From Macrostomum lignano (taxonomy: Eukaryota): 64,000 nt of DNA. The stretch's first letter is position 1; each line of letters opens with the position of its first letter. The translations under genes and the position numbers were made by a program. The DNA lies in NCBI GenBank assembly GCA_002269645.1, contig NIVC01003733.1, positions 1-64,000 of the forward strand, given 5' to 3'. Of the stretch, positions 1 to 64,000 are shown one piece after another. The notes below the pieces were generated by a model, which ran no database searches, was not told the DNA's origin, and saw only the letters and a list, made by a program, of their open reading frames with translations.

Positions 1-818
1 ACCTATCTGAGTTCTGTACACCTATCTGAGTTTCTGTACACCTATCTGAGTTTCTGTACACCTATCTGAGTTTCTGTACACCTATCTGAGTTTCTCTACA
101 CCTATCTGAGTGTCTGTTTGCCTATCTGAGTGTCTGTTTACCTATCTGAGAGTCTGTACACCTATCTGAGTGTCTGTTTGCCTATCTGAGTGTCTGTAAA
201 CCTATCTGAGAGTCTGTACACCTATCTGAGAGTCTGTACACCTATCTGAGAGTCTGTACACCTATCTGAGAGTCTGTTTACCTATCTGAGTGTCTGTTTA
301 CCTATCTGAGAGTCTGTACACCTATCTGAGTGTCTGTTTGCCTATCTGAGTGTCTGTAAACCTATCTGAGTCTGTACACCTATCTGAGAGTCTGTTTACC
401 TATCTGAGTGTCTGTTTACCTATCTGAGAGTCTGTACACCTATCTGAGTGTCTGTTTGCCTATCTGAGTGTCTGTAAACCTATCTGAGAGTCTGTACACC
501 TATCTGAGAGTCTGTACACCTATCTGAGAGTCTGTACACCTATCTGAGAGTCTGTACACCTATCTGAGTGTCTGTTACCTATCTGAGTGTCTGTTTACCT
601 ATCTGAGTTTCTGTACCTATCTGAGTTTCTGTACACCTATCTGAGTTTCTGTACACCTATCTGAGTTTCTGTACACCTATCTGAGTTTCTGTACACCTAT
701 CTGAGTTTCTGTACACCTATCTGAGTTCCTGTACACCTATCTGAATTTCTGTACACCTATCTGAGTGTCTGTTTACCTATTTGAGTGTCTGTAAACCTAT
801 CTGAGTGTCTGTAAACCT
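1..818. repeat. 20-bp minisatellite (ACCTATCTGAGTTTCTGTAC and variants)
   Basis: Direct tandem periodicity. Confidence 0.95.
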
Positions 819-1217
819 ACTCTCTTCTCCTGTTTTTGCCATCAAGTGTCTATTCTGCAGTTTATCCATACTAGTACGCGCTCGTATATAAGTATGCTTT
901 AATGTAACATTACCTTTTGAGCAGATAAAGTTCCCATTCGCTCAATGTCTCCAGTTGTCTCATCCAAACTCTTTGATTCACCTGCCAAAATGACAAAATA
1001 GTTTTAAAAACGTTACTCGTTATTAATAATAATTATTTTCAGCAGCGAATTTAGAAACATGCAGAAATAAAAAGTGCAAAATTGCACCACAGCAGGAAGT
1101 TGAATTTCGATCTGAATGCGGGACAGACATCCGGAATCCATGCCATGGTTGGGATGCGCCGACCTGGGATCTGGGTTGCAAAACAGGCAGTTTCTGTATA
1201 GTAATTTGGGAGTCATA

Positions 1218-2030
1218 CAGTTAGATAATGAGTCAGACAGTGAGACAACGAGAGTCAGACAGTGAGATAATGAGAGTCGGACAGTGAGATAATGAGAGTC
1301 GGACAGCTAAAGAACGAGAGTCAGACAGTGAGATAATGAGAGTCGGACAGCTAAAGAACGAGAGTCAGACAGTTAGAGAATGAGAGTCAGACTGTTAGAG
1401 AATGAGAGTCATTCAGTTAGATAACGAGAGTCAGACAGTTAGAGAATGAGAGTCAGACTGTTAGAGAATGAGAGTCATTCAGTTAGATAACGAGAGTCAG
1501 ACAGTTAGATAATGAGAATCAGACAGTTAGAGAGTGAGTGTCATTCAGTTAGAGAACGAGAGTCGGACAGTTAGAGAATGAGAGTCAGACAGTTAGATAA
1601 CGAGAGTCAGACAGTTAGATAACGAGAGTCAGACAGTTAGATAATGAGAATCAGACAGTTAGAGAGTGAGTGTCAGACTGTTAGAGAACGAGAGTCGGAC
1701 AGTTAGAGAATGAGAGTCAGACAGTTAGATAACGAGAGTCAGACAGTTAGATAACGAGAGTCAGACAGTTAGATAATGAGAATCAGACAGTTAGAGAATG
1801 AGAGTCAGACTGTTAGAGAACGAGAGTCGGACAGTTAGAGAATGAGAGTCAGACAGTTAGATAACGAGAGTCAGACAGTTAGAGAATGAGAGTCAGACTG
1901 TTAGAGAACGAGAGTCGGACAGTTAGAGAATGAGAGTCAGACTGTTAGAGAACGAGAGTCAGACAGTTAGATAACGAGAGTCAGACAGTTAGATAATGAG
2001 AATCCGACAGTTAGAGAGTGAGAGTCAGAT
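1218..2030. repeat. ~22-bp minisatellite (GAGAGTCAGACAGTTAGATAAC and variants)
   Basis: Direct tandem periodicity. Confidence 0.95.
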
Positions 2031-2439
2031 AGGGACAGGGTGAGAGTCAAACGGACGATTCAGAAATCAAGCGATATAGTGCGCAGGCTGTGCTTCGCAG
2101 TTCACCAGTCCCGCTCCTGCACAGCTAAATAATTCATGCATACCCTGTGCCTTTGCCTCGAATAAGATGGACTGTTTTATGTACCAAAGTAGCCAACTGG
2201 TCTGGCGAGTCATCTGTCCATTCGCAGAGGAAATTGCATCCCCTCTTCTACCCCCTTTTCCGCGAAACAGTCTTTCTCGAAAATATTGCTACTGTAATGT
2301 CCCGGCGGTTTTATTGCATTGGGAAAAATTTTATTGCCTCTTTGGCCTCGCGGATATTTGGGTCATTAAGATGGTCTGATCTTAGCTCGCATTATCGAAA
2401 ATATTGTTTTAGCTATCGTTTATGACAGACGAATGGACT

Positions 2440-2705
2440 AGCAATCCACTGCAATCCATAATCCATGTCTTTGGCTAGATTAGCAATCCATTCTAATCCA
2501 TAATCCATGTCTTTGGCTAGATTAGCAATCCAGTCTAATCCATAATACATTCTTTGGCTAGATTAGCAATCCATTCTAATCCTTAATCCATGGCTTTGGC
2601 TAGATTAGCAATCCATTCTAATCCATAATCCATGTCGTTGGCTAGATTAGCAATCCATTCTAATCCATTCTAATCCATGTCTTTGGCTAGATTAGCAATC
2701 CATTA
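2440..2705. repeat. 42-bp minisatellite, about 6 copies (GCTAGATTAGCAATCCATTCTAATCCATAATCCATGTCTTTG)
   Basis: 42-bp period. Confidence 0.9.
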
Positions 2706-3104
2706 ATTCAAATCCTTCATGCAGAACCAAGGCGGACCAAAAAAAAAATGGGATTAAGTCAGACTGAACCAACCGCGCTGTTTTCCCAGATTGGAAATTT
2801 TCCCAGCACCACCGGATTCGCGAACACTGGGCGGAGATGAAAATATTGGCGACGGTGGCATCGAAGTGACCTCGAAGGGCTCGGCTGGAAGAGTTCGGCG
2901 AGAGGAGGAGTAAAACATGATGGATTCCTGGCCAGACTCAGTACGACAATGTCCGCACAGTTTGCTTAGCATACAGATGGAGCCTTATCAGCTAAGTGGA
3001 TCTCGCAGCCTAGGCTCAGACTGCTCAATAAGTTCAGACAGTTGTTTTTTCCACCTCTGACCAGCTCGGGCTAAAAGTGCATTCTGTCTGAGCTGGCTCT
3101 TAAT

Positions 3105-4465
3105 GTCTCCCTTCTCCGTCACTCTCCGTCTCTCCCCTCTACGCTCGTATGTCTCTCCATTTTCCATCTCTCCCCTATCTGTCTCTCCCCTTTCTGTCTC
3201 TTCCCTTTCTGTCTCTCCCCTTTCTGTCTCTCCCCTTTCTGTCTCTCCCCTCTCCGTCTCTCCCTTTTCCATCTCTCCCTCTCCGTCTCTCCCCTCTCCG
3301 TCTTCCCCTCTCCGTCTCTCCCCTCTCCGTCTCTCCCTTTTCCATCTCTCCCCTCTCCGTCTTCCCCTCTCCGTCTTCCCCTCTCCGTCTTCCCCTCTCC
3401 GTCTTCCCCTCTCCGTCTCTCCTCTCTCCGTCTCTCCCCTCTCCGTCTTCCCCTCTCCGTCTTCCCCTCTCCGTCTCTCCTCTCCGTCTTCCCCTCTCCG
3501 TCTCTCCTCTCTCCGTCTCTCCCCTCTCCGTCTTCCCCTCTCCGTCTTCCCCTCTCCGTCTCTCCTCTCTCCGTCTCTCCCCTCTCCGTCTTCCCCTCTC
3601 CGTCTCTCCCCTCTCCGTCTCTCCTCTTTCCATCTCTCCCTTTTCCATCTGTCCCCTCTCCGTCTCTCCCCTCTCCGTCTTTCCCCTCTCCGTCTCTCCC
3701 CGCTCCGTCTCTCCTCTCTCCGTCTCTCCCTTTTCCATCTCTCCCCTCTCCATCTTCTCCTCTCCGTCTTCCCCTCTCCGTCTCTCCTCTTTCCGTCTCT
3801 CCCTTTTCCATCTCTCCCCGCTCCGTCTCTCCCCTCTCCGTCTCTCCCCTCTCCGTCTCTCCCTTTTCCATCTCTCCCCGCTCCGTCTCTCCCCTCTCCG
3901 TCTCTCCCCTCTCCCCTCTCCGTCTCTCCCTTTTCCATCTCTCCCCGCTCCGTCTCTCCCCTCTCCGTCTCTCCCCTCTCCCCTCTCCGTCTCTCCCTTT
4001 TCCATCTCTCCCCTCTCCGTCTCTCCCCTCTCCGTCTTCCCCTCTCCGTCTTCCCCTCTCCGTCTCTCCTCTCCGTCTTCCCCTCTCCGTCTCTCCCCTC
4101 TCCGTCTTCCCCTCTCCGTCTCTCCTCTCTCCGTCTCTCCCCTCTCCGTCTCTCCCCTCTCCGTCTCTCCCCTCTCCGTCTCTCCCTTTTCCGTCTCTCC
4201 CCTCTCCGTCTCTCCCCTCTCCGTCTCTTCCCTCTCCGTCTTCCCCTCTCCGTCTCTCCTCTCTCCGTCTCTCCCTTTTCCGTCTCTCCCCTCTCCGTCT
4301 TCCCCTCTCCGTCTTCCCCTCTCCGTCTCTCCTCTCTCCGTCTCTCCTCTCTCCGTCTCTCCCTTTTCCGTCTCTCCCCTCTCCGTCTCTCCCCTCTCCG
4401 TCTCTTCCCTCTCCGTCTTCCCCTCTCCGTCTCTCCTCTCTCCGTCTCCCTTTTCCATCTCTCCC
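3105..4465. repeat. CT-rich ~15-bp satellite (CTCCGTCTCTCCCCT)
   Basis: Source of five overlapping spurious ORFs. Confidence 0.95.
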
Positions 4466-4785
4466 CTGTTCTGCCCCCACAGCGCACCTCCCAGACTCGT
4501 GAAACACAAACAGGTCATAAATTTTCGAGAATGGAGTTTTCTCTCATTCAAATCTTTCCGCTTCCGCGACAAGGAAACTCAAACCCGCTCCGACGCAGCT
4601 GACAGATGAGACTCATATCCGTGCGCGCGTTTTATTTGACTTGTTTAAATCAGCAAATTGATGAAGAAGTTAATTAAATGTAGCAATTCCTTTCGCGAAG
4701 TCCCAACACGTTTCTAAGAATCTGTCTGGCTGGCATATAAAAATAGAATGCACTTTTAGAACGCGGGATTTTAGCCTAAACGATA

Positions 4786-5247
4786 GGCGCTGAAATAAGT
4801 GTCAGCTAAGGCGCTGAAATAAGTGTCAGCTAAGGCGCTGAAATAAGTGTCAGCTAAGGCGCTGAAATAAGTGTCAGCTAAGGCGCTGAAATAAGTGTCA
4901 GCTAAGGCGCTGAAATAAGTGTCAGCTAAGGCGCTAAAATAAGTGTCAGCTAAGGCGCTGAAATAAGTGTCAACTAAGGCGCTGAAATAAGTGTCAGCTA
5001 AGGCGCTGAAATAAGTGTCAGCTAAGGCGCTGAAATAAGTGTCAGCTAAGGCGCTGAAATAAGTGTCAGCTAAGGCGCTGAAATAAGTGTCAGCTAAGGC
5101 GCTGAAATAAGTGTCAGCTAAGGCGCTGAAATAAGTGTCAGCTAAGGCGCTGAAATAAGTGTCAGCTAAGGCGCTGAAATAAGTGTCAGCTAAGGCGCTG
5201 AAATAAGTGTCAGCTAAGGCGCTGAAATAAGGGTCAGCTAAGGCGCT
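4786..5247. repeat. 24-bp minisatellite, about 19 near-identical copies (GGCGCTGAAATAAGTGTCAGCTAA)
   Basis: Direct tandem periodicity with no spacers. Confidence 0.97.
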
Positions 5248-5283
5248 AAACTACAAAACCCACAAAAAGCATGCAAACCTTAC

Positions 5284-5482
5284 CGGCCTCCTCCTCAGAG
5301 TCGGACATGTTTTGCTCGGCCAAAGTGTCCGGCCGGCACATCTCCACAGTCTCCTCAATGGTGGTCAATTCTTCCTCCTCCCAGGTGCGCACCTGGCTGC
5401 TGCCACCGCCGCTGCTACGGAGCGCCTCGAAGACTTCGCGGTGGCCGCGGCAGCGGGCGAGCTGAGCCGGCGTGTGGCCGCG
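5284..5482 (-). CDS. Ank: Ankyrin exon, last ANK repeat plus linker ([14 protein letters not shown]...MSDSEEEA)
   Basis: Acceptor cacctcag|CGC, donor G|GTAAGG (phase 1). The end resembles the ankyrin VPETMTEVLDVSDEEG linker. Confidence 0.85.
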
Positions 5483-8400
5483 CTGAGGTGCGAGCGGATT
5501 TTTGTCTTCTTGAGCAAAATTTAGTTGACATATACTCATAGGTCTACTTATTAGTAGGCTACTATCAGTAGTATGGTGCGTGTGTGAAAGAATATGTGGA
5601 TTCAGCACATTCTAATTTTTAAGTAATTCGTTTCGCAATTTATTTTATTTCGAAAGTTTTTATACGAGCGTATAAGGTGCTTTGATTCCTGTCTGTCTCT
5701 CCCCACTCCGTCTCTCCCCTCTCCGTCTCTCCCCTCTCCCCTCTCCATCTCTACCCTCTCCGTCTCTAATTGATTACACCTGCCCTAATAGCAGAAGGCT
5801 GAAGGCTGCGTACGGCTGTTCAGTCCAAGGACTGGAGGGTCGCCACACACACCCTCAATTACCCCAGCTAATGCTGGCACCCATTTTACTGAAACTGAAG
5901 CAATGCAGAGAGTTAAGTGTCTTGCTCAAGGAAACAAATTTTTCCGAGTGGAGAGAGAATCGAACTCCCGACCTTGAAGTCGTGAGTCCGACGCTCGGAC
6001 CACTAGGCTACAACCCCCCCTCATGCTCACCGAATTCAGCGGGCTGGGCTCAACCCCAGCTGCCAGCAGCGCCAGCACGAGCTGCAGGTGGCCCTCCTGC
6101 GCTGCCAGGTGCAACGGCGTGGCGCCGCCGGCGTTGTCCCGCGCCGAGGCCGCGGCGCCGTGGCCAAGCAGGAAGCGCGCGGTTGAGAGGCGACCAAAAA
6201 AGCAGGCAGCGTGCAGCGGGGTGAAGCCGGCCCGAGTTGTTGGGTCAACCTGGGCGCCGTGGTGAACCACCAGCGACTCCGCCACGGCTAGACGGTCCTC
6301 CTGCGGTAGTTGAGCGGGGTTCGCTTGCACTCACTTGCTCTCTTGCATAGCGCTATATGGGGCTTTACTTAGATTAGACAGCATGCCCTAAGGAGACAGG
6401 AACAGATGAAAATTTCACCAAATAAACTTGTGAGTTTTACTCCAGATTTACTCATAATAATCAACTCCAGAACACTTGCGCTTCGCATCCTATTCTAACT
6501 CACTAGTAGCCGTCTTTTCACTTTGTTTTTCCTAAAATTTAAAAGCTAGATGTTGCAATAGAAATTTTTCCTAAAGAAGAGAATGTGGACGAAACCTACA
6601 TAAAAGTTTACTGCATTCGTCCTTGACCAGGAGTTGTCGCAACTTTGCTTTCACTGACCTGTGCTGCCAGGTGTAGCGGCGCAACTCCTCCTGTGGAGGC
6701 CTGGTCAACTCTGGCGCCACGGTTCACCAGCAGGTCGCACAACTCCGCGTGGCCCTCCTGCGCCGCCAGGTGCAGAGGAGCGAAGCCGCTCTTGGAGGCG
6801 GCGACAGCAGCGCCGGAGGCAGCGGCGTCCAGCAGGCAAGCGGCGAGGTCGACGGCGCCCCGTCTGGCTGCGATGTGCACCGGCGTGTAGCCGTTGCTGG
6901 CGGCGCACAGAGCGCTGGCACCGGCCTCGAGTAGGGCCTGAGCGGCCGACAGACGGTGGTAATGCGCCGCCAGATGCAGCGGCGTCAGGCCGTTCCGACC
7001 GCGAGCGTTCGCGTCGGCCTTGACGGCTGAAGCCGGCCCGGAGCGGCTGGTTGTCGTCAGCAGCAGCTGTCGGATGACTCCAGCTCGGTCGTATTTCGCC
7101 GCGGTGTGCAACGGCGTTGCTCCTCGACGCGTGGCTGCATGAGGGTCAGCGCCCGCGTCCAGCAGTAGCCGGACAACGGTCTCGTGGCCCTCCTTGGCTG
7201 CCGCGTGCAACGGCGTGTAGGCGTCCTTGCTGGTGGCGTTGGGGTCCGCGCCGGCCTGTCGGTTGATTGATTTGGGTTTGAACGAGTCAGAAGTTATTCG
7301 CTAAAGCTTAGCGTAACTTTCAACTCAATTTAACAGCATGAATATGAGGGTCGTAGTTGACCCAAGGAGGTTCATAACCCAGTGGTCCAAAGCGGTGCTC
7401 TCATGTTCCAGCGGCCCAGGCTCGATTCCAAGTGCAGTCACATTAAGTTGGGGCTAAATTGGAAGCTCGGCTTGGCTCTGCTCGTGCAATTAACGCCTTG
7501 AAGTGTACATGCCTAACGATAAATACAGTTAGGGTCGCTGTACACTCCTGTGAGTGAGTGTGTGCCTGTGTGCCTGTACATGTATCCGCGCGCTTGTGTG
7601 CCTGCTCAGGGGAGTCGGTGGAATTGGCAACAATGTCGCTTAGAGTGCGCCAGGGTGCACAGCCAAACAGCTAGAAAGAAACAGATAGAAACAAACAGCA
7701 TGAATAACCAGCTAATTAGATAGATAATCGCGCACCTGCAGCAGCACAGCAACAGCCTCGGCGTTTCCCATCCTGCAGGCCACGTGCAGCGCAGTCTGGC
7801 AGTCGCGGGCCACCGCGTCAACTGGGCAGCCGCCTCTGCCAAGCAGCAGCCGGACAACCTCGGCGTGACCTCCGCGCACCGCCAAATGCAGCGGCGTCTC
7901 GCCCCGGATCGTGGTTGCTGAGACCGCCGCTGCCGCCGCCGCGGCTGTGGAATCTCCTCCAGCAGAGCCTGTGGACGACCTCTGATCGAGTGGTGGCGGC
8001 ACCAGCAGCCTGGACACCACAGCCGCGTGGCCCATGTAGGCGGCCACGTGCAGCGGCGTCAAGCCGGACTCCGTGGCGGCGGCCGGATCGGCACCTCTGG
8101 CGAGCAGCAGTTCGACCACGCGGAGGCGGTTCTTCTTGCAGGCGATGTGCAGCGGCGTGAAGCCGTTCAGCGCTCGCGGCGCCACCCGACAGCCGTGGTC
8201 CAGGAGCAGCTGGGCGGAGCCGGCAAAGCCGCAGTGCGCAGCGACATGCAGCGGCGTCAGCAGGTCGACGGTGGCGTCCTCAGAGTGGGCGCCGTGGCTT
8301 AGCAGCAGGCGAGCGCAGTCGGCGTGATCGCCTTGCACCTGCAATGACGAATTCAATCAGCAGTCGGGGTTCTGTGTTTAAACAGCGATAGCTACGAGAT

Positions 8401-11400
8401 AGTTTGCCTCCTTTTGCTTGTTTTTGTTTTACTAATCTGTCACACAGTAGGCAGTGAAGAAGTTATTTTAATTGACAGACGATGATGCGCGATGTTGTCT
8501 AAAACCCCTTGGAATGTGAAGATAAGCCAAATCACTAGTAAACAGAATGTACGACTCGTCAAGGCCTCTCACCGCCATGTGCAGCGGAGTCAGGCCGCTC
8601 CTTGACCGCACCGACACCCCGGCTTGCCGAGCCAGCAGCAGCTCCAGCACGGCAGTTTGTCCAGACCGGGCTGCGCAGTGCAGCGGCGTCAGACCGTCGC
8701 GAGTTCGGCAGTCGACGCTGGCACCGGCGTCAAGAAGTCGCTGGGCGACCGCCTGGGTGCCCCACTTGGCGGCCACGTGCAGCGGTGCGATGCCATTGCG
8801 GGCCGGGTAGGTGGCATCGGCGCCGCGCTCCAGCAGCAGTCCGGCAACACCGGAGCTGCCGTAGTGCGCGGCGATGTGCAGCGCTGTGAAGCCGCTGCCA
8901 GCCTGCTGGTTGGTGTCGCACTCGGCCGTCAGCAGCAGCGCCGCCGACCGCGTGTCGTCTTTCTTAGCGGCCACATGCAGCGCCGGCATGCGCGACCGGC
9001 CCCGTGTGTCGTTCTCCAGCAGGATGGCCACCACCCTGTCGTGGCCCTGCTGCAGCGCCACGGCCAGAGGCGTGAAGCCGTCGGTAGTTGCGAGCGTCTG
9101 GAGAGCGCCGGAGGCCAACAGGAGGCGGACAACGTCGACGTGATTCTCCTGCGCTGCCATGTACAGCGGCGTGAAGCCGTTCTGCGACTGGCAGTTCACT
9201 TTGGCGCCCTTCTCTATCAACAGCCGGGCCACTTCCAGCTGTCCGGCCAAGCAGGCGATGTGCAGCGCCGTGTTGCCCTTCTTTGTGCAGGCGTCCGGGT
9301 CGGCATTTCGCATCAATAGCTCTCTGACCACCGCAGTGTGGCCCTCCTTGGCTGCCAGATGCAGCGCATTCAGGCCGTTCTGTTTGGGCGAATGGTTTGA
9401 TAGGGGAAGTTCATTGAGCGTGTATGAGCTCTATGATCTAAATGACGATTCTGCAATCGCAAATTAAGGATTAAGGATTAACACAGAATAAATGTATTCT
9501 GTATGTAAAATCCCAATTAGTGCCAGAGTTTATGCTTCTTAATTCCCAAAGCATCAGACATCTTGGACTTGGGACTTGGACATTAGAGCGACAGACAGAT
9601 CCATATCGATGCACTTTGAGTGGGAAAGATCGACACTTAAGATTGAGAATTGCGGAACTTCGATTTACATTAATGACTAAAATCTTTTTTGGACTGCCTC
9701 TCAATCGAGCATCCATTTCTATCTCAGTCAGCTCTCTGACCCTGAAATTCGAAATCAAACCGCTCTAATTTGACTCTTGACCGTTTCCCAAGTCGATTCT
9801 GGCTCATTGGGAATGGGAGAATATTGATTCCGTTGGGAGATTGGTCAGAAAATTAATTCTGCTTGACAAAACTCGTACTCATTTATCTGGCTTGGCCAGA
9901 AGACACTTGAGTGACTTTTTTGATTTTCTATGAGCAAAGGAAATGTTCTTGTCCGAACGCTGGTCTTTAATTACCAAGTCTAGTTCCCGGGAATCAATGC
10001 CTTCTTTGCTTCGAGTCCGCGGTTAAAAGACATTCCGGCTGCAGAATCAACCTGTTTTTTACACAAAAACAAGTAGTTTGAGGACTGCTTGCGGCAGCAG
10101 AATTTAAGTATAGCTCGTATAGCGATGTTGCTGGAAATCACAACAAAGTTACGAGTAGAAGGAAGCCGTCAGTGGCCAAAGTCACCAGTGTCGTTTGTTA
10201 ATAAGATTAGAAAACTCATGGTGAGTCGACATTCCGTTTCAGCCTATGTGGGGCCAGAAAATGAGAAATCGTGCCAGCCCCAGACTAGCAGTCACCCTTA
10301 GGGCGTGCGATGGAGCTATCCGATGCGCAAAGGCAGCAGGAAATTTGACCTTGCTCAAGCGTATTTCGGCTGAGCTCAGAGAGGCGCTGGAGCGTTCCCG
10401 GGGGAGTCGAACTCTCGGCTATCGCGCTTTTGAATAGCTCAAATTCGACTCATCTCTCTGGCACTCTCTCGTTCAATATCAATCCCATTCTTAACGCCTG
10501 TTGCTCCGTTCTTTCCTTCCTCCGTGCTTTTGTTTTCCCGCTTTTCTGGTACAGGCTCCGGTACCCTCCGGCTGGTCCGTCTATGATCAGCTCTGCTACC
10601 CCACCGATCCGTCTATGATCAGCTCTGCTACCCCACCGATAAGTCTATGATCAGCTCTGCTACCCCACCGATCCGTCTATGATCAGCTCTGCTACCCCAA
10701 CCGATCCGTCTATGATCAGCTCTGCTACCTCACCGATCCGTCTATGATCAGCTCTGCTACCCCAACCGATCCATCTATGATCAGCTCTGCTACCTCACCG
10801 ATCCGTCTATGATCAGCTCTGCTACCCCACCGATCCGTCTATGATCAGCTCTGCTACCCCACCGATCCGTCTATGATCAGCTCTGCTACCCCACCGATCC
10901 GTCTATGATCAGCTCTGCTACCTCATCGATCCGTCTATGATCAGCTCTGCTACCCCAACCGATCCATCTACGATCAGCTCTGCTACCCCACCGATCCGTC
11001 TATGATCAGCTCTGCTACCCCACCGATCCGTCTATGATCAGCTCTGCTACCTCACCGATCCGTCTATGATCAGCTCTGCTACCCCACCGATCCATCTATG
11101 ATCAGCTCTGATACCCCACCGATCCATCTATGATCAGCTCTGCTACCCCACCAATTCGTCTATGATCAGCTCTGCTACCCACCGATCCATCTATGATCAG
11201 CTCTGCTACCCCACCGATAAGTCTATGATCAGCTCTGCTACCCCACCGATCCGTCTATGATCAGCTCTGCTACCTCACCGATCCGTCTATGATCAGCTCT
11301 GCTACCCCAACCGATCCGTCTATGATCAGCTCTGCTACCCCACCGATAAGTCTATGATCAGCTCTGCTACCCCAACCGATCCGTCTATGATCAGCTCTGC

Positions 11401-14400
11401 TACCTCACCGATCCGTCTATGATCAGCTCTGCTACCCCAACCGATCCGTCTATGATCAGCTCTGCTACCCCAACCGATCCATCTATGATCAGCTCTGCTA
11501 CCCCACCGATCCATCTATGATCAGTTCTGATACCCAACCGATAAGTCTTTGATCAGCTGAAAAACGCACAGTTCCTTGCACCATGTTTCGTCAAACTCAC
11601 TGTCGCATCGTGAAACTGCAAAAACTTTTCCAGTTCAGGCGTAATGGCCAAACCGTGCTGTGAACGCAAAGGATGCCTGCGTCGGAACCTCAGCAACTGG
11701 GGCTGCTGTTGTTGTTGAATCTGCTGCTGCTGCTGCTGCTGAACTCGCTGATGACGGGAAGACAGCGGTGGTAGCGGTGGCGGTGACAACAGCTGGACGC
11801 AGCCCGTTGGACGCTGCAACGCGCTGACACCATCGCGGATTGCTGATCGGCGGTACATTGTTTGATTCTTCCCAGCTGCCACTGTGGACTTCTCATCCCA
11901 GATCTTTTCCAGTTGGCGATTGTTGTCTAGATTCTTTAAATCTCTCTCTTATTTTTCTCTTAGCGAATTATGTGAACACAGGCCCCGGTCAGCCAATGAC
12001 TGTTGGTCTTCGACTCTCGTTCACTTTCTATCTAACAGCCCGAGCATTTGGAGACTTTTCGACAGATCCTGCAAACACGGAAATTTCCAACCTTGAAGGA
12101 CGCATCTGCGAATTCACGTCAAATAAGAGAGAACACGACAGCTACTGGGATAGAAGATAGTTAAGACAGATTCTTGGACGTACTCTGGAGATGTCCTGCA
12201 GTCAAAGAGACTAATGAGCAAAGCTTGACGTGTTCATGTTCGTTTGTTTTTTTAATTCTCCGCTTTAATTTGCAGAGACGGGTCTCGTTCTGCTACGGAT
12301 TGATCAAAAAGAATACGAGAGTCCGTGTACGGACCCCAAATTAATTTGACCAAGCCGCGGACTCGAACCCCAGGAAAGCGCCTGATCGTTGACCACCTAT
12401 AAGGCTTGTGCAAGACAGCTCCTTGCCCTAATACTCAGCGTTGTCTCAATATTTTTCGGCTGTTTCAGTTATCTTCAAAGAATTTCGGTTTGCTTTTAAC
12501 AAAATCTTGCGCAGCAGATAAGTGCGCAGTGGCAGGTGAAGAGAAATCTCCCATTTTTCTCCAAGCTCCAAGTTTTTTTCAGAGTTTTCCTTTACTTCTT
12601 GTGTCCGCTATTCAATTTTTTAGCACACGCCAGTTCACGACAATTTCTTCCCACTTGTACCGATCTGGGACTGGAAGTCTTCGAGTGGCATTTTGCAGAT
12701 ATCCCACCTGCTGGGAAGACTATGCCTTTGCTTCTCTCTGCGTAAAACTGCACCATTTCCCATCCGTACGGATTCCTTCAGGTCGACTTTGGCGCTGACG
12801 ATTTTCAGTCGCGGCTTCTCTGAACCTACAAGTTTACGTATATCCTTCTAATTCGTACTTTCAGTCATTCTCCACGTTCTCCATCTGGTTTAGCTAGCAG
12901 CTTAATGCACAGATACTAGAATAACTAGATGGGCCACTCAGCGCATATGCGTGTAAGCTACTTTCAGTTCAGTAGTGAGTTAAACAGAAGCTTTTAATTG
13001 TATTTTTAAAGCCCAGGCTCAATTTTGGCTCTTACCCCCAGCTTAAACCCTCCAACCGGGCCTTTCCACACTACCCCCGCCCCGCCCCAAATTTTATTGC
13101 CTTTCTCGGACTTCCAGCCTAAATCGGCTATGTACATTTCAGTGGACTGGCCAATGTACATTATTGCTGAACCAATTAGCAAGTTGTTTACGCCTGCAAG
13201 CTTGGGCTTCTAAACTTATCAAAGTCATTTCAGCTGCCTTTATTTTTATGAAATAGTTTATGTATTCTTCTTTGCTACTGAACTGAAAGTAGAAAGCTGT
13301 TTTACTAAGTATATATGCCTGAGTGGCCCAACTAGTTATTTTAGTAGCTGTGCTTAATTTAATGTCTTATAAAAAATCTATATGCGAGCGTATCTTCTAG
13401 ATAAAAGGGTCATCTCATATCTGACTCTCTGTCGTTCGGTTATTTTCTACCCTATAATAGCGAACTAGCATCTGGAAACTGAAGCCGATCCTGCAGCTTT
13501 CTCGACACTGAAGATTTCTAATAATAAGAACAAAACTTGCAGAAAGACCCTGGCGCAACGTCTTCTGCGATATCGTTCCACTGCCAACCAGCTCTGACGG
13601 CAATTCTGCCCTGGTGACTTTCTAATCGTCAGGCATGTGCAGTCTCTGTGCCTTGTGTACGTCACTTTTCGTACGTACCACTGAGCTGCCCGCCCCCAAA
13701 GAGATTCCTAAAAAGACATTTATTTAGGCCGGGAAAGTTCAGCTGAGATACTAAAAGTAACAACATGCGAATTTTTAAGAAGCATTTTTTTAAATTCGAT
13801 GCCAATGAGCGCTTTATAGTAATTATCTACTGAACATGCACCAGCCTACTGATAGTAAGAACAAGCGATTTTTTCGCAACTTTTAATGACACGACTACAA
13901 AAATGTCACTTCAAGATTTGCCCGCCGACTGTCTTGAAATGTTTTTTGTCAGCAGTTTTTGTTGGGAAGACTTTGAAGAAAAATTTGACTGAAAATCTTT
14001 ATTTCAGGGATCAGACTGATGTCGCACTTTTAAACTATTGCTCAGCTTCGTCCCTCATCTCTCATTTTCTTTATCTCATTTTCGCCTCGGCTCATCAGAC
14101 GGGGTCCTTATCTGAGTCTGCCCGCACCCACCCACCTCCCTCTCTTCCCTACCCTGCCGTTCATTTTCTTTCGCCATTTATTGAGAGCACGGTGGGCGAG
14201 CCAGCGACTGCAAGAAGAGGGTAGACATGTTCCGTGTAATTCTTGCTCTTGAAAGTCGTCCATATATGAGTAGAAGTATTACTAATTTATTAAATAATAT
14301 ACCTTAGGCTTCAGTAAGATAGATATGGATGGGTGGGTGGATTTACTGACGAAGGTGCTTGTAGGCGAACGCAATGTTGGTGTCCTGGCGTGCAAGGTGG

Positions 14401-17400
14401 GCGGGGATCTCTAGCCCAGAGCAAGCACTAAAACCGTACCGGGGTTAAGGCAGTCCATCACGCAACTGAATTTTGGGATTTTGGCTCGGAGGGATATTTA
14501 AGATGTAATTGGCAAGGAAGGCTTCAGGGCGAACACGGATGAAAGGAGTTGAATTGAAAAGCTGCGCAATATTGAATCGCTGGGAGGCGGGGCACTTAAG
14601 ACAGTGGATAAGATGTGCGTGTAACAAACGCGTCACTGCTAGTGTCAGTAGTTTGTGTCAGTAGTTTGTGTCAGTAGTTTGTGTCAGTAGTTTGTGTCAG
14701 TAGTTTGTGTCAGTTGCTTGTTTCAGTAGTTTGTGTCAGTAGTTTGTGTCAGTTGCTTGTTTCAGTAGTTTGTGTCAGTAGTTTGTGTCAGTAGTTTGTG
14801 TCAGTAGTTTGTGTCAGTAGTTTGTGTCAGTGGTTTATGTCAGTAGTTTGTGTCAGTAGTATGTGTCTGTAGTTTGTGTCAGTTGCTTGTTTCAGTAGTT
14901 TGTGTCAGTAGTTTGTGTCATTAGTTTGTGTCAGTGGTTTGTGTCAGTAGTTTGTGTCAGTAGTTTGTGTCAGTAGTTTGTGTCAGTAGTATGTGTCAGT
15001 AGTTTGTATCAGTGGTTTGTCATTAGTTTGTGTCAGTAGTTTGTATCAGTAGTATGTGTCAGTAGTATGTGTCAGTAGTTTGTGTCAGTAGTTTGTGTCA
15101 GTTGCTTGTTTCAGTAGTTTGTGTCAGTAGTTTGTGTCAGTAGTTTGTGTCAGTAGTATGTGTCAGTAGTTTGTATCAGTGGTTTGTCATTAGTTTGTGT
15201 CAGTAGTTTGTATCAGTAGTATGTGTCAGTAGTATGTGTCAGTGGTTTGTGTCAGTAGTTTGTGTCAGTTGCTTGTTTCAGTAGTTTGTGTCAGTAGTTT
15301 GTGTCAGTAGTTTGTGTCAGTGGTTTGTGTCAGTAGTATGTGTCAGTGGTTTGTGTCAGTAGTTTGTGTCAGTAGTTTGTGTCAGTAGTTTGTGTCAGTA
15401 GTTTGTGTCAGTAGTTTGTGTCAGTAGTTTGTGTCAGTAGTTTGTGTCAGTAGTTTGTGTCAGTAGTTTGTGTCAGTAGTTTGTGTCAGTTGCTTGTTTC
15501 AGTTTCGTAGCCTTCTATTTCTGTTTTCTGTTTTCAGAAGGCTACGTCGACCGCCTTTTTGAAGATGCGCGAGCACCCAGCCAGGCGGCCGGTGTGAAGC
15601 ACATTAGAGACCTAGCTCTGAAACGCGCGATTTGACGCTCCCCCCTTTTGGCCACTTCTGTGGCTGGCATGGGGCGTAACTATTATTATTATTATTATTA
15701 TTGTAGTTTGTGTCAGCAGTTTGTGTCAGTAGTATGTGTCAGTGGTTTGTGTCAGTAGTTTGTGTCACTGGTTTGTGTCAGTAGTATGTGTCAGTAGTTT
15801 GTGTCATTAGTTTGTGTCGGTGGTTGTGTCAGTAGTTTGTGTCAGTAGTTTGTGTCAGTAGTTTGCGTCAGCAACAGAAACTGCACAGCCAGCAGGACTC
15901 ACCGTGTTGCAGGTGTCGATCCGGGTGCCGCAGTTCAGGTAGTCCAGCACCTTCGCCAGATTGCCAGCCCGGGCCACTCGTAGGAAGTTCTGACTGGGAT
16001 CCGCCTTAAAAAATTGAGTGTGATTGTATAAGATTTTTTTGGGATTGCTAAAATTGTACTTCGATATCTGCACATTTTAAGCAACATCGTCACACAACCG
16101 GCGAGAGGCATCGCTGCCCATTCCGCCGACTCCCCTGAGCAGGCACACAAGCGCGCGGATACGTACGCAGTCACACGCACAGGCACACAGTCACACAGGA
16201 GTGTACAGTGGCCCTAACTGTATTTATCGTTAGGCATGTACGCTTCAAGGGTGTTAATTGCACGAGCAGAGCCAAGCCGAGATTCCAATTTAGCTCTAAA
16301 ATTAATGTGACTGCACTTGGAATCGAGCCTGGGCCGCCCCTAAAGCGATCTTGCTCATGTTTGGATGAATCTTTACACGCTGGAGACACATTGAGAAGCA
16401 GAATAGCTGGGAGAAACTGGGACGCACCAGCAGCTGCAAGCGTGCAAGTCTAAATCGGTCTTGCCCTCCCTGAAACTTTCCCAGGTCAGCTAGTAGGGGA
16501 ATTTCACTACACCAGAAGCAGAACGCCTTAACACACTTTAAAAAACGTACAAACACACGTGCTAGCGGACGGCCAACAGATGCTAAGAGGCATTGGGGCC
16601 AGCTACAGAACGAAAGAGTGATGAGGAATAGGGAGAGACTGGGGAACAAGGAAAGTAGTTTTGCCCGATGCCCAGGCCGAGGCCACTGCTGCAGTGAAAC
16701 CCAACACTGATGGGACTGCAGGGTTGGCCGAAGTAGCATTGCCTAACCAAGCCACTGCTACCGTGCTGGCTGTGTGCTGTCAAAGTGTTCCACAGCGGTT
16801 GCGGTTGCAAATCCGCTTATACACTTCCCGTTCCTTCCCTTCCCCCACAGGCGCTGGGCGAGATCAACGGCCGTGTTAATTTTGCTCTCCAGTGTCTCCC
16901 TATCGTTTCTGTATCTCCTGCACAGACTGGCTTTTGTTTGACCACCAGAAATTGAAAACTTTCCTTTACACCGTAGCCTAAAATAGCAGAATCCGTTCCT
17001 GCCTGCGCAGCCTGCAGGGCTTGGCCATAGACATAGCAGCGGCTAAGGCTCAAGGACCACTGTAGCATAACAGGATCAAGGACCACTGTAGCATAACAGG
17101 ATCAAGGACCACTGTAGTATAACAGGATCAAGAACCACTGTAGCATAACAGGATCAAGGACCACTGTAGTATAACAGGATCAAGAACCACTGTAGTATAA
17201 CAGGATCAAGGACCACTGTAGCATAACAGGATCAAGGACCACTGTAGCATAACAGGATCAAGGACCACTGTAGCATAACAGGATCAAGGACCACTGTAGC
17301 ATAACAGGATCAAGGACCACTGTAGCATAACAGGATCAAAGACCACTGTAGTATAACAGGATCAAGGACCACTGTAGCATAACAGGATCAAGGACCACTG

Positions 17401-19464
17401 TAGCATAACAGGATCAAGGACCACTGTAGCATAACAGGATCAAGGACCACTGTAGCATAACAGGATCAAGGACCACTGTAGCATAACAGGATCAAGGACC
17501 ACTGTAGTATAACAGGATCAAGGACCACTGTAGTATAACAGGATCAAGGACCACTGTAGCATAACAGGATCAAGGACCACTGTAGCATAACAGGATCAAG
17601 GACCACTGTAGCATAACAGGATCAAGGACCACTGTAGCATAGCAGGATCAAGAACCACTGTAGCATAACAGGATCAAGGACCACTGTAGCATAACAGGAT
17701 CAAGGACCACTGTAGCATAACAGGATCAAGGACCACTGTAGTATAACAGGATCAAGGACCACTGTAGCATAACAGGATCAAGGACCACTGTAGCATAACA
17801 GGATCAAGGACCACTGTAGCATAACAGGATCAAGGACCACTGTAGCATAGCAGGATCAAGAACCACTGTAGCATAACAGGATCAAGGACCACTGTAGCAT
17901 AACAGGATCAAGGACCACTGTAGCATAACAGGATCAAGGACCACTGTAGCATAACAGGATCAAGGACCACTGTAGCATAACAGGATCAAGGACCACTGTA
18001 GCATAACAGGATCAAGGACCACTGTAGCATAACAGGATCAAGGACCACTGTAGCATAACAGGATCAAGGACCACTGTAGCATAACAGGATCAAGGACCAC
18101 TGTAGCATAACAGGATCAAGGACCACTGTAGTATAACAGGATCAACGACCAATTTGATCCTGTATAAGTACCTGTAATACCTGTATAATTCCCTAATTCA
18201 TATTGAACCATTTTGACTCTCACCTGTTGAGCGACAGTGTTTCCCATATGTGCAGATGCAGTTCTTATAATCTTTTAGAGTCACAAATTTCTTTTATTTT
18301 AGTAAAAATATATTCAAAGAAATTGTCGAAAAAAGGAGATCAGCTGCTTGCTCAAAGAAAGTCCGAGCAAAAAAGGTGAGGAGACAAAAGCTTTCTTCTC
18401 CTAGCCGAAATAGTAATTATAATTCTCGCCAGGCGGGAAGAAGAAAGATGCTGAGCTGAGAAAATACTTTAATAGTGGACTTCGGGTAAGAAAGAGGCGG
18501 ATAAAAAGGCGCTTTTTAAAGGTCCTACTTGGATCTTTTGCGGAGCAGCGACTTCTCCGAATTTTGCTACTCAAGCCTCTTCTCTCTCTGTCTCTCCTCT
18601 CTCCTTCTCTCTGTCGCCTTCGCGACTCGCTCCGGAATAAAAAACTTTCCCAGCAATTGACGTGATTCACCTTAAAAGATCCAGGAGGAAAACAGGGCGG
18701 AGGGATGCCAACAGGAAGAATTGGACGCAGATGCTACCTGGGAGCGGCAGCAGCGGAGGCGGGTGGAACTGCCGGAGTTCGACCCCTCCCCTAGAAGGAA
18801 AAATAAGAAAGAGGCGTATTGGGGGCCTAGCTGTTATCTGGGCTGCGCCTTCGGTAGAAGAAGATGTTCCGCACGCTTTCGGCTGATAGGGAGAAGACAA
18901 TTGCGGATATCCGTGTCCCTTGGACGATTTTTCACCAACACAAATTTCCTCGAGCTTCGCTTTTTTGTTATACTGAACAGCATTTTTTTCTCTGGGCAGA
19001 AGCTGGCCGTCCATCTCCCTGACCCAGCTGCGCACGGATTGTGCTGAATCAGTACATCAGTACACGGTGGGTCGAACTCTGGTTGGACAGGGAGGGGGCT
19101 GTGGCTCTGGGGTGCATTCGGCCAAGACAGTTCAGCCGAATCTTCCATCACTGTCTTGTGCAATAAATGACTGCGCTGGACTATGCTACGCTGCGCAACA
19201 TCAAAGATGGGATTGCTTCTAGAAGAGAGAAAGAAAGCGCTGTTCGAAGCGCTGTAAAGCCTTCCAACCGTCAATTAATTAACCGCAGATTCCAATTATA
19301 AAGCAGAGCGCAAGACCCAGCCGTCATAATAAACTGTTATTGCAGGCCGTTCGGAATCGGAATACAAAATCTATGGAAACAATGAAGGGAAGTCACGAAC
19401 GCCTCACCGGCTTCTGCTGTTGCTGTTGCCGCAAGTCCCTTGCTGCTTCATTGGCAGCAGCCAT
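5284..19464 (-). CDS. Ank: Ankyrin (ANK2/ANK3/unc-44-like), N-terminal ANK-repeat domain; join of 19464-19408, 16004-15903, 9379-8573, 8338-7736, 7255-6659, 6300-6031, 5482-5284 (about 878 aa, 3' incomplete)
   Basis: The translation follows canonical ankyrin throughout: [87 protein letters not shown], ending MSDSEEEAG. All junctions are GT-AG with matching phases. Confidence 0.93.
5768..6020 (-). mobile_element. tRNA-derived CORE-type SINE, followed by an (AGACGGAGAGGGGAG)n-like simple-repeat tract at about 5690-5767
   Basis: A box TAGCCTAGTGG, B box GTTCGATTC, then CCTTGAGCAAGACACTTAACTCTCTGC...CAGTTTC..GTAAAATGGG, which resembles the MIR/CORE domain. Confidence 0.75.
6031..6300 (-). CDS. 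Ank: Ankyrin exon (EDRLAVAE...PSPLNS)
   Basis: Acceptor accgcag|GAG, donor TCG|GTGAGC, 270 bp. Confidence 0.92.
6659..7255 (-). CDS. Ank: Ankyrin exon ([17 protein letters not shown]...PLHLAAQ)
   Basis: Acceptor gacag|GCC, donor CAG|GTCAGT, 597 bp of ANK repeats. Confidence 0.92.
7370..7635 (+). mobile_element. Second tRNA-headed SINE-like family, copy 1
   Basis: A-box-like TAACCCAGTGG and B-box-like GGCTCGATTCC. About 215 bp is highly similar to the reverse complement of 16110-16338. Confidence 0.7.
7736..8338 (-). CDS. Ank: Ankyrin exon (VQGDHADC...AVAVLLQ)
   Basis: Acceptor ttgcag|GTG, donor CAG|GTGCGC, 603 bp of ANK repeats. Confidence 0.93.
8573..9379 (-). CDS. Ank: Ankyrin exon ([14 protein letters not shown]...GLTPLHMA)
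   Basis: Acceptor caaacag|AAC, donor GCG|GTGAGA, 807 bp of consecutive ANK repeats. Confidence 0.95.
10576..11558. repeat. 32/33-bp minisatellite, about 30 copies (GATCAGCTCTGCTACCCCACCGATCCGTCTAT)
   Basis: Direct tandem periodicity. Confidence 0.97.
11601..11858 (-). CDS. Ank: Ankyrin candidate alternative first exon, poly-Q/Pro rich ([10 protein letters not shown]...[14 protein letters not shown]...FHDAT)
   Basis: 86 stop-free, GC-rich codons from caaacaATG to a consensus phase-0 donor ACA|GTGAGT. In frame with the acceptor at 9379. Confidence 0.55.
12240..12420 (-). mobile_element. Possible tRNA-headed SINE remnant
   Basis: Exact B box GGTTCGAGTCC on the minus strand, a weak A box and an A-rich 3' end. 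Confidence 0.3.
12900..13362. mobile_element. MITE/foldback-like element with ~85-bp imperfect terminal inverted repeats
   Basis: gcacagatactagaataactagatgggccactcag...ctactttcagttcagtag at about 12907-12976 is inverted at about 13274-13354. No TSD resolved. Confidence 0.55.
14636..15890. repeat. 13-bp satellite (GTCAGTAGTTTGT), interrupted at 15503-15703
   Basis: Direct tandem periodicity. Confidence 0.95.
15503..15703 (+). mobile_element. 5'-truncated retroposon-like insert with a (TAT)n tail inside a 13-mer satellite
   Basis: Removing it restores the satellite (gtttcag|tagtttg). Short ORF end ...[12 protein letters not shown] at 15635, followed by a short UTR and (tat)7. Confidence 0.5.
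15903..16004 (-). CDS. Ank: Ankyrin exon, first ANK repeat ([34 protein letters not shown])
   Basis: Acceptor ttttttaag|GCG, donor ACG|GTGAGT, 102 bp. Matches the ankyrin SFLRAARAGNL motif. Confidence 0.9.
16110..16370 (-). mobile_element. Second SINE-like family, copy 2 (inverted relative to copy 1)
   Basis: Shared blocks such as gcggcccaggctcgattccaagtgcagtcacattaa, tacatgcctaacgataaatacagttaggg and atccgcgcgcttgtgtgcctgctcaggggagtcgg. Confidence 0.7.
17050..18148. repeat. 26-bp minisatellite, about 42 copies (TCAAGGACCACTGTAGCATAACAGGA)
   Basis: Direct tandem periodicity with no spacers. Confidence 0.97.
19408..19464 (-). CDS. Ank: Ankyrin candidate first coding exon ([19 protein letters not shown])
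   Basis: Start context aaacATGG. 19 codons end in a phase-0 donor CCG|GTGAGG, compatible with the phase-0 acceptor at 16004. Confidence 0.6.
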
Positions 19465-20111
19465 GTTTAGCAGCTGAAAGCAGCCAACTGAATTATTTCT
19501 TCGACTTCGCTACTTGACAATTGTTTAACAGACACGTCAGGACTCCAACGCCTTTGGGATGCTTTTTTTACACAACATCCCCGCGTATATACGCTATTCC
19601 TACTCACTGTACGGAGTGGCGAGAAAGCGTGGTTGAGACGAGCGGATCGGGATACTGAGCAGGCATGTACTTGCTCAGCACACTCTCTGTGCCAGTCTGG
19701 GGGATTGGGGAGATGGCGAGACAGGGAGAATCCCACTTTCTTCCCGAGCCAGTCTACCTCATTCCCCCGCTGTCGTTTCCCCCGTCTCGCTCGCATGGGC
19801 TCACCCTGCTTTTAGTCTGCTCCAGTGGCCTCTCTCAAGAGCCAATCTTTTCTTTGCAACACGCTTTCTCCCCGGCACTAATGTGCTTCTTTTTTGGCTC
19901 AGCTCAGAGCCGGAGAACAGAGTAAGAGAAACAACGGATGTCATGAAATGCTGAATACGCGGCAGCACCAGCAGGAGGACTGAATGCTTGTACAATGGCG
20001 GTTGCCTCTGTTGGTGTCAAGCTGGAAGCTCTCACACAAGCTCTGGATTGCCAAGACACCTGCCCCCCCCCCCTATGGGCTAATGATGGCACCTGAACAT
20101 TCAATTAAATT

Positions 20112-21995
<1,884 letters not shown>

Positions 21996-22529
21996 TCTGA
22001 ATTTCGCATCCTGCTCAGAGCTGCGTACAGCATGACAGCTCAAACTCAATAAATATTGGATAAACACTCACCATACTAAGAGCTTTTGGCAGAGATGTTT
22101 TTCTCACCCAACCGCGCCTCTTGAATGCAGCAACTGGCAGCTGGGACTGCCAAAATAATATTCGCCTCGCGTTAAAAAGGCAAATTATTATGAAGAGCAG
22201 ACAGAGTGAGATCCGCAGCAACTTGCCAGCAACCCCCAGGCAGTGTGACACCAAATTTCTGCATTTCCTGCCCCAGCCTACACAGCACTCCGACAGTCAG
22301 TAATCCCGGATCAGGGCGGCTCCTTCTTACGACCCGCCTGTCTGCTGTATCGATCAATCACCAACCTCCACTCCGCCAGCCTCTGATGAGGTGCCAAATG
22401 CTCTTGCCTGGCTTGATTCCAAATATCTTCCGAATCCAAATCTCTGTCAGCTCAAGCTTAGGCTTGAGACAAATCTCTTATTAACTCTCGGAGTACATTG
22501 CGGCCAGCTCTATCACTGTAACTGAGCAA

Positions 22530-25060
22530 AGTCTCTCTGAGTCTTTCTCTGAGTATCTTTGAGTGTCTCTCTGAGTCTTTCTCTGAGTATCTTTGAGTGT
22601 CTCTCTGAGTCTTTCTCTGAGTATCTTTGAGTGTCTCTCTGAATTTTTCTCTGAGTATCTTTGAGCGTCTCTCTGAGTCTTTCTCTGAGTATCTTTGAGC
22701 GTCTCTCTGAGTCTTTCTCTGAGTATCTTTGAGTGTCTCTCTGAGTCTTTCTCTGAGTATCTTTGAGTGTCTCTCTGAGTCTTTCTCTGAGTATCTTTGA
22801 GTCTCTCTGAGTCTCTCCGAGTCTCTCTGAGTCTCTCCGAGTCTCCCTGAGTCTCTCCGAGTCTCTCTGAGTCTCTCTGAGTCTCTCTGAGTCTCTCCGA
22901 GTCTCTCTGAGTCTCTCTGAGTCTCTCTGAGTCTCTCCGAGTCTCTCTGAGTCTCTCTGAGTCTCTCTGAGTCTCTCTGAGTCTCTCTGAGTCTCTCTCA
23001 GTCTCTCTGAGTCTCTCTCAGTCTCTCTGAGTCTCTCTGAGTCTCTCTGAGTCTCTCTCAGTCTCTCTGAGTCTCTCTCAGTCTCTCTGAGTCTCTCTGA
23101 GTCTCTCTGAGTCTCTATGAGTCTCTCTCAGTCTCTCTGAGTCTCTCTGAGTCTCTCTGAGTCTCTCTGAGTCTCTCTGAGTCTCTATGAGTCTCTCTCA
23201 GTCTCTCTCAGTCTCTCTCAGTCTCTCTGAGTCTCTCTGAGTCTCTCTCAGTCTCTCTGAGTCTCTCTGAGTCTCTCTCAGTCTCTCTGAGTCTCTCTGA
23301 GTCTCTCTGAGTCTCTCTCAGTCTCTCTGAGTCTCTCTGAGTCTCTCTGAGTCTCTCTGAGTCTCTCTGAGTCTCTGAATCTCTCTGAGTCTCTCTGAGT
23401 CTCTATGAGGTTCCCTCTGAGTCTCCGCGGTCATCGCAAATCGCATTCAACTTATTTTAATCAAAGCTCAAGCAAGTGTATGAAACCCATAAGTATTCTT
23501 CCTTAAAAATCGATTTTCAGAAGGCCTGCATCCGAATCTCGATCTCTGAGTCTTCTTATATTGCCCGAGGGCAGATGGGCTACTCAGCTACTCAATTCAA
23601 TTGAGTTCGGGCCAAGCTGCATAGAGAAGGCTGCGAAATCGAGATTGAAATTGAAGTCCTGGTCTTTTTTATCCGGGCTACAAATCAGTTGGGAAAATTG
23701 TAGATCGTATACCGAGGGGATTTGAGCAGAGGAGAGAGGAGTATCTCCTGAGCAACTAATCTTACTTCTTTGATTTACTTGATGGAAGTTCCGCCCTCTC
23801 GAGTTGAAGTTATCCCGTGGAGACCTGTACTTTGGTGAATTATCCAAATTAGGCCGCTAAAACTTTCAGAAGGAGTCTTTCTGAGTCTCTCTGAGTCTCT
23901 CTGAGTCTCTCTGAGTCTCTCTGAGTCTCTCTGAGTCTCTCTGAGTCTCTCTCAGTCTCTCTGAGTCTCTCTCAGTCTCTCTGAGTCTCTCTGAGTCTCT
24001 CTGAGTCTCTCTCAGTCTCTCTGAGTCTCTCTCAGTCTCTCTGAGTCTCTCTGAGTCTCTCTGAGTCTCTATGAGTCTCTCTCAGTCTCTCTGAGTCTCT
24101 CTGAGTCTCTCTGAGTCTCTCTGAGTCTCTCTGAGTCTCTATGAGTCTCTCTCAGTCTCTCTCAGTCTCTCTCAGTCTCTCTGAGTCTCTCTGAGTCTCT
24201 CTCAGTCTCTCTGAGTCTCTCTGAGTCTCTCTCAGTCTCTCTGAGTCTCTCTGAGTCTCTCTGAGTCTCTCTCAGTCTCTCTGAGTCTCTCTGAGTCTCT
24301 CTGAGTCTCTCTGAGTCTCTCTGAGTCTCTGAATCTCTCTGAGTCTCTCTGAGTCTCTATGAGGTTCCCTCTGAGTCTCCGCGGTCATCGCAAATCGCAT
24401 TCAACTTATTTTAATCAAAGCTCAAGCAAGTGTATGAAACCCATAAGTATTCTTCCTTAAAAATCGATTTTCAGAAGGCCTGCATCCGAATCTCGATCTC
24501 TGAGTCTTCTTATATTGCCCGAGGGCAGATGGGCTACTCAGCTACTCAATTCAATTGAGTTCGGGCCAAGCTGCATAGAGAAGGCTGCGAAATCGAGATT
24601 GAAATTGAAGTCCTGGTCTTTTTTATCCGGGCTACAAATCAGTTGGGAAAATTGTAGATCGTATACGAGGGGATTTGAGCAGAGGAGAGAGGAGTATCTC
24701 CTGAGCAACTAATCTTACTTCTTTGATTTACTTGATGGAAGTTCCGCCCTCTCGAGTTGAAGTTATCCCGTGGAGACCTGTACTTTGGTGAATTATCCAA
24801 ATTAGGCCGCTAAAACTTTCAGAAGGAGTCTTTCTGAGTCTCTCTGAGTCTCTCTGAGTCGTTTTGAGTCTCTCTGAGTCTCTCTGAGTCTCTCGGAGTC
24901 TCTGAGTCTCTCTGAGTCTCTCTGAGTCTCTTTGAGTCTCTCTGAGTCTCTCTGAGTCTCTGAGTCTCTCTGAGTCTCTCTGAGTCTCTGAGTCTCTCTG
25001 AGTCTCTCTGAGTCTCTCTGAGTCTCTCTGAGTCTCTCTGAGTCTCTCTGGGTGTCTATT
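22530..25060. repeat. 34-bp then 10-bp (GAGTCTCTCT)n arrays enclosing a ~954-bp tandem duplication (unique block at 23407-23880 and 24361-24835)
   Basis: The two copies of the unique block appear identical apart from one 1-bp indel (gtataccgagg vs gtatacgagg). Confidence 0.93.
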
Positions 25061-25079
25061 AGTGTCTCTGAGAGACGTG

Positions 25080-26672
25080 GTGAGAGGTAGGGAGAGAGAT
25101 AGGGGGAGACGTAGGGGGAGAGAGAGATAGGGGGAGAGATAGGGTAAAAGATAGTGGGAGAGATAAGAGAGATAGGGGGAGAGATAGGGGGAGAGATAGG
25201 GGGAGAGATAGGGGGAGAGATAGGGGAGAGATAGGGGGAGAGATAGGGGGAGAGATAGGGGGAGAGATAGGGGAGAGATAGGGGAGAGAGATAGGGGGAG
25301 AGATAGGGGGAGAGATAGGGGAGAGATAGGGGAGAGATAGGGGGAGAGATAAGGGGAGAGATAGGGGAGAGATAGGGGGAGAGATAGGGGAGAGATAGGG
25401 GGAGAGATAGGGGGAGAGATAGGGGGAGAGATAGGGGGAGAGATAGGGTAAGAGATAGGGGGAGAGATAGGGGAGAGAGAGAGATAGGGGGAGAGATAGG
25501 GGAGAGAGAGAGATAGGGGGAGAGATAGGGGGAGAGATAGGGGGAGAGATAGGGGGAGAGATAGGGGAGAGATAGGGGGAGAGATAGGGGGAGAGATAGG
25601 GGGAGAGATAGGGGGAGAGATAGGGGGAGAGATAGGGGGAGAGATAGGGAGGCAGAGAAATCATTAGAGAAAGAGTTCAGTTTGACTTGCACACGAGCAC
25701 AGAACAGATTCAGCACTGCAAAATAATATTGTGTAACACGAGCGGAACCCGCACGAGACTCATGACTTCATATGCATGCATACTGTGTGATTCCAGCAGC
25801 GCAAGTCTCCCTGGCTGTCTCAGTCTATCACGGGGCTGAGGCTGGCCCGAAAGCAATTCTAATTCGATAGAACGACTCTCGGAATCATGATTGATGAGAC
25901 CTGCCCGAGGCATAGCGGTCCTATGTAAGGATAATATTACCAAACTATTATTATTACCGTCTGGTGTGCTCTGGCATATGCCTCGATAGAGCCATTCTCT
26001 ATACATTCAGTTCGAATTCTTGCCGCAGTTCATTGTCCTGCATCTGGGATCCAAGTTGCCAGGAACTTAGGAGATTTATCCCACTTGAAAACGATGGGGT
26101 GAGGCATGAGAGACACGGGAGGTTGAAAGATGATGGGAGAGAGATGATGGGAGAGAGATGATGGGAGAGAGATGATGGGAGGGAGATGATGGGAGGGAGA
26201 TGATGGGAGAGAGATGATGGGAGGGAGATGATGGGAGGGAGATGATGGGAGAGAGATGATGGGAGGGAGATGATGGGAGAGAGATGATGGGAGGGAGATG
26301 ATGGGAGGGAGATGATGGGAGGGAGGTGATGGGAGAGAGATGATGGGAGGGAGATGATGGGAGGAAGATGATGGGAGGGAGATGATGGGAGGGAGATGAT
26401 GGAGAGAGATGATGGGAGAGAGATGATGGGAGGGAGATGATGGGAGGGAGATGATGGGAGGGAGATGATGGGAGGGAGATGATGGGAGGGAGATGATGGG
26501 AGGGAGATAATGGGAGGGAGATGATAGGAGAGAGATGATGGGAGGGAGATGATGGGAGGGAGATGATGGGAGGGATATGATGGGAGGGAGATGATGGGAG
26601 GGAGATAATGGGAGGGAGATGATAGGAGAGAGATGATGGGAGAGAGATGATGGGAGAGAGATGATGGGAGGG
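25080..26672. repeat. G/A-rich arrays: (GGGGGAGAGATA)n at 25080-25650 and (GGGAGGGAGATGAT)n at 26105-26672
   Basis: Direct tandem periodicity. Confidence 0.93.
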
Positions 26673-27254
26673 AAGGAGGAGAATTCTTTGCCTATTTGAG
26701 CTCATTTCGCTCTGCATGAATCTGGATTTAAATTCTAGTCTCAAATTTCCGAGTTGGAACTGCTTGGGAATTTTATCCCACTCAGATAGCAGACAGTTCC
26801 CTGTTCTATCAAACAATTTTCTGCTCATTGGCACTATTCACAGCCCCTATTATGCGGTGACATGGGCAGGTTTTTCGGGGATTCAGGATCCCATTGGGGG
26901 AAGAGAATTTACATGAGTTGCCTCTTTTTTCTGGGCTCTGCTCAGTTGACTCCGGCTTTTTCTTGAAACGAGCTGAAAGCAGCTTCAGAACTGCCTTTGA
27001 AAGCAGCTGAAAGCTAACTTGTCTGCTCTCTTCTTCTTTGCCGAGGCAGTTCAATTTGTATGCAAATGTCAGCTTCTGCGGTCGGGTTTGCTGACTGAAC
27101 TCGACTGAAAAAATACGTTAACTTTATTGAATTTAAAAAAAATTGTGGTAAAACTGAGCATCCAAAAAAATTGGATTCTGTGCACGCAGCAAACTACTGT
27201 ATAGTAGGAATAGCGATTTATGCAATAGGAAATGTTTTTGGTCTTCGGCGATGA

Positions 27255-29618
27255 GTAGAGGAGAGAGGAGAGATGAGACGTAGAGGGAGAGTGAGAGGGA
27301 GAGAAAGAAAGGAGGGGAGAGAGGAGAGGGAGGAGAGGAGAGGGAGAGATAAGAGGGAAATAGGAGGAGTAGAGGGAGAGAGGAGAGCAGATAGAGAAGT
27401 TGAGTAATGGATGAGGAGAGGAGAGGGAGAGAGGGAGGGAGAGAGGAGAGGGAGAGAGGAGAGGGAGAGAGGAGAGGGAGAGAGAGGAGGGAGAGAGAGG
27501 AGAGGGAGAGAGGAGAGAGGGAGAGAGGAGAGGGAGAGAGGAGAGGGAGAGAGGAGAGGGAGAGAGGAGAGGGAGAGAGAGGAGAGGGAGAGAGAGGAGA
27601 GGGAGAGAGGAGAGGGAGAGAGGGGAGGGAGAGAGGAGAGGGAGAGAGAGGAGAGGGAGAGAGGAGATGGAGGGATGAGAGGAGAGGAAGAAAGGAGGGA
27701 GAGAGAGGAGAGGGAGAGAGAGGAGAGGGAGAGAGGAGAGGGAGAGAGGAGAGGGAGAGAGGAGAGGGAGAGAGGAGAGGGAGAGAGGAGAGGAAGAGAG
27801 GAGAGAGAGAGAGAGAGGAGAGGGAGAGAGGAGAGAGAGAGAGGAGAGGGAAGGAGGAGAGGGAGAGAGAGGAGAGGGAGAGAGGAGAGGGAGAGAGGAG
27901 AGGGAGAGAGAGAAGAGGGAGAGAGGAGAGCAGATAGAGAAGCTGACTAATGGATGAGGAGAGGAGAGGGAGAGAGGAGAGGGAGAGAGAGGAGAGGGAG
28001 AGAGAGGAGAGGGAGAGAGAGGAGAGGGAGAGAGAGGAGAGGGAGAGAGGAGAGGGAGAGAGGAGAGGGAGAGAGAGGAGAGGGAGAGAGAGGAGAGGGA
28101 GAGAGAGGAGAGGGAGAGAGGAGAGGGAGAGAGGAGAGGGAGAGAGGAGAGGGAGAGAGGAGAGGGAGAGAGGAGAGGGAGAGAGAGGAGAGGGAGAGAG
28201 GAGAGGGAGAGAGAGGAGAGGGAGAGAGAGGAGAGGGAGAGAGAGGAGAGGGAGAGAGAGGAGAGGGAGAGAGAGGAGAGGGAGAGAGAGGAGAGGGAGA
28301 GAGGAGAGGGAGAGAGGAGAGGGAGAGAGGAGAGGGAGAGAGAGGAGAGGAGAGAGAGAGGAGAGGAGAGAGGAGAGGGAGAGAGAGGAGAGGGAGAGAG
28401 AGGAGAGGAGAGAGAGGAGAGGGAGAGAGGAGAGGGAGAGAGAGGAGAGGGAGAGAGAGGAGAGGAGAGAGAGGAGAGGGAGAGAGGAGAGGGAGAGAGG
28501 AGAGGGAGAGGAGAGGAGAGAGAGAGGGAGAGAGGAGAGGGAGAGAGAGGAGAGGGAGAGAGGAGAGGGAGAGAGAGGAGAGGGAGAGAGAGGAGAGGGA
28601 GAGAGAGGAGAGGGAGAGAGAGGAGAGGGAGAGAGAGGAGAGGGAGAGAGAGGAGAGGGAGAGAGGAGAGGGAGAGAGAGAAGAGGGAGAGAGGAGAGCA
28701 GATAGAGAAGTTGACTAATGGATGCGGAGAGGAGAGGGAGAGAGGAGAGGGAGAGAGGAGAGGGAGAGAGAGGAGAGGGAGAGAGGAGAGGGAGAGAGAG
28801 GAGAGGGAGAGAGGAGAGGGAGAGAGAGGAGAGGGAGAGAGGAGAGGGAGAGAGAGGAGAGGGAGAGAGGAGAGGGAGAGAGGAGAGGGAGAGAGAGGAG
28901 AGGGAGAGAGAGGAGAGGAGAGAGAGGAGAGGGAGAGAGGAGAGGGAGAGAGGAGAGGGAGAGAGGAGAGGGAGAGAGGAGAGGGAGAGAGGAGAGGGAG
29001 AGAGAGGAGAGGGAGAGAGGAGAGGGAGAGAGAGGAGAGGGAGAGAGAGGAGAGGGAGAGAGAGGAGAGGGAGAGAGAGGAGAGGGAGAGAGAGGAGAGG
29101 AGAGAGAGAGAGGGAGAGAGAGGAGAGGGAGAGAGGAGAGGGAGAGAGGAGAGGGAGAGAGGAGAGGGAGAGAGAGGAGAGGGAGAGAGAGGAGAGGGAG
29201 AGGAGGAGAGGAGAGAGGAGAGGGAGAGAGAGAGGGAGAGAGGAGAGGGAGAGAGAGGAGAGGGAGAGAGAGGAGAGGGAGAGAGAGGAGAGGGAGAGAG
29301 GAGAGGGAAGGAGGAGAGGGAGAGAGAGGAGAGGGAGAGAGGAGAGGGAGAGAGGAGAGGGAGAGAGAGAAGAGGGAGAGAGGAGAGCAGATAGAGAAGC
29401 TGACTAATGGATGAGGAGAGGAGAGGGAGAGAGAGGAGAGGGAGAGAGAGGAGAGGGAGAGAGAGGAGAGGGAGAGAGGAGAGGGAGAGAGGAGAGGGAG
29501 AGAGGAGAGGGAGAGAGGAGAGGGAGAGAGAGGAGAGGGAGAGAGGAGAGGAGAGAGAGGAGAGGGAGAGAGGAGAGGGAGAGAGGAGAGCAGATAGAGA
29601 AGCTGACTAATGGATGAG
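27255..29618. repeat. Polypurine (GAGAGGAGAGG-type) array punctuated by five conserved ~30-bp anchors
   Basis: Anchor gagcagatagagaagctgactaatggatg at about 27386, 27928, 28696, 29385 and 29588. Confidence 0.92.
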
Positions 29619-30264
29619 GGAAAGCAGAAGTGGACAAAGTGAATCTAGGGCAGAGGAATGGGGAGACTCAGCACAGATATCTGTAACATTTGAACACGAG
29701 TTGCGCATGCCAACGGGGCCCATGAAGCGCGAGACAGCCGCCATCTGGCGGTCTCTTGGATTAGAGCCGGAGCCATCCTCCCTACTTCTAGACAGTAGTA
29801 CTGCCCGGAGCAGTAGGCATTAGAATAATCCCCTCTACAATCCTTGATAATCCTAAACTGCTCCAGCCAAGGCGGTACAGCGAGTGATTGATGCGGTGGG
29901 GCTTGAACTGGAGCCTGAGCCCCGGACTCAACATAATTGCTGGCGGGGCTTCATCAAATCTTCGGAACCGCCCTCGCATGTTCCCGGCTTGCAGCCCGGC
30001 CGGCTCGTTAAGGCCACTCTGGAAAATCTGCTTTTGCTGCTACTGCTGCGGAGTCCTGCAACGCTGTTAAATTCTCTGTCGCCCAGAAGAGAAAAAATGT
30101 TCTCTAGAAATTCTCCTCCTCCTAGAAGCGACAGACTCTTCGCGAGATTATTCAAATTAACCAATCAGATTTCGGAGGATTGAGGATGACTTGGTAAGCC
30201 GTGAGGCAGGAGGCACTCTCTGGATTGATTTTTATCTCTGAGGTTCTCAGTTGGAAATCTAAAG

Positions 30265-31045
30265 ATTCACTCTAGGAAATCTCTAGATTCACTCTAGGAA
30301 ATCTCTAGATTCACTCTAGGAAATCTCTAGATTCACTCTAGGAAATCTCTAGATTCACTTTAGGAAATCTCTAGATTCAATCTAGGAAATCTCTTGATCC
30401 ACTTTAGGATATCTCTAGATTCGCTCTATGAAATCCCAAGATCCACTCTAGGAAATCTCTAGATTCAATCTAGGAAATCTCTAAATCCACTCTAGGAAAT
30501 CTCTAGATTCGCTCTATGAAATCCCAAGATCCACTCTAGGAAATCTCTAGATTCAATCTAGGAAATCTCTAAATCCACTCTAGGAAATCTCTAGATCCAT
30601 TCTAAGAAATCTCTACATATAGATTCACTCTAGATAATCTCTAGATTCGCTCTAAGAAATCTCTAGATTCATTCTAGGAAATCTCTAGATCCATTTTAGG
30701 AAATCTCTAGATCCATTCTAGGAAATATCTACATATAGATCCATTCTAGGAAATATCTACATATAGATCCATTCTAGGAAATCTCTAAATTCACCCTAGG
30801 AAATTTCTAGATCCATTCTAGGAAATCTCTACATATAGATTCACAGTAGGAAATCTCTAGATTCGCTCTCTAAAAAATCTCTAGATCCATTCTAGGAAAT
30901 CTCTAAATCCATTCTGTGAAATCTCTAGATCCACTCTAGGAAGTTTCTAGATATAGTTTAGGAAATCTCTACATCCATTCTTGTAAATCTCAAGATCCAC
31001 TCTAGGAAATCTCTAGATCCACTCCAGGAAATCTCTAGATCCGCA
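30265..31045. repeat. 22-bp degenerate minisatellite (AGGAAATCTCTAGATTCACTCT)
   Basis: Direct tandem periodicity. Confidence 0.92.
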
Positions 31046-31122
31046 AAAATCTTACATGACTCTTCCAAATCTTAGAAATTATGTAAGATGTAGGTCCCTA
31101 TTATCTAGTAATAAATCTAGGT

Positions 31123-31723
31123 TTATATATTAATATATGGCTCGTATTCTATATAAGAGCAGACCATAGAGCCATGATCATCTCTGTGCACATAAAATAG
31201 CTTGTCTGGACAAGCGGGCTCCCGAAGGGATTCAAATCCAATTGTCATGAAGCAGGCAGGATTCACTGCCCAGCAACTAAATCGGATTAGGCCTGTGGCT
31301 GTGGCGGTGTCTATCTGGGGGGGGATTAAGCTAGAAGGCGGTGCGTGAGCAGTCGGACTCAAACTGGATTCCCGAGTTCGAGCTGAAATCCAGGAAAAAA
31401 AATTATAGCATGAAACAGCTCCTCAGACATGTGCTTGTTAGCGTTTGGGTTACCGCCTCCAGAGTAAAATGTAAGTAAGAATCTACATGCACATGAGAAA
31501 CAGAATCCAATGTGAATAAATAAGCTGGGCACGGCTCGGATTCTTTGTGGTCGATCGATGCTCTGAGGGGGGCAGCTGCCGCTCAGACCGACAGGCTCAC
31601 CGGTGCGTGCATTAATAATTGTGCGCCCCACCGACATCTTGGTGAGGGAGATCTGATCAGAGTTTGAGCTACACTTGAGGGATTTGTCCTCAAGGCTGAC
31701 TAGTTGAGAGCATAGGTTTGATG

Positions 31724-31808
<85 letters not shown>

Positions 31809-31900
31809 CTCTGACAGACAGACAGACAGACAGACAGACACTCTGACAGACAGACAGACAGACACTCTGACAGGCAGACAGACAGACAGACAGACACTCT

Positions 31901-31938
<38 letters not shown>

Positions 31939-31939
31939 A

Positions 31940-31984
<45 letters not shown>

Positions 31985-32355
31985 GCCCGAGCTCACCTGA
32001 GCTTCCGACTGCAAGTCACCAATGGTTTGTGAAGCCACCAGCCGAGACGCGGCCCCAGATTGAGGCTGCGGAGCCGCCGACATCCCTCGCTAGATAATGA
32101 CTGGATTATCTAGGGAGATTATTGAGGAGGCTTAACAATACGCCAATTCGGCAAAGTGCCAAAATGCTTTGAATGATTGCTTCTAAAAAGAGACGTCTGA
32201 ATCTCGCCTGGAGGTTTTGACCAGTGCGGCAACCCCAGCTGCCTACTATAATATCCTGCTCAGCTGCCCCACCCGTCATCCGGTCTCACCGCGCCCAGCC
32301 TCTCCGCGTCAGTCGGTCTTAGCCAACAGACTGTCCTGTTCTCCTCTACTGACAT
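31123..32355 (-). CDS. Candidate small spliced orphan gene; join of 32355-32290, 32089-31997, 31699-31601, 31314-31123 (149 aa)
   Basis: Four stop-free segments, all in phase 0, with donors GTGAGA, GTGAGC, GTGAGC and acceptors ttatctag, caactag, cccccccag. No recognisable domain. Confidence 0.35.
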
Positions 32356-33110
32356 CCTTGAGCTGTTATTGGACCATAGAAGAGTGCGAGAAGGGGAGGA
32401 GAGAGGGAGTGGCAGACAGAATTCCGGACGCACTAATTCCCCCCCCCCCAACGCTGAGACGGATTTTAGGGTTGCCGGAGAAGTGCTTCACTGATGCATA
32501 TTTTTGGTCTGGCAGGGAGTCTTGTTGTCTGCGTCTGTCTGGCTGTCTGTGCGGTCTGTCTCCTTCCTGTCCTTCATCTCCGTGTAGCCTGAATTGCGCG
32601 TTAAGTGTTCTTCAACCTCTGTGGGTGCCAATGGTTTCGGCATTCAAGAGCGCCGTGGAGAAGCTTGGCTGAGCAAACCAATAAAATGGGAAAACTTCTG
32701 GCGTCTAGGGATTATGGAAAGGGATTTTAGATTGTCTTCTTTAGAGCTCGTCTGTTTGAGGTCTGTTTTTTCTCACTTTCTTAGTGTCTGTTTTAATGTC
32801 TGTCTAAGTGTCAATTTCCTCAGTGTCTGTCTGAGTGTCTGTCTGAGTGTCTGTCTGAGTATCTGTCTGAGTGTCTGTCTGAGTGTCTGTCTGAGTGTCT
32901 GTCTGTCTGTCTGTCTGAGTGTCTGTCTGAGTATCTGTCTGAGTGTCTGTCTGAGTGTCTGTCTGAGTGTCTGTCTGAGTGTCTGTCTGTCTGTCTGTCT
33001 GAGTGTCTGTCTGAGTGTCTGTCTGAGTGTCTGTCTGAGTGTCTGTCTGAGTGTCTGTCCGAGTGTCTGTCTGAGTGTCTGATTGTCTGTCTGAGTGTCT
33101 GTCTGAGTGT
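31722..33110. repeat. (CAGA)n at 31722-31985 and (CTGAGTGTCTGT)n at 32780-33110
   Basis: Simple repeats. Confidence 0.9.
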
Positions 33111-33859
33111 CTTTCAGCCTGTCCGCCACATGACCCAGTGCAGCTGGGTGATCATCTCCCCAGCCGCAGATGAAGCTTCGGTGCCTGCTAAAAAATACAT
33201 GCTCAGCTTGAATATTTAAAATTTTGTTCCTCAGCAGCAGCTGTCGGACTAAGTAAAGCAGCAAATGGCTCTTTTGCTTCCAGGAGAGAAGAAATGACAC
33301 AAGGAGTCGGAGCCGACAGGGCTGCATCTTGAGGAGATTGGTTTGCTCAGAGAATTCCTCGCTCTAGTTGCCTCCGAAGCTGCCACTCAGCCGTCCCTCT
33401 TGGCCGCGCGGCTTTTCCAAGAAACCTCTCTTGTGTCCGGGCAAAGTTCAATAATTAACTTCCCCTTGGCAACTCCTCCTGCCGAGGACTAAGGTTCTAG
33501 AATAGATTTGCTTTCTACCACTGCCGGCCCTCCCGCCTCCTTCATCCAACAGGCACCCATCTCCCATCTCAGCCACTCTGTCTCGCGTGGCCAATTTCCT
33601 TGCGGCTTCTAAAATGGCTGACTAGGGGGCAGTCGGGGAGTGAAAGACTGGGAAAGTAATTTGCCCGACTGACTTTGTTTCGACCGGATCTGTCGCTAGA
33701 GACTGTGGCTGCGTCTTTTGGGTTTTATTTTTCTAGAAGATTTCTGAATTTTATGGTTTCGATTAGACTTTTCCATTTGAAGAGTAGACATGCTCGTAGA
33801 TGATGGGAGATGAGAGATGAGGATATCAATGAATGATAGCTAATGTTAGACGATTGGTG

Positions 33860-36800
33860 AATGATTATAGGTGATGGCAGATGATGGTAGATGATAGTAG
33901 ATGATGGTAGATGATAGTAGATGATGGTAGATGATGGTAGATGATGGTAGAAGATGGTAGATGATGGTAGATGATAGTAGATGATAGTAGATGATGGTAG
34001 ATGATGGTAGATGATAGTAGATGATAGTAGATGATGGTAGATGATGATAGATGATGGTAGATGATGGTAGATGATAGTAGATGATGGTAGATGATGGTAG
34101 ATGATGGTAAATGATAGTAGATGATGGTAGATGATAGTAGATGATGGTAGATGATGGTAGATGATAGTAGATGATAGTAGATAATGGTAGATGATAGTAG
34201 ATGATAGTAGATGATGGTAGATGATGGTAGATGATGGTAGATGATGGTAGATGATGGTAGATGATGGTAGATGATAGTAGATGATGGTAGATGATAGTAG
34301 ATGATGGTAGATGATAGTAGATGATAGTAGATGATGGTAGATGATGGTAGATGATGGTAGATGATGGTAGATGATGGTAGATGATGGTAGATGATAGTAG
34401 ATGATGGTAGATGATAGTAGATGATAGTAGATGATAGTAGATGATGGTAGATGATGGTAGATGATGGTAGATGATTGTAGATGATGGTAGATGATGGTAG
34501 ATGATGGTACATGATAGTAGATGATGGTAGATGATAGTAGATGATAGTAGATGATAGTAGATGATGGTAGATGATGGTAGATGATGGTAGATGATGGTAG
34601 ATGATGGTAGATGATGGTAGATGATGGAAGATGATGGTAGATGATAGTAGATGATGGTAGATGATGGTAGATGATGGTAGATGACGGTAGATGATGGTAG
34701 ATGATGGTAGATGATGGTAGATGATGGTAGATGATAGTAGTTGATAGTAGATGATGGTAGATGATAGTAGATGATGGTAGATGATAGTAAATGATAGTAG
34801 ATGATGGTAGATGATAGTAGATGATGGTAGATGATGGTAGATGATGGTAGATGATGGTAGATGATGGTAGATGATGGTAGATGATGGAAGATGATGGTAG
34901 AGGATAGTAGATGATGGTAGATGATGGTAGATGATGGTAGATGATGGTAGATGACGGTAGATGGTGGTAGATGATGGTAGATGATGGTAGATGATGGTAG
35001 ATGATAGTAGATGATGGTAGATGATAGTAGATGATGGTAGATGATGGTAGATGATGCTAGATGATGCTAGATGATGCTAGATGATGGTAGATGATAGTAG
35101 ATGATGGTAGATGATGGTAGATGATGATAGATGATGGTAGATGATGGTAGATGATAGTAGATGATGGTAGATGATGGTAGATGATAGTAGTTGATAGTAG
35201 ATGATAGTAGATGATGGTAGATGATGGTAGATGATGGTAGATGATGGTAGATGATGATAGATGATAGTAGATGATGGTAGATGATGGTAGATGATGGTAG
35301 ATGATGGTAGATGATGGTAGATGATAGTAGATGACGGTAGATGATGGTAGATGATGGTAGATGATAGTAGATGATGGTAGATGATGGTAGATGATGGTAG
35401 ATGATGATAGATGATGATAGATGATGGTAGATGATGGTAGATGATGGTAGATGATAGTAGATGATGGTAGATGATGGTAGATGATGGTAGATGATGATAG
35501 ATGATGATAGATGATGGTAGATGATGGTAGATGATGGTAGATGATGGAAGATGATGGTAGATGATAGTAGATGATGGTAGATGATGGTAGATGATGGTAG
35601 ATGATGGTAGATGATGGTAGATGATGGTAGATGATGGTAGATGATGGTAGATGATGGTAGATGATGCTAGATGATGGTAGATGATAGTAGATGATGGTAG
35701 ATGATGGTAGATGATGGCAGATGATGGTAGATGATGGTAGATGATAGTAGATGATGGTAGATGATGGTAGATGATGGCAGATGATGGTAGATGATGGTAG
35801 ATGATAGTAGATGATGGTAGATGATAGTAGATGATAGTAGATGATGGTAGATGATGGTAGATGATGATAGATGATGATAGATGATGGTAGATGATGGTAG
35901 ATGATGGTAGATGATAGTAGATGATGGTAGATGATGGTAGATGATGGTAGATGATGATAGATGATGATAGATGATGGTAGATGATGGTAGATGATGGTAG
36001 ATGATGGAAGATGATGGTAGATGATAGTAGATGATGGTAGATGATGGTAGATGATGGTAGATGATGGTAGATGACGGTAGATGATGGTAGATGATGGTAG
36101 ATGATGGTAGATGATGGTAGATGATGGTAGATGATGGTAGATGATGGTAGATGATGGTAGATGATGGTAGATGATAGTAGATGATGGTAGATGATGGTAG
36201 ATGATGGTAGATGATGGTAGATGATAGTAGATGATGGTAGATGATGGTAGATGATGGTAGATGATAGTAGATGATGGTAGATGATAGTAGATGATAGTAG
36301 ATAATGGTAGATGATAGTAGATTATAGTAGATGATGGTAGATGATGGTAGATGATGGTAGATGATAGTAGATGATGGTAGATGATAGTAGATGATGGTAG
36401 ATGATAGTAGATGATGGTAGATGATGGTAGATGATGGTAGATGATGGTAGATGATGGTAGATGATGGTAGATGATAGTAGATGATGGTAGATGATAGTAG
36501 ATGATAGTAGATAATGGTAGATGATAGTAGATGATAGTAGATGATGGTAGATGATGGTAGATGATGGTAGATGATGGTAGATGATGGTAGATGATAGTAG
36601 ATGATGGTAGATGATAGTAGATGATAGTAGATGATGGTAGATGATGGTAGATGATGGTAGATGATAGTAGATGATGGTAGATGATAGTAGATGATGGTAG
36701 ATGATGGTAGATGATGGTAGATGATGGTAGATGATGGTAGATGATGGTAGATGATGGTAGATGATGGTAGATGATGGTAGATGATGGTAGATGATGGTAG

Positions 36801-39800
36801 ATGATGGTAGATGATGGTAGATGATAGTAGATGATGGTAGATGATAGTAGATGATGGTAGATGATAGTAGATGATGATAGATGATGGTAGATGATGGTAG
36901 ATGATGATAGATGATGATAGATGATGGTAGATGATGGTAGATGATGGTGGATGATGGTAGATGATAGTAGATGATGGTAGATGATGGTAGATGATAGTAG
37001 ATGATAGTAGATGATGGTAGATGATGGTAGATGATGCTAGATGATGGTAGATGATAGTAGATGATGGTAGATGATGGTAGATGATGGCAGATGATGGTAG
37101 ATGATGGTAGATGATAGTAGATGATGGTAGATGATGGTAGATGATAGTAGTTGATAGTAGATGATAGTAGATGATGGTAGATGATGGTAGATGATGGTAG
37201 ATGATGGTAGATGATGATAGATGATAGTAGATGATGGTAGATGATGGTAGATGATGGTAGATGATGGTAGATGATGGTAGATGATAGTAGATGACGGTAG
37301 ATGATAGTAGATGATGGTAGATGATGGTAGATGATGGTAGATGATGGTAGATGATGGTAGATGATGGTAGATGATGGTAGATGATGATAGATGATGATAG
37401 ATGATGGTAGATGATGGTAGATGATGGTAGATGATAGTAGATGATGGTAGATGATGGTAGATGATGGTAGATGATGATAGATGATGATAGATGATAGTAG
37501 ATGATGGTAGATGATAGTAGATGATGGTAGATGATGGTAGATGATGGTAGATGATGGTAGATGACGGTAGATGATGGTAGATGATGGTAGATGATAGTAG
37601 ATGACGGTAGATGATGGTAGATGATGGTAGATGATAGTAGATGATGGTAGATGATAGTAGATGATGGTAGATGATGGTAGATGATGGTAGATGATAGTAA
37701 ATGATGGTAGATGATAGTAGATGATAGTAGATGATAGTAGATGATGGTAGATGATGGTAGATGATGGTAGATGATGGTAGATGATGATAGATGATAGTAG
37801 ATGATGGTAGATGATGGTAGATGATGGTAGATGATGGTAGATGATGGTAGATGATAGTAGATGACGGTAGATGATGGTAGATGATGGTAGATGATAGTAG
37901 ATGATGGTAGATGATAGTAGATGATGGTAGATGATGATAGATGATGATAGATGATGGTAGATGATGGTAGATGATGATAGATGATGATAGATGATGGTAG
38001 ATGATGGTAGATGATGGTGGATGATGGTAGATGATGGTAGATGATGGTAGATGATGCTAGATGATGGTAGATGATAGTAGATGATGGTAGATGATGGTAG
38101 ATGATGGCAGATGATGGTAGATGATGGTAGATGATAGTAGATGATGGTAGATGATGGTAGATGATAGTAGTTGATAGTAGATGATAGTAGATGATGGTAG
38201 ATGATGGTAGATGATGGTAGATGATGGTAGATGATGGTAGATGATAGTAGATGATGGTAGATGATAGTAGATGATGGTAGATGATGGTAGATGATGGTAG
38301 ATGATAGTAGATGACGGTAGATGATGGTAGATGATGGTAGATGATAGTAGATGATGGTAGATGATGGTAGATGATGATAGATGATGATAGATGATAGTAG
38401 ATGATGGTAGATGATGGTAGATGATAGTAGATGATGGTAGATGATGGTAGATGATGGTAGATGATGATAGATGATGATAGATGATGGTAGATGATGGTAG
38501 ATGATGGTAGATGATGGAAGATGATGGTAGATGATAGTAGATGATGGTAGATGATGGTAGATGATGGTAGATGATGGTAGATGACGGTAGATGATGGTAG
38601 ATGATGGTAGATGATGGTAGATGATGGTAGATGATGGTAGATGATGGTAGATGATAGTAGATGATGGTAGATGATAGTAGATGATGGTAGATGATGGTAG
38701 ATGATGCTAGATGATGGTAGATGATAGTAGATGATGGTAGATGATGGTAGATGATGGCAGATGATGGTAGATGATGGTAGATGATAGTAGATGATGGTAG
38801 ATGATGGTAGATGATGGCAGATGATGGTAGATGATGGTAGATGATAGTAGATGATGGTAGATGATGGTAGATGATAGTAGATGATGGTAGATGATGGTAG
38901 ATGATGATAGATGATGATAGATGATGGTAGATGATGGTAGATGATGGTAGATGATAGTAGATGATGGTAGATGATGGTAGATGATGATAGATGATGATAG
39001 ATGATGATAGATGATGGTAGATGATGGTAGATGATGGTAGATGATGGTAGATGATGGTAGATGATGGTAGATGATGGTAGATGATGGTAGATGATGGTAG
39101 ATGATGGTAGATGATGGTAGATGATGGTAGATGATGGTAGATGATGGTAGATGATGGTAGATGATGGTAGATGATGGTAGATGATAGTAGATGATGGTAG
39201 ATGATAGTAGATGATGGTAGATGATGGTAGATGATAGTAGATGATGGTAGATGATGGTAGATGATGGCAGATGATGGTAGATGATGGTAGATGATAGTAG
39301 ATGATGGTAGATGATGGTAGATGATAGTAGATGATGGTAGATGATGGTAGATGATAGTAGATGATGGTAGATGATGGTAGATGATAGTAGATGATGGTAG
39401 ATGATGGTAGATGATAGTAGATGATGGTAGATGATAGTAGATGATAGTAGATGATGGTAGATGATAGTAGATGATAGTAGATGATGGTAGATGATAGTAG
39501 ATGATAGTAGATGATGGTAGATGATAGTAGATGATAGTAGATGATGGTAGATGATAGTAGATGATAGTAGATGATGGTAGATGATGGTAGATGATGGTAG
39601 ATGATGGTAGATGATGGTAGATGATGGTAGATGATGGTAGATGATGGTAGATGATGGTAGATGATGGTAGATGATGGTAGATGATGGTAGATGATGGTAG
39701 ATGATGGTAGATGATGGTAGATGATGGTAGATGATGGTAGATGATGGTAGATGATGTAGATGATGGTAGATGATGTAGATGATAGTAGATGATGGTAGAT

Positions 39801-40665
39801 GATAGTAGATGATAGTAGATGATGGTAGATGATAGTAGATGATGGTAGATGATAGTAGATGATGGTAGATGATGGTAGATGATGGTAGATGATAGTAGAT
39901 GATGGTAGATGATGGTAGATGATGGTAGATGATGGTAGATGATAGTAGATGATGGTAGATGATAGTAGATGATGGTAGATGATAGTAGATGATAGTAGAT
40001 GATGGTAGATGATGGTAGATGATAGTAGTTGATAGTAGATGATAGTAGATGATGGTAGATGATGGTAGATGATGGTAGATGATAGTAGATGATGGTAGAT
40101 GATGGTAGATGATAGTAGATGATGGTAGATGATAGTAGATGATGGTAGATGATAGTAGATGATGTAGATGATGGTAGATGATAGTAGATGATGGTAGATG
40201 ATGGTAGATGATGGTAGATGATAGTAGATGATGGTAGATGATAGTAGATGATAGTAGATGATAGTAGATGATGGTAGATGATAGTAGATGGCGGTAGATG
40301 ATGGTAGATGATGGTAGATGATAGTAGATGATGGTAGATGATAGTAGATGATGGTAGATGATGATAGATGATGGTAGATGATAGTAGATGATGGTAGATG
40401 ATGGTAGATGATGATAGATGATGGTAGATGATGGTAGATGATGGTAGATGATGGTAGATGATGGTAGATGATGGTAGATGATGGTAGATGATGATAGATG
40501 ATGATAGATGATGGTAGATGATGGTAGATGATGGTGGATGATGGTAGATGATAGTAGATGATGGTAGATGATGGTAGATGATGGTAGATGATGATAGATG
40601 ATGATAGATGATGATAGATGATGGTAGATGATGGTGGATGATGGTAGATGATGGTAGATAATAAT
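33860..40665. repeat. 6.8-kb 10-bp satellite (ATGATGGTAG/ATGATAGTAG)n
   Basis: Largest array in the window; source of the 1687-aa and 877-aa spurious ORFs. Confidence 0.98.
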
Positions 40666-41419
40666 GAATCCAGCCTGAAACTCCTTTCATTCAATTTAAA
40701 AAAAATACATCGGCTTGATATTTTCCTCAACTAAAGTTTTTAAAATCCATCACTTGTGCCAGAGCAGCATTGATGGGAGAGCATTGTAAAAACTGTCAAA
40801 TTTGTCTGTCAATTACTCAAATTGGTGTTGAAATGACAGGGCAGAGGGGGACCCAGGAGACTAATAGGAACGAGAAGGCAGTTAAAATATAAAATAATTG
40901 CAATATTTATATCCTTAGTATTGGAATTCCTGCAGTGTATATTTTCTGCCCATCTAGCCCAATATAGGATAAAAATCCCAGACATTACGAGTAAATCCTA
41001 TAAATTAATCACCCGCCCGGAAACCAAAGGGGTCCCATTTTATGGACACACGCAAGTCTGCGATCGGAATTGCTTGGCAAACATTAGAAAGTCGGGGGAG
41101 ATTGGAGAGAGAAAACCGGGAAGACTGGCTCGCTACCCATTGGAAAGATCATTGATTTAATTGGCGAAAGTCAGATAAATAGAAAACTGGGTTGGTAGTA
41201 CGGCTCAGCTGTCGAGGCTACTGCATCAATAATATAACTGTGTCATGCACAATTGCGGCACATTGCAGTCCTGTCTCTTTTTTACCGGGTAGCTCCGCTA
41301 TGCGCACTGACTGGGATCTGGCAAAAATTGTGGAATGGGACTAGCAGAGGGAGCGGAGAGAAGAGGAGGCAGATGGGAGAGGGGAGAGAATAGAGGGGTG
41401 AGTAGAGGGGTAAGAGCAG

Positions 41420-42567
41420 AGAAGGGAGAGTGGAGACGAGAGAGGAGAGGAGAAAAGAGGAGAGGAGAGGAGAGGAGAGGAGAGGAGAGGAGAGGAGAAG
41501 AGAGGAGAGGAGAGGAGAGGAGAGGAGAGGAGAAGAGAGGAGAGGAGAGGAGAGGAGAGGAGAAGAGAGGAGAGGAGAGGAGAGGAGAGGAGAGGAGACG
41601 AGAGGAGAGGAGAGGAGAGGAGACGAGAGGAGAGGAGACGAGAGGAGAGGAGAGGAGAGGAGAGGAGACGAGAGGAGACGAGAGGAGAGGAGACGAGAGG
41701 AGAGGAGACGAGAGGAGAGGAGAGGAGAGGAGAGGAGAAGAGAGGAGAGGAGAGGAGAGGAGAGGAGAGGAGAGGAGACGAGAGGAGAGGAGAGGAGAGG
41801 AGACGAGACGAGACGAGAGGAGAGGAGAGGAGAGGAGAGGAGAGGAGAGGAGAGGAGAGGAGAGGAGAGGAGAGGAGAGGAGAGGAGAGGAGAGGAGAGG
41901 AGAGGAGAGGAGAGGAGAGGAGAGGAGAGGAGAGGAGAGGAGAGGAGAGGAGAGGAGAGGAGAGGAGAGGAGAGGAGAGGAGAGGAGAGGAGAGGAGAGG
42001 AGAGGAGAGGAGAGGAGAGGAGAGGAGATGAGAGGAGAGGAGAGGAGAGGAGAGGAGATGAGAGGAGAGGAGATGAGAGGAGAGGAGACGAGAGGAGAGT
42101 AGAGAGAAGAGGAGAGAGTGGAGCGGAGCGAGGAGAGGAGAGAGGGGAGAAGAGAAGAGATAGTGGAGAGAAGAGGAGAGAGAGAGGGCGAGAGAGCGGA
42201 GTTATCCAACCCCAAAAGCAGTACCACGGCAACGCAGCTGTTTAAGCAAGTAAGTGCTGATATTTCGAATATTTCATAATCTTCCTCCGGCCTAATAATT
42301 GAGAGGAGAGGAGGAGACAGTTAACAAAGAGACGGAATCAAGAATCCAATTAGGTTAGAAACTCATCACAGACAGGAAAATGACCCTTGACAATTTTCCC
42401 GCCTCTGTCTATTTACCTTCAGCGTAACGGTGGGAATGAATATCCTGTTTTGGGACAATCTGTTTCTTTTGCTCAGCCAGAGTTTTAGGCTGCCTTGCAT
42501 CTTTCAAGAGAAACACCATGAGGCACCCAATTCGAGTACAGATTAACTGACAGACAGACAGACAGGC

Positions 42568-42664
<97 letters not shown>

Positions 42665-42667
42665 GGC

Positions 42668-42708
<41 letters not shown>

Positions 42709-42715
42709 GGCAGGC

Positions 42716-42756
<41 letters not shown>

Positions 42757-42815
42757 CTAAGACAGACAGACAGACAGACACTAAGACAGACAGACAGACA
42801 GACAGACAGGCAGGC

Positions 42816-42852
<37 letters not shown>

Positions 42853-42879
42853 CTAAGACAGACAGACAGACAGACACTA

Positions 42880-42952
<73 letters not shown>
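41420..42952. repeat. (GAGAG)n at 41420-42190 and (CAGA)n at 42548-42952
   Basis: Simple repeats. Confidence 0.95.
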
Positions 42953-42957
<5 letters not shown>

Positions 42958-43414
42958 CCTATCTCATGACTCCCTAAGCCTCCCCCATCAGCTGACATTA
43001 AAGGTGCTCATGAACAGTTCAATGGCTAGAGGAGGGTATCCCGGCTGCAATAATTCCCGGCCAGATCACTGAACTGAGAGACTATAATACTTTGCCTAGA
43101 CTGGAACATAAAAACGTAGATGGTAATCAGATGCCTAAGCGGATGATGATTATTACTTTTTATTTGAGTCCGCAGCAACTCAGCGTTGAGTGGCGGCTTG
43201 CGTGAGCGAGAGAGAGCGAGAGAGAGAGAGAGAGAATGAAAACAGTTCCAGCAGGCAGGAAGGCTGGCTGATTGAGAGATAAGGATGATAAATTATAGAT
43301 TTGGCTACTGACTCAATAAGTTGCACGAATCAATTCATGCACGTTCATTTTTAAAGGATCAGCTAGTCGCGACCAATTCGTTTGTTAACGAAAATAATTT
43401 CTTTGCACATGTGC

Positions 43415-44395
43415 TTTTGCGCTTCTGTTTTGGCGCTTCTGTTTTGGCGCTTCTGTTTTGGCGCTTCTGTTTTGGCGCTTCTGTTTTGGCGCTATTGTTT
43501 TTGCGCTTCTGTTTTGGCGCTATTGTTTTGGCGCTATTGTTTTGGCGCTACTGTATTGGCGCCAAACTGTTTTGGCGCTTTTGTTTTGGCGCTTCTGTAT
43601 TGGCGCCAAACTGTTTTGGCGCTTCTGTTTTAGCGCTTCTGTTTTGGCTCCAAACTGTTTTGGCGCTACTGTTTTGGCGCTTCTGTTTTGGCGCTTCTGT
43701 TTTGGCGCTTCTGTTTTGGCGCTTCTGTTTTGGCGCTTCTGTTTTGGCGCTTCTGTTTTGGCGCTTCTGTTTTGGCGCTTCTGTTTTGGCGCCAAACTGT
43801 TTTGGCGCTGTTGTTTTGGCGCTACTGTTTTGGCGCTTCTGTTTTGACGCTACTGTTTTGGCGCTTCTGTTTTGGCGCTTCTGTTTTGGCGCCAAACTGT
43901 TTTGGCGCTGTTGTTTTGGCGCTACTGTTTTGGTGCTTCTGTTTTGGCGCTTCTGTTTTGGCGCTGTTGTTTTGGCGCTACTGTTTTGGTGCTTCTGTTT
44001 TGGTGCTTCTGTTTTGGCGCTTCTGTTTTGGCGCTTCTGTTTTGGCGCTGTTGTTTTGGCGCTTCTGTTTTGGCGCTTCTGTTTTGGCGCTGTTGTTTTG
44101 GCGCTACTGTTTTAGCGCTTCTGTTTTGACGCTACTGTTTTGGCGCTTCTGTTTTGGCGCTTCTGTTTTGGCGCTTCTGTTTTGGCGCTTCTGTTTTAGC
44201 GCTTCTGTTTTGGCTCCAAACTGTTTTGGCGCTACTGTTTTGGCGCTTCTGTTTTGGCGCTTCTGTTTTGGCGCTGTTGTTTTGGCGCTTCTGTTTTGGC
44301 GCTTCTGTTTTGGCGCCAAACTGTTTTGGCGCTGTTGTTTTGGCGCTACTGCTTTGGCGCTTCTGTTTTGGCGCTGCTGTTTTGGCGCTATTATT
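43415..44395. repeat. 14-bp minisatellite, about 70 copies (CTGTTTTGGCGCTT), with palindromic TTTGGCGCCAAA variants
   Basis: Direct tandem periodicity. Confidence 0.96.
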
Positions 44396-44989
44396 TTGAA
44401 ATCCCGACCATGGTTAGGCTCAAGATTTAGGGTCAAGCTTAATATCAAAGAACTTTTAGAGAGATTTTGCTTTTCGAGTCTTTGCTGTTCGACTGCAGAC
44501 ACGAAACTGCTTGTAAAGAGGAAAATTTGCATCCAAACTCCTCTTTCTACTCGTCTCTGTCAATCTCTTCCTCTCCTCTTCCCATCTTCTTACAGCCTCC
44601 ACTTTGTAATCCTATAGCCCTTCGCTTCAGCTTACGAGTTTTTGCAGATTTCTGCAACAAGACGAGGCGAGCAACTCGCAAGCATTATTTAACTCACCAA
44701 GGTCAGGCTCTTGACTGGTAAACACTTGTAGATACTTTCGATAGTTGTTTTTATTTCCAGAAGATATTGGTTTCCTACTGACAGGTACGCGATGTACTTT
44801 TAAAAAAACACTTTTTACAAATGTCATTGCAATCAATATTGCTGAATATACTGCAAAGCGGAGCTATGTACATTGAATTTAATGAAATTAAGGGCTGACG
44901 CTATTGACGACTGAAGCAGAAGGCTGCTGCACAGAATGCATTGGCGAGGTAGAAGATATGAAATTTTTAGTGCTGAATTCACAATTCAC

Positions 44990-54797
<9,808 letters not shown>

Positions 54798-55119
54798 GGT
54801 GAACAGCTGCAGACTTAAACTCAGTAGCCGCATAGCCTAGAATTTTATATAAGACAAGCTAAACTTTGTTGACCTTGGCATTCTATTGGCCCAATGAGGC
54901 AGTCGGAATTCTCCATATGATGCCCAGCAGGAGCTGGCAATATTGGTTCAATACACTGGAGAGTATCTGATTCGCTTGTGCAGTTGTAAGGAGGAGGGAT
55001 TAACTCCTGCGGCAGATTTTCAAAAAGAAGTTCAAAATACTACTATCTATAGTAGCATTCTTAGAAATCTGTCCTTGAAAAATACAGAAAGTTGGCAAAA
55101 ATAGTGGATACACAAGAGA

Positions 55120-57185
55120 GAAAGGGGGAGGGGAAGGGAGAGATGAAAAGGAAGAGAAGAAGGGGAGAGAGGAAGGGAGAGATAAAAAGGAAGAAAAGAA
55201 GGGGGGAGAGGAAGGGAGAGAGGAAGGGAGATAAGAAGGGGAGAGAGGAAGGGAGAGAGGAAGGGAAATAAGAAGGGAGAGAGGAAGGGAAATAAGAAGG
55301 GAGAGAGGAAGGGAGAGACGAAGGGAGAGAGGTAGGGAGAGAGGAAGGGAGAGAGGAAGGGAGAGAGGAAGGGAGAGAGGAAGGGAGATAAGAAGGGGAG
55401 AGAGGAAGGGAGAGAGGAAGGGAGAGAGGAAGGGAGATAAGAAGGGAAGAGAGGAAGGGAGAGAGGAAGGGAGAGAAGAAGGGGAGAGAGGAAGGGAGAG
55501 AGGAAGGGAGATAAGAAGGGGAGAGAGGAAGGGAGAGAGGAAGGGAGAGAGGAAGGGAGAGAGAGAAGGGGTGAGAGAAGGGGGAGAGGAAGGAAGAGAG
55601 AAGAATGGGAGAGAGAAGGGGTGAGAGAAGGGGTGAGAGGAAGGGAGAGAGAAGGGGAGAGAGGAAGGGAGAGAGAAGGGGAGAGAGGAAGGGAGAGAGG
55701 AAGGGAGAGAGGAAGGGAGAGAGAGAAGGGGTGAGAGAAGGGGGAGAGGAAGGAAGAGAGAAGAATGAGAGAGAGAAGGGGTGAGAGAAGGGGTGAGAGG
55801 AAGGGAGAGAGAAGGGGAGAGAGGAAGGGAGAGAAAAGGGGAAAAGAAGGAGGACAAAGGGGAGAGAGAATTAATAGAGAAGGTGAGATGGGTTTGTCAA
55901 TAAATGTATTTGCTTTATTGAATAGTAGGAAAGTAGAAAAACTTTAGCATTTTTTTCATCCAGGCATCATATCCACCGCTTCTATCAAACTGCAGAATCA
56001 GCTGTTTAACCTAAATTAGAAAATCTTAAACAGATTTAAAACAAGATTGATGATTTTGCGAAGTTTCTTCACGAATATTTCGCCTGTTGTAATTTGAATA
56101 AACTTTCCCTGGCTTAGCTCGGCTGTGGTAGAACCACACAGCAGCGGTTTGGGTATCTTAGATGCAGCACCACAGCACCAGTCGCTTTCGCACATTCATA
56201 AGTGTTATGTTAATATGCAAATGCTTAACCCTGTCACCCTGTCACCCCGTCACTGTCACCCTGTCACTCTGTCACTCTGTCACTCTGTCACCCTGTCACT
56301 CTGTCACTCTGTCACCCTGTCCCTCTGTCACCCTGTCACTCTATCACCCTGTCACCCTGTCACCCTGTCACCCTGTCACTCTGTCACTCTGTCCCTCTGT
56401 CCCCCTGTCACCCTGTCACCCTGTCACTCTATCACCCTGTCACTCTGTCCCTCTGTCACCCTGTCCCTCTGTCACACTGTCACTCTGTCACCCTGTCATT
56501 ATTTCTCCATGTATGTTTTGCATATGATGAGAAAGATATTTATTTAATGCTCGTATTTACAAAAAAATCATAGCCAAACAAGGATAGCGCTTGACGCAGG
56601 TGTCTAACAGAATTTAACAGCAAACTTGTGTTCCATTTCGTATTTATTCGACACCTGTGCTCAGCAGTTTTCAGCTGATGGCAATTTTTTATAAACCATG
56701 GATAATTTCAAGAAATAGGAATCGTGTTTATAAGAGATTGATAGAGAGTTTAAGAGATTGATAGAGTGTTTGAGAGATTGATAGAGAGTTTGAGAGATTG
56801 ATAGAGAGTTTGAGAGATTGATAGAGAGTTTGAGAGATTGATAGAGAGTTTGAGAGATTGATAGAGAGTTTGAGAGATTGATAGAGAGTTCGAGAGATTG
56901 ATAGAGAGTTTGAGAGATTGATAGAGAGTTCGAGAGATTTAAAGAGAGTTTGAGAGATTGATAGAGAGTTTGAGAGATTGATAGAGAGTTTGAGAGATTG
57001 ATAGAGAGTTCGAGAGATTGATAGAGAGTTCGAGAGATTGATAGAGAGTTTGAGAGATTGATAGAGAGTTCGAGAGATTGATAGAGAGTTTGAGAGATTG
57101 ATAGAGAGTTCGAGAGATTTAAAGAGAGTGTGAGATATTGATAGAGAGTTTGAGAGATTGATAGAGTTTGAGAGATTGATAGAGC
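55120..57185. repeat. GA-rich array at 55120-55860, (CTGTCACC/T)n at 56228-56498, and 20-bp (GAGAGATTGATAGAGAGTTT)n at 56730-57185
   Basis: Direct tandem periodicity. Confidence 0.93.
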
Positions 57186-57621
57186 GTTATACCATACAAA
57201 ATCACCAGCAATCCATGGCCAGCAACCAAACTAATTTTAATGTTGTTAAGGTAAAATTATAAATTTTTCGCTTCATTTTCGCTCGTCTTCACTTCGCTCA
57301 ACTCGCTCCGCTCATCCTCGTTTCATTTCGGTAAAAATGTATAATTTTACCTTAACAACATCAAAATTACCTTTTGTTTCTGAAATTTCGCTCTCGTCGT
57401 TCGCTTGTGGTTTGCTGGTGATTTTGTATGCTTCCAATACTTCCAACACTTCCAACACTTCTAACACTTCCAAACAATTCCAACACTTCCAACACTTCAA
57501 ACACTTCTAATACTTCCAACACAACCAACACCAACTAACTGATAATAAACCTCACCCGCCCGTGCCGCAGGCACGCGGACGAAGTCCGACCGCCCCGAAG
57601 GGGCTTGGGGCACAGAAAAGC

Positions 57622-57929
57622 ATGATTTTTCTGTTAGTAAAAATAAACCGAGTTTACAACTTTTCAGTAAGTGATACTTCGAAACTGTTGCTAAAAATGC
57701 TGAGATAATAAAACAGCATATATTGAATGGAATAATCGATGAGGTTTTTTTAAAATACAACAACGGCGAGGAACTAAAACTTTATCCACTAGAGTTAGAC
57801 GGTTTATATGATTTAGAACAGGAGGGAGAGCTAATTTTTCAACTTGGTGATTATTTAAATTCAGACGATTGGGAGGTTCGTTCAACGGATTCTGAGTCAA
57901 CAAATAGTTCGTTTGAAACTAGTGAATGA
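57622..57929 (+). pseudogene. Decayed AT-rich small ORF 1 (MIFLLVKINRVYNFSVSD / YFETVAKNAEIIKQHILNGIIDEVFLKYNNGEELKLYPLELDG...), frameshift near 57672
   Basis: Intronless and AT-rich. Shares motifs with the neighbouring ORF 2 (FSVSD/FSITE, IIDEVF/ILDEVY, YPLE). Confidence 0.5.
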
Positions 57930-58003
57930 AGTGAATAGAGAATGAAAGTGAAATTTTTATGTAAAAAAATGGAATTAGGCAGCAGACCCCACTTTTCAAT
58001 AAC

Positions 58004-59253
58004 CAGTGTTGGGCACTTCCGTTACCGAGTAACTTGTAAATGGTAACGCAAGTTACTTTTTCGTAAAGCGTTCCTTACGCAAGTTACTTTCCTATTTTGG
58101 TAACGGAGTAACGGTAAGTTACTCAAATTTCGGAAGTCCGTTACAGTTACTTTGCAACAATCGCAATATTTAAATTTAAAACTGATATGCTTAGCTATTA
58201 CTCCAGTTGTCACATTTTTAGCATTTTTCATTCCTAAATTCAAAACTAAGTGAATAATATCATACGGTATTACGCTGTAATTAATAAAGAAATACTTGAA
58301 ACATGTTTTTACTTTGTTATTTTCGGTAAAATATTTTTGCTTTTCGTTTTTAAGTTAATAAAAATATTTTGTTTAGTTCTTAGAAACAAACAACCAAAGA
58401 AAGAAATTCATCTGTAGTCTCCACAAATCCACTCAGTGATCGACGTAGCCAGGAATTTTAATTGGGGGGGGGCGGGTTGGCCTGGCTGGCCATGCCTCAT
58501 GCCATTGCCACTTTTAGCGCCGCAGGCACTCATTTAAGCGCCGCAAGCACTCATTTAAGCGCCGCAGGCACTCATTTAAGCGCCGCAGGCACTCAATCGC
58601 CTCATGGTTTTTGGTACCCGCCACGCCCAACCCCACCCCCCCAGGTGGGGTGTCTTGCAGGTGGGGTGAAGTTGCCGCCCCAACGATTGTTAAGGCGGCC
58701 TCCCTGGCTACACCACTAAAGTCCACTGGCACTGCACTGCACTGCACAATAATTTAATATTATGATAAATTGAAAATAAATAAAAAGACTAGTAAAGCAG
58801 ACTATAGAGTGGAGTAAAGCCAGGTACTTATTACGAGCGATGTATTATCAAGGACAACTGAAGTTACGTTAAGTTGTCCTTGTGTATTATAACTTATAAT
58901 GTTATTAAAAATTAAATTGCGTTTTGCATTTAACGTTTCTGACCTTCAGCTTCTCTTCTTTTACGGAAAGGGCCTAAAGTGATTAAAATTTAATACAGTT
59001 ACTGAAATTAATATTGTTTTATTCTTCCTCCTGGCTTTCGCGATCATTTGTGCTGTTCCAGCGCATTTGCAATGTTAAAAAAGCAGAAAATTTTGTTAAT
59101 AACATAGGTAACGGAAGTAAGTAACGGAAGTAACTTAAAAGTTACCGGGTTTTTGTATAAAGTTACTAGGCTAACGTAAGTTACTTTTTAAAAAGTGGTA
59201 ACTTAAGTTACAGTAACGCAAGTTACTTTTTTTGAGTAACTTGCCCAACACTG
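58004..59253. mobile_element. Non-autonomous hAT-superfamily DNA transposon
   Basis: 12-bp TIR CAGTGTTGGGCA/TGCCCAACACTG, perfect 8-bp TSD TCAATAAC (57996-58003 and 59254-59261), clustered subterminal GTAAC/GTTAC motifs, no transposase. Confidence 0.88.
58434..58718. mobile_element. MITE nested inside the hAT element
   Basis: Imperfect TIRs cagtgatcgacgtagccagg / cctggctacaccacta, flanks aaatccact/aagtccact (TSD-like, one mismatch), internal 21-bp repeat in about 4 copies. Confidence 0.65.
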
Positions 59254-59526
59254 TCAATAACTGAATCAACTCAAACAATATTTAATGCACTCGATTCAAT
59301 AAAAAAACTTATAAAGGATGAAATACTCGATGAAGTATATATATACAACCAAATAAAAAGATATATCCACTTGAAATTGGAGAATTAGATTATATTTGGG
59401 ATAAGGGGGAAGAAAGTCTTCTTCTAGCACAATGTTTAAACTGTTAAAAATTATAACTAAAAATCACCCCGATGAATTACTATTCAGTGACAAAAACAAA
59501 TTTATTGCGAAAAATATAAGTAAAAA

Positions 59527-59694
59527 ATGAACTTAAATTATTCCTACATTGGCAAAGTGCCAATTAAAGATTTTCAAGATAATGTTAGTTTGATAGCAGT
59601 TGAACAAGTTACAATAATATTTTTAGTTCTAGTATTAATAATAATATTGTTTTTATTTGTTATAATTTTTTTATTACCTTGTTGCCTTAAGTAA
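59527..59694 (+). CDS. 55-aa ORF with a predicted C-terminal transmembrane helix (MNLNYSYIGKVPIKDFQDNVSLIAVEQVTIIFLVLVLIIILFLFVIIFLLPCCLK)
   Basis: The ATG overlaps the TGA of an upstream frame (aaaATGA). About 24 hydrophobic residues in a row. AT-rich DNA can produce such ORFs by chance. Confidence 0.4.
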   Translation: MNLNYSYIGKVPIKDFQDNVSLIAVEQVTIIFLVLVLIIILFLFVIIFLLPCCLK

Positions 59695-59730
59695 TTGATT
59701 CTTATAAAACGATCCTAATATTTCTTCAAG

Positions 59731-60088
59731 TCCTATATACTAAAAATGGTCTGTCTGTGTCTATCTATCTATCTATCTATCTATCTATGTGATCGATTAG
59801 AGAAAAAATGGCTTAACCGATTTTCATGAGACTTGCACTGTTCGATCAGAAATTTTCCCGTGACGGTACATGCATCGTGGCTAAGAAATTGCTCGATGCT
59901 AAAGGCATTTCCTATATACTAAAAATGGTCTGTCTGTGTCTATCTATCTATCTATCTATCTATCTATGTGATCGATTAGAGAAAAAATGGCTTAACCGAT
60001 TTTCATGAGACTTGCACTGTTCGATCAGAAATTTTCCCGTGACGGTACATGCATCGTGGCTAAGAAATTGCTCGATGCTAAAGGCATT
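59731..60088 (+). mobile_element. Tandemly duplicated 179-bp Helitron-like (DINE/HINE-type) 5' head
   Basis: TC start (tcctatatactaaaaatg), internal (TCTA)n, then ggcttaaccgattttcatgagacttg. The second copy starts at 59910. Confidence 0.6.
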
Positions 60089-60423
60089 AAATATTCGAAA
60101 AACATGCTCTTTGCAAAGGTCAAGCAAACTTTTCAACTTGAAATGCATTGTAAGAATGCTAGAGAAAAAATTGACTGGTTGATTCTGATACTGAAATAGA
60201 TTGCATCATAACTGAATTGTAACTCCAACTTGAATTGCGTCACAGTATTGAAAATGCAGTGTGGAAGCGTAGCACCAGACTTGATTTAGATTGTGTAACC
60301 ATATTGTCAACTTTAATTGAGACTGATACTGACTTGCCTGGGAAATTGATTATGTCATAACTGCTTCGTGAGTGAGTGTTGAATTATATAAGTGCTACAA
60401 TTTCACTTATAAATTCGATAAGA

Positions 60424-60485
60424 TCTAGCCTAGAAGTTAACAGACTGGACTGCTAATGCAGCGACCTGGGTTCGAATCTTAGTAG
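60424..60485 (+). pseudogene. tRNA-Ser(GCT)-like remnant or SINE head
   Basis: A-box-like TAGCCTAGAAG, GGACTGCTAATGCA resembling the Ser-GCT anticodon arm, B box GGTTCGAATC. No acceptor stem or long variable arm. Confidence 0.45.
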
Positions 60486-60537
60486 TAAATTTTTTTATTA
60501 AAAGCTTTTATTAAAAAAAAAATAAATTAAAGGACTA

Positions 60538-63250
60538 AAGGCGTCATGTAAAAAATCATAGAATAGTCATGCAAAAAATCATAGAAGCGTCATGTAAACA
60601 ATCATAGAAGCGTCATGTAAAAAATCATAGAAGCGTCATGTAAACAATCATAGAAGCGTCATGTAAAAAATCATAGAAGCGTCATGTAAAAAATCATAGA
60701 AGCGTCATGTAAACAATCATTGAAGCGTCATGTAAAAATCATTGAAGCGTCATGTAAAAATCATGGAAGCGTCATAAAAAATCATAGAAGCGTCAAGTAA
60801 AAAATCATAGAAGCGTCATGTAAACAATCATAGAAGCGTCACGTAAAAAATCATAGAAGCGTGATGTAAAAAATCATAGAAGCGTCATGTAAACAATCAT
60901 AGAAGTGTCATGTAAAATCATAGATGCGTCATGTAAACAATCATAGAAGCGTCATGTAAAAAATCATAGAAGCGTCATGTAAAAAATCATAGAAGCGTCA
61001 TGTAAACAATCATTGAAGCGTCATGTAAAAATCATTGAAGCGTCATAAAAAATCATAGAAGCGTCATGTAAAAAATCATAGAAGCGTCATGTAAACAATC
61101 ATAGAAGTGTCATGTAAAAAATCGTAGAAGCGTCATGAAAAAATCATAGAAGCGTCATGTAAACAATCATAGAAGTGTCATGTAAAATCATAGATGCGTC
61201 ATGTAAACAATCATAGAAGCGTCATGTAAAAATCATAGAAGCGTCATGTAAAAAATCATAGAAGCGTCATGTAAACAATCATTGAAGCGTCATGTAAACA
61301 ATCATAGAAGCGTCATAAAAAATCATAGAAGCGTCATGTAAAAAATCATAGAAGCGTCATGTAAACAATCATAGAAGCGTCATGTAAAAAATCGTAGAAG
61401 CGTCATGAAAAAATCATAGAAGCGTCATGTAAACAATCATAGAAGCGTCATGTAAAAAATCATAGAAGCGTCATGTAAAAAATCATAGAAGCGTAATGTA
61501 AACAATCATAGACGTGTCATGTAAAAATCATAGAAGCGTCATGTAAAAATCATAGAAGCGTCATGTAAACAATCATAGAAGCGTCATGTAAAAATCATAG
61601 AAGCGTCATGTAAACAATCATTGAAGCGTCATGTAAAAATCATTTAAGCGTCATGTAAAAATCATAGAAGCGTCATGTAAACAATCATAGAAGCGTAATG
61701 TAAAAGCAAAGAAGCGTCATGTAAAGATCATAGAAGCGTCATGTAAAAAAATCATAGAAGCGTCATGTAAAAAATCATAGAAGCGTCATTTAAAAAATCA
61801 TAGAAGCGTCATGTAAAAATCATGGAAGCGTCATGAAAAAATCATAGAAGCGTAATGTAAAAAATCATAGAAGCGTCATGTAAAAAATCATAGAAGCGTC
61901 ATGTAAAAAATCATAGAAGCGTGATGTAAAAAATCATAGAAGCGTCATGTAAACAATCATAGAAGTGTCATGTAAAATCATAGATGCGTCATGTAAACAA
62001 TCATAGAAGCGTCATGTAAAAAATCATAGAAGCGTCATGTAAAAAATCATAGAAGCGTCATGTAAACAATCATTGAAGCGTCATGTAAAAATCATTGAAG
62101 CGTCATAAAAAATCATAGAAGCGTCATGTAAAAAATCATAGAAGCGTGATGTAAAAAATCATAGAAGCGTCATGTAAACAATCATAGAAGTGTCATGTAA
62201 AATCATAGATGCGTCATGTAAACAATCATAGAAGCGTCATGTAAAAAATCATAGAAGCGTCATGTAAAAAATCATAGAAGCGTCATGTAAACAATCATTG
62301 AAGCGTCATGTAAAAATCATTGAAGCGTCATAAAAAATCATAGAAGCGTCATGTAAAAAATCATAGAAGCGTCATGTAAACAATCATAGAAGTGTCATGT
62401 AAAAAATCGTAGAAGCGTCATGAAAAAATCATAGAAGCGTCATGTAAACAATCATAGAAGCGTCATGTAAAAAATCATAGAAGCGTCATGTAAAAAATCA
62501 TAGAAGCGTCATGTAAACAATCATAGAAGTGTCATGTAAAAATCATAGAAGCGTCATGTAAAAATCATAGAAGCGTCATGTAAACAATCATTGAAGCGTC
62601 ATGTAAAAATCATAGAAGCGTCATGTAAACAATCATTGAAGCGTCATGTAAAAATCATTTAAGCGTCATGTAAAAATCATAGAAGCGTCATGTAAACAAT
62701 CATAGAAGCGTAATGTAAAAGCAAAGAAGCGTCATGTAAAGATCATAGAAGCGTCATGTAAAAAAATCATAGAAGCGTCATGTAAAAAATCATAGAAGCG
62801 TCATGTAAAAAATCATAGAAGCGTCATGTAAAAATCATGGAAGCGTCATGAAAAAATCATAGAAGCGTAATGTAAAAAATCATAGAAGCGTCAAGTAAAA
62901 ATCATAGAAGCGTCAAGTAAAAAATCATAGAAGCGTCATGTAAAAAATCATAGAAGCGTCATGAAAAAATCATTAAAGCGTCATGTAAAAATCATGAAAG
63001 CGTCATGTAAAAGGCATAGAAGCGTCATGAAAAAATCATAGAAGCGTCAAGTAAAAAATCATAGAAGCGTCAAGTAAAAATCATTAAAGCGTCATGTAAA
63101 AATCATAGAAGCGTCATGTAAAAATCATAGAAGCGTCATGTAAAAAATCATAGAAGCGTCATGTAAAAATCATGGAAGCGTCATGAAAAAATCATAGAAG
63201 CGTCATTTAAAAAATAAGGAAGCATCATGGTAGAATAAAAGAAGCGTCAT
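60538..63250. repeat. ~23-bp satellite, 2.7 kb (AAAAAATCATAGAAGCGTCATGT), with repeated variant blocks
   Basis: Direct tandem periodicity. Confidence 0.97.
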
Positions 63251-63299
63251 GTCAGACATGAAGGGTTCATGTAAAAATTAAATGCAGCTATAATGCTGT

Positions 63300-64000
63300 G
63301 CTGGGGAGAAAAACAGACGTAAAGGCTCTCAGAGAATAACTGAGATTACAGGGGGGGGGTTTCTGAGATGTCAAAGCAAAAGCCGGAAGCTACTTCAAAG
63401 TTCATGTACTTTACTCAATTTTTTTATTGCATTCTTTGTTGGCTCGCCACGGGGTGAGGCGCTGATAGAAGAAGAGTCATGTAAAAAATAAAAGTGGCAC
63501 TATGTATACATAAAAGAAAAGTCATGTCGAAGTTAAAAGATTCATTTGGGAATTGCTACGATGTCAAAGCTTGGTGGAAATCGTTATAGTGCTTGATTCT
63601 TAAAGAAGGAATCACTAAAATGTCAAGGCTTAGGGGAGAAGAATTGCTGAGATTTCAAGACTTTAGGTTGGGTTAAAGTTAGGTTTAGGTCAGGTGTGGG
63701 TTGAGGGTTATATTTTATCGGGTTTCAAGTTTAACAGGGGGTTTTTTAGATGTCAAGGTTTTTTGGGGGCCATCGCTGACATGTCAAGGCTTACGGGGGG
63801 AATAGCTGAGATGTCAAGGCTCACGGGGGTATAAATGAGATTTCAAGGCTAAAGTCAGAAGCTACATGTAGTTTATTGAAAACTTTTTATTACATTATTT
63901 GATGCCTCGTCAGGGGAGGGATCGCTGATAAAAATAAAAAAAGCTTCATGTCGAAGTTAAGAGATTCATTTGGGAATCCCTACGATGTCGAGGCTTGCAG
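63300..64000. repeat. Degenerate complex repeat: recurring GATGTCAAGGCT-like motif plus a diverged duplication about 470 bp apart
   Basis: About 9 motif copies; 63380-63570 resembles 63850-64000. Confidence 0.65.

What the first reader, a model, noticed from the sequence alone, without database searches (positions are those of the whole stretch)
57622..59694. Compact AT-rich cluster of paralogous intronless ORFs: candidate endogenised viral or mobile-element fossil
Seen: removing the hAT element and one TSD copy rejoins an ORF from the ATG at 57942 into 59262 in frame. It aligns by eye with the ORF just upstream (57622-57929): FSVSD/FSITE, TVAKNAEIIKQHILNGIIDEVFL/TIFNALDSIKKLIKDEILDEVYI, KLYPLELDGL/KIYPLEIGEL. 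Each copy carries one frameshift. The ORFs are co-oriented and 12 bp apart, and a third 55-aa TM-helix ORF starts on an ATGA stop/start overlap. Base composition is opposite to the GC-rich host exons. Inference: tandem small paralogs, tight packing and AT richness are typical of DNA-virus or Polinton-like genomes, so this may be an undescribed endogenous viral element. I do not recognise the protein family.
Basis: partly seen in the sequence, partly recalled or inferred. Interest (0 to 1): 0.75.

Follow-up and report, generated by a model that had tools for sequence, protein, structure and literature searches.

The report
Decayed scrap of a Polinton-like virus
The AT-rich ORF cluster is a dead fragment of about 0.85 kb from the end of a Polinton/Maverick (adintovirus-like) DNA virus element that once integrated into this animal genome; such fossils are common, but its two small gene families are essentially undescribed.

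Summary
The two co-oriented ORF copies are true paralogues: DNA local alignment z = 8.8 against dinucleotide shuffles. A hAT-type non-autonomous transposon sits inside copy B. The 55-aa membrane ORF starts on an ATGA overlap. ORF length alone is not beyond chance, so the case rests on outside homologues.

An exhaustive search of 1.8 billion proteins found one real relative, a 100-aa protein (E 1e-11). Its 1.2-kb contig has the same gene order as the window: small acidic protein, then a 56-aa membrane protein, then a convergent, overlapping retroviral-type integrase. The window also keeps the last 15 integrase codons (14 of 15 identical), then breaks off.

A 13-kb metagenome contig has a 62%-identical integrase and the same small genes. 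It also carries a protein-primed DNA polymerase B, an A32-like ATPase and a parvovirus-type PLA2 domain. That gene set marks Polinton/Maverick/adintovirus elements. Related AT-rich islands are integrated in an animal genome contig.

The finding is therefore the accessory-gene end of such an element. Both copies of the acidic protein gene are broken, the membrane ORF is intact and the integrase is almost wholly lost. It is a new member of a known kind, of modest interest.

The parts
57622..59730 (.). Whole surviving relic of the Polinton/Maverick-like element. About 0.85 kb is element DNA; the rest is one nested host transposon.
   Evidence: Extent of the tblastn matches to the genes of L001. 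G+C is 24-39%, like the relatives L001 (27%) and L002 (24%). No other Polinton gene remnant occurs anywhere in the 64-kb window.
57622..57929 (+). Copy A of the small acidic protein gene ('p100' family). Pseudogene, broken by 1 frameshift, with no internal stop in its longest stretch of 84 codons.
   Evidence: phmmer against 1.84 billion proteins: P0001, E 1.1e-11, 43% identity. tblastn of P0001 on the window: E 7e-19. The N-terminal match lies in another frame, z 4.4. Identity to the L001 gene by codon position is 0.57/0.69/0.46, p = 0.034.
57942..59530 (+). Copy B of the same gene. Pseudogene, broken by 1 transposon insertion (a non-autonomous hAT-type element of about 1.25 kb with 12-bp TIRs and an 8-bp TSD) and at least 1 frameshift, possibly 2. 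Its acidic tail is no longer recognisable.
   Evidence: Collinear similarity to copy A: DNA z 8.8, protein pieces z 4.0 and 4.6. It aligns with P0001 and P0027 over the conserved K-h-Y-P-L-E core. TIRs and TSD.
59527..59694 (+). Intact 55-aa single-pass membrane protein ORF ('TM56' family). Its start overlaps the preceding ORF's stop (ATGA), and its 3' end overlaps the integrase 3' end on the other strand by 21 nt.
   Evidence: tblastn of the L001 56-aa ORF: E 9.5e-10, 44% identity, same length and same C-terminal C-C-L-K end. Alignment with the L001, L005 and L002 members. The family is under purifying selection outside the window: dN/dS 0.24 for L001 against L005. Identity by codon position is 0.56/0.78/0.44.
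59674..59727 (-). Last 17 codons plus the stop of a retroviral-type (rve) integrase gene. The rest of the gene is deleted or replaced.
   Evidence: 14 of 15 residues are identical to the C-terminus of the L001 integrase (tblastn E 5e-4), 75% to L002 and 67% to L004. Homologues of that integrase carry Pfam rve and Chromo domains.
59731..60088 (.). Neighbour: a 179-bp unit repeated twice at 100% identity, each copy containing (TCTA)7. It marks where the integrase homology stops.
   Evidence: Tandem Repeats Finder and self-blastn.
57536..57621 (.). Neighbour: a GC-rich piece of about 85 bp directly left of copy A, with three consecutive mini-hairpins. It has no homology to the relatives and marks the left limit of the relic.
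   Evidence: DNA fold. No counterpart of the L001 upstream Cys-rich ORF in the window. No other copy in the window.

Best explanation
The cluster is a non-functional germline fossil of one end of a Polinton/Maverick-type (adintovirus-like) double-stranded DNA virus element.

**What was there (inferred from relatives).** In the parent element, a retroviral-type integrase gene ran toward a short 'accessory region'. That region held a small single-pass membrane protein gene and small acidic protein genes, two tandem paralogues in this lineage. These genes were transcribed convergently with the integrase, and the two 3' ends overlapped.

**What happened after integration (shown in the sequence).** The rest of the element was lost, including polymerase, ATPase, capsid genes and nearly all of the integrase. 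Both acidic-protein copies were broken. A host hAT-type transposon landed in copy B. Satellites and microsatellites now flank the scrap.

**Function in the living element (inferred).**
- The acidic protein has a helix, beta-hairpin, helix core with a conserved K-L-Y-P-L-E...L...G-x-L-I motif and a disordered acidic Ser/Thr-rich tail. In one relative it is fused to three CXXC pairs. It is most likely a host-interaction or regulatory accessory protein of the kind called 'Oncoid' in adintoviruses.
- The 55/56-aa protein has an N-terminal N-x-S/T sequon, one transmembrane helix and a C-terminal Cys cluster. It is most likely a small glycosylated or acylated membrane (viroporin-like) protein.

The relic itself does nothing now, unless the intact membrane ORF is transcribed.
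For: - **The family is real and rare.** One true hit among 1.84 billion representatives (P0001, E 1e-11). A profile search of 5.8 billion proteins adds only P0027.
- **Synteny with L001**: Cys-rich ORF, p100, TM56, then a convergent, overlapping integrase. The window matches p100 (E 7e-19), TM56 (E 9.5e-10) and the integrase tail (14 of 15 residues) in the same order and orientation.
- **L005** repeats the overlap between TM56 and the integrase.
- **L002** is a 13-kb contig at 24% G+C.
  - Its integrase is 62% identical to that of L001.
  - The convergent, overlapping 190-aa ORF (P0027) has an N-terminus homologous to p100 (pairwise E 7e-7 to both P0001 and copy A).
  - It also has a 50-aa TM ORF, a weak Pox_A32-like ATPase match, PolB PF03175 (E 1.7e-20) and PLA2 PF08398 (E 3.5e-8).
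- **PLA2 next to the integrase** recurs in L004 and L010. PLA2X is a hallmark accessory gene of Alpha adintoviruses (PMC8502044).
- **L010** shows a related AT-rich island integrated beside a 7tm_1 GPCR gene in a 462-kb contig.
- **Coding signal.** dN/dS is 0.24 for TM56. Identity by codon position runs 2nd > 1st > 3rd for copy A and for TM55 against L001.
- **Long residence in a genome.** A nested transposon plus frameshifts.
Against: - The window itself holds no polymerase, capsid, ATPase or protease remnant and no terminal inverted repeat. The class assignment therefore rests on homology and synteny with only three or four short outside contigs of unknown host.
- The contig with PolB (L002) shares just 31-36% identity in the acidic protein, and it has the membrane and acidic genes in the opposite order.
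- No major capsid protein or adenain-type protease was identified in the 12 kb of L002 that I could read.
- The functional readings are weak.
  - No LXCXE motif is present.
  - The CR1-like motif occurs in only 2 of 4 members.
  - CK2 sites are not enriched beyond composition.
  - Both AlphaFold models are of low confidence, with pLDDT 49 and 34.
- ORF lengths in the window are within chance.
Confidence: 0.85

Rival explanations
1. The scrap comes from another integrase-bearing element, such as a Ty3/gypsy chromovirus LTR retrotransposon or a Ginger-type DNA transposon, and not from a Polinton/Maverick-like virus.
For: Only the integrase tail survives in the window. Homologous integrases carry rve plus chromodomain, an architecture that chromoviruses share. 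L010 has a Ty3-like RT and integrase a few kb away.
Against: The closest long relative (L002) has PolB PF03175, an A32-like ATPase and PLA2 within 5 kb of the integrase, with no RT. In L010 the RT element lies outside the AT-rich island, on the other strand, and has its own distinct integrase. L003 also links this integrase type to a PolB fragment.
Confidence: 0.06
2. The membrane ORF, and perhaps the locus as a whole, has been co-opted by the host and is a functioning host gene of viral origin, not just debris.
For: The 55-aa ORF is intact with the same start, length and end as its relatives, while its neighbours are broken.
Against: An open stretch of 55 codons is within chance for this sequence (p = 0.32). 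There is no evidence of a promoter, of transcription or of conservation in other species. The locus sits among satellites about 3 kb upstream of a class-C GPCR gene.
Confidence: 0.05
3. There is no gene at all: the locus is non-coding AT-rich DNA with a local tandem duplication and chance ORFs.
For: ORF lengths are within chance. The DNA-level A/B similarity is statistically stronger than the protein-level similarity.
Against: Independent homologues exist elsewhere with intact ORFs, the same gene order and an adjacent integrase. There are signs of purifying selection.
Confidence: 0.02

Closest known systems
Polintons / Mavericks, including the proposed family Adintoviridae (Starrett et al. 2021, PMC8502044; Barreat & Katzourakis 2021, PMC8097293)
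   Same: Relatives of the window's genes sit beside a retroviral-type integrase, a protein-primed PolB, an A32/FtsK-like ATPase and a parvovirus-type PLA2 domain, the PLA2X hallmark of Alpha adintoviruses. The genes are intronless and tightly packed, with accessory ORFs in a region flanking the core modules. Copies are integrated and mostly degraded in animal genomes.
   Different: The window keeps none of the defining core genes except 17 integrase codons. No TIRs or 6-bp TSD are visible. No capsid or protease gene has yet been seen in the closest relatives. PLA2 lies directly upstream of the integrase, partly in the same ORF in L002. The p100 and TM56 families are not among the named adintovirus genes that I could check.
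Adintovirus 'Oncoid' accessory ORFs (PMC8502044, section 3.2)
   Same: p100 is a small accessory protein. P0001 and copy A contain a motif that fits the paper's CR1 pattern (DEN)(LIMV)xx(LM)(FY) at the same aligned position. It has an acidic Ser/Thr tail with (ST)xx(DE) sites. P0027 has three CXXC pairs, and L001 has a Cys-rich ORF immediately upstream.
   Different: No LXCXE occurs in any member. The CR1-like pattern is absent from P0027 and copy B. The CK2 sites are no more frequent than composition predicts. No sequence comparison with actual Oncoid proteins was possible.
hAT-superfamily non-autonomous (MITE-like) transposons (for the element nested in copy B only)
   Same: It has an 8-bp target-site duplication, short perfect TIRs and repeated subterminal short motifs.
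   Different: It has no transposase ORF. It carries its own GC-rich nested insert. No second copy occurs in the window.
Small single-pass viral membrane proteins (viroporin-like) (own knowledge, analogy only)
   Same: Length of 50-56 aa, a short N-terminal ectodomain with an N-x-S/T sequon, one hydrophobic helix and juxtamembrane cysteines.
   Different: There is no sequence or structural homology to any named family. The best Pfam matches have E > 0.4.

Membership tests
Polinton/Maverick/adintovirus-like elements | [quoted passage not shown] | tested here: not met
   Absent from the whole 64-kb window (tblastn with the L002 PolB). Present in the relative L002 (PF03175, E 1.7e-20) and fragmentary in L003.
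Polinton/Maverick/adintovirus-like elements | Retroviral-type (rve) integrase | tested here: inconclusive
   The window keeps only the last 17 codons, 14 of 15 identical to L001. The catalytic core is gone. Homologues carry rve and Chromo domains.
Polinton/Maverick/adintovirus-like elements | FtsK/A32-type packaging ATPase | tested here: not met
   None in the window. L002 has a Walker-A protein with a sub-threshold Pox_A32 match (E 2.3e-4, 21.2 bits against a cut-off of 22.8).
Polinton/Maverick/adintovirus-like elements | [quoted passage not shown] | tested here: inconclusive
   None in the window. Pfam did not recognise any in the 12 kb of L002. That contig is incomplete at both ends, and Pfam lacks good models for these capsid proteins.
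Polinton/Maverick/adintovirus-like elements | Terminal inverted repeats and a 6-bp target-site duplication | not testable with these tools
   Both ends of the original element are lost or replaced in the window. The relatives' contigs do not reach their termini.
Alpha adintovirus accessory set | PLA2X (parvovirus VP1-type phospholipase A2 domain) | tested here: not met
   None in the window. Present next to the integrase in L002, L004 and L010 (PF08398).
Adintovirus 'Oncoid' proteins | LXCXE Rb-binding motif | tested here: not met
   Absent from P0001, P0027 and both window copies as they stand.
Adintovirus 'Oncoid' proteins | CR1-like motif, CK2 acceptor sites and paired CXXC | tested here: inconclusive
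   The CR1 pattern occurs in P0001 and copy A only (chance 5-8% each). CK2 sites are not enriched. Three CXXC pairs occur in P0027 (p = 0.001), and L001 has a separate Cys-rich ORF.
LTR retrotransposon (Ty3/chromovirus) | Reverse transcriptase/RNase H adjacent to the integrase, flanked by LTRs | tested here: not met
   There is no RT in L002, or in the AT-rich island of L010. No direct repeats flank the window relic.
hAT superfamily (nested transposon) | 8-bp target-site duplication and short TIRs | tested here: met
   Perfect 12-bp inverted termini and an 8-bp direct duplication.
hAT superfamily (nested transposon) | hAT transposase gene | tested here: not met
   No ORF longer than 85 aa lies inside it, so it is non-autonomous.

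The most novel reading that the evidence does not exclude
The p100 and TM56 genes may define a so far undescribed, very AT-rich lineage of adintovirus-like (Polinton-class) viruses that is still circulating. This would fit the intact copies seen in one sequencing run and two metagenomes. Its integrase-proximal accessory region would encode an E1A/E7-style, linear-motif-plus-zinc host-manipulating protein that has duplicated in tandem, and a small viroporin-like membrane protein. The window would then record a past infection of this host's germline by that lineage.
Probability: 0.2. Interest if true: 0.55.

Novelty: new member of a known kind. Interest (0 to 1): 0.3.

Why it matters
Degraded Polinton/Maverick/adintovirus insertions are already known to be widespread in animal genomes, so the existence of this fossil is not surprising. 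Three things have some value.

- **Method.** A scrap of 0.85 kb with no hallmark gene could still be assigned to its class. The assignment came through two tiny lineage-specific genes whose only relatives among billions of proteins sit beside the hallmark genes.
- **New families.** The two families (a small acidic protein and a 55/56-aa membrane protein) are unannotated. One is under purifying selection. They mark a sparsely sampled lineage in which a PLA2 domain directly precedes the integrase.
- **Host annotation.** These ORFs are not host genes, and the AT-rich island upstream of the class-C GPCR gene is viral and repeat debris.

Tried and rejected
**Searches that found nothing or too little**
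- Word-indexed protein search with the longest open stretch of copy A: no candidates.
- IMG/VR scans with copy A, the p100 alignment, the TM alignment, the L001 integrase and the L002 PolB: no confirmed relatives.
- JGI metagenome contigs with the p100 alignment: none. With the integrase: only relatives at 36-42% identity.
- Pfam on the window peptides and on P0001: nothing above noise. The Spt20_SEP match at E 0.003 is below its cut-off. The Orf78/ac78 and LITAF matches to the TM ORF at E > 0.4 are hydrophobic noise.
- PDB sequence search with the p100 profile: nothing.
- Rfam and ARAGORN on the region: nothing relevant.
- AlphaFold on the p100 alignments: pLDDT 49 and 34. I therefore ran no fold search, because matches to such models would be meaningless.
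- Host identification by exact-ORF look-up failed. The sample accessions were not found in the literature. The adintovirus paper's supplementary sequences are not held.

**Readings considered and rejected**
- A nuclear copy of mitochondrial DNA: the acidic hydrophilic protein does not fit.
- A nimavirus or other large-DNA-virus insertion: no supporting hit.
- Assembly contamination: the nested transposon and the frameshifts argue for long residence in a genome.
Full report
**Setting**

The window is animal-type nuclear DNA, unusually rich in micro- and minisatellites. It has GC-rich exons of an ankyrin-repeat gene (minus strand, about 5.9-9.3 kb). It also has a class-C GPCR gene (minus strand, about 46.3-54.8 kb) with ANF_receptor, NCD3G and 7tm_3 domains. 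The finding lies about 3 kb upstream of the GPCR gene's first exon. On its left are a 20-bp satellite, a foldback unit and a 9-bp microsatellite. On its right are a duplicated 179-bp unit and a 2.7-kb 23-bp satellite. I could not identify the host species.

**Checking the observation**

The layout is as described.
- Copy A is at 57622-57929.
- A second ATG lies 12 bp downstream, at 57942.
- A 55-aa hydrophobic ORF at 59527-59694 has a start that overlaps the previous stop as ATGA.
- Copy B is interrupted by an element with perfect 12-bp inverted termini and an 8-bp direct duplication. It contains no ORF longer than 85 aa, so it is a non-autonomous hAT-type transposon.
- Coordinate arithmetic agrees that the frame is continuous across the transposon. 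I did not build the joined sequence.

The A/B similarity is real.
- The DNA local alignment scored 27, against 12.2 +/- 1.7 in 500 dinucleotide shuffles (z 8.8).
- Two collinear peptide pieces each reached z 4.0-4.6.

ORF length is not evidence. Open stretches of 84 and 56 codons occur in 9% and 32% of shuffles of the same DNA. From the window alone, a non-coding tandem duplication could not be excluded.

**Outside homologues**

The word-indexed search found nothing. The exhaustive phmmer search of 1.84 billion cluster representatives returned one true relative, P0001: 100 aa, E 1.1e-11, 43% identity. A second hit, to a 1485-aa repeat protein, is compositional noise.

P0001 is encoded on L001, a 1,202-bp Logan contig from run SRR23592405. 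The gene order on L001 is:
- a 47-aa Cys-rich ORF;
- the 100-aa acidic protein, with an ATGA overlap to the previous ORF;
- a 56-aa membrane ORF, 16 nt further on, that ends P-C-S-C-C-L-K;
- on the other strand, overlapping the membrane ORF's end by 18 nt, the C-terminal 163 residues of an integrase.

The window reproduces this arrangement.
- P0001 matches copy A at E 7e-19.
- The 56-aa ORF matches the window's 55-aa ORF at E 9.5e-10, with the same length and the same C-C-L-K end.
- The last 15 integrase residues match the minus strand at 59683-59727 with 14 of 15 identical. This again overlaps the membrane ORF's 3' end, here by 21 nt.
- P0001's N-terminal motif matches copy A in a different frame from the rest (z 4.4). 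This confirms one frameshift in copy A.

**What kind of element**

The L001 integrase fragment has 24 homologues, several with Pfam rve and Chromo domains. A full-length relative matches foamy-virus integrase cores and chromodomains in the PDB.

The closest one on a long contig (P0004, 62% identity) lies on L002, a 13-kb metagenome contig at 24% G+C. L002 carries:
- an ORF with a parvovirus-type PLA2 domain (PF08398, E 3.5e-8) that runs into the N-terminal part of the rve core;
- the C-terminal integrase part, so the integrase is read in two ORFs there;
- a convergent, overlapping 190-aa ORF (P0027). Its first 70 residues are homologous to p100 (pairwise E 7e-7 to both P0001 and copy A). Its middle is acidic and its C-terminus has three CXXC pairs;
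- a 50-aa membrane ORF that aligns with the TM family;
- a Walker-A ATPase with a sub-threshold Pox_A32 match;
- a protein-primed PolB (PF03175, E 1.7e-20);
- no reverse transcriptase.

The PLA2-integrase pair recurs in L004 and L010. L010 is a 462-kb contig with a 7tm_1 GPCR gene. On it, an AT-rich island of about 7.5 kb holds a VLTF3-like gene, PLA2 and the integrase, and it stops abruptly at the integrase end. It is an integrated, decayed copy in an animal-type genome. L003 links the same integrase type to PolB fragments.

Integrase, protein-primed PolB, packaging ATPase and PLA2X together form the signature of Polinton/Maverick elements and of Alpha adintoviruses in particular (PMC8502044). 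Vertebrate Mavericks are described as having accessory regions with diverse ORFs flanking the core modules. Most of their copies are mutational fossils (PMC8097293).

**Anatomy and state of the relic**

Element-derived DNA runs from 57622 to about 59730. About 0.85 kb of this is element sequence; the rest is the nested transposon.

| Gene | State |
|---|---|
| p100 copy A | 1 frameshift, no internal stop in its 84-codon stretch |
| p100 copy B | 1 transposon insertion, at least 1 frameshift (possibly 2), acidic tail unrecognisable |
| TM55 | intact |
| Integrase | all but the last 17 codons deleted or replaced |

- No other Polinton gene remnant exists anywhere in the 64 kb.
- The low G+C of the scrap (24-39%) matches its relatives (24-30%) rather than the host.
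- Copies A and B are only about 35% identical as protein. Copy A is still 43% identical to P0001, and the integrase tail is nearly unchanged. I infer that the tandem duplication arose in the living element lineage and not after integration. L001 and L002 each have a single copy.

**Are these real genes?**

Yes, in the parent lineage.
- L001 and L005 carry 56-aa ORFs that differ at 44% of synonymous sites but only 14% of non-synonymous sites (dN/dS 0.24).
- Identity by codon position runs 2nd > 1st > 3rd for copy A against the L001 gene (0.57/0.69/0.46, p = 0.034) and for TM55 against TM56 (0.56/0.78/0.44).
- The same trend for A against B is not significant (p = 0.13).

**Likely function (inferred, low confidence)**

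*The p100 family.*
- Both AlphaFold runs predict a helix, a beta-hairpin containing the invariant K-x-Y-P-L, a second helix and a disordered acidic Ser/Thr tail. Confidence is low, with pLDDT 49 and 34.
- P0001 and copy A have, at the same position, a motif that fits the CR1 pattern quoted by Starrett et al.
- P0027 adds three CXXC pairs (p = 0.001). L001 has a Cys-rich ORF immediately upstream.
- No member has LXCXE, and the CK2-type sites are not enriched.
- The best reading is therefore a linear-motif host-interaction protein of the 'Oncoid' sort. This is a lead, not a membership.

*The TM family.*
- It has an invariant Asn at residue 4 within an N-x-S/T sequon, one hydrophobic helix and a C-terminal Cys cluster.
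- This suggests a small glycosylated and acylated membrane protein, functionally like a viroporin or an entry/egress accessory protein.

**Verdict**

The locus is an endogenised fossil of a Polinton-like DNA virus element. The element class is well known and such fossils are common, so this is a new member of a known kind. The modest novelty is the pair of unannotated small gene families. They have only two and three outside members respectively among billions of proteins, and they mark a sparsely sampled, PLA2-integrase lineage.

After one search showed the element to be virus-like, I built no joined, repaired, consensus or ancestral sequence. All searches used unbroken stretches as they stand. 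Breaks are counted here, not located. Outputs and notebook entry 1 from before that point contain the bounds of the nested transposon, because the finding itself pointed to them.

Noticed in passing
window 57536-57621: A GC-rich stretch of about 85 bp directly left of copy A folds into three consecutive mini-hairpins with 5-6-bp stems and 3-nt loops (GCA, GAA, GAA). The z-score against shuffles is only -1.6 and the window holds no other copy. Its origin is unknown; it could be a scrap of another repeat.
   Followed up: partly
window 57189-57430: A foldback or MITE-like unit whose two ends are long inverted copies of each other. It lies between a 20-bp satellite (56733-57188, about 23 copies) and a 9-bp microsatellite (57431-57531).
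   Followed up: no
window 59731-60088: A 179-bp unit is present twice in tandem at 100% identity, and each copy contains (TCTA)7. It starts exactly where the integrase homology ends. It is either a very recent duplication or an assembly artefact.
   Followed up: partly
window 60420-60480: A sequence like the 3' half of a tRNA (T-arm-like) followed by an A/T-rich tail, possibly a SINE remnant. ARAGORN and Rfam do not call it.
   Followed up: partly
window 60541-63252: A 23-bp satellite of about 120 copies at 89% identity. The window as a whole carries many long micro- and minisatellite arrays, for example (TCTA)148 at 53675-54266 and a block of about 6.7 kb of strongly G-skewed repeats at 34-40.7 kb.
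   Followed up: no
window, inside the transposon nested in copy B: The hAT-type element itself carries a GC-rich insert of roughly 285 bp. The insert has four 21-bp tandem repeats and G/C homopolymer runs, and it is bounded by short inverted repeats. This makes a second level of nesting.
   Followed up: no
L002 740-1990: In this metagenome relative, the parvovirus-type PLA2 domain and the N-terminal part of the integrase core lie in one ORF. The integrase as a whole is read in two ORFs. PLA2 directly upstream of the integrase recurs in L004 and L010, so a PLA2-integrase unit may be typical of this lineage.
   Followed up: partly
L010 3000-10550: An AT-rich island (26-37% G+C) in a 462-kb animal-type contig, beside a 7tm_1 GPCR gene. 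It holds a Pox_VLTF3-like gene, PLA2 and the integrase, and it ends sharply at the integrase stop. A separate Ty3-like retroelement lies 4.5 kb further on.
   Followed up: partly
L005 1-535: The first 535 bp of this 1.2-kb metagenome scaffold encode a 172-aa multi-pass membrane protein that looks unrelated to the element. The next ORF starts within the integrase, with no upstream integrase sequence. This may be an integration junction or a chimeric assembly.
   Followed up: no
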